From positions 344,425,765 to 344,489,764 of the forward strand of contig NC_133620.1 in assembly GCF_048593235.1 (NCBI RefSeq): a DNA stretch of 64,000 nt, given 5' to 3'. Both the position numbers and the translations under genes were made by a program. This document shows positions 1-64,000 of the stretch, piece after piece (the stretch's first letter is position 1; the number at the start of each line of letters is the position of its first letter). The DNA is from Sminthopsis crassicaudata (taxonomy: Eukaryota). The notes under the pieces were generated by a model, which saw only the letters and a list, made by a program, of their open reading frames with translations, did no database searches and had not been told where the DNA came from.

Positions 1-1360
1 TTCCTAATTATTGAATTTAGCTACAGTATTTCTTGGAGTTTACCTTGTGGGATCTCTTTCAGGAGGTAATCGATGTATTCTTTCAATGACAATTTTGTCC
101 TTTGCTTCTACTATATCAGGTAATTTGAAAAATGCTATCCATGCTAATTTTTTTTTTTTATCATATCTCTCAAATTGTCCTGAGTCTTATTTTCCAGGTT
201 GGTTGTCTTTCCACTGAAATATTTTACATTTTTTCTTATTTTTTCATTTATTTTAGTTTATTTGACTAATTGTGTCTCAGTCATTAGCTTCCATTTACCT
301 AGTTGTAGTTCGATTTTCTAAATCTAGTATGATTTTTCTTCAATTAGCTACATTTATCTTTTCCATTTGTCTAATTCTACTTTTAAAGGTGTTTTTCTTC
401 AGTCAATTTTTGTTCTTTTCTAGGCTGTTGACTCTTGCCCATGTCTCATTTCTTTTCCCAATTTTTTTTCCTAACACTCTTATTTGACTTTTTTTTCCCC
501 TGAGGCAGTTAGGGCTAAGTGACTTGCCCAGGGTCACACAGCTAGGAAGGGTAAAGTGTCTGAAACCACATTTGAACTCAGGTCCTCCTGACTTCAGGGC
601 TGGTGTTCTATCCACTGGGCCACCTAGCTACTCTCTAAGTTGACTTTTAAAATTCTTTATGAGCTCTTCCAAGAAGACTCTTTGGACTTGAGGCCAATTC
701 ATATCCTCCTTTGAGACTGGCATGTAGGCATTTTGTTCTGAATTGGTATTTTCATCTTCCCTATCACCATAGTAGCTTTCTTTGGTCAGGGTTCTTTTTT
801 CTTTCTCTTCCTTCCTACCTTCCTTTCTTTCCTTTCTTCTTTTCCTTCCTTTCTTCTGTGTCTATTTCATGGTTTTTAAAGTTAAATTCTGCCCCTGGGC
901 CACAAAAGATTTTGTCCCAAGCTTCTTGTAAGACTTTGTAGCCTTTTGTATTTGGTTGCTTGCTCAAAGTGCTGGGGATAGCCTGACTAGTCCAGCCCTT
1001 TGTTCTCTGGTTTCCCTGGCTGGGGGTTTGCTTGGGCTAGTCTGCTATGCTAGTGTTCTGTTGAGCCAGGACTGAGGGGTCCCAGTTGCTGGTCTGTCCT
1101 TGTTAAGACCTTATTGCTAACTTGCCTGAACATGGTCTAGCCTGGGCTGCTCTCCCCTTTCAACCAAGTGAAAATGACCTTTCCCAAACTCCTTCCAGGC
1201 TATCATGAGCTGGAAAATTGTTTCATTTCATCCCTTTGTAGACACTCTTGTTTCACAATCTGTTCAGAGGCTTGGTTTGATAGTGTTTCTGAGGGAAACT
1301 GGGGAGAGCTCAAGCTACTTTCTAGCTTCCCTCTGTCATCTTGGTTTCACTACCAACTCT
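1..1360 (-). mobile_element. Old L1 (5' region/ORF1 remnant), interrupted by a SINE
   Basis: T-rich plus strand that reads as a decayed marsupial L1 ORF1 region in reverse; no long ORF; family recognised by eye and ends approximate. Confidence 0.6.
489..634 (-). mobile_element. tRNA-derived CORE-SINE (WSINE1/SINE1-like)
   Basis: Reverse of ...tagctaggtggcccagtggataga...gagttcaaatgtgg...ctagctgtgtgaccctgggcaagtcacttagccc with an A-tail. Confidence 0.75.
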
Positions 1361-1439
1361 ACCCATTTTCAAGAGAGATTTTAATTGTCCTTCCTTCTGA
1401 TTCTCTAGAACATTCTATTGGTTCAGTGAGTCTAGTGTC

Positions 1440-2310
1440 TGTTTTACAGTCTGGCTTATAATCTTCAATCCAACTCTTCCCTATGTAATAATGTGCCCTT
1501 AAATGTCTTATTTGTCATTCTTGAGTTTGTTTAGTTTCCATGACCTATTTTTCCATTCCAACTTAGCAAGTCATTCCTTTGATCATGCTATTTACCCATG
1601 AATTTTGATTTTGTAATTATGAACCCCTACATCCATTATCTGTCTCATCTATTATTATTTCTATAGCCTATTTTGTACTCTCCCAGGCTATCACCCCAAC
1701 AGCAGATACATATCCCTTACCAATCTCAATCCTTTGATGATTTTTACCCTACCCTTAACACTGGATTACAATCATCATCTACTTTTATTTATGTGCTACT
1801 AATAGAGGTAGGGAAAATCACAAAATTGTTTTATTTTTTACAAAATGGTTAGTGGCCCCTGTATTGTAGCAAAGCACAATTGAGGATCTGTTCGATTTGC
1901 CACAATGGCTGTTTCAAACATCTCTTCCTGATATAGCATTCCTTTCACCAACCATCTTAGCCCAGATCTTTCCTTGTACTTAACTAAAAAGTGTGGAGTT
2001 ATTTGCTGAGAAATTCTTCTCCTTATCATCTCATAGAATCCTCCATCTTCTATAATTTGATGAAAAGGAAGCCCTTTGGAAGACCAGTATTTAACCTTGA
2101 TCCTATCCTTTACCTTCTCCAGCAGATTGTCCCCTACTATCAGCTTCCAGCTCTTCTCCATCAGTTGGCTTCTCCCCTGCTTTCTACAGACAACCTAGGT
2201 CTTCCCTCTCCATTGATCCTATCACCTTCTATATTTTCTTCTTTAAAAATCTATACTTTCTAAATTAGAACTTGACATGGCCTCCTTCAATTGAAATTGC
2301 TCTTTTAAAT
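1440..2310 (+). mobile_element. L2 (LINE2) ORF2 remnant
   Basis: C/T-rich decayed sequence with L2-like motifs (cttgatcctatcc...ttcaattgaaattgctct); ends approximate. Confidence 0.5.
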
Positions 2311-3875
2311 TTAATTTTATTTTAATACTTTTTGTTCAATGGGAGAAGGCATTGAAAAATTGAAAGGAAACAAAATCCTTGTAACAAATATGCAGTTAAG
2401 GAAAACAAATTTCCAAATATTTCATACTGCACCAACTGCTTTGGTTGTGAGGGTGTTGGCTGCAAGTTTTAATGTAAGAGCCCTGAAATCATTTCACTGA
2501 TAAGAATTCTTAAAGTCTAAAAAAACTTTATAGTGTTGTTAACTGTGTGAATTGTTCTGCTGATTCTATCACTTCACTCTGCACCTCTTTATATAAATCT
2601 TCCCACATTTTTATGAAACCATCCCCTTCACTTCTTACAATACAATATGTTCAAAATAGTCTAATTACTGCTGTTTAATTAATGATTTTAACCTGCTGTT
2701 TAAATCATTTTTTAAATTATTTTCTTAGTTGTCCAAGATCTGCCTTTTCACTCTACTATCCCAATTTTTCACCCCCAACTGAGAACACATAAAAAATAAA
2801 GCCCATCACAAAGATATCAACCAAAACAAATTTTCATGGTTACTATGTCAAAAAAAATTTTTTTTTCATCTTATTCTGAATTGAGCCCTTAAGACCTATT
2901 AGGAGGTGGGAAATAAGTTTTGACATTAGTCAACATATTTCATTTTTGGTGTTCTGGAATTCTGGTTGACCATTACACTAATAAGAGCATGTTCTGTAAC
3001 ATTTATGTACCATAATTTGTTCAACATCCGTTCCCCAAGTTAGATATGTAGTTAGCTACAGATTAAGACCCTATCTTAAAATCTTTGACTTTTTAGGCTC
3101 CACTATCACCATAATTCATAATGAATTTGCAGTTTACTAAAGCTCAGGAGCCTTTTTTTCCCCTCTAAAGTACTTTTCTAGCTACAACTCCCCTTCCTTG
3201 TGCAGTTGAATTTTTTAACTCATACTTCTCAAAACTTTCTAATAGTGGTAAAACCCAATGATGTGGGCTTCCATACCAACACAATACTCTCTAGCATAGA
3301 TCGCATTTCTTCCTTAACCACTCATTTCACATTGGTCTCAATACTTAAGAGTATTTTGTGTGTGTTCCTCTCAATTTGACCATCATATGTATTTGTTAGA
3401 TTCCTGTTTTTGGTGAGTTATAAGTTTCCTAAGGGCAAAGCCTATTTTAATGCCAATTTTGTGTCCTCCATATTGCTGATCATATAAACACTCTGGTATT
3501 TATAGAATTGAATTTTATGTTCAGTATAAGCTGGCTACCAGACCTTACTTGGGCAGTGGGGAATTCATGGGAAAAACTAAGGAATAATCAAATGGGAAAG
3601 GTTAATTAATCATCAGATGTCAAATATGTTGTGAATTTTAAACACATGGATTAAGAAGGGGGGAGAATTAATTTGAAATTTATTTTAGTTCTAGTCCATT
3701 ATTACCAGTACAAACATAAGTGTGCACATGCCAGACTTGGTTGTATGTGACTTAAAGGATTTTTGCCTTGAGGGTTCACATGTTCCTGGGGGAACACCAT
3801 AACTATGAAATAAACACATAGATGGGATAGAAACCTCTTGTTTCAATAAGTGTATAAGAGGAAGGAGGAAAGGGA

Positions 3876-4115
3876 ACAGCATTTATTAAACACCTGCCAT
3901 GTTCCAGGCATCATGCTAAGCATCTCACAAATATCTAATTCTGACAACAATCCTGTGAGGTTGATGTGACTACTTATTATCCCCATTTTACAGTTGAGGA
4001 AAACATGTAAAAGGTTAAGTGACTTGCCCAGGATCGTGTAGCTATTAACTCTGAAATGAAATTTGAACTCAGGTCTTCCCTGACTACAGGCTTGTACTAT
4101 GTTCATTGCCACCAT
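3876..4115 (-). mobile_element. MIR-family SINE
   Basis: ccccattttacagttgaggaaa...aagtgacttgcccagg...tttgaactcaggtctt core. Confidence 0.7.
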
Positions 4116-4339
4116 CCATTTACATAATGATAATCAGTGAGTGATCACAAAGGTGGTTAAGAGAGCTCTGGCTTACACAGAATGCCTCCTGGAGCATATG
4201 GTGTTTGAGGTGAATTCTAAAGACTACACAAGTACCTGGTATGTCTCAGCACTGTTGAGCACTTTCTGTCCTAAAGCAGCTCTAGATTATGTTGGAAAGG
4301 TATAGCAAAAACAGATAAGTAAGTATAGGTGCTGACATG

Positions 4340-4530
4340 GATAGGGTGTGGGGCCTGGAGCTGGGAGACTCATCTTCCTTGGTTCACATCTGGCCTAGGA
4401 CACTAGCTGTGTGACCCTGAACAAATCAGGTAAATGAGCTGGAGAAGGAAATAGCAAACCACTCCAGTATTTTTGCCAACAAAACCCCAAAAGGCTCATG
4501 AAGGAGTTAAACATGACTGAAATAATTGTA
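4340..4530 (+). mobile_element. MAR1-type SINE
   Basis: CORE followed by ggagaaggaaatagcaaaccactccagtatttttgcc tail. Confidence 0.65.
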
Positions 4531-4985
4531 CAACAAAATGTACAAAGTAATTTCCAAGGGAAGACACACGCCTAATATTCAAAAGTCTAGCAATAGAACT
4601 AGGGTTCCTAGTGGCATAATGATGGAATGAGCAGAGGGATACAGGAGGGATTGGCATCTCTTCCTTGGATCTGACCTCTCTTTGTGCCTGCTTCCTTGCT
4701 GACTGACGTTGCCCTCATGCCCTTTTTCCCCTTTGGCAGAGTATTCAGTGTCTTGCTCTGGAGAGCTTCCCTCACACTCCCGTTCTAGAAGGTTTCCACT
4801 TCACTCTAATTCAACCTTATGATCTTCTGCTAAGTGACTGGAGCAAACTCAATGCCAGAGACTTTAGGCAGTATTTATTACCCATTATTTGCTATGACCA
4901 AACTCCTGAGGAAGACTTGAATGGCTCCCTTAAAGGAAGCTGCAGAACTGGGGTAACTGAATTGTGGTAATGCTAACTAGTAATA

Positions 4986-5007
4986 AGGAAGCAGCTGCCA
5001 CTGATAA
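4986..5007 (+). promoter_or_regulatory. ITGA2B: Candidate ITGA2B distal Ets/E-box/GATA cluster
   Basis: AGGAAG 4986-4991, CAGCTG 4992-4997 and TGATAA 5002-5007, about 360 nt upstream of the ATG. Confidence 0.35.
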
Positions 5008-5263
5008 TGCCGTGTTGAATCTGCGAGGCTAGGGGAGGAGGTAAGAGAAATTAAGGGAAAATTTGTTTTTCCATTTGGGAGAAAGTTAGCTCTTGCCCCC
5101 AACCATGGGGTGCCACAGCTCCCAAGGAACTGTTCTGAATTCCATCCCAATGCATTCATCCCCTGATGAGTTTCCCACTTGTCAAACCAGCAGACTCAGT
5201 GGGCAATGTTACAAGAATGTTGTCTCATCCCTGTCATTCAATGAGTTATTTTGGGAGCCAGCT

Positions 5264-5282
5264 TGATAAGGAGTAATTTCCT
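5264..5282 (+). promoter_or_regulatory. ITGA2B: ITGA2B proximal GATA + Ets composite element
   Basis: TGATAA 5264-5269 then TTCCT 5278-5282; same order as the known GATA/Ets proximal promoter of human GPIIb. Confidence 0.6.
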
Positions 5283-5362
5283 GAGGTTGGCAGTGGTGGC
5301 AGTGGAAGAAAAAAAGAATTGCCTTTAAAGAGTTCTATTCAGTGTGCATCAGCAAGAGGAGG

Positions 5363-5550
5363 ATGATTAGGACTCAGTGCCTGCTGCCTGCTCTGTGGCT
5401 TTTGGGATGGATACATCTGCTGGTGGTGCTGGGTGGTGTTCCCTCTGCCTGGGCCCTAAACCTGGATGCTGCACAGCCAGCCCTTTATATGGGTCCCGAT
5501 GGTAGCCACTTTGGATTTGCTTTGGATTTCTATCAAGATGACTATGGCGG
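5363..5550 (+). CDS. ITGA2B: ITGA2B exon 1 (188 nt)
   Basis: MIRTQCLL...[33 protein letters not shown]; donor gtgagt. Confidence 0.95.
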
Positions 5551-8500
5551 GTGAGTCATGGGTCAGTGGAAACTAAGGCAGAGAGAGGGTCCTGGGCTGA
5601 CCAGAGTGAGGACAGGGACATGTGGTTGTGTCTACAGGTAAAAATCTTTAAGAACCAAAGTAGACCATCACTTGAGTCCCTCAAATTGTTTACCCAACTC
5701 AGCCTGAAACTCTACCTTTAATTTTTTTTCCATTTCATGGCATGAATAAAATTGTCCTTTGTTAAATTTTAGCTATTTGTGGGAGAAGTCCCACTCGTTG
5801 CTCTTATTGAGCATTTGTATCTCTAAGGGAAAGAGTTTGTATGATCCTTTCCAAAGAATTGAGAGCAAGACAGATAAAAGTTCAATGTTGAAAAAGGGGG
5901 GAGGGGGAGAAACACTACAGACCCTAGCCAGAAAGGGCAAACTTAAGGATCCTAGATATGCCATGGTCAGCATAAAAACACCAGATGCCAAAAGAGAATT
6001 TAGGCTGGGTATAAAAAGAAAAGGAACCAGAGATATCCCCAATATTAAATCACGTTCTTCCCCCAGCCCACACCTAATCATGAGGTTTATCATCCCTAAA
6101 CTCAGACTTTCCTTCTTAATTCCTATAATCCCCTACCCCAGCATCTCCCCACAATCTTTGATCAGTCTCATCTTCCTGCTCCTGCTCCCCTTGGGTGATG
6201 ATGACCAGATGACCCCAGTTCAGGGCCCTTTCTATCTACAGCATCGGGATCGTGGTAGGAGCCCCAAGGGCTGTAGGCCGTGCTGGGGAGGAGACTGGAG
6301 GTGTGTTCCTCTGTCCCTGGGCAGCCAAGGGGAGTAACTGCAGCACCCTGAAATTTGACCTCGGTGAGTCTTGGGCTCTGGAAAGGAAAAGGCGAAGGGA
6401 GGGAAGGAGAGGTAACGCTACTAAGAGCGATCATTGCTGGGGTGTCATCAGTGCAGGCTGGAGAAAGCATGGGAGGTCCTTGATAACCTCCAACCCAAAC
6501 TCCTCTCCCTTCCAGACGATAAGAACAACAGCGTGGGCGTCATCATTTTCAAGACCTTCAAAGCTAATCAGGGACTTGGTGCATCCGTTGTCAGTTGGAA
6601 GGACATCATTGTGGTGGGCACTGAGCAAGCATGGGTCTTTAGTGATAGTGATGGGGACCAGGCAGGTTTGAAGGAGGGCATTGGAGTGCCAGGGAACAGC
6701 TAGAGCTTGGCATTGGATAGCAGGCAAGCATGAAGAAGCGCCACGATGGGCACTGCGCCACTGGACAGCTGTGGACAGGCCTGGAGAGGGGAAGGGAGTT
6801 AAAGCCAGGTCCCCAGCCGCTGAGGTGGGAAGGCCGCGGACAGGGGAGTAGCCCTGCGCGCCACTTCATCCCCAGTACCCTCTGCGTCCTGCCCCTCCCG
6901 CAGGCATGCGCTCCCTGGCAGCACTGGAACGTGCTGGAGCTGACTGAGGAGGCCGGAAAGACGCCGGTCGGGAGCTGCTTCGTGGCTCAGCCCAAGAGCG
7001 GCCGTCGCGCCGAGTTCGCGCCCTGCCGGGAGACTGCCATGAACCAGCTCTACCTGGGGAACTACCGTGAGTCCCCGCCCCGCCCCGTCCCCGCGACTCC
7101 CTTGGTCAATCTCCAGAAGTCGCCACGCCCACTCCCTGGCCCTGCCCCTTTGTGCTCGGGGGTGGGGGTGGGGGTGGGGGCTCCCAGCCAGGTGAGTAAC
7201 TCGTCTCGGCACGATCTTTTCCAATCCCCGTCCAGGCAGAGACTTGCGGTACTGCGAAGTAGGGTTCAGTTCCACAGTCACCCAGGTGAATGAGGGGTTA
7301 AGGGCAAGAGAAATTACAATTGGGGGGTAGGGAGGGGATTCAGAATGGGGACACGGAGCGAAAATTTTCATAAATGTAGCTTTGAGTTAAATTATTGAAT
7401 TAAGGCAACAGGGGGAGGGGGAAGAGAGTGGAGTGTCTGTCAGCCTGGATCTGCCCTCACCTTCTGTGCTTTTCTTTCAGTCTGGGGAGCTGGTTTTGGG
7501 GGCTCCCGGAGGCTACTATTTCATAGGTATCATCTTTCCCGACCAGCCCCTCCCCCTCCCACATCCACCCCCACTTCCTTTCTCCAGTCCCCTATCACTC
7601 TTGAGATTTTTCCCAATGTGCCCCTGGGGAGATAGGTCAGAACTTCATCCTTGGCACTCAATGACTAGATGAGGACCCAGGAGTCCACCGCGATGCATGC
7701 TCCTTTTCCCCAGGCCTGGACTGCGAGGAAAAGCCCTTTCCAGCCCAGACTAAACAGTCTTCCACTCACCAGGTCTGCTAGCCCGCGCTCAGCTTTCTGA
7801 CATCATGTCCAGCTACACCACATCCTCACTCCTCTGGACCGTGCCTTCCCAACGTCTAAGCAAGGATGTCTTTAGACCTGAGTATCGGGATGCCTATCGG
7901 GGTAGGGGGTCTTTTCCTCATTCCCCAAGCCATGGTCATCTGCCTGGATAATTCCCGCCCCCATCATTTTACTCACCGAAGCCCTCCTATCACTCCTTCC
8001 TTTTGTCCTCGGTCCTCAGCCTTTCCCTCTGGGTGAGGGGGTGGGGGAGTGGCCCCCTGTCAATGAATGCTCCCTATCTACAGGGTACTCTGTGGCCGTA
8101 GGAGAATTTAATGGAAATCCTAAAGATACAGGTAAGTCACTTCCCTCCACTCAGGGGTTCTGGTTAAGGATAGCCCTGAGATATAATGAAAGGCCCTCAA
8201 GGACCTGGGGTAAGGGCAAAAATTGTCCTCAACTTGCTCAGAGGATGGGCTATTCTTCTCCAGAATATGTACTGGGTGTCCCCAACTGGAGCACAACACT
8301 GGGAGCGGTGAGTCCCTCAGTCTTCCTAATTCCATCACCATTGCCCTGCTCACCCCCACCAACTCAGTTTTCCCCCTCAGCCTCTCAGTCCACAACTCCA
8401 GAATGACCTTTTCCCAAGTTACTCTCCCTTTTCCCAGTCTCATCTCCATTTCTGTTGCTAGACCATCATCTCCCATTGGGACTAGTGGTGAAGGGTATTT

Positions 8501-11500
8501 CTCATGATTGGCTGGGTTCCCCACAATGGATCCAGTAGGCAAAAATAGTCATGGTTCCTGCCAGGCCCCCAGGTTCCTCAGACATTCACCTATGTCTGTA
8601 GTGGAACTGAGGCCCCACCTTCCCTACAGGTGGAGATTTTTTACCAGAACCACAGCATCTTGCATCTGCTTCAAGGAGAGCAGGTTGGGAGAAGAGGGAA
8701 CCTGGATGGTGTAGGAGGGATTGGGATTGGTGGGAGAAGGTGATCCATGGATGAGAGGGGCTATTATGTTGTCAATGTCATGGGCAAGGCCACTGGCAGG
8801 AATGTGCCCAGATGTTGAGGATTATCTGGATTGCTCTTAGTTGAAAAAAAGGAGATTGAAACCCCTAGAATGTAATATGCGTCTCCTTACAGGTTGCATC
8901 ATACTTTGGGCACACAGTGGCTGTGACTGACATCAACAGGGATGGGTGAGGAGGGGTGAAATCCCTGTGGGGGTTATTATACCTAATACTTAAATACCTC
9001 AAAATGAGACCCTCTACAAGGGTTGACATCCTATCCTCTTCCACTTCGTGGTGACAATGCACACCATTTAACAGGAGAGATGACCTGCTGGTAGGTGCCC
9101 CACTCTTCATGGAGCAGAGAGCCAACCGAAAGCTGGCAGAAGTGGGAAGGGTATATGTCTACCTGCAGCTTCGAACCCCACATTCCCTGGGCAACCCCAA
9201 GCATCTGACTGGCACTGAGTTATATGGGCACTTTGGCTCAGCTATTGCTCCTCTTGGTGATCTGGACCAGGATGGATACAATGGTGAGGTCAAAGGCAGA
9301 AGGAAGAAAAAAGAGAAGGAGGAGGAAGAGGAAGAGGAAAAGGAAGAAGAGGAGAAGGAGGAGGAGGAAAAGGAGGAGAAAGAGGAGGAAAAGAAAGAGA
9401 AGGAAGAAGAGAAGAGTAGACTTGGGTTTTGAGTAAACTGGATGAAGACGTATAATGGCTGTTCTTTCCTTTCTCAGATATAGCAGTAGGTGCCCCATTT
9501 GGAGGCCCCAATGGACAGGGCCGAGTGTTTATATTCCAGGGACAGGATGAGGGTCTGAGCCCACGACCATCGCAGGTTCTTGATAGCCCTTTCCACCAAG
9601 GTTCTGGCTTTGGCTTTGCCCTGAGAGGGGCCACTGACATTGATGCTAATGGATACCCAGGTGCCTTCCTTGTTCCTATTTAGTTTGCCATTCTAATCTA
9701 TTGTTGCTATTCTTGGGACAAACCCAAATTATGTAAGAAAGTGCTTCAGATGCTGCTTCTCATTACAGGGAACATTACAGTTAGGAAATCTTTCTATCAG
9801 AGTGCCCACTCCTAAATCTATTCTTTCATGGTCTCCAGATCTCTTCCTTTCCCCTTCTTTCATCTAAATTGAATCCTATATTTGGATCCCTAATTATTCA
9901 GTTTTCTTTTTTTATTAAAGCTTTTTATTTTCAAAACATATGCATAGTTATTTTTCAACATTCACTCTTGTAAAACCTTGCATTATAAAAATTTTGCCTT
10001 CCTTCCTCCCACTCCCTCCCCTGGACAGCAAGCAGTCCAATATGTGTTAAACATGTGCAATTCTTCTATACAAGATTTCTGCACTTATCATGCTGCATGA
10101 GAAGAATCAGATAAAAAAGGGGGGAAATGAGAGAGAAAATGAAATGCAAGCAAACAGCAACTAAAAGAGTGAAAATGCTATGTTATGATCCACACTCAAT
10201 TCCCATGGTCCTCTCCAGGTGCAGATGGCTCTCTTCATTAGCCCAAATTTCCATGGGGGAGGAGGACAAGAGAAAACAAGGGGGAATCTGTAGCTTCTAA
10301 GCTAATAACTAGGGAAACACATGGTTTGACATGCAGTGTTTTTATTTCTGACCCTACCTCCTATGCCCACAGACCTGCTGGTGGGAGCATTTGGAGCCAA
10401 CCGAGTGGCCGTATACAGGTGAGCATTGGCATGGAACAGTTCCCATAAGGTATCTCAGCGGCTCTTTGAGAAGTATGTCCTTGCAAGGATCATATTACAG
10501 TACGGGTAGAAATTCATGTGAACGAGATGGTGATGCAATGAAAATGGCAAACTGATCTATAGTATCTTTATTGGAAAAAAAAAAACCAAATGAGATCAAG
10601 AAGAGTTGGATATGACTGACAGACAGCTAAATAAGCAGCAGAGTTGTGAGTGATGCATCTTTCCTAGGGCCCAGCCTGTGGTGTGGGCCACTGTTCGATT
10701 ACTGGTGCCAGAAGTACTGAACCCAACTGTGAAGAATTGTACACTTTTCAACCCAAAGACCACAGTTGCAGTCAGCTGGTGAGGAGGAGAGAGGGCAGAT
10801 GTGGGCTTTTTGAGAGTAACTGAGTGAAGTTCTTGCCTGAGGACCTCAACACTTAAAAGGCTCCTTTTTCCTGCCAGTTTCAAAATCCAGATGTGTATGA
10901 GCATCACTGGACACAGCATCCCGGAGAAGCTTCGTGAGTAACTCTACCCAGGTTTAAGGAACACAGGTCTGGCTATGGGCTTGCCTGCACTGGCATTATT
11001 AGTTCATCTCTCCCCTCCCTTTTCTTCTGTGCTCAGGTATAAATGCTGAGCTGCAGCTGGACCGGATGAAACCACGACAGGGCCGGCGGGTGCTTTTGCT
11101 GGGTTCTCGGCAATCAGGCACCACTCTAGACTTAGAACTAAGCAGTGGAAATGTTCCTTTCTGTCATGATACTGAGGCTTTCTTGCGGGTAAAGTTGGGG
11201 CAAATCTAGAGTTGACAATGCTAAAATTTAAAAAGCACCAAGATAAACATTTTCATTAGAAAATTAAAATAATAGTCTTTGGAAGAATTGCACATGTTTA
11301 ACCTATATCAGATTGCTTACTATCTTAGGGAAAGGGGAGGAGGGAAAGAGGGAGAAAAATTTAGAGCACAAAGTTTTGCAAAAGTGAATGTTGAAAACTG
11401 TCTTTGCATATATTTGCAAAAATGAGATGCCATTTTTTAAAATTAATTTTAATTGACTATAAAAAAGAAAGAAAATATAGGATACTGTTCTATAATGACA

Positions 11501-14500
11501 TTGCACCGATGCCTAGTAGAGAATTTCAGTTGATGTTAAATTATCGTAAATAGCTGTAATGGCAGCTAAAAAATAATCTAATATTCCATTCATGACATTT
11601 CCACTACTATCACCAAGCTTTTCTACCCTGGTCCCCCTGACTCTTCGTGGTAAAGGCTGGGCTTAGTGAGATACAGGAGTAGAGGTGGGAATTTCAAGGT
11701 GAAAGATTTTGAGACTGGAGGAATCTCTGATGTGTGTATGGAGGGAAAACCTTAAGGGGCAAGGTTTTCCTTACTCCTCTCTCCCCTCCAGGATGAGGCC
11801 GAATTCCGAGACAAACTGAGCCCCATCGTGATTAGCCTTAATGTGTCCCTAAAGAGCAAGGGTGCTGAAGGGCCTCTGCCCCTCATCCTAAAAGGAGACA
11901 CTCATGTCCAAGAGCAGGTAAGGGGAGGGTCAGCTTGGGAGCCAGTGTGGACCTTGAGAGAAGAGGGAAAAGAGAAACTGAAGATGAGACTGAGGTTGCC
12001 AGCCAAAGTTGGGGATGATGAAATAGAGGAAGTGGAATGGGAAAAGTATTTCGAGACCCAAGTTTTCCCCCTAGACTCGAATCATCCTAGACTGTGGGGA
12101 AGATGATCTCTGCGTGCCCCAGTTACAACTCAACGCTAGCGTGTGAGTGGGCCCCTGCTTGCCCCCAGTCCGATAGCTCATCCAGCCTTTGCCCCTTTCC
12201 TCCTGCTGTGATCTTCAATGAATCATGAAACATCTTTAGTCTTTAGTTTTCTCACTGGAAAGATGAGAATTCAACTCAATGAGTATCTGAAGGAAAGAAG
12301 GCGTGCCAGACAAAATTAGGGGCCCTTGTAGCTCTGAGCTGTGATTTTCTGCCCCCTGCACCTCCATTCCCATCCCTCTCCCTCTTCCCTATTCCCTTAT
12401 TCTGAGCCTTCCCCCTGCCCCTAGCCCAATGTCCACACTGCTCATGTTTAATCTCCACCTTATCCCTCCCACACCATGGGTGCCATCCATGCCCCACAGC
12501 ATCTGGCCGGTGTCCCTAGCTTTTTTCTCCCTGTGCTACTTCTAGTGAAGGCTCTCCACTTGTAATTGGGGCAGACAACGTGCTGAAGCTGCAAGTAGAC
12601 ACCTCCAACGAGGGGGAAGGTGCCTATGAGGCTGAGCTGGCTGTCCATCTGCCCCAAGGCTCCCATTTCATGCAGGCACTGAGTGACATCAAGGTGAGGG
12701 CATCTGATGCTGCTTTTGCCCTTCTCAGGCACTGTGGATCTCTCTGAGCCTGAAAGGTCTTTAACCCTTCTGGGTTGCTGGCTCCCAAATGATACCAGTG
12801 AATTCAAATCCCTCCCTGCCTCCCCTACACAGAACTTTGAGAAACTACTTTGTATCCAGAAGAAGGAGAATGAGAGTCAATTAGTGCTGTGTGAACTGGG
12901 CAACCCCATGAAGAAGGATGCCAGGGTAAAGGGCCATGGCTGCAGGAGATGACTGAAAGGGGGGAGGGGTTTCACCAGTCCCAGAAACCAGGAGTTAGGA
13001 TAGAATGGGGGAGTATCCCTGACCAAGCCCTTCTTCCCTTTCCAGATAAGAGTCCTTATGCTGGTGAGCATAGGAAACTTGGAAGAAGCTGGAGATAGTG
13101 TCTCCTTTATGTTGCAGATTAAGAGGTAATAAGGACATAAACTATTTTCGAATATATTCTTAGGAATCGGGAAGAGAAGGTTTAGAATTTGGAACTCAAA
13201 ACTTTTTTTAAAATGTTTTTAAGTTCTTTTAACATATAATTGGGATGGAAAATAAAATATATATATATATTTTAAATTTAAGCGATAATAAAGCTACTCT
13301 CTTCCAAACAGCCATGCTTTCATCCTCCCATCCCCACCCACAGATTGGAACATAATTGATTCATTCAATTATATTCTCAGAAAGGGGAGAGAGGATTAGA
13401 ATTGGGAATTCTAAATTTTGTTTTTAATGTTTTGAAATTCTTTTAAAATATAATTGGAATGGAAAATAAAATATATTTTAAGAGGTAATAAGGTTACCTA
13501 CCCTCTTCTATACATCCATACTTTCATCCTCCCCACCCCTTCACCTCCAGATTGGAACATTTTTGATCCATTCATCTAAAAAGAACTTCTAAAGATCACA
13601 GGATGTTGGTGCTAGAAGGGATCTTCGAGTTCATCTGATTCAAACCCAAACCACTCATATTACAGATTAAGAAATTGATACCCAGAAAGTGTGTGACTTA
13701 AGGTCACCAAGGCAGGATTAGCACTTGGGTCTCCTACCTCCAAATTCAGTGCTCTTGCCTCTGTCATGCAGCTTCATGTCTTCCATCTCCCTACTCTTAG
13801 GCAAGAAGGCTCATTAGCAATCCAGTTTACTTCTTCCAAGGAAAAAGTTAATTCCCTTTGTTTGTCAGGGTCAAGTTTTAGAGTCTCCTAAACATCAAAG
13901 TTTAAACCCATTTCTTCAGGCTATAGTAAAGTCCCTCTGTGCCATTAGTCATCTGTGGCTATATAGCCTTAAAGCTCAGAGAAGCCATTTTGGAAGTTCA
14001 GAGCTACTTATCTCATCACCACAAGACCCCCTGGGGCACCTTCCCTTCATATCTTCCTCCCCTCTTTGTCCTTTATTCCTCTCCCTCAACAGCAAGAATC
14101 GTCAAAATCCCAACAGTGAAGCTTTTCTACTAGAGGTCCCAGTCAGAGCCAAAGCACTTGTGGAGCTGTTTGGGTGAGTGGGCTGAGTCTGGAAAGGAGG
14201 CACTGAGTCTTTTAAAGGGAGAGAAAGCTGCTGAAAGGGGGAGGTCAGGGCAAGATAGAGGTGACTGGAGTGGGAGAGAGGGGGACAGAATGAGAGACTG
14301 GGATAAAATGGGAGAAGGGGAATGGAATGGGAGGAAAGGAGATGGAATGGGAAGGAGGGAGGGAGAGGGATAGATTGGGAGGGAAAAAGATGGAATGGGA
14401 GGGAATGGGTAGAATAGAAAGGCGGATAGTATGAGAAGGAGGAGGGTGGAATGGAGGGAGGTGGGATGAGATGAAATGGTAATATGTACAGAAGGAAGGG

Positions 14501-17500
14501 GCTCAGCCCTTTTGGGACTCTCGGATCTGGCAGGAACTCTTTCCCAGCTACCTTAGTGTTTTCCCCACCTCCTGAGGAAACCCTAAGGAACAAGGATCCA
14601 ACAACTGTGAACAGGAATACCCACAAAACGGAAGATACTTCCAAGGTGGAACATGCATTTGAGGTATGGAGTAACTGAGTAGGGTCTGGTTAGGCTAGAA
14701 AAAAAAGCATAATCTCCTATGTCTTCAGATCCTAGACCTGTGTGAGACCTGTAGTCTCTAGGATTTGGATGAAAGGGGTTGGGGAGTACAACGTGATCTT
14801 GTCAGGGAAGGGAGCTGTGCTTTATTCCTTTTCTTCCTCCTCCCTAAGCTCCACAACCAGGGTCCAGGGGCAGTGAGTGGACTTCAGCTTTGGGTAGGTT
14901 TCCCTAGCCGTTCTGAGAATGATGATCTGCTCTACGTGTTGGATGTTCAAGGTCATGAGGGCCTCCAGTGCTCTGTTCAGCCTCCCCCCAATCCCTTCAA
15001 TGTAAGAATTTGCAAGGATGGCAGGGGTGGGAGGGAAGGAGGTGGGGAATTAGGGGGTAGAGGAGGGAAATCCCCAAGGCAGAAGTCAGCTCAGATTAGA
15101 GTGACTAAAGGAGTCCAGAGGTCAAACAGAAAGGTCAAGTAAAGGAAAACGAGGAAAAGTGGAAAGAAGGAAGGGGGAGCAGGGCCAGACAGCTGTCCAG
15201 AATTCCAGAACGGCACATCAATGGTCAGGGAATCCAAGAATGTCTCCTGCAACACAGCATCCATATAAAACGGACTGGAGAGAGGTTTGAGGAAAGAAAC
15301 AAAATTTCCCTTAAATTTTTAAAGTTTTAATTTAATGTTATTTTTCCAGTTACAAGTAAAGATAGTTTTTCACCTTCATTTTTCTAAGATTTTGAGTTCC
15401 AATTTTTTTTCTCCCTCCTCTCTCCTCAAGAAAGCAAGCAATCTGATATAGGTTGTATATCTACAATCAAAATTTTTAAACATACTTCATATTAGTCATG
15501 TTGAGAAAGAAAAATCCAAACAAAATTTCCCTTGAATTTGAGTAGGGAAAGGGAGGAAGGGAGCAGCATTGGGGTAGGGAGTGGGAAAGCCAGATGTTCC
15601 AGCTGGGAAGCCTTCTGGATGAGGATGTGAACAGGACATGGGAGCATTCTCATTTAGGGAATTTAGGTTTAGCTCATAGAATCCAACATCCATTCTTTTA
15701 CCTCTGCAGTTGAAAGTTGGCCAACCCACCCCAGCTCCCAGCTCTACTCCCGCCCACCCTTTCCAGCATGAACGAGAAAGGCGGAGTGCTTTTATCCCAG
15801 AGCATCTGGGACCCTCTGGGCTCCAAGAACCAACACTTCTGGTGAGCTGCATATCCTCTGCCCTTAGGGGGGAGGGGAGAAAGAAGCCCTTTGCTCACCA
15901 TCGAAGTGGCTCACTAGCTTTTTTCCTGAGTGTGTCTAATGAGAACTACCTCTTGTTGGGATCCTCCACTGGACATAGGACCTGAGGGTCTGGTACTCTA
16001 GGTAAGACCTGGGGACTAAGTGAATGGCGTGGAGGAACTGGGGAAAGGAGACCAAGAAATACTTACTGAGGACTCTGGATCTGGAGTCAGAGGGCCTGGG
16101 TGCAAATTCAGATCTGCTCCTTACTATCTGTCATCTTTTAAGTCACATCTCTCCGATCTCATGTTCTGACCACTGCACCACCCAGCTGCCCTCCTGGGTG
16201 AGAGTAGATGAACTTTAAGGTCCCTCCTACCTCTGAGGCTTATGTCTGGTGAAAACTTTCTGTGAAAGGCATTTTGAGGGGCAGCTAGGTGGCGTAGTGG
16301 ATAGAGCACCACCCTGAATTCAGGAGGACCCGAGTTTGAATCTGGTCTCAGACACTTGACACTTCCTAGCTGTGTGACCCTGGGCAAGTCACTTAACCCC
16401 AGCCTGGGGGGGGGGGGGAGGTATTTTGAAATCTAACAGGGATTTAAGACACTGAACCTGCCCTCAAGGGATGGAGGAGGGGGGGGGGAGGGCTGTGAAT
16501 GCTGTCAATGAAGATACATGTATATGTATACATACACACATGTAATATATATATATATTACATATGTGTATATATTACATATATATGTTCATATATATTC
16601 ATGTTTGCACATGAATATGTAGAGTCAGCAGGGATAGACTTCTGGGCTTGAAGTCAAGAAGACTTCAGCTTGCACCTCAGACATTTACTATGTGACCCTG
16701 AAGCAAATCATTTCTCAGCATTTTCTTAACCTCAGTGCTTATCTGTAAAATGGGGATAAATAATAGCATTTGTGTTATGGGAATGTTAGGAAGTCAAGGG
16801 CGGTAATGTCCATTGAAGGCTTAGCAAACCTGATAGGGCGAACTGCGTATTAAGTCTATAGAAAGTGGTGAACCCCCTCATTTTCTGACTGGAGAAGAAG
16901 GAAGGGATGAGCCTGGGAGTGGAGGGGTTCAGAGAGTTGGGGCCGGGAGCAGGGGCTAACTGATGGACTGGTGATGTTCCTGGTAGAATTGTGATGCTTG
17001 GCCCTGCACCTGGGTGGAGTGTGAACTGAAGCAGATGGAGCGGGGTCAGCGGGCCATGCTCACCATATCCACCATGCTATGGATGCCTGGCCTCCTCAAG
17101 GTACCTCAAGGTGGTAGCCAGCAGGGCAGGGCAGGGGTTATGTCATGAGTTTTATATTGATGTGTGGACACGGGTTATCCTGTTCCATCTTTTACCTATG
17201 TTGGATTTCTTGCTGTCTAGGGGAAAGAGTAGGTGAAGAGAGGGAGAAAAATTTAAAACACAGGGTTTTGCAAGGGTGAATGTTGAAAACTTTCTTTGCA
17301 TGTATTTTGAAAATTAAAAGCTATTATTTAAAAAAAAAATACAGGTTATTGTGCTCAGACTCATGCTGAGTGATAGTATCTTTTCTCCCTTTCCTTGACC
17401 TGCCCACACCAGAGACCTTTGGAACAGTTTGTCCTGCAGTCTAAAGCCTGGTTCAATGTCTCTGGACTGCCTTACGATGTGCCTGCAGAGAGCCTGCCTC

Positions 17501-20376
17501 ATGGAGATGTTGTGGTTGGTTCAAGAGAGTGGGATTGAAAACAGCTAGGCCCCAAGGGATGGGAGAAGGTGGGGACTAGGGGCCCTGTCCTTGACTCAGA
17601 GGGCTATGGGGGATATGTTCACCCATATGTAGATTCAAGGCGAACTGCCATCTTGGGAACTACTAGACCACTGCCCCATCAGGAGGGATGTTTCTGAAAT
17701 GGAAGTTGGGGGGGGGTGTCCTCCCAGGTGGAGACCAAGCTGCTTCAGGTACGCCTGGAAGAAACAGAGATTCCCACCTGGTGGGTGGTCGTGGGTGTGA
17801 TAGGTGGACTACTTTTGCTGATCTTGCTCATCCTTGTAATGTGGAAGGTAAGAATATAGGGGAAGCTGGGGCCTAGAAGAGGAGGGGCAAGGATGGCCCG
17901 AATGTCTGGCCTCTGTGGCAGTAAATAGTTACCTAGTTCTGTGGTGTAATGAGATCTGAGAAAGCCCTCCTCCCCAAAAGACTTCCCACATCCTGGGGAT
18001 GCCACATCCCAGGGTCATTCCTTTGGAATAAGTGTTGTTCCAATCCTCTCTTAAGTCACAAGTGTGGGGGATTTAGATGGGAGGGAGAAGGGGACAGAGT
18101 TGTGTCAAGTTATCCATTCCTTTGCTTGAATGAATGAGTATAATGGGGGCAGGGATTGACTTTGCTTTTCTTTGCATTCCACTTTTATTCACCTTTGTTA
18201 TTGTTGATTAATTGACTTATGGAGGCCATCCCAGAAAGTGTGTACATTGTTTCTCTGGAATCTTATGTTATTGTTGTTCAGTCCTCTCTGACTCTTCATG
18301 ACCCCATGGAGATTTTCTTGGCAAAGATAGAAAAGTTATTTGCCATTTCCTTCTCCAGCTCATTTTACAGATGGAGAAACTGAGGCAAACAGGGTTAAGA
18401 GCCACACAGCTAGTGAATGTCTGTGTCCAGGTTTGAGCTCAGAAAGAGGCCCTGCACTCTGGGTCAGAAGGTGGAGTTAACTTCTTGTTCAAGAAGCAGA
18501 AAGTAGTTCACTGAATCATCAATAGGATTTAAGATAGCACCTTATGAAGGGCTTCATAGCTATCCAGAGACTTTCATATTTCATCCTAGAGATTGGAGGA
18601 AGTCAATAAATAAATAAACTAGAGTTTATTGAGTAATGGTGGGGAAGATCATTTTGACAGCTGAGCAGAAAATGGACAAGAATAGGGAGCTATGGCAAGG
18701 AGTGGCCCTGCTATGAGATGATGAGTGCCTGCACCAGGATGGGAGGCAATATCAGTCGGCAGGAGGAAGGGGACCACAGTTAAGAGACATTTTGAAGGCA
18801 AAATCAACAGTCTTTGGCAACTGATTGCATAGAACAAGTGAGAGTGAACAGTTGGGATGGAAGCCTAGTTAGTGAGCCTGGGTGACTAGAAAGATGGTGG
18901 TCCTTTTGACAGCAAAAGGGAGAGTTTGGGGAGAACGATAGTAAGATCAGTTCTGAATAAGTTGAGTTTAAGGTGTCTGCTGCAACATCCAGTTTGCGAG
19001 ATATGAGCAGTTGGAGATATGAGACTGGAGATCAGGGTTGAGTAAGATAAATAGATTTGAGAATCATCAGTACAGAGATGATAATTGAATCTGTGGGAAA
19101 TCATGAAGACACCAAATAAATACTGTAGATGGAGAAGAGGCAGAGATTAGAAGGGAGAGCATGGAGGCAGCCAAGGAAAATAAAGTTGTTGTCCATTCAT
19201 TTTTCAATTATTTTCAACTCTTCATGACCCCATTTGAGGGAAGGGAGATAGGATTATCTAATGATGCCCCAGACAGGATGCTGTAGAATACCCATTGTAA
19301 TTTAAGTATGACCTGGATGAAGAGTACCAGGAAAGAATGGTGTCACCAAAAATATAAATATAATCTCCTTGAGCATAGAGACTATTTTCATATATTCTCT
19401 GTATCTCCAACATTGCTTAGCACAGAATAAACACTTAATAAATACTTGTTGATTGTTTGATTGAAAATAATGCAAAGGGGGAAAGAGATAAGTGTGCAAA
19501 GGTGATTTTGACTTATTTCCCAGTTTTGTGGGGGGTATGGTAGGGCAGGGGCAACCAGGTGGCACAATGGTGTGAGTGCCAGGCTTGGAGTCAGAAATAC
19601 TCATCTTCCTAAGTTTAAATCTAGACTTAGACACTTAAGTCATTGTGTGACCCTGGACAAGTCACTTAATCCTGTTTGTCTCAGTTTCCTCATCTGTAAA
19701 ATGAACTGGAGAAGGAAATGGCAAACCACTCCAGGATCTTTGTCAAGTTGGACACAACAGAACAAATAGTAGAGTATGGGAGAGTGGGAAGAATGGTGGA
19801 AATAAAAAGGTATCAAGGATACAAATTCTACTGTTTTCTGCTCCCTCGGTTGTTTAATCCTATTTTTAAAATTTTGGAATCATTGCTTGAAAGTAGGATG
19901 TCGATATTAACTGCATTAATTAACGTATCCCTCTGAGAGTTCCCAGTTCTATGGAAAAGACAAAACCAAGGGCCTACCCAAAATCTAAATCCTCCTGTCT
20001 TTGTTCCACCCTCTTTAAGAGGCAACAGGATCAGACACATAGATGTGTGTTTGAATCTCAGCTCTGCTGAGACTTTGGGTGGATTACCTCCCTTTGCTGA
20101 GCCTCTAATCAATAAGCCAATAATTGTACTCAATGACCCATCAAGTTTCATCCATCTCTAAATCTGTACCCTATAGACACAAGTTCTTGACTTGAATCTG
20201 AACTGGCTCCTCTCTGAATCTCTTTTTCCTCCTCTGTAAAATGTTGGATATTAGAATAACTAGTCCCTTAATTTGAATATTTGATAATTCTATTCTTCCC
20301 TCCTTTCTCTCTCTCCTAGGTTGGCTTCTTCAAAAGGAATCGCCCACCTCTAGAGGAAGAGGAAGAAGAGGAATAA
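5363..20376 (+). CDS. ITGA2B: Integrin alpha-IIb (platelet GPIIb/CD41), 30 coding exons, 1051 aa
   Basis: Signal peptide then LNLD, FG-GAP repeats with DxDxDG-type loops, thigh/calf domains, RERR furin site, TM helix, GFFKR tail; exons sum to 3156 nt in frame; 23 of 30 exon lengths equal recalled human values. Confidence 0.98.
6242..6363 (+). CDS. ITGA2B: ITGA2B exon 2 (122 nt)
   Basis: IGIVVGAPR...[11 protein letters not shown]...LKFDL; cag/gtgagt. Confidence 0.95.
6516..6613 (+). CDS. ITGA2B: ITGA2B exon 3 (98 nt)
   Basis: [22 protein letters not shown]; cag/gtgggc. Confidence 0.93.
6904..7066 (+). CDS. ITGA2B: ITGA2B exon 4 (163 nt)
   Basis: [30 protein letters not shown]...; cag/gtgagt. 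Confidence 0.95.
7236..7285 (+). CDS. ITGA2B: ITGA2B exon 5 (50 nt)
   Basis: [16 protein letters not shown]; cag/gtgaat. Confidence 0.93.
7481..7526 (+). CDS. ITGA2B: ITGA2B exon 6 (46 nt)
   Basis: [15 protein letters not shown]; cag/gtatca. Confidence 0.94.
7773..7901 (+). CDS. ITGA2B: ITGA2B exon 7 (129 nt)
   Basis: [14 protein letters not shown]...[13 protein letters not shown]; cag/gtaggg. Confidence 0.92.
8084..8131 (+). CDS. ITGA2B: ITGA2B exon 8 (48 nt)
   Basis: [15 protein letters not shown]; cag/gtaagt. Confidence 0.94.
8264..8307 (+). CDS. ITGA2B: ITGA2B exon 9 (44 nt)
   Basis: [14 protein letters not shown]; cag/gtgagt. Confidence 0.94.
8630..8683 (+). CDS. ITGA2B: ITGA2B exon 10 (54 nt)
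   Basis: [18 protein letters not shown]; cag/gttggg. Confidence 0.92.
8893..8945 (+). CDS. ITGA2B: ITGA2B exon 11 (53 nt)
   Basis: [17 protein letters not shown]; cag/gtgagg. Confidence 0.94.
9075..9283 (+). CDS. ITGA2B: ITGA2B exon 12 (209 nt)
   Basis: [27 protein letters not shown]...GDLDQDGYN; cag/gtgagg. Confidence 0.95.
9298..9417 (+). repeat. Pure-purine (GAA/GAG)-type low-complexity tract in ITGA2B intron 12
   Basis: 120 consecutive A/G bases. Confidence 0.95.
9478..9660 (+). CDS. ITGA2B: ITGA2B exon 13 (183 nt)
   Basis: [17 protein letters not shown]...[10 protein letters not shown]; cag/gtgcct. Confidence 0.95.
9908..10240 (-). mobile_element. L1 3'-end fragment
   Basis: Same 3' end type follows an L1 ORF2 remnant at 57450-57780; poly-T at the left. 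Confidence 0.65.
10373..10418 (+). CDS. ITGA2B: ITGA2B exon 14 (46 nt)
   Basis: [14 protein letters not shown]; cag/gtgagc. Confidence 0.94.
10668..10778 (+). CDS. ITGA2B: ITGA2B exon 15 (111 nt)
   Basis: [24 protein letters not shown]...; tag/gtgagg. Confidence 0.93.
10878..10933 (+). CDS. ITGA2B: ITGA2B exon 16 (56 nt)
   Basis: [18 protein letters not shown]; cag/gtgagt. Confidence 0.94.
11037..11188 (+). CDS. ITGA2B: ITGA2B exon 17 (152 nt)
   Basis: [23 protein letters not shown]...EAFLR; cag/gtaaag. Confidence 0.95.
11285..11470 (+). mobile_element. L1 3'-end fragment
   Basis: cctatatcagattgctt...aaaatttagagcacaaag...gttgaaaactgtctttgcat...A-rich end. Confidence 0.65.
11792..11917 (+). 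CDS. ITGA2B: ITGA2B exon 18 (126 nt)
   Basis: [20 protein letters not shown]...GDTHVQEQ; cag/gtaagg. Confidence 0.95.
12075..12142 (+). CDS. ITGA2B: ITGA2B exon 19 (68 nt)
   Basis: [22 protein letters not shown]; tag/gtgagt. Confidence 0.95.
12546..12693 (+). CDS. ITGA2B: ITGA2B exon 20 (148 nt)
   Basis: [16 protein letters not shown]...[11 protein letters not shown]...; tag/gtgagg. Confidence 0.95.
12833..12925 (+). CDS. ITGA2B: ITGA2B exon 21 (93 nt)
   Basis: [31 protein letters not shown]; cag/gtaaag. Confidence 0.95.
13046..13125 (+). CDS. ITGA2B: ITGA2B exon 22 (80 nt)
   Basis: [26 protein letters not shown]; cag/gtaata. Confidence 0.94.
13150..13575 (+). repeat. Diverged tandem duplication (two units of about 210-220 bp) containing an L1-type 3' end
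   Basis: Units at 13150-13367 and 13371-13575 share atattct...agaatt(t/g)ggaa...ataattgg(g/a)atggaaaataaaatat...ctttcatcctccc...cagattggaacat. Confidence 0.75.
14093..14173 (+). CDS. ITGA2B: ITGA2B exon 23 (81 nt)
   Basis: [26 protein letters not shown]; cag/gtgagt. Confidence 0.94.
14255..14480 (+). repeat. Purine-rich GGAAT/GGGA low-complexity tract, intron 23
   Basis: Recurrent ggaatgg/gggagg units. Confidence 0.75.
14534..14663 (+). CDS. ITGA2B: ITGA2B exon 24 (130 nt, 30 nt longer than human)
   Basis: [15 protein letters not shown]...SKVEHAFE; cag/gtatgg; phase fits the neighbours. Confidence 0.9.
14849..15001 (+). CDS. ITGA2B: ITGA2B exon 25 (153 nt)
   Basis: [14 protein letters not shown]...DLLYVLDVQ...PPNPFN; aag/gtaaga. 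Confidence 0.93.
15710..15841 (+). CDS. ITGA2B: ITGA2B exon 26 (132 nt, heavy/light chain cleavage site)
   Basis: LKVGQPTP...[12 protein letters not shown]...LQEPTLL; cag/gtgagc. Confidence 0.93.
16278..16418 (+). mobile_element. Young WSINE1-type SINE with G13 tail and 11-bp TSD
   Basis: ggggcagctaggtggcgtagtggatagagc (box A)...gagtttgaatc (box B)...gggcaagtcacttaacccc; flanks aggcattttga 16267-16277 and aggtattttga 16419-16429. Confidence 0.85.
16620..16830 (+). mobile_element. MIR-family SINE
   Basis: tgtgaccctg...cctcagtgcttatctgtaaaatgggga core. Confidence 0.55.
16987..17100 (+). CDS. ITGA2B: ITGA2B exon 27 (114 nt)
   Basis: [25 protein letters not shown]...GLLK; tag/gtacct gives the in-frame length. 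Confidence 0.88.
17413..17514 (+). CDS. ITGA2B: ITGA2B exon 28 (102 nt)
   Basis: [21 protein letters not shown]...; cag/gttggt. Confidence 0.93.
17728..17847 (+). CDS. ITGA2B: ITGA2B exon 29 (120 nt, transmembrane helix)
   Basis: [40 protein letters not shown]; cag/gtaaga. Confidence 0.94.
18265..18450 (-). mobile_element. MAR1-type SINE
   Basis: ttcttggcaaagata...tttgccatttccttctccagctcattttacagatggagaaactgaggc. Confidence 0.65.
18640..19150 (-). mobile_element. L2 remnant
   Basis: Reverse-frame remnants such as [12 protein letters not shown] resemble the L2 RT YADD region; ends approximate. Confidence 0.6.
19555..19775 (+). mobile_element. MAR1-type SINE
   Basis: Boxes A/B, CORE and ggagaaggaaatggcaaaccactccag tail. 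Confidence 0.7.
20320..20376 (+). CDS. ITGA2B: ITGA2B exon 30 coding part
   Basis: [18 protein letters not shown]-stop after a tag acceptor. Confidence 0.96.
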   Translation, partial: VGFFKRNRPPLEEEEEEE

Positions 20377-20642
20377 ATAAATTCTCTCCTCCCTCCCTCC
20401 TACTCTGAAGGGAAGACTGTTTCATACTTGGGGTTGTTGCCCTTTTGCCCTGCCTTCTCTCTATTGACTTTATCTACCTGTCCCAATCCCTAAAGCCACT
20501 CATCGTTGGGTATGGAGGGTAAGGGAAGGCAGGCATAGTGGAACCTGGCCAGACAAGCCCTCCCAAATCCAGGCTGCTCTTGCTAACCTCCATCTAAGAC
20601 AGATCCTTCTGGTTTTGTCATAATTCCCAGAAAAATGAACCT

Positions 20643-20648
20643 AATAAA
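20643..20648 (+). terminator. ITGA2B: Probable ITGA2B poly(A) signal
   Basis: AATAAA 267 nt after the stop codon. Confidence 0.55.
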
Positions 20649-21179
20649 TGAATCTGACACCATAATTCTACATAGTTCTGCCTTCTACAATTAGGGAGGA
20701 TTTGGGTCTGGGTACCCTTTTGAAACTGATATTTCTTATTGTGGTGGTCTATAGAGAAATGTGAGGGGGGATTATCTGGGTCAATCTCTTTGTAAATTGG
20801 ATTTTTGTTATTTATTTGCCTCCTGTCACTAGTGGTAAATCCTCATTCAGCCTCAGCCCCAGGGTGGTAAGAAAGTAGAAAGTGGTGATTGGGAGTGAGG
20901 GAGGAAGTATTAGAGTGTGAAAAAGCAACGATGGGATTAGGAATGAGAAAGTAGAATGGAATCAGAAGGGAAGGAGATTAAATGGGAGAAAGAGGGTGAA
21001 ATGGGAAGGAAGGGATGGAAATAGAAAGGAAAGGATAGAGTAGAAGGGAAGGGGTGGATAGGAAGGAAGTGAAATAGGAGAGAGGGGAGAGAGGATTGTT
21101 TGATGAACAAGGAAGGGGGCACTGGACAAAGAGAGGATGGAACCTAGAGGTAGGGTTTAGGAATGAGTAATGGAGGCAA

Positions 21180-21470
21180 TAAATCCATTTGATTCAGGCA
21201 GAAGGTAAATATAGTTAGTAATAATGGAAAGCTAAAGCCAAGAATGAGAAGAAATGTGCAGAAAGTACTGAATGGGAGAAAAGGGGCTTTTCCCACATAT
21301 ATTTAGAAAAGAAGAGCAGGAAAGGTATGTGCTGCTTAGGGAAGATGTATAATAGGGAGATCTTGATATCAGCACAGCATTTGGCAAAGTCTCATTATGG
21401 TGGACAGAAAAATGTGACCTGGATTACTGATGGGTTACTGCATGGTCAAGCAAATATACCCAAAGAATTG
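21180..21470 (+). mobile_element. L3/CR1 remnant
   Basis: cagcacagcatttggcaaagtctc...atatacccaaagaattga resembles the CR1 RT region. Confidence 0.45.
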
Positions 21471-21659
21471 AATGTTATGGAAGGAGTGTTGGACTTGGAC
21501 TAAGGCGAGATCCCTGTTCTCCTCCTAACACAAATCTGTGACTTGGCTAATCATTTTATCTTGCTGACTCAATTTTCTCATCTGCAAAACAGAAATATTG
21601 CACTACTCACCTCACAGGATTTTGTAAGGAAATTTCTTTATAAATCTTTAAAATGCCTT

Positions 21660-24532
21660 CTAACCAGTTAACTTTTAGACAAGATGTCTGCCTAAATAAA
21701 TAGAAAGATCAGTTCCCACATATCTAAGAGAGAAAAAAACATCCTGAAAACAAAACCATATCAAATAATGATCAAGAAACTCAAAGCAAAATCAAGATAG
21801 GTGACTCCGTCCAATCCAAAAGTATACAAAACGTCAGTCCTACAGACCCATAGGCAATGGGAAAGGGGACCACAAACAAAGCCATACTCCCCCTCCCCAG
21901 TCCCCTACCACACGTGTAGGTAAACAAACCAGCTGCCTCCCTCTTTCACCAGACACAAGCCAAGAAAATGCATAAACTATAGAACTCTTATGTCCAGAGG
22001 CAACAAAAGTAGGAGTTTCCCTAAGAAAATGACAGGGCCGTCACAAACTCCAAGATGGTTAGAAATAACACCTAGAGACCAAAAGCAGCAGCAACCAGAG
22101 TAGGAGAGTCAGAACTCAAACCAGGCCAAGATCCCTAGTTCTCTGATTTGAGATGCCATTAGAGGTCCTTAAAGATCCATTGTTCTGGACCTCAGAAATC
22201 CAAGAGGGTCTCAGCCTGAGAAATGGAGCTTAAATTAAAAGGCACCAAATTGACTTTCAGAGAGAACAAGTCCAGAGCCTGTCCCAAATCATAAACTAAA
22301 GCCAAAGAGATAAGTAAACAAATTACCAAGCAATGATCGCAATTCTAGAAATGCCCCAAAATTCACTGTAGAAAGAGAATCTAATGCCATAAACATCTAC
22401 AAGTAAAGACTCAAAGGGAAAAATGGGTTTTCTACAGGGACTATGTTAATGCCTAGAAATAGTGAAACAAGAAGTTAAAAAATGGAATACAAATTCTGCA
22501 GGAAAGAATTGAAGAGCTATTAAGTGTCTCAGAAGAGAGATTGGTTAACCTTCCCCACTCCCTGAAAATTAGAATAGACCAAACAGAAACCTTGAGACAG
22601 CAAGATATATTAGAACAAAACCATAGGGACAGCTAAGTGGCATAATAAATAGAGTGCCAGTCCTGGATTCAGGAGGACCTGAGTTCAAATGCAACCTCAG
22701 ACATTACACTAACTGTGTGATCCTGGGCAAGTCATTTCACCCAATTGTCTTGCCAAAAAACACTGAAAAATAGGAGTTGATATCAGATATATGATATCAA
22801 AAATAAATGATATGTAAAATGTCAAGGAGAAATCACTTAAGAATCACTGGAATTCTTGTAAATTATAATTAAAAAAAGAAAAAAGCCTGGACACTGCTCA
22901 CATCTAATAGAACTAGACAGCAAATTAAACATAAAAAGGATCTACAATCCCTTCCTGAAAGGAACACTAAAAGAAAAAAAGAAAAAAAAACCCACTAAAA
23001 TTCAGCTAAAATTTCACATCCAAGAAAATACATTGCAAGCATCCAAAGAACTGAGATCAGGTTATATGTGACCTGGCAGTTCCTACTATAAATGAGAAGA
23101 GATTTTAGAATACAATATTCTAGAGACAAAAAAAAATAGGGAATTAAAACTAAGAATAATTTGCCCTGCAAAACTAAGTATCATCCTACAGGGAAGATCT
23201 TTAATGAAATAAAGGACTTTCAAGCATTTCTGATGAAAAAAAAAACAAAAACAAAACAGAGGTGCATGTTTTGTGGTAGCAAAGAATTGAAAAATGAGTA
23301 TATGCCTATCAATTGGGAATAGTTAAACAAGTTGTGATATATGAAGATAATGGAATATTATTGTTCTATAAAAAATGATGAACAAGCTGATTATAGAAAG
23401 GTCTGGAAAAGTTTACATGAACTGAGCAAAACAAGCAAAACCAAGAATATATTGTATACAATACCAGCAAGAATGTGTGATGATCAAGTGTAAAAGACTT
23501 GGTTCTTCTCAGTAGGTCAGTGATTCAAAACAGTCCCAACAGACTTTGGACAGAAAATGCCATCTGCATCCAGAAAAAGAACTAAGGAGAAGGAATGTAA
23601 ATTAACACAGGCTATATTCACTTCTTTTTAATTTGTTTTATCTCTCCCATGATTTTTCCTTTTTGCTCCAAAACATTTTGTTTTCCATCATGATTCATAA
23701 AACAATGTGTATTTAAAAAAAAAAAGAAAGAAAGAAAGAAAGAAAAAAGGGAAAAAGAAGACAAGAACTGCAGGAAAATTTTAAAGTACAAAAAAGAGAA
23801 AAGGAAAACTAGGAAAGTAAATTTACTTGAACAATTGGAAGGCCTTGTATGGTGATGAAGTGCTAATATCTAAATAAGAAGAAAAGACATAAAATTTTTC
23901 AGAAGTTTAATGTTTTCAAAGGGCATTGAAGGTGAGGGTGGATTGATTCTGTCCTGAAGGTTTTAAGAAGAGAAAAAGAAGGAAGAGTGGCAGGAATACA
24001 CACGTATAGAAAAGAGAAAGAAAAAATGAGTAGAACTTGCTATTTTTCAGAATTGAGATGCTTGAGGATAGAATAAATGATGTGGTATGGGCATTAGATG
24101 AATTTCTCAACTTAGGGTGGATGAAGTATTGAGTACATACATATACAAACATAATTTTGTATAGAAATACTTCAAACTCCAACTACTATAGATTTAGCTC
24201 TTCTTAGCAATACAATAATCCAAGACAATTCCAAAAGACCCACTCATGGAAAATGCGGTTGACATCCAGAGAAAGAATTAAGGAGTATGAATGGAGATCA
24301 AAGCATACTATTTTCACTTTTGTTGTTTTTTATTTTTTCTTTCTTATATTTTTTCCTTTTTGTTCTGATTCTTCAATGTGACTAATAATATACAACATAA
24401 TTGCACATATATAACCCATTTGAGGTTGCTTGCTTTCTTAGGGAAGGAGTTGGAAAGGGAGAGAGGAAGAAAAATTTGGAACTCAAAATCTTACCAAAAT
24501 GAATGTTGAAAACTATCTATATTTGTAATTGG
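21660..24532 (+). mobile_element. Cluster of old L1 pieces (5'/ORF1 remnant, two 3' ends) with a nested SINE at about 22626-22762
   Basis: A-rich decayed L1-like sequence; ORF2 C-terminal/3'UTR motifs at 23270-23760 and 24175-24532. Confidence 0.55.
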
Positions 24533-24709
24533 NNNNNNNNNNNNNNNNNNNNNNNNNNNNNNNNNNNNNNNNNNNNNNNNNNNNNNNNNNNNNNNNNNNN
24601 NNNNNNNNNNNNNNNNNNNNNNNNNNNNNNNNNNNNNNNNNNNNNNNNNNNNNNNNNNNNNNNNNNNNNNNNNNNNNNNNNNNNNNNNNNNNNNNNNNNN
24701 NNNNNNNNN
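24533..24709. other. Assembly gap (177 N)
   Basis: N run. Confidence 1.
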
Positions 24710-24809
24710 GGGAAACCAGGGAGGGAACAGCCCCCAAAGAAAACACTTTCTAAGAGGATTCACTGTACATTGGAGAATTACTGAACAGATTGTGGGAAGG
24801 AAAGAGGAA

Positions 24810-25840
24810 ACCAAGGATTATCATATAATTTCTGTTGGTTTTGTTATTGATATGGTCTATTATGGCAATAATTTTCCTGATATGAACCAGCCCAGAATTC
24901 CTGGTATAAATCCCATTTGGTCATAGTGTGTTATCTTGCTGATAAATTGTTGTAATCTTTTGCTCACATTTCATTTACATTTTTTGCATCAATATTCGTT
25001 AGGGAGACTAGTCTGTAATTTTCTTTCTCTGTTTTGACTCTTCCCAGTTTAGTGATCAGTACCATATTTGAGTCATAAAATTAATTTGGCAAGACTCCTT
25101 CTTTACCTATTTTTCCATAGGGTTTACATAATATTGGAATTAATTGTTCTTTAAATGTTTGGTAGAATTCACTTGTAAATCCATCTGGCCCTGAAGATTT
25201 TTTCTCAGGGAGCTCACTGATGGCTTGTTCAATGTCTTTTTCTAAATGTAGACTAAATAATTTGTTTCCTCTTCTGTTAATCTGGACAATTTATGTTTTT
25301 GTAAATATTCATCCATTTTTATTAGATTGTCAGATCTGCTAGCAAACAATTGGACAAAATAGCTCCTAATTATTTGCTTTAATTTCTTTTTCATTGGTGG
25401 CAAATTGACCATTTTCAGTTTTGATGTTGGTAAATTTGTCTTTTTTCCTTTTTCTAATCGAATTAATCAAAAACATCTATTTTGTTGGGATTTTTTTTCC
25501 ATAAAACCAATTTTAGTTTTATTAATCTTTCCTTTGAGTTTAGGAATTTCTAATTTAGTATTTAATTGAGGGATTTAATTTGGTCTTTTTCAAGCTTTTT
25601 TAGTTGTATGCCCAATTCATTGATCTTCTTTTTCTCTATTTTATACATGTACCTATTTAGAGATATAAAATTTCCTCTAAGAACTGCTTTGGCTGCATCC
25701 CATAGGTTTTGATATGTTGTCTCATTGTTGTCATTCTCTTAGATGAAATTATTGTTTCTATGATTTGTTGTTTGACCCACTCATTATTTAGAATTGGATC
25801 ATTTAATTTCCAATTGGTTTTTAGTCTATCTTTCTTTGGT
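24810..25840 (-). mobile_element. L1 ORF2 (endonuclease/RT) remnant
   Basis: Minus frame ...WKLNDPILNNEWVKQQIIETI... is typical of L1 ORF2. Confidence 0.8.
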
Positions 25841-26948
25841 CTTTTATTGAATGTAATTTTTATTGCACTGTGGTCCAGTTCATTGTTGTTGTTTTTCCTG
25901 TGAAGCATTTGGGGTTAAATGATTTGCTCAGGGTCACATAGTTAGTAAATGTTAAATATTGGAGGCAGGATTTGAACTGACTCTAGGGCTGATGCTCTAT
26001 TCACTGTGCCATCTAGCTGCCCTGAGAAGCAAGGAAGGAAAGATAGAAGGAAAGGAAGGAGGATGGAGTAAAGGAATGAAAGAAGAAAACAAGGAAACAT
26101 TTAACCATCTGTCCCATTTTTGCATTGTCTCATTTGCTTCTCACAACAGCCCTGAGAGGTAAATGCTATCATTATCTCTATTTTACAGTTGAAGAAACTG
26201 AGGCAGAAAAGAGAGGTTCATCAACCTGCTCAGGATCATACAGCTGGTTACATGTCTGAGCCATGATCTGAAATGAGGCCAGGACTGGGTTTTTCTGACT
26301 CCAGACATCCAGGAATCCAGGATGATTCCATCCTTAGGCCACTTATTCAACCACTCAGACCTGTATTTCCTTATCTATAAAATCAGGAAAAGAATACATC
26401 AGAGGGTTGTATTTAGGAAAACACTTTACAAACTTTAAAGTGACTTATAATGGGAATTCTTTTGTTTTAAATTGTTCTCAACTTAATGAGCACCCTTCTC
26501 CTAAAAGAAAGTTTATATATAAAATAGGACAGAAAAAAAGATTCTACAAGAAATCACAAGTCTTTATTATATACATGGCTTGCTTTTTAAAAAAAAGTAA
26601 ACAATAAAAATGGCACCATAGATAGAATATTGGGCCTGGGGTTAGGGAGACCCTATTTCAAATTCAGCCTCAGAAACTTACTAGAAGTGTGACTTTGAGT
26701 ATTTAGCAGACATTTAATCATTTCTGACTCAGTTTCCTTTTCTGTAAAATGAGGTCAGTAATAGCACCTATCTCCCAGAATCAAAAGAGATAATATCTAT
26801 AAAGTACTTTGCAGACTTTAAAGCACTATATAAATGCTAGCTATTATTATGTGCAACTTGAGCTTTAAAATATGTATATCAAATTCAAATGTTATTTTCA
26901 AAGCTGTCCCATTTCCCTTTTTTCTTTCAGACCTTTTCTTTCTTCTCT

Positions 26949-26950
<2 letters not shown>

Positions 26951-27007
<57 letters not shown>
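26951..27007. repeat. (TA)n microsatellite
   Basis: About 28 TA units. Confidence 0.95.
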
Positions 27008-27010
<3 letters not shown>

Positions 27011-27985
27011 ATACATCAAGGTTTCTTTTGTCTTTTTGTCTTTTTGGGGGGGAAGCAGGAGGAGGTGCTATCCTATTCTCTAGTCTTCCTCTTCTTCTCA
27101 TCCCATTGAAAAAGAAAAAAATACAACCCTTATAACAAATATACATAGTCAAACAAAATGTGTTTTCACATTGACTATGTCCAAAAATGTATGTTTTATT
27201 CTGCATATTAAATCCATCTCTTGTCAGGAAGTAGTAGTTTGCTTCATCAATGGTCCTCTGAAATTGTGGTTGGTATTTCATTGATCAGAATTCTTAAGTG
27301 CTTCAAAATTGTTTTTCATTGCAATGTTGTTATTATTGTTCAATTATGTCTAACTCTTTGTAACCTCACTTGGGGTTTTCTTGGCAAAGACATTGAAGTG
27401 GTTTGCCATTTCCTTCTCCAGATCATTTTACAGATGAGGAAACAGGGTTAAGTGGCTTGTTCGGGGTGAGGTAGAGCTAGTAATTAGCCTGAGTTCCCTC
27501 AGAATTTGGACCACCACTGGTCCTCAGATTTGAATTCAGATTTTCTGATCCCAGATCTGACATTCTATTTCCTGTGCCCCATTTTATTTATAACACTTGT
27601 TATTATGTTGCATAATTTTATGTTGCTCTGTATATTTCACTCTGTCCGGTTATAAATCTTCACACAGGTTTCTCTGAAATTGTCCCTTTCATCATTTCTT
27701 CTGGTATAATAATATACCATTACATTCTTTTATCCTAATTTGCTCAGCACTTCTCCAGTGGTTGGGTATCTTCTTTGTTTTCCAATCATTTCCTATAACA
27801 AAAAAGAGCTACTATAAATTTTGTACAAATGGTGGTATCGCTGGGTCAGAGGATATCTACAATTCAGTGACTATGGGGGCACAGACAATTCCAAGTTACT
27901 TTCCAGAATGACTAAACCAATTCATGGTTTTACCAACATTCTGCCATGTGCGCTCATCAGCAGTAGGGGTAAATCATGGAAGAGA

Positions 27986-28057
27986 GCCTGTGCTCTGGGG
28001 CCGGCAGCGGCAGGGGCAGCGGGCTAGCTGCCGGGGCTACCAGGATGCCGCCGCGGA
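27986..28057 (+). repeat. 72-bp copy of the FAM171A2 5'UTR and start codon
   Basis: Identical to 29115-29153 joined to 29191-29223. Confidence 0.92.
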
Positions 28058-28699
28058 AGAAGTGTGCATGGTCCACTGTGTCTGGAATCAGAGGACCAGA
28101 ACTTGAATATTTGCTCATTAACTAAGCAGCCACTTGATGATACAATGGACAAGGTGCTGGATTTGGAATTAAAAAGAAATGAGTACAAATCCCAACTCAG
28201 ACATTCACTAGCTGTGTGACCTCTCTACTTCTATTTTCCTTCTCTGTAAAATTGGAATAATAATGATACTCATCTCACAGGGCTGTTGGGAATATGAACT
28301 TTAAAGTAATATATAAATGCTATGTGACTCTGAACAAATGTGATTACTGTGCTAGTTATTGTCACTTAGCTTCCCTGGATCTCAGGGGGAAAAAAAAGAG
28401 AAAGTGAGATAGATAGGGGATAGACAGAAGGGGAGGAGGTTAGTTGGACTAGATGGTCTGGGGGTAGGTGAAAGAAAGAGTCCTGCCTTCAAATATAAGA
28501 AAGTCACAGTCTTATTCTGCTTTTCAGGATGAGAATGAGGCAATAGGATGAGAACTAATGGAAGGAACCTTAAAATGAGGCAGATTTTGGCATAAAGTGG
28601 CTCAGAATCCAATCTAGGGAAGGAAGGAAGGATGAATGGATGGGGGGATGGATGAGTGGATGGGTGGGTGGAAGGGCAGATGGGGGGACTGCCCCCTAA

Positions 28700-28820
28700 G
28701 TAGTGAACTGTCTCCCTACCACAGGAAGTTCCCTCAGAAGTTGGACCCACCACTGGTCAGGGACCTTGTAGAGTATAAATGCAAGACTGAACTTGACCTC
28801 AGGGTTCCCTTCCAACTAGG
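28700..28820 (+). mobile_element. Diverged L3/CR1-type 3' end upstream of FAM171A2
   Basis: tagtgaactgtctcc...ccactggtcagggaccttgtagag...gacctcagggttcccttccaact. Confidence 0.5.
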
Positions 28821-29210
28821 AGGCCGGAGGTTGTTATCGGGGGCTGGGATATTGTCAGAAGGAGGATGAGTGTGCTAGGTGATGGGACCCGATGGGGTGG
28901 GGGCGTAAGGAGGAGAGGAGAAGAGAGGGGAGGGGGCGGCATTGCCCGGCGCGGCCTGCAGGGGGGGCCGGCGGGCGGGCTGAGACAATCGCGGGGAGCC
29001 GGCGGAGCGGGGCTGCGCGGGGCGGGGGCTGCGGGCTGTCTGCCGGAGGAGGAGGAGGAGGAAGAGGAGGAGGAGGGAGGGGCGGGCGGTGGCCGGGCCT
29101 GTGCCTGTGCCTGTGCCTGTGCTCTGGGGCCGGCAGCGGCAGGGGCAGCGGGCAGCGGGCAGCGGGCAGCGGGCGGACGGGATGGGCCGCTAGCTGCCGG
29201 GGCTACCAGG

Positions 29211-39651
<10,441 letters not shown>

Positions 39652-40390
39652 CCGCCCCCAGGGCAGGCGCTGTGGTGGCCGTGGGGGCGCCCCGGCCCGG
39701 GCCCTCCTCCGACACAGCAGTGCCGGGGCCAGGCGTCCGGAGAAGCACCCAGCCTCCGGGGCTGGCTGCGGTGGGAGCGGGCCAGGGGCTGCACCTCTCC
39801 CGGGGACCTGGGGAGTGGCCAGGAGGAAGCCTCAGGGGACGGGGCAGGGTGGCTGGTGGGGGAAAACGGAGACTGAAGGAAGGGGGGAAAAGGGAGGGGA
39901 GAGCTTTGTCCCTTCCCCACACACCAGGCTCCTCTGGGGGTCCTCCCCCCCTCCCCAAGTGCCTTTTCTCCCTGGCCTCTCCCTGACCCATTCTGCCCAT
40001 TAGGAGGGGCTAGGACTTTCAAGGTACCAGAAAAGGAATGGCGGGCCCCAAACCCTAAAAAACACAAACCCTTTTGGAGGCTGGGGGGAAGGGAGAGACT
40101 TCCATCATTTGTACAAATACCCTGTATATAGAAAGCTCTATTGTGGGGAAGATGGGGGTAGGGAGACAGGTCCAAGCCGGGGGAGGGGAGGGGGTGCTCT
40201 AAGGAGGACGGGATCCCTGGGCCAGGAGTGGGGGAAAAGGGGAGGGGGGGGTGGCATGCGTGCTGCTCATTCACCAGCCTGCAAAGTTGGCACCACGTCA
40301 TCTAGAACCTGGTCTAGGCCGCTGCCAGGAGTGCCCCAGGCAGGCTGCATTGGGAGAGACGGTGGGAACCAAGAGGCTGGCTTGAGAGAC

Positions 40391-40400
40391 AATACATAAA
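40391..40400 (+). terminator. FAM171A2: Candidate non-canonical poly(A) signal of FAM171A2
   Basis: Overlapping AATACA/CATAAA followed by a U-rich tract at 40428-40439; no AATAAA on the plus strand before GRN. Confidence 0.4.
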
Positions 40401-40600
40401 TACGACTGACTCTGACTGATGCTGGCATTTTTCTTTCTTGGGGAGGAAGGGAGGGACTGAAAGAGATGGGCCCCCCATCCTAGGAGCCAAACACAGTGAC
40501 TCCAGAAGGCCCCTTGGAAGGGGAGAGGTCCGTGCCCCTCGCCCAGGCCCGGCCCAGCCCAGCCCAGCAATAGACAAGCATTTTAACAAACTGTATAAAT

Positions 40601-40606
40601 TTTATT
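40601..40606 (-). terminator. GRN: GRN poly(A) signal
   Basis: TTTATT on plus = AATAAA on minus, about 390 nt after the stop. Confidence 0.7.
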
Positions 40607-40999
40607 GCGGTGTCAGCCCCTCTCAAACATCCCCCTTGAGTACAGGAGAAAAGAGCAGTCAGACAAATGGAACCCTCTAAGTCCAGAGGAACCTCCCCCC
40701 AAACTGAGATGACTAGGGCCATGGAAAATCATAGTGAGAAGGCTTGCCTCTGGCCTCTGTGCTGCCCACCCAAGCCCCTGGGGGCCGAGGCGGAGATCGG
40801 AGGGGAAAAGCCCAGACTGGCTTTGCTGCCAGGAAGTTGAATGACCATGATGAGGAAGGTGGAGAGGAAGGGGCTGAGAAGACCCAGTGTTGGGGAAGCC
40901 ACAGCTGAGGAGGCCCGAGTGACAAACTCCCCAGCGGTGTCCTTGCCGCAGGGGCGGAGTGCCTGGAAGAGAGCGGCGAGCCCTCGGGGTCTGTCCTAC

Positions 41000-41119
41000 T
41001 CATAGCAGCGTCCAGAGGTTATCCCACCGAAGTTTCTTCTTTCGAAAACACTTGGTGCCCTTGGCCCCGCAGCGGAAGCCATTGGGACAGCAGTGCAGGC
41101 CATCGGGACAGCACACCCC
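41000..41119 (-). CDS. GRN: GRN exon 13 coding part
   Basis: [39 protein letters not shown]-stop. Confidence 0.95.
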   Translation of the reverse strand, partial: GVCCPDGLHCCPNGFRCGAKGTKCFRKKKLRWDNLWTLL

Positions 41120-44100
41120 CTGCAGGGAGAAAGACAGCACATGAGGGCCACGAGGCTCTTCACCAGGGAGCAGACGGGAACCATGGGGAGAAGGGGGGGA
41201 CAGACAGACCTTTTCCAGTGGGCAGCAGGTCCAGCTTCCCGCCTTGTTTGAGCAGCAGGTCTGGTGGTCATGGCAGTAGCTCCTGCCCTCGCACTGCACG
41301 TCCCCGCTGTCCATCCCCACCATCAGGGGCTGGGAGGATGTGGGGGGCTTTTCCAATCCTTGTTTTTCACAGGACCTGGCCTTCACATTGCAGGTATAGC
41401 CCGATGGGCAGCAGTGCTCACGATCCTCACAGCACACAGCCTGGAAGAAGTCAGCATGAGGTTCTTGGGGCTCTGGCTTCCCCTCCTGCTCACTTGTATG
41501 GAGAATGGTCCCCAGAAGCTGCCTTTAACCCAAGGAAAGGAACTTCCACTGCCCCTTTTTCCCAGCAGACCCCAGGAGAGGAGGAAAAGAGCCCCACCTG
41601 GGGAGGGGGGCTAGGACTCACATGGGGAAGCTGGCAGCAGGCCCAGCCCCCTCGAAGGCTGGGACAGCAGGTCTGTCCATCCGGGCACCTGGTGTGCTGG
41701 TCACAATCCACAGAGCTAGAGGCCAGAAGCTGGGATGCTGGCCTCTTGGGCATCCAGGGCACGACGTGGTGCTCCTTCTTACAGCCCTCTGGGTGACAGA
41801 CATAGCCTTCGGGGCAGCAGTGCTTGCCGTCAGGACAGCACACAGCCTAGTTTGGGGGAGGAGGAAGGGCAAGGACTCAGGACAGGCTGCTGTCTAGGAG
41901 GGGAGAAGCTCATGGCCAATCCCTGAATTTTCTCAGAGTGCTCCCATCTTGCTCTTTTCCGGGATTGCCTTTACTCCTTAGAGAGCTGGAAGAGAGTGGG
42001 GAGAATGCAGAAGCCCTCCCAGACCACAATGGGCCCCACTGTACCTTTGGAGCAGGGCAGCAGCCCCACTCCCCCGATTCCAGGAGGCAGCAGGTGGTCC
42101 TGGGGGGGCAACTGGTGCTGTTGTCACAGGGGACATTGTCCCCAGTAGTGAGGGAAGTGCTGCTCTTTAGCAACGGCGTGCTGAGGGCCCCCTGTTTACA
42201 CTGGCCCGCCTCTGTGTCACAGGTGTAGCCATGGGGGCAGCAGTGGATGTGGTCATCGCAGCACACGGCCTGGGGAGTGAAGGAGTACCTTTGACCTTAA
42301 GGTCATCCCCAGAGCTGCAAGGGAGCAGGAGACCCAGCCAGTTTGAGGCTCTTCCCCCCCCACCACCACCACTCTTTTCCATTCCCTCTACTTTTCCCAG
42401 GTACCTCAGGAAACGGGCAACACCCCCAGCTTCCGGACTGCAGGCGGCAGCAGGTGTTGCCATCTGGGCAGCTCATCTGTCCATCACACTTCACCTCCTG
42501 CACTGGGGGAGAGGGCCAGGTGATAGTCAGGGACAGATGGGGGAGGGGCACAAAGCGCTGTCTTTCTGCCCTGGGCGAAGTGAATCTGTACATTCTCCCC
42601 CTCCCACCACCCTCCTGCTCCCCAACCCCTTCTCCTCAGGTACCTGTTTCTGCAGGCAGCTTGGTAAGGAGGTCAGTGGCACCTCCTGTTTTGGAGAGGC
42701 ATTTACCCTCCTGCAGGTCGCATATGGTGGCCTGAGGGCAGCAGTGCATTTGGTCTTGGCAACAGACGGCCTGGGAGAGGGGGGAAGGCTGGGTATAAGC
42801 ACCTGGGGGGGGGAGAGGGGAAGAGCAGGCCACCCAGTGTTGTTGCCCACGCTCACCGCCAGGGGGCAAAGTGTGGCAGAGTTGGGGCCTGAAGGCTCAG
42901 AGGCCCAGGGGCTCACACTAAGTCTGAGTCTATTAAGGAAAGTCTGGAGTCCTGTGGCCTACCTGGGCCCCAGCTTGGGAGGGGGAAGGGGGAGAAATCC
43001 CCAGACCCCTTCCACACTCACATTTGGCAATGGGCAGCAGCCATATGATCCACTGGGCAGCTGGCAGCAGGTGGTGCCCTCAGGGCACTGGGAATGGGCA
43101 TCTGGGCAAATCACCTTGGTGACCATCAGGGCTGAAAGAGGAGAAAAAGGCTAAGATCACGGAAAGAGGCCCCCAACAAGACCTTTGCTGAAGCCAAGTT
43201 CTTAGTTCCCTTCCCTGCCCCACGTTTCTTACCTTCCCTGTCCTGCTGAATTTTTTTAGCAAGAGTTTTCTGTGCCCATGGGTAGGTGCCACCACTGGCT
43301 GTGATGCAGCGGGCACGAGCCAGGTCACAGGAGGTGCCCTGGGGACAGCAGTGAATTTTGTCTTCACAGCAAGAAGCCTGGGGAAGATGTACATCATTTA
43401 TGTGCCTCGTTCAGACCTCAGCCCTTCCCACCGTCCTCCAGGATAGGTACCTGGGGCATGGGGCAACAGCCCCAGGAGCCATCCGACATGATGCAGCAGG
43501 TGGAGTCATTGGGACATTCAAACTGGCTGTCTGGGCACTTCACTGCTCTGGAGCTGGCATCTATTAAAACAATAAAGCAGGATCTTTCCCTAAACTGATC
43601 ACTTCTCCCCCACCCCAAACGTCTTTTCTCCCCACCTGGCCAAAACTGGAGTAGAAAGATTAGCAGGCGGACCCCCAGACTTATTCTAGGGCCCCCCACG
43701 GAAACTGCCTTTGGTGCCAGGTTTACCCTCCCCCCAGTTTCAGATTGCTAATGAGCACACCAGGTTAATGCTAAATTGCCCTCCCTGGTGCTTATTTCTA
43801 ACAGATGGAGACCATGAAGCCCACATGTGGGTTCTCACCTGGGTCTACTCCCCAATCCATTCAATGAACAGATATAAAAACTGAGTCCCAGAGTGATCTG
43901 CCTATAATTACACAGTTAACAAGTGGCAAAGCCAGGATTCAAATCCTGCATTTTTTCCTGTCTCACTACCTCCTCTGACAAATTCCTTCCTCAGCCTTTA
44001 ATACTCCCGCTCCTCCCTTTCTACCAGAGGCCCAGCTATTCCATACCTTGTACCTTAAAGCAGGAATGACCATTTGGGCTGCAGTGGAATCCACGAGGAC

Positions 44101-44792
44101 AGCAGCGATGCCCATTACCACATGCTACCGCCTGGAAGGGGGGGAGGGACAGAATTCGTTGTCCAGGGGCAACAAGAGGAGAGACTACTAACCATTCCCT
44201 GCAGCCCCTTTCGGCCATCCCCACGCCCTCAGTCCTTACCTCTGGGTAGGGGCAGCAGCTGGAGTTCCCCCAAGGAGTGAAGACGCAGGAGAAGCCAGTG
44301 GGACAATGGGCATCTCCCTGGCACATGATGCCATGTTGTGCATTTTTTGCTACAGATATGGATGGCTGTGAATCCTAAGGAAGACGATGAGATGGGAGGG
44401 AAAAAAAACAAAAAAACAAAAAAAAGCAGGTATGGGAGGAGGCTTAGTTCCTTACTCTACAGGTCTCTCTCTAATTTCCTTCTCATACCCCCTACATCCA
44501 AGGGGCTAAGATGAGCAGGACTCTCACCAATGGGTCTGCCCAGTAATCTGAACTTGTGAGCAAGAAGCTGACAAAATAACTCTGGAGACCTGGGGAGCAG
44601 CCAAGGTTAGAAGGGATTAGCAACATCTTCCTGGGTACCAGGATGGGGACTCACCCAAGATGAATCACAGCAATGGTAACCTGTTCTTTCTGGTTGCCTG
44701 CAGCAGACCTTAGGACATAGCTGCCCATCAGGGCATTGAATTCCAGCCACCAGCCCCGTAACCAGGGTCAGCCAGCTCACCAGCTTCCACAT
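41000..44792 (-). CDS. GRN: Progranulin, 12 coding exons, 582 aa, paragranulin plus 7 granulin modules
   Basis: [17 protein letters not shown] signal peptide, repeated CC...CC granulin motifs, exons sum to 1749 nt, ends WTLL-stop. Confidence 0.98.
41210..41440 (-). CDS. GRN: GRN exon 12 (231 nt)
   Basis: [24 protein letters not shown]...WTCCPLEK. Confidence 0.95.
41622..41846 (-). CDS. GRN: GRN exon 11 (225 nt)
   Basis: [11 protein letters not shown]...[28 protein letters not shown]. Confidence 0.95.
42045..42269 (-). CDS. GRN: GRN exon 10 (225 nt)
   Basis: [17 protein letters not shown]...[11 protein letters not shown]. Confidence 0.95.
42405..42502 (-). CDS. GRN: GRN exon 9 (98 nt)
   Basis: [32 protein letters not shown]. 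Confidence 0.95.
42644..42770 (-). CDS. GRN: GRN exon 8 (127 nt)
   Basis: [27 protein letters not shown]...[11 protein letters not shown]. Confidence 0.95.
43022..43131 (-). CDS. GRN: GRN exon 7 (110 nt)
   Basis: [36 protein letters not shown]. Confidence 0.95.
43233..43377 (-). CDS. GRN: GRN exon 6 (145 nt)
   Basis: [26 protein letters not shown]... Confidence 0.94.
43451..43560 (-). CDS. GRN: GRN exon 5 (110 nt)
   Basis: [36 protein letters not shown]. Confidence 0.95.
44047..44131 (-). CDS. GRN: GRN exon 4 (85 nt)
   Basis: [28 protein letters not shown]. Confidence 0.94.
44240..44374 (-). CDS. GRN: GRN exon 3 (135 nt)
   Basis: [10 protein letters not shown]...[28 protein letters not shown]. 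Confidence 0.92.
44655..44792 (-). CDS. GRN: GRN exon 2 coding part (138 nt; exon starts at 44799)
   Basis: MWKLVSW...[12 protein letters not shown]...YHCCDSSW; 7-nt 5'UTR after the acceptor, as recalled for human. Confidence 0.95.
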
Positions 44793-45989
44793 CGTCCACC
44801 TGTCAGCCAAAATTAAGCCAAAGCTTAATTCAACCATAGGTTCTCTTTTATGCTCTCCAAGCACCCAGAACTCAAACCTTACATGAACAGTCACGATTCC
44901 TGAAGTATCAAGCAGGACACGGGACATAGTAGGGTTAGTGGGGGATAAAATCCAACTTCTACATACAGTCTTCTGTGGGGACATGAAGAGGACATCCTGA
45001 CACCTCTGTCAGGATCACAGACTGAAAGAAGTGACCTCAGAGGTCATCTGGTTTAACCCTTTATTTTACTGATGTAGATATTAAGGGGCTCAAGGATGCA
45101 GCCCAAGGTCTCCTATGTAGCCAGTGGCAGAGCTGGCCTTCAAACTTATCTCCTGGATCAAGCAGCTATAACCTAAACTCTGGGGAAGAGGGAAAAGGGA
45201 ATACGGTAAGAGGAAGTAGGGAGCCATCCAGATGGAAAGGTCCCCCAAAGGGAACCATTCCCCATTGCTAGCCTCATGCCTAGTAGTCTTTCTTGTTTAA
45301 ACTTGCTTCAAGGCTCTATTTTATTGAGGAAAGGCTCACATGATTATACCGGAAACAATGTGGTTGGAAAACTTTCAAAAAGGGAAGTACAAAGAGTCTG
45401 TGAGTCAAAGCTCTTCTTTCCCCACCAACCACATTCTCCTCACACCCCTCCCTCCAATCCTGAACAGGCCAAGGGTTAAAGAAGAGTTTATGCCCTAGTC
45501 CACATGTAACAAGCCTCTCCCAGCTCTCCCGCACTGCTCCACCTTCTGTACTGCCCTTGTGTCCATCTAGGATCTCTCTTCTCCAAGGCCTGTGGCGCCC
45601 AATCCCCAGCACTGAAATGTTGCCCCAATCTAGATTGAACCAGCTGCTTCTGAGTCTCTGATCGTCCCCCGCACCCTCCCCACCATGAGTCAGCAGAGGG
45701 AACTGAGTCTCATGTCAGTGTTACTGGCTCAGACTTGTTAGGTCATCTCTTTAAGTTCAAAGAGGAAAAAAAACTAATCTCAATAGAGTGGGGAGAGGTG
45801 GGAAGAAGGATTCTGGGGGTGAGATTAACTTCCCCAAAGGATGGAGAGATGCAGGGGCAGGAAATTCTTTAAGGGTTCCCTTGCCCAGCTCTGGATTAAG
45901 AGCCTATGGTGGAGATAAGGCTTTATGTTATTCTCACTGCACTGACAAGAAGTTGGGAAGTACTAGGGAACTTCTTTCCAAGATCATGA

Positions 45990-46230
45990 GTAGCTAGATG
46001 GCACAGTGGATAGAGCACCAGGCCTGGAGCCAGGAAAACGAGAGTTCAAATCCAGCTTCAGAAACCAACTAGTTGTGTGACCTTGGACAAGTTACTTAAC
46101 CCTGTCAGCCTCAGTTTCCTTATCTGTCAAATGAACTGGAAAAGGAAATGGCAAACCACTCCAGTGTCTTAGTCAAGGAAATCCCAAAAAAGGTCAGAAG
46201 AGTTGGGCGTGACTGAAAACAATGAAACAA
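45990..46230 (+). mobile_element. MAR1-type SINE in GRN intron 1
   Basis: Boxes A/B, CORE and ggaaaaggaaatggcaaaccactccag tail. Confidence 0.75.
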
Positions 46231-47853
46231 GTTTCTGACACAGAAGTTGGAAAGAGGCCAGATTCTTGCAATCTGAGATATGTTTCTGTTTTAATTCTAT
46301 CTCTAATTTCTCTAAATTTACCTGCCTCACCCCCTCCATCAATAATTGAAGGGGAGATGAGGGAATAGGGAAAAAAAAAAAAAATCAGGGCCACTAAGAC
46401 TAACAGCCAAAGAAAATGTGCCATCATCGTTTCCTGCCACAGATGAAATAGGGGTTTGAGAGGGGAGTAGAGCTTCAAGGTAGGTCTCTGAGGTTGCTAT
46501 CCTTCTTGCCCCTTCTCCCCCTCTTAGAGATCAAGTTTTCTTCAAAGCCAGGTATCCCCAAGTTGAGATGGGGGAGGGACAAGGAGAGATGAAGCCCTCC
46601 AAACCCAGCTTAGTTCAGTAGCTGGGACACTACAGTAGTAGTAAGCAGTCACAGTTAAACTCCACAAACTCCCAGGTATCACTTCATCCTTCTCTGCTCT
46701 GGTCATCACAGAAGTCACTTTGATGAGTCATGAAACTCATTTTCTCATCCATAACCCTTCTTCCCAGAAAAATCCAAAGCCTCCAGAGTCCAGCCTGTCT
46801 CCCCTCTGCTTCATTAACACTTGTCAGGTGTTCCATCTGCTTCTTTCTGCCTCTCTGAAAGTTAAGGTCTACACTGGGAGACACCTAAAACATTAAGTTC
46901 CCAGCCTCTACAAAATTATTTCCCCTAAGGGGACATGAAAGCTTTTACTGAACTAAATTGCTCCTCTCTCTTCCTCTTGGGACCTGAGGCCCTGCCCCAT
47001 ACAAGCCCAACCTCAGGCTCCTCCTAAAAAAAGCACAGAAGAAATACAACTGAGTTTGCAAAAAAGGAACGTGGGAGCTGTGTATATTGTACTGCACGGT
47101 AGCATGAAGGGAGTAATCACATTTTAGTAACACTAATTCCCAACCTCATCCCCCTTCCTTTTCCTATTTTTGCTTTTGTCAGCTCCAACTAAACGGACTT
47201 GCACACCAGGCTGTAAAATGGCATCGAGGAGGGTGAGCCACAGGCAAGGAAAAGTCATTAGCGAGTTGCTGAACGCTGACCCAGACTCCCAAAGGGTTTC
47301 AGTCCTTATTCAGTTTCTAGGAATGTAGGGAGCCACAAAGGGGAAGGGATGAAGGGAGACCTAGTCCTGCGGCTGTGCCAGGCTGCCCAAGGCTTAATTG
47401 TAGACCCAGTGACAGTCTCCTCACCCTTCTCCAGGGACAGGAGTGGGGGAGGGGAAACAGGTTCTCCACCACCTTCTTCCTGGTTCTGGGGACTCTGCCC
47501 TAGTAAGTCATGGCCAAGAGAAGCCCAGGAAAGAGTACACTGGGCTGGCACGGGGGAAGGTCCCCCGAAGATGCCAGGGTGCCTAGTTTAAAAGGAGGTG
47601 GGGGCCGGGACACTAACTTCGGAGGGATCTCGGAAGCACTCTCCCTTTCTTCCAGGGAAGGAAACCTCTGAGATCACCGCTCACCAGTAGCACCCCACTG
47701 GAGACTGAATCCTTAATAAGCCCTTCTTCCCAATTTCCAAGCATGGAGAGCCCATTAACCCCTCCCCCACTCCCCAAGCAAAGTCCCGCAGTCCGGGGTC
47801 CCCCACCTCAGGAAACGTCGGAGGTCGAGGGACGGCGGGTCAGCCCCGCTTAC

Positions 47854-47940
47854 CTGCGTGCACCCCTCACTGCCCAGGGCCACAAACTGCGGGGCCGCCG
47901 CACTCACACCGGACCCCGGCCGGATTTGGAGACTCCGACT
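47854..47940 (-). other. GRN: GRN non-coding exon 1 (3' boundary firm, 5' end approximate)
   Basis: Minus strand ...ggggtgcacgcag/gtaagc donor inside a CpG island; resembles the recalled human exon 1 end ggacgcag. Confidence 0.7.
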
Positions 47941-48205
47941 CCGCCCACCCCATTCCCTATTGGCCGAGAGCTCCGGGCCGCCCCACTGCCATTGGCTGCC
48001 CCATCCCCAGAGGGGCGAGAGAAACCGGACTCCCTCCTACCCCCGCCACCACCCCCATCCCACCCCCCAATTACCAGCGTGTCATGTGACGGCTTGGTCA
48101 CGTGATCTCTGGGCTGCCGGGGGTTCCGCGCGTGTTGGGGGAGGATCGGAGACTGTGATAATCCCCACCTACTGCCCATTTCCGAACTTGGACGTGTCGC
48201 GTGAC
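47941..48205 (-). promoter_or_regulatory. GRN: GRN promoter: GC boxes, two CCAAT boxes, CLEAR/E-box elements
   Basis: CCGCCC 47941 and 47978; ATTGG 47959 and 47991; GTCATGTGAC 48081-48090; GTCACGTGAT 48097-48106; GTCGCGTGAC 48196-48205. Confidence 0.75.
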
Positions 48206-49084
48206 CTCTCTGACCCTCCCCCCCCCCCCAGAAGTACTTTTTATCATCCATTTAGCTGATCCTTTGTACCTGGAGCCAGAAAAGGAAACTTGTAAGAGCA
48301 TCTGTTCCAAGCCTCCCCCGACCCCCACCTTTTACATAGCCGGGAAACTGAGGCCCAGAGAAATAAGGGATGTGCTGCCCCTCTGCCACCACCACAATCC
48401 TAGTGATAAATTCGGCGCTACTGGTGCGGACGCGGTGCGGAGCGCCGCACAGTCCCTCCTCGGGACCAACCCGGGAGGCGCGCGCTGCTCTGGTCCCCAT
48501 TTTACAGACGAGGTTAAGTGACTCCCCGCAGTCACAGCTGGCCTTTTCCTCTCAGTCCTGGAGTTCGCTGTATCCGCTGTGGCTATGACAGCCGCAGCTT
48601 GGGGTGTTCTAGAAGCAGGAGGGGAAGAAGGGATTTCTTTCATCTGTCCCAGCCCCCTCTGTCATGGGAGCGTGGGATGAGAGCTGCTCCAAGAGGAAAC
48701 AGCTTGTCCGGCCCTTGGAAAGTCAGCTGGGCGGAAAAGTTAGAACCTGGGAGGAGGCCAGCTTCGCCAGGGCGCAGAGAGCAGGGCCGGGGGACTGCCG
48801 GAGTACCAGGTTAAAGGTTAATTTTGTCAATATAAACGCAGTACCCCAAGCCAAAAGACTGGAGAAAGTGGAGACCATGGCTGCCTGATCTCTGCCCCCA
48901 GAGAGGGTGTTCCCTGTAAGAAACAAGCCCATCCTGCAAGGACAGCGTCCCACCGAGCTAGCAGAAAGCCACTGAAGAATGCAGGTGCACCTGGGTATTA
49001 AGTAGATGCCCATCATTTGGGGAAGGGCTGCAAAAGCTGTGGGATGGATTGGAAAATGCCATCCGAATCCTGAGAGAGAACTGT

Positions 49085-49360
49085 GGGGACTAAATAGATC
49101 GAAGCGTAGCATTTTCACCTTTTTTGTGTTTGTTTGCTTTTTCTTTCCTGTGTTTTTTCCCCTTTTGGGGCTGATTTTTCTTGTATAGCATGACAGATAT
49201 GGAAACATTTAGAAGATTTGTACATATTTATATCGAATTACTTGCTGTCTTAGGAAGGGGGAAGAGAGACGAAGAAAAAATTTGGAACACAAAGTCCTGC
49301 AGAAATGAATGCTGAAAACTATCCTTAAATATTTGGAAAATAAAATACTATTGAGGAAAA
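49085..49360 (+). mobile_element. L1 3'-end fragment
   Basis: Same family as 57450-57780. Confidence 0.65.
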
Positions 49361-49849
49361 GAAGTGACTAGACCTTGGAGCCTTGGACTGTCACAGCTAT
49401 GAGTTGCTTTGTACATTTATCATTCTTTACATCTGTCATTGACTCCAAACTGATCCCACTCTTTAGGATATTATATATATTTATGGAAATATGCATCCAC
49501 AGTTAATGGGAAGAGGGGATATTTTGTAACTATTATTCATATTATACCATCTCAGTAAAGCATTAGTGAAAAACTAATTATGGTTACTGGATGTCTTTTA
49601 ACAGAAGGCATTAGGACTGGAGTTTGTGAGTTTTAGTGTTAGAAGTGGGTACCCCTGGTAGTTGTTACTCTCCAGAAATCCAATTTAGGCATTTCAATTT
49701 GGAAGGTGTTACTGTTAAATTTCCTACTTTGGGATTTTTTTTTTTTTTTAACCCAGAAGGTAGGGAAATACTTCTGTATTTTGGTCCTCATTCAGGTTTT
49801 CCTAAGACAGCCTTCCTCCTAAGACATCTTGCCTCCAAGGTCATCTCTT

Positions 49850-50400
49850 TCATTCCCTAATGGTTCAAAATCTTCAGTGCATCATAAAAAATAAATCACC
49901 TGGCAGGAACAGATGCCAGACACTGAAATCTTTTCTCAAACTAAATTGCCAGGCATCCCAACTTTCTGCAGAGAATGCAACTTTGTTGCACTGACCACAT
50001 TGTTTGAATGACAAAAAGATTATGGAGAACTCATGTAGGGCAAGTGCTCATAAATTGATCAGAAAAAATTGATACAAGGATACTTTCAAGGAAACTCTTA
50101 AAAAAAACTTTACAACTTTGTATAACATGGGAGACACTGGCGCAGGACTGCCAGAAATGGTGTGTCAGAGAAGGTGCTAAGCAAAGCAGAATTCAATTAG
50201 CTCAGAAGAAATTCAAGATACACAAAGTTAGAAGGTATCCCAAATGTTCACCTGCAGAAAGCATTCTGAGCTCCCGAGTTAAGCCACAACTTGACTTTTC
50301 TCCAAATTTGTTTTTGCTTTTCTTACCTGGAGAGTGTCTGATTGTTTTTGTGGTCATTACTGTTCCACACGTGATCAACCAGATCAAAATCAGATCACAA
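49850..50400 (+). mobile_element. RTE-type LINE 3' fragment
   Basis: aaatcacctggcagga...ccagacactga...ttatggagaactc...catgggagacactggcgcaggac resembles marsupial RTE-1 from memory. Confidence 0.7.
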
Positions 50401-50495
50401 CCTGAGACTGTGTTGCTAGATAGAACTCCCTAAAACACTAACTTTATCAATCTCCTAGATTCAGTTGATACAGTTGAAACCCCAATAGTAGTAGA

Positions 50496-51125
50496 TGATG
50501 TGATCTATGATGTGAGGTTTGTCACCAAATGATGACAGGCACCAAAAGTTGGGGTTTAGTCATGTGAAGAATTCACAATGGCCATTCCCTTTAGCAAAGG
50601 GTAGATTTATTTAGGGAAATTGGTTACAGACTAAATGAAGGGGTACAATAGACACCAGAAATGGTAAATGTGAAATAGAGTTGGGAGAGCATATGAAAGA
50701 CAAGTTCCTCTGTGGAACTCACAGTAGAAAGGGAGCAGCCCATGAGGTTGATGTTTGCCCTTAGCTGGCAAGCGAAATCCTGAAAAGGACTTAGCCCCCT
50801 AAAAGTTGGCTATTAGGAGACGTTAGGTTGGGAAACAGTGGAATTAGGGAGATACCACATGGCATGGGGGAGGGGAAGAGAAAAGGCATCACAAAACAGT
50901 GCTGTGGCAGGAAGGTAGCAGCAAAGCCGTGGGCCATAAATTGTTTTATAGAGAAAATTTAGCCTCAGGGTCTTGATGTAACTTGGATTTCTGACTAGAT
51001 TACCTTTAGAAGATGGAATTAAGGAACTACACTGATCTCCATTATCAAAGTCATCTTCCTGCTTGCCTAAGAAATAACTTTATCAACTGCTCTGCAAATC
51101 ACAGCTAACATTGGAGATCTCATGA
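50496..51125 (-). mobile_element. Solo LTR (family A, copy 1) with 5-bp TSD GTAGA
   Basis: Ends tgatg...catga; flanks gtaga at 50491-50495 and 51126-51130; minus-strand AATAAA; homologous to 60691-61336. Confidence 0.75.
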
Positions 51126-51195
51126 GTAGAGACTCCAGTACTTTCCAAGAAATCCCAGGCCACCTGACTGGGAATGATTTTAGGAATATTGCTAT

Positions 51196-51867
51196 TGAGA
51201 ATGATGTGGCACAGCCTTGGGAAAAAAAAAGGGAATTTCACTAAGCTATTCTTCAAGGACGTCTGGTTTGTCATCCAAAAATCTGGACTGCTATCTTGCA
51301 CTAGGCTCACATTGAGTCCTTTCTTTGAGCACTTCTTACTTTCACGAGAAAGAAGGGGGTTATTGTTAGTCCCTATTGATGGGGGTTGAGGTCCCTTTAA
51401 GTGAGGATCTTTTGATTCACAAATCCTGGTCCCCCAGTGCCCACAGGATCTGAGCTAACTTGGGTTTTCCCAACCCTCATGGCTGACCTTTGATTTACAA
51501 ATCCTGGTCTTTGGGCCTGTCCCAGCCCCCACTGGATATGAGCCAACTTGGGATACCACCCACAAGCCCCTTTAGGTATAAAAAGACCCAAACTGGAGCT
51601 CTCTCTTTGCAGGAGCCCTTCCCCCCCAAACGTAGTATCCTTCTGGCCATGTAAGGGTTCCTGCCCGCCCAATGACCACCTCTGGCCCTGGCGTCTTTCT
51701 ACCTTTAACTTTACTTCCAAATCCCTACAATAAACCTTTTTATCAATCTAGGTTTTCAGGCCTGTAAATTCCTTTCATAGGGGACTCTGTGCCATCATGC
51801 AACTATCTTTGCACTGACCCAAAAGGGGGTTGAGTTCCCCTTCCCTAATTCTCCCTAACTCTCATCA
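51196..51867 (+). mobile_element. Solo LTR (family B) with 4-bp TSD CTAT
   Basis: TG...CA termini, TATAAAA near 51578, AATAAA near 51729, ctat on both flanks. Confidence 0.7.
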
Positions 51868-52387
51868 CTATTACCAAACTTTCCACCAGTCATGTGAACC
51901 CCAAACCCATAATGTCATATACCCCATTCTGTTCTTTGTTCTATACTCTCCAACTTCTAACAGTTTCCTTAATAAATTTACCTACTTACTCCTAACTTTT
52001 TGCTATCTTTCTCATTTGGAATTTGCCTTAATTAGCATTGCAATTATGTTAAAACTTGTCCAGAAGAATCTGAACTGAAAAACAAAACAAATTCTGCCCC
52101 TTGACTAGTCTTCAAAGCCTTCTAGCCTGTTTTCAAATTCTTTTGAGATATCTATGATTTCAGTCTGGAATCCCAATATTTGGGGATCTCTCTGAATATA
52201 ATCTCTTTATTTTTTTTTCTTTCTCTCTTTTTTTTAGTGACTTATCCAGAGTCACACAGCTAGCAAGTATTTAAGATCACATTTGAATCCAGATCCTCTT
52301 GATTTCAAGGTCAGTGATTTCTCTACTTAAGTCACCTAGCTGCTCCCATCTAACTGCTCTCCAAAGAGCCCAAAAGAAAAAGACCTA

Positions 52388-52551
52388 TAGGTGTCAAATT
52401 CAAGGCTTGACCCAGATTAAAATATAATAACAAAATTATAAAAATACATGGATATGTATATGTGTATCACATAGATAATATTAATTTGTGGTTTTCTGAG
52501 TCAATATGTGGCCCATGGGTTATCTATTTCTATTTAAATTTGACAACACTA
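52388..52551. mobile_element. Short hAT-like MITE
   Basis: Imperfect terminal inverted repeats tgtcaaatt...aatttgaca; no clear TSD. Confidence 0.4.
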
Positions 52552-54689
52552 TTTAGCTTTTCAATCAAGGCATTTCAGTTTGGTCTTAGTCTCTGGATAT
52601 CTCTCCCTCCTACCCAATATAACTAGCTAGTTCTAGGCATACTTTGTGGTCTGTTCTTGCCTACAAATCTTTGTTTAGTCCCTCCCCTTTCCTCTTCACC
52701 TTCCTTTTCCCCTTTCACCTCCATTACACACAACCAAAAGCCCTGTGCACTTTTGTGTTGCTTCCCCCCCAAAAGGCCTTCTGTGACTGAAATATTGTTT
52801 GTACTGTTCATTACGACAGCATTTTCTTCCCATCTCAACTATAAGTTCCTAGAGTTAGAATCCAATATTACTGTATTTAGAATTGGAGAGACTTGAGTAC
52901 AAAACCCACTTCTTTCTCTATGAAACTGTCATTTAATTTCTTTTAGCCTCAGTTTCCTCATCTTTAAATGAAGCAGTTCCACCAAATTAGCATCTGTGGT
53001 ACAACACTAAAACAATGACTGCAAATTCAAGGTGTCCAGACCTTAGGTTTGGTCATAATCCAAGCATCCGATGGAGTAAATGGAGATGCAATAAATGCTT
53101 TGGCAGGAGATCAAGAGCTCCAAGAGGAGGGGGAGGGTTAGGCTACAAGCCTTTGGTGTTTATCCAAGAGATCAGAGAGTGTTTCCTGGCATTTGAGCTG
53201 GACTTTGAAGGATGGGGAAGATTTGGAGAGGAGAGAAGAAATGTTCAAATAGCATGAATAGAGGCCCATGAACAAGAATTCATTTGGCTTGTGAAGAGAC
53301 CATTTAGACTCCAACTCTTTTTTTTTTTTTTTTTTTTGGGGGGGGGGGGGGGAAGAGACAGTGAGAGAAGTATATAACCAAAAACTAGAAATAAAACAAA
53401 AAGAAACTCCTGGCAGACCAAAGCAGATGTCCCTGGGTTTTAGGAAACTACAAGTCTAGAGCTGTAAGGGCTTTTAGAGATCCAGGCCAATTCCTGTCAT
53501 TATCCTGATGAGAACTGCAGTTCCAAGAGAAATGACTTATTCAAAATCATAGAACTGCTTGCTAAGTGACAGAGTTAAACCTTTAACTCTGGTCCTCTGA
53601 CACCAGAGCCAGTAAGTACTCTTTGCCTCTAGGCTGTCATTAAGAAAAATCCATCATGTTTACTTTAATATACTTGTATATTAGATTTGTTTTAAATTAG
53701 ATAATCTTATTTTACACTGCTGATTAGAAGCAGCAATTTAAAGAGATGTACTGAGCAAAAAGTATCAACCTGGCAAAGCAACCTCTTCTATGTGTCCCCT
53801 TTTTTCCTCTTCCCTGACCTAATCTCAGGTTTCTAGGTCCCTGGCAGGCAAGGTTGCCACCACCTCACTATGGCTCAACTGGCATCTGTGTCCCTTTCCC
53901 TATCACCTGTTCCCTTCACTGTTCCACCTTTTATATGGGCATCTCCTATGAGGACACTGCTATGGCCATCTGCTTCCCTGCTCATCTTAGTGGCCTTTCC
54001 CTGGGATACTTGTCAACTAGCTCAGATATGTGCTATCTTGGCTGCTTGGCACCTTCCTCAGAGTCCCTGGAATCTGCCTGATTGTTGTGTCTCTTAGTAT
54101 AATGACAGCAGCACAGCTACTTTAGAGGATGGGCAGAAATGGGCTGGTGTCTTAATTGGAAAGCATCCTAGCCATTTAAAATCCAGTGTTTGGTTTACTA
54201 AGAGCTTGTTCCTCTTTCTTGCTGAAGCTGGAGGACCTGTTAGAAGACTGGGCTTTCTCAGGCCTTATCATTCTGCCTTGGAAACTCTGAAGTGGCATGT
54301 TTTGATGTGGATGGATTGGTCTAGGGGAGCACCTGTGTTGGAAATCCACTATTACCACTGGCCCCTCCAAGGAAAGTCAAAGAAATCTTGTTCTCTTGCT
54401 TCCCTGCCTTAAATATACTGAAAAAAACAAAGAGCTGACATCAGAAGCTTATTTGATGGTTTCCAGCCTAAAGCTAAATACTTCCAGTTCCTTTCTTCTC
54501 CTAATTCTCTTTCTGTTTCTACTTTTGTCTATACCTTTCTCCTCCACAGAACTTATGTTCTTCAGACACCAGAGCTTAGTGGCTCTTCCACCTGGCATCA
54601 GAGAGACATCTGTATTGGTTACATCTTCCCTCACTTTCCCTTCTTCCCCTTTTAGTCTTCCAGTTTGCTATAAACAATCACTGCAGCCA

Positions 54690-56033
54690 GAAATTAGATA
54701 TGGATCCACACTTAACACCATATACCAAGATAAGATCAAAATGGGTCCATGATTTAGGCATAAAGAGGGAGATAATAAATAGATTAGAGGAACAGAGGAT
54801 AATCTACCTCTCAGACTTGTGGAGGAGGAAGGAATTTATGACCAGAGGAGAACTAGAGATCATTATTGATCACAAAATAGAAGATTTTGATTACATCAAA
54901 CTAAAAAGTTTCTGTACAAATAATACTAATGCAAACAAGATTAGAAGGGAAGTAACAAATTGGGAAAATATTTTTAAAAACAAAGGTTCTGACAAAGGTC
55001 TCATTTCCAAAATATATAGAGAACTGACCCTAATTTATAAGAAACTGAACTATTCTCCAATTGATAAATGGTCAAAGGATATGAACAGACAATTCTCAGA
55101 GGAAGAAATTGAAACTATATCCACTCACATGAAAGAGTGTTCCAAATCACTACTGATCAGAGAAATGCAAATTAAGACCACTCTGAGATACCACTACACA
55201 CCTGTCAGATTGGCTAAGATGACAGGAACAAATAATGATGAATGTTGGAGGGGATGTGGGGAAACTGGGACACTAATACATTGCTGGTGGAGTTGCGAAA
55301 AAATCCAGCCATTCTGGAGAGCAATCTGGAATTATGCCCAAAAAGTTATCAAACTGTGCATACCCTTTGACCCAGCAGCGCTACTACTGGGCTTATATCC
55401 CAAAGAAATACTAAAGAGCGGAAAGAGACATATATGTGCCAAAATGTTTGTGGCAGCTCTTTTCGTGGTGGCTAGAAACTGGAAGATGAATGGATGTCCA
55501 TCAGTTGGAGAATGGTTGGGTAAATTGTGGTATATGAAGGTTATGGAATATTATTGCTCTGTAAGAAATGACCAGCAGGAGGAATACAGAGAGGCCTGGA
55601 GAGACTTAAACCAACTGATGCTGAGTGAAATGAGCAGAACCAGAAGATCACTGTACACTTCAACAACAATACTGTATGGGGATGTATTCTGTTGGAAGTG
55701 GAAATCTTCAACATAAAGAAGATCCAACTCACTTCCAGTTGATCAATGATGGACAGAGGTAGCTACACCCAGAGAAGAAACACTGGGAAGTGAATGTAAA
55801 TTGTTAGCACTAATATTTGTCTGCCCAGGTTGCATGTACCTTCGGATTCTAATGTTTATTGTGCAACAAGAAAATGATATTTACACACATGTATTGTACC
55901 TAGACTATATTGTAACACATGTAAAATGTATGGGATTGCCTGTCATCGGGGGGAGGGAATAGAGGGAGGGGGGATAGTTTGGAAAAATGAATACAAGGGA
56001 TAATATTATAAAAAAAAAAAAAAAAAACAAAAA
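54690..56033 (+). mobile_element. Young 5'-truncated L1 with 3'UTR, poly(A) and 18-bp TSD
   Basis: TSD aaacaatcactgcagcca at 54672-54689 and 56034-56051; open ORF2 C-terminal frame 54700-55716 with a CX3CX7HX4C knuckle (CWRGCGETGTLIHCWWSC). Confidence 0.95.
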
Positions 56034-56949
56034 AAACAATCACTGCAGCCAATTATAGGTAACTCAGTCTCAATCATGCTCTCCGCTCTGCTGACTGCCA
56101 ACTTCCTAGCCTAGGATAAGACTTCAACCCTCCTATCTGCCATGTTCACCTCTGCCCAACTGGAGAGGACAGATCAGGTAGCCAACCAAGAAAACTCAGG
56201 AGATTTCATGTGGTCAAAGTCTATGCATTATGATTGCAATAATGCTGCTATTGTCCGAGGGGTTTACTTAGCAAAGTTTGATAATTTCTTCTCTAGTGGA
56301 ATTAGACAAAGGGAGATCATATGATTAGCCCAGGTTCATATACCTAATAAATAGCTGAGGCTTAATTTAAAATCAGGTCTTCCTGCCTCTGAGTCATCTG
56401 ACTGCCTCCTAGACAAGAAGGGGTTAAGTGACTTATTTAAGTTTATTCAGCTAGCATCTGAGGCGGACTTTGAACTCCAGGCCCAGTGCTCTATCCAGTA
56501 TATTGCTTGCCTTCTCGAAGGATGGGAGAAGGAAAGAATTTGAAATTCAAAATTCAAAAGAAAAGAGAATGTTAAAAAAATTACATTTAAATGAAAAATA
56601 ATATTCCATAACATTCATATACCATAACTTACTCAGCCATTCTCCAACTGATGGGCATCCACTCAGTTTCCAGTTTCTTGTCACTCCAAAAAGGGCTACC
56701 ACAAACATAAAATAGATGTTTTTAAAAAGACAAAATGTTTAGAGCTAAAAGAAACTTTGGGGAGAATAGAGAGACTTGTCTCCATTAGAAAAGTAAAGCA
56801 GGTGCTCTGGAAGAGTTGGAGTTCATCTCATGATTCTATTTTGGGGAGGGGTTAGGTATGTTAATGGGGTGTGGGAGAAAAGATTCTGAGGAAACCTCAG
56901 CCTTTTTAATAGAATCTGTTAGAGCTGAAAGTGACCTTAGAAATATCAA

Positions 56950-57780
56950 TACTGATCATATAATGATAAATGTTGGAAAGGATGTGGGAAAACTGGGACA
57001 CTAATGCATTGTTGGTGGAATTGTGAAATGATCCAGCCAACCTGGAGAGTAATTTGGATCTATACCAAAGGGCTACATAACTGCATTTCCTTTGATCCAG
57101 TGACGTCACTACTGGGTCTGTATCCCAAAGAGATCATAAAAGAGGGAAAAGGGCCCACTTATGCAAAAAATGTTTGTAGCAGCCCTTTTTGTAGTGTCAA
57201 GGAACTGGATATTGAGTGGATGCCCATCAGTCATAGAATGGTTGAATAAGTTATGAATAACTGAATAAGTATATGAATGTCGTGAAATATTATTGTTGTA
57301 TAAGTAACAAATCAGCAGGATGATTTAAACGAACTGATGCTAAGTGAAGTGAGTAGAACCAAGAGAATATTGTAAACAATAATAGGTGCATTCTGTGATA
57401 GACTTGGCTCTTCTCAACAATGTGATGATTCAGAATAATTCCAATAGACTTGGGATGGAAAATGCCATCGGGATCCAGAGAGAGAACTTTGGAGACTGAA
57501 TGTATTCAAAGCATAGTATGTTCACCTTTTTTGTTTGTGTGTTTGTCTTTCTCATGGCTTTTTTCCTTTTGGTCTGATTTTTCTTGTACAACATGACAGA
57601 TATGGAAATATGTTTAAAAGGATTACACATATTCAACCTATATCAAATTGCTTGTTCTTTTGAGGTGGGGAGAGGTAAAGGGAAGAGGGAGAAAAAATTT
57701 GGAACACAAAGTTTTACAAAAAGGAATGTTGAAAACCATCTTCGCATATATGTGGGAAAAAATACTATTGAGGAAAAAAA
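56950..57780 (+). mobile_element. Older L1 ORF2 C-terminus plus 3'UTR
   Basis: HCWWNC...SFDPVTSLLGLYPKEI remnant with frameshifts. Confidence 0.85.
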
Positions 57781-60309
57781 TACTAATCATAAGACTTAGA
57801 GTTGAGACCGAGCACTTTGTGTAATCCTCATTTCATAGATGAGGAAATTCACTTACTCAAAGTCACACAAACAGTAGTAAATGTCCTCCAACAACAATTT
57901 ACTATGGGTGGGGATAGGTGGTTTCTTACTGATTATTTGAGTACCATAGGGGAACTCCTTTGAACATCTGCTCTAGGAATTTTCAAAAGGCACAAGGAGA
58001 TGCTATTGAATTAAGCATCAGAGACATAATTTGAACCCAGTTTTTCTGCAACCTAATCCATCAAACATTCTTTTCTACAAACCTATTCTAAAAATTGTTT
58101 TGAAGGTAGAATTCTTTTCTCTTATTAATTTTTCCGTCTTGATTTTTATTTGCATCGACCATCTTTTTTAAAAATTCTAAACCTTTCAAATCTGTCCTCA
58201 GATACTTATTAGCTGTGTGATTTTGGTCGAGTCACTTAATCCTGATTGCCTCCTTTTTCCTCCAAATAATAAAATTCTGAACTTAGACACCAAATAAATT
58301 TGACATTTCTATATACATAGAACAGAAAAAGATTGTATATGAAATAGCAAATATCTATTTTATATGAATTATTTTTCTTTTAAAATGTAATATACATTTA
58401 TATAACAAGTAAGCAAGCTCTTCTGCTTGTTTGTGATTCTGGCCAGTATATTCTATGCATTCATTTAAAAGTATTTTAATAGCTCTCTTCCTTCTATGCT
58501 TTTTCTTTACTTTCTTCCCTTTTCTTCCTCTTTTTATCCCTCCTTCCTTCCTTCTTCCTCTTCTTTTCTTCCTTCCTATTTTTTTGTCTATCCTATTTCC
58601 AGTGTCCCTTTCTCTCCCCTCCTATTAGGAAAGAAAATTTTAAAAAAACTTATCATAAATAAGCATAGTCAAAACAAATCCCCACATTGACCATATGACT
58701 AATTCTTCATCCTAAATCCATTACCTCTTTCTATCAGGAGGTGAGTTACAAACATAAGTCAACATCTGTCCTCTGGAGTCATGGCTGGGCACTGCATTGA
58801 TCAGAATTCTTAAGTTTTTTAAGTTCTTCTTTTCGGTGTTGTTATTGGATAAATTGTTCTGGTTCTATTCACTTCACTCTGCATCAATTCATAATGAAGA
58901 GGTCAAATAGACACCCACAATGGTTTTGGGAGAACAAGAGATTTGGGAGAGCATAATTATAAAAGAACATTTATATAAAGGTTTGAGACATGGAGCAATC
59001 ATAACAAAATATCCATCACATATTACTAAGATTTTGCTGTTTTATTTTATTATGTTAATAGCACACAGGCGTTAACAAGAAAAGAGGTTTTTAACAATTT
59101 ACAAGGGGAAAGACAAGTTCACTAGTGGAACTCACCATTAATCAGGAGGAAGAAGCCTATGCTATTGGCCATCTGGTTACCCAGAATGTCATCACTAGGT
59201 GTCTCTCAAACTGTCCCTTTCATCATTTTTTATGGTGCAATATCTATTGCATTCATAGACCATAATTTGTAGCTTCCATTTTTTTTCTATAAGGAAAAGC
59301 ACCGCTATAAATATTATTCTTATATGAGTTTCTCTCTCTCTTTCTGTCTCCTGAAACATAACTATTTCCCCCCTCTCTGCTCTCTGTTGCCAAATCCTAC
59401 TTTGCCAAACTGTAGCTATTCCCTTGAAGATTTGGCAAAACTTAGATGTAAAGGAAAGGGATTCATATCCATATCTAAAATGCTTCTTGTCCCAGCTTCC
59501 AGCAGTTCAACTTACCCCTACACATACACCCAAGTGGAATATTTGAATGGATAAAGTAGAAAGCTCCCAGAGGACTCTGAAAAAGCAAAGCTGAGCCTTG
59601 GCTATTTGGCAGTTCAACGGGGCATACTGGAAGGTTAGGTAGGTCAGGTAAACTCCTTGCTGGCAAATCAAGAACTCTGAAAAACAAGAAAAAAGGGATT
59701 TCCAGGACCCTCAAACCTTGCCCTAGATAGTACAAAAGATATCATAGTTAATATGGAAAGAACTCTGGTCTTAAGAGTTGGGAAACTTAGGAAATATCTC
59801 CTAGAAACCTATGTCAAAGGCTTACTTGTTGTGTCCTGCTTTCTAGAGCCTCCACACCGGGGTAATTAAAATATACCTTCCCAGTGAAGAAGTGTTGAGG
59901 TAGAATTCCTGAGGATGGTGGAAAAATGGGGTTCATTTATTACAAAGTCTTTTCCCCTTTTATACCATTATACCCTTAAGTAACAAAAACATGCACCAAG
60001 TATATACTGGGCACATGGGACCACATAAACAACTTGCTATTGTATGTAGTTTGCCACCTGGTATCACTCTACTTCAATCACAACACAGGCTTTCAGTGTC
60101 CCCTGACTTCTCAGGAAGGCCGAGAGTCCTTAGGGGAGGTGGGGAGCCCAACCAGACATTGTCAGGACGTTCCCTCTGGACTGAAGGGTCTTATACCTTA
60201 CCCAGAGTTCCCCCACTGTCTATGACCCTCTATACTTACTCTGGAGTCATTTTACTTTTCTGACTTTATATCTTTCTTTGCAAAACAAAAAGATTGGATT
60301 AGATGACAG

Positions 60310-60610
60310 TTCTTTTAATTATTTTTTAAATAAAGCTTTTTATTTTCAAAACATATGCACAGATAATTTAATGTTGACCCTTGCATAATCTTATGTTTCA
60401 GATTTTCTCCTCCTTCCCCCTCACCCTCTCTCCTAGATAGCAAGCAATTCAATATATGTTAAACATGTTAAAATATATGTTAAATCCAATATATATAAAC
60501 ATTTATACAATTTTCTTGCTGCACAAGAGAAATCAGATCAAAAAAAGAAAGCAAATGAGTAAGAAAACAAAATGCAAGTAAACAACAACAAAAAGAGTGA
60601 GAATGTTATG
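60310..60610 (-). mobile_element. L1 3'-end fragment
   Basis: Same family as 9908-10240. Confidence 0.65.
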
Positions 60611-60690
60611 TCTGTCTAGATGGCAGTTCTAAATCTATACATCCTAGCCTAAAGTTCTTACACAGTGCCACAACTGCAACAGGCTCTTAA

Positions 60691-61336
60691 TGATGTGATC
60701 TTTGATATAGGGTTTGGCACCAAAAGTTGGGGTTTGGTCATACAAAGAATTCACAATAGCCATTCTTTGGCAAAAGGTAGATTTATTTAGGGGAACAGAT
60801 TACAGACAAAATGTACAATAGACACCAGGAATGGTAACTATGAAATAGAGTTGGGAGAGCATATGAAAGGCAAGTTCCTCAGAAGAACTCACAATTACCC
60901 AGTAGAAAGGGAGTATCCCCCTGAGGTTGAAGCATGCTCTTAGCTGGCAGACTAAATCATGAAAGGGACTTAGCCTCCTAAAAGAGTTAGTTAGCTGTAA
61001 GGAGGAGAAGTGGAGTTGGGAAGTATAGAGGAGTTAGGGGAAATACCATGTGGCATGGGGGAAGGAAAAAGACATCACAAGATAGAGTGCTGTGGGAGCT
61101 TGACCCAAGGAAGATAGCAGCAAAGCTATGGGCCATAAGTTGTTTTATTGGGAAAATTCAGCCTCAGAGTCTTGACAAAACTTTGATTTCTAATTGGATT
61201 ACCTTTAGAAGGTGGGACCAAGGAATTAACTGATCTTCATAATCAGAGCCTTCTTCCTGCTTGCCTAAGGGTTTTTTTTTTAATCAATTTTTATCAAATT
61301 CTCTGCTAACCACAGCTAACATTGAAGACCTCATCA
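60691..61336 (-). mobile_element. Solo LTR (family A, copy 2)
   Basis: tgatg...catca termini; collinear similarity to 50496-51125. Confidence 0.7.
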
Positions 61337-61939
61337 TTTAGGTACATTCACTTAGGTACTTTAGTTCTCCAGGGCCCCAGCTTTCTCTTCTTAGGGATAT
61401 TCAACAAGCATCAAGTGCTTACTGTGTATTCAGTACTTGCCTAGTCTCAGGGATTCCAAAAAAGGCAAAAAATAATTTCTGCCTTCAGGAAGTTCATATT
61501 CTAATGACATAAATAATTACTGTACATACAAAATAAGAAGGATTTAATATCTGCCCTAATCCCCTTCAGGGGATTTTTTGTTGACTTTCAAGCATCATAT
61601 AAAAGTGAATCATTCTTATGAAATCCTCTTCTTTCCAGGCACTTCCAGAGTTTGGAGCTTAAGAGACCAAACAGAGACCCTCCTACATACCCCTCCAAAT
61701 TCACTTGTAAGTGGAAGCATAATATCCATGCAAGGAAGAAGTGTTTGGTGTGGATTCTACAGTATTAAGAACATCCAGTTTGGAATCAGAGATTTAAGAT
61801 TTGAAAGCTCCATCTTCTGCTTATTTATCTGTGTGATTCTGGATGAGTGACTTCCCCACTCTGGGCCTCAGTTCCCCTTTCTGTAAAAAGAAAAGGTTGC
61901 AGAGGTTCTAACATGCCATCCCATGCCATGCTATGCTGT

Positions 61940-62408
61940 GCCATGCTATGCCAAGGAAACCTCTGCCCACTGGAATAATATTCTCTTCTAGTGCTACCCT
62001 CTCTTTATCCTCACCTATTTCCCTAATGAGACTTTATGCATCTCTGTCAGAACTCCTCCACTGAGGAATTCAGCCTTTCTATTCTTGCATGATAAAGGCT
62101 GACTTCCCAATGCCAATTAATAAACCTCTTTTATCAGTCTAGCCTTTTTGGATTTGTAAATTTCTTTACAAAGAATCTGTGATACCAGAAGGGGGTTCCC
62201 CAAACTCCCTATCCTTACGCCAAATCCCAAGGGGGTGCAGGGGAGCCAAACCTCTCCATTTGGTTCCCTGAATTCCAAACCTGCCACTAGACCATATCAT
62301 TTAACTCCCTGACCACCAGAAACTCTAATCTCATTTTGGTTCCCTAAATCTAACCCTCATCATTTAGTTTTCTGACAAAAGGGAACCCCAAAACCTAAAC
62401 CTCATCAA
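61940..62408 (+). mobile_element. LTR fragment related to family B
   Basis: aataaacctcttttatcagtctag matches aataaacctttttatcaatctag at 51729; ends ctcatca. Confidence 0.5.
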
Positions 62409-63784
62409 GATGATTTGTGAGGTCTTCTTTACTTCTAAATTCTATGAGCTCAGTGGCTTTGCTGGAGATATAGCAACTGGAGCAGGAATGAATCTGGGCT
62501 CCATCTTCACTTAGAGGAGGGAGAGGAAGCCCCTGAACAGGATCAGCCACCTTGGACTGTAGATTTTTATGATTTTGGGGATTCTCAGTATAAACTCATA
62601 TTGGGGCAGAAGTTTAACTGTTCACTCTCATACTGATCTTTTGCTTCTTTATCAATCATTCTTAAACCTCTTCATGACAGCTTTTCCTCTTGGTCTCTGA
62701 ATCTTGACATCACTTCCCTTTTCATTTCTCTCTTCTCATTTCTGAGTTTTTTCCATTCTGGCCCTCCTCCAGAACACCTCCTTAATTTAGTCACCTATTT
62801 GCTTCAACTCCTAGCCTTGAAGTCCAACTGAAACTGTCTTGATTTGTAGAATCTATTCATATTAAGAGATATTCAATCAATGTTCTCTCCTATTCCACAA
62901 ATATTTTCAAACCACTTTACAGGAAAGAAGGACCACAGGGAAAAATAATCTGTTCCTAGGGGAAAGAAAACACATTTCTTTTCTTCTCTAACTGCTCCCC
63001 TTCTTCACACTACCCTCCCCCCACCAAGTATATAGAATCTGAAAGCATTGTTATCAAACTCCAGGCACCTGACATCCAGAAAGAACCTTGGAACACCAAT
63101 ATCCAGGAGAAAGAGTCCAAATATGGTTACCATGACGGTGGACCCTGAGAGCCTCACACCGGCCCATAGGACAGGGCAGAGCACCTTGGGGGAAGACTCA
63201 AGGTGATGAGGGCCTGCCCAAAGCCTGACTGCTAAAGTAGAAGTCATATCCAAGTGGAAGGATCCCAACAGGTAAAAGCCAGAGATGATTACCCCCAACT
63301 CACTTGGCTTTCGCCAGTTTCCCTCACAATTCTGCCAGTTTTCTTTCCACTTTGTGTTTTTTGATTCTCTTTTTATAGCTTCCACTCCCCCAGAACCTTA
63401 TTAAGATCTCTGCCCTTTGGTAGATCAAAGTGAAGCTTCCCTCACCCGGAATATCTATCTACCTGTCAGCCCTCAGTTCAGTTAAACTGAAGTTCACATA
63501 CCTACTTTGTGTCAAATCCATTGGCAGCCCAGAGAAACAGTCTACAGATAAATGAAATAATAATGTCTGAGAGGCTCTGGTCTACTCTAGGAATGAAAAA
63601 ATCTTGGGATAACCTTTCAGTTCTCTTAGCAAGTTTTTCTTCATCTCTCTCTGCATAGGGCCAGGTTCCCCAAATTAAAGATGTATACCCACTTCCATAC
63701 ACCCCCATTTTAATAATGAGCAATGTCTCAGTCTGCCTGATTGATCAATGACTCACTCAAGCCTCCATAGGATCAAAGGCCAAT

Positions 63785-64000
63785 TTTTTTTAAAATAGTT
63801 TTTTGTTTTTTTAAATACATGCAAAAATAGTTATCACCTCAAAACCTTGTATTCCAAATTTTTCTTCCTCTTTTCTCCCTTCCTCCCTCCCCTAGATAGC
63901 AAGCAATTTAATGTAGGTTAAACATGTGCAATTTTTTTAAAAAGCTATATATTTTCAAAACATATGCACAGATAATTTTTCAACATTAATCCTTGCATAG
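63785..64000 (-). mobile_element. L1 3'-end fragments
   Basis: Two abutting copies of the 9908-10240 type end. Confidence 0.6.

Follow-up and report, generated by a model that had tools for sequence, protein, structure and literature searches.

The FAM171A2 locus and its upstream spacer

The 64-kb stretch of dunnart (Sminthopsis crassicaudata) DNA analysed here, referred to below as the window, contains the gene FAM171A2. A long open reading frame (ORF) at 37900–39651 is the last exon of this gene: it is 100% identical to S. crassicaudata FAM171A2 (the six mismatches in the alignment are all intron-derived residues at the exon edge), and its relatives carry PF10577 and PF20771. Exon 1, on the plus strand, contains the start codon at 29211–29213 and ends at 29319, and Granulin lies downstream of FAM171A2, tail to tail with it. 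The FAM171A2 ATG corresponds to position 10001 of the dunnart locus used for comparison (L001), which is part of chromosome record CM109184.1 (478 Mb) in GCA_048593235.1; this is the window's own assembly and hence is not independent of it. L001 is 100% identical to window positions 19211–49651, as compared outside the window's two N runs and outside 27418–27455, which is the conserved core of a MIR-like SINE. The public record contains no N at the positions of those runs (24533–24709 and 34287–34558), indicating that they are masks and not assembly gaps, and a 30-kb stretch of the chromosome record around the locus is gap-free.

Orthologous loci were compared from Antechinus flavipes (L002), a record labelled Sarcophilus harrisii (L003; hereafter devil), and koala (L004). 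The FAM171A2 5' UTR includes a mini upstream ORF (uORF) at 29182–29193 (ATG GGC CGC TAG) that is kept in dunnart, Antechinus, devil, and koala, as well as microsatellites (a GGCAGCG heptamer, (GGA)n, and (GCCTGT)n; window positions 29040–29180, approximately 9800–10000 in L002, L003, and L004) whose copy number differs between species, with koala having fewer GCCTGT units. In the devil gene model (UniRef A0A7N4PIV6), the FAM171A2 coding sequence runs ~110 codons further upstream, in frame, through the 5' UTR, and this extension is probably an annotation artefact of a G+C-rich open frame.

The spacer upstream of FAM171A2, which follows ITGA2B, is intergenic in the gene list of the record. Its portion at 27596–27985 (plus strand) is an old dispersed repeat that ends in ...ATCATGGAAGAGAG, is 63–70% similar to three further copies within the window, and is orthologous in Antechinus, devil, and koala. 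This repeat, formally unclassified and with no Pfam match, resembles an L1 3' end. The portion at 28062–28300 (plus strand) consists of unclassified sequence followed, from ~28126, by a MIR-like SINE recognized by its similarity to other sequence within the window. The ratio of observed to expected CpG dinucleotides is 0.21 in the left portion and 0.0 in the right, which lacks CpG altogether. Elsewhere in the window, a 338-aa open frame (54700–55716, plus strand) runs antisense to an L1-like 3' fragment and likewise has no Pfam match.

A 72-nt copy of the FAM171A2 5' UTR and start codon

Between these two flanks lies a 72-nt stretch (27986–28057), hereafter patch B, that is identical at 72 of 72 positions to two separate pieces of FAM171A2, 29115–29153 and 29191–29223. 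The identity between copy and donor ends abruptly at both edges of the patch, with 0 nt of extension, bearing out the preliminary description, which had reported an exact 72-bp copy in two donor pieces. Segment 1 of the patch (27986–28024, plus strand; 39 nt) runs from the last GCCTGT unit through the first 5' UTR heptamer units; its donor (29115–29153, plus strand), which is kept in dasyurids and koala, lies in the CpG-island 5' UTR and starts at the last unit of a (GCCTGT)4 repeat. Segment 2 (28025–28057, plus strand; 33 nt) reproduces 29191–29223 (plus strand), in which the last part of the 5' UTR is followed by the initial 13 coding bases of FAM171A2 (exon 1), and thus comprises the TAG of the mini-uORF, which has been retained without its ATG, the remaining 5' UTR, an ATG at 28045–28047 that is the counterpart of the gene's own at 29211–29213, and 10 more coding bases. 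The donor sequence skipped between the two segments (29154–29190, plus strand; 37 nt) contains three GGCAGCG-type heptamer units and then GGACGGGATGGGCCGC, with 16 unique bases that include the upstream ATG at 29182–29184. The two segments meet at a 2-nt GC microhomology, such that the breakpoint can be shifted by 2 nt, in agreement with the earlier claim of a 37-bp internal deletion with GC microhomology that removed three heptamers and the upstream ATG.

Patch B has a G+C content of 78% and contains 7 CpGs, all of them intact as first described. Its donor is intact in the same assembly and lies in cis, in the same orientation, at a distance of 1129–1166 bp. The patch lies 1.15 kb before the ATG of the gene. 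The copied ATG opens a real ORF, as had been noted, that extends from 28045 to 28125 within a 49-aa ORF (27976–28125). Judged by the empty sites described below, the acceptor could have contributed the first of the 72 bases, a G, so that 71–72 bases would have been copied.

We found no further copy of patch B on either strand of the 64-kb window, and comparison of the entire window with itself revealed no other short duplicate of similarly high identity, indicating that the patch is neither a chance match nor a common feature of this DNA. We also considered a tandem or segmental duplication and rejected it, since a sensitive comparison of 26800–28250 with 28251–29700 revealed only two short patches of similarity (patch B and patch A, described below) and no homology between their flanks.

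The insertion occurred on the dunnart lineage

The loci of all three outgroups align through the acceptor site, and in each of them the alignment with dunnart breaks exactly at patch B. Antechinus and devil read ...ATCATGGAAGAGAG-ACT-GTGTGCATGGTCC..., and koala, which is more diverged, is likewise uninterrupted, such that the sequences corresponding to the left and right flanks directly adjoin one another in all three. The empty site of the outgroups can be written ...GGAAGAGAG-ACT-GTGTGCATGG..., in place of which dunnart reads ...GGAAGAGAG + CCTGTGCTC...GCCGCGGA + AGAA + GTGTGCATGG. An empty orthologous site in related species, which the preliminary description had proposed to look for, is therefore present in Antechinus, the devil record, and koala. 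Moreover, patch B carries a T in GCTCTGGGG that, among the donors, is found only in dunnart (Antechinus has a gap at this position, and devil and koala have G). Three empty sites together with a dunnart-specific donor base within the patch indicate that the insertion occurred on the dunnart lineage, and because koala is an outgroup to all dasyurids, these data settle the polarity of the change.

Patch B differs from its donor at 0 of 72 nt and has kept all 7 of its CpGs between CpG-poor flanks, in a region where dunnart and the outgroups are ~93% identical. Assuming that CpG sites are ten times as mutable as others and that the donor evolves half as fast, we roughly estimate that a complete lack of differences is likely only for an event within about the final third of the dunnart branch, counted from its separation from the antechinus/devil clade. 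If CpG sites are not weighted in this way, the bound loosens to approximately four fifths of that branch.

An assembly or polishing error would be a trivial explanation for these observations, for example if a 37-bp deletion allele of the 5' UTR, together with four additional bases, had been placed at the wrong spot. The only dunnart sequence compared is from the same assembly as the window, and the 37-bp deletion that sets the patch apart from the reference donor is a difference that an alternative allele might show. A misplaced allele would hardly delete exactly 3 ancestral bases, add 4 bases of filler, and land on a CTGTG microhomology, however, and the patch and its donor have no flank in common. 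In addition to the chromosome-scale record being gap-free here, ten sequencing runs from the same species, originating from at least three studies, contain at least half of the sampled words of 27300–29700, a tally that does not resolve which words those are. We therefore regard an artefact as improbable.

Junctions of the insertion and the skipped G-quadruplex tract

The insertion resulted in a net change of +72 bp, in which 3 ancestral bases (ACT) were lost and 71–72 donor bases and 4 bases of filler were gained. The filler (AGAA; 28058–28061, plus strand), as delimited by the four-species alignment of the acceptor, lies between the copied DNA and the point at which ancestral GTGTGCATGG resumes, and it differs both from the continuation of the donor (GCGG) and from the ancestral acceptor (ACT). 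At the left junction, the ancestral acceptor ACTGTG resembles the donor hexamer unit CCTGTG, and the copy begins with the fourth and final GCCTGT unit; acceptor and donor repeat thus have 5 nt of microhomology (CTGTG), or 6 of 7 nt when the preceding G is counted. No clear microhomology is present at the right junction.

Two parses would fit the letters at these junctions. According to the first, ACT was replaced by the copy plus AGAA. According to the second, the acceptor bases (A>C)CTGTG were retained and followed by 66 copied bases and a 7-nt filler, AGAAGTG, that would involve a 3-nt re-use of GTG. Dunnart has a C where the outgroups have A (GAGAG-C-CTGTG), and this base needs either mismatch correction or a prior substitution in dunnart. 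A cluster of changes is also present ~20 nt to the left of the junction, at 27960–27975, where dunnart has gained a G and lacks CAGA relative to Antechinus and devil; these changes may have accumulated by ordinary divergence or may have arisen in the same error-prone repair.

Under either parse, the interval 27986–28061 contains no target duplication of at least 5 nt, no poly(A), and no TTTT/A site. The hexamer GGAAGA does occur on both sides of the insertion, at 27978–27983 and 28055–28060, as originally reported, but the pair does not represent a target-site duplication, as the empty sites show that the second occurrence is composed of the donor bases GGA and filler. These features bear on whether the 5' end of a FAM171A2 mRNA could have been retrotransposed by L1, either as a class 1 TSIP or as a fragment of a processed pseudogene. 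The acceptor is located within L1-like and SINE debris, and L1 reverse transcriptase can switch template to the 5' ends of other RNAs. In addition to the hallmarks missing from the junctions, however, no 3' part of the mRNA is present, and the old repeats on either side have orthologues in koala, indicating that they were not part of the event. An L1-driven retrocopy or chimeric retrotransposition is consequently the least credible of the explanations considered, and we judge it extremely improbable.

The jump between the two donor segments coincides with a G-quadruplex (G4)-prone tract. Several overlapping canonical G4 motifs are present in the donor at 29142–29186, and the skipped 37 nt form the core of this tract, with five of its G-runs; patch B itself has no G4 motif left. 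The alignments thus establish the insertion, its polarity, its source, and the anatomy of its junctions, and the empty sites, the dunnart-specific donor base, and the combination of microdeletion, filler, and microhomology substantiate the original proposal of a recent, microhomology-mediated templated insertion.

An older copy from the same promoter

A second, shorter copy, patch A (27492–27522, plus strand), interrupts a MIR-like SINE; its 31 nt were copied from 28727–28758, in the FAM171A2 promoter ~485 nt before the ATG. It is 93.75% identical to the dunnart donor across an alignment of 32 columns, with a single mismatch and a single gap, and matches the ancestral donor at 30 of 31 positions. 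Patch A is present in Antechinus and devil and is absent from the orthologous SINE of koala and from the other SINE copies in the window. Since those copies and the koala orthologue lack the 30 nt in question, we rejected plain similarity between SINEs as an explanation. The presence of patch A in dunnart, Antechinus, and devil, but not koala, indicates a separate, older event on the dasyurid stem.

Patches A and B were copied from the same promoter, in the same orientation, and are collinear with each other, at offsets of 1235 bp and 1129–1166 bp, respectively. By a rough, post hoc estimate, the chance of such a coincidence is ~1–3% if donors are evenly spread over a few kb. One possible reading is that the CpG-island promoter of FAM171A2 is a recurrent "hot donor" for break repair, i.e., that its G4- and R-loop-prone DNA, or its nascent RNA, has been copied twice, in direct orientation, into positions 1.13–1.24 kb upstream. 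Were this true, a fixed contact, or a single-stranded or RNA template, would be biasing the choice of template in the germline. We consider this reading rather unlikely.

In the three-species alignment of the 30-kb locus, ~20 lineage-specific insertions of at least 15 nt are present, and patch B is the only one with a non-adjacent local template. A 171-nt insertion specific to Antechinus (L002 30157–30327) matches a second small insertion (30339–30357), ~180 nt away, over 13 nt in inverted orientation, and may represent either a small inverted-repeat element or a product of fold-back repair.

A model for formation of patch B

These data are best accounted for by a microhomology-primed templated insertion at a repaired germline break, copied from a nearby template in the dunnart lineage, a reading to which we assign a probability of roughly 0.8. 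We infer the break itself, the order of the steps, and the enzymes involved. A double-strand break or collapsed replication fork would have occurred in the germline within the repeat-derived spacer upstream of FAM171A2. One of the broken ends would then have primed a short tract of synthesis on the FAM171A2 5' UTR, 1.13 kb downstream and in the same orientation, during which the polymerase would have jumped 37 nt, at the GC microhomology, over the G4-prone heptamer repeat. The new strand would finally have paired with the other broken end via the CTGTG common to the acceptor ACTGTG and the GCCTGT repeat. With the G-rich strand as template, synthesis would have proceeded from the ATG side toward the hexamer repeat and would have stopped once the new strand could first pair with the other broken end, which would explain the position of the left boundary. 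The reaction could have been catalyzed by Pol-theta end joining or SD-MMEJ, could have involved MMBIR-type switching, or could have been a capture of a free fragment by NHEJ.

The template of this repair may alternatively have been RNA, with a FAM171A2 transcript (nascent or mature) or a short 5' cDNA used at the break as in a class 2 TSIP or by Pol theta reverse transcription, and with an RNA G-quadruplex being skipped. The copied stretch lies wholly inside the sense 5' UTR and the start of exon 1, it starts 96 nt before the ATG, a plausible length for a leader, and the G4-capable, G-rich strand is the RNA-like one. Class 2 TSIPs, which have been described as RNA-derived, also have the same junction features (PMC5110952). 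On the other hand, neither a splice junction nor poly(A) marks the copied part as RNA-derived, and its donor is in cis at 1.1 kb, as opposed to the distant loci that gave rise to described TSIPs. The source of patch A, well upstream of the donor of patch B at ~485 nt before the ATG, suggests that DNA has been copied at this locus. The devil gene model, in which coding sequence reaches at least ~320 nt before the ATG, weakly hints that 29115 need not be the start of the transcript. Given the proximity of the donor (in cis at 1.1 kb) and the source of patch A upstream of the patch B donor, we favor DNA over RNA as the template by approximately four to one, and consider use of RNA in the formation of patch B rather unlikely.

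Patch B as sequence without evident function

Since it contains a start codon and unmutated CpGs, patch B had been suggested to seed a mini-promoter or to act as a decoy start in transcripts initiated upstream. Seven intact, unmethylated-looking CpGs within 72 bp could constitute a miniature CpG island or promoter, and the ATG, in the gene's own start context, opens a 26-codon ORF. The youth of the patch alone accounts for the intact CpGs, however, and the site is intergenic in the gene list and has no annotated transcript. Conservation is absent as well, the patch being missing from 3 of 3 outgroups, and four ORFs that cover part or all of it have no exact match in the protein collection searched, which evidently does not cover non-genic animal ORFs. 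Neither exact look-up of three ORFs over the donor nor a word search with a 330-aa non-genic ORF, also over the donor, returned a match. The suggestion thus found no support, and we consider functional novelty very improbable; patch B is most likely neutral.

Patch B is a well-resolved, natural templated repair patch from a mammalian germline: the site is empty in three relatives, the donor is known, the copying skipped over a G4-prone repeat within the template, and the same promoter gave rise to an older sister event. Such cases calibrate how far from a break, and from which kinds of sequence, repair takes its templates. They also serve as a warning to annotators that an orphan 5' UTR with a start codon is not necessarily a gene fragment or a regulatory element. 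What is known of FAM171A2 itself is unchanged.

Comparison with known types of insertion

Class 2 templated sequence insertions are characterized by microdeletion, microhomology, and non-templated bases at their junctions and by the lack of a target-site duplication and poly(A) (PMC5110952). Patch B resembles them in having an intact donor, empty sites in relatives, no target-site duplication or poly(A), and the same junction features, and, because it is heritable, it must have arisen in the germline or early embryo. Described TSIPs originate from distant loci and have been argued to be RNA-derived (Onozawa and Aplan; PMC5110952), whereas the donor of patch B lies in cis at 1.13 kb and the copied part contains no splice junction that would mark an RNA.

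Pol-theta end joining and SD-MMEJ involve microhomology-primed copying of nearby sequence, repeated switches of template, and addition of filler, and have been assigned a role in natural genome evolution (PMC4490562, PMC7165422, PMC2943611). Patch B, with its microhomology, copied nearby sequence, template switch, and filler, resembles the products of these reactions in its junction signature. Typical inserts of this kind are a few to ~30 nt long and have templates within tens of bases of the break. Patch B differs in both respects, as its 72 nt were copied from 1.13 kb away.

MMBIR/FoSTeS events involve template switching at microhomology and can contain several collinear pieces, as patch B does with its two pieces and 37-nt jump. 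The MMB-TI signature, derived from yeast, consists of a template within ~100 bp of the insertion that is flanked by microhomology (PMC8421209). Microhomology is present at patch B, but its template is 1129–1166 bp away and its insert is longer, and no larger rearrangement occurred alongside it.

The loss of the G4-prone tract also invites comparison with Caenorhabditis elegans lacking dog-1/FANCJ, in which G-quadruplex-associated deletions are reportedly repaired by Pol theta. As in those deletions, a G4-forming tract was lost with minimal microhomology at the junction; unlike in those deletions, the dunnart tract was lost only from the copy, with the donor remaining intact. Considered together, these likenesses and differences are best read as placing patch B within a known mutation type, its nearest counterparts being class 2 templated sequence insertions and patches of the Pol-theta or MMBIR type.
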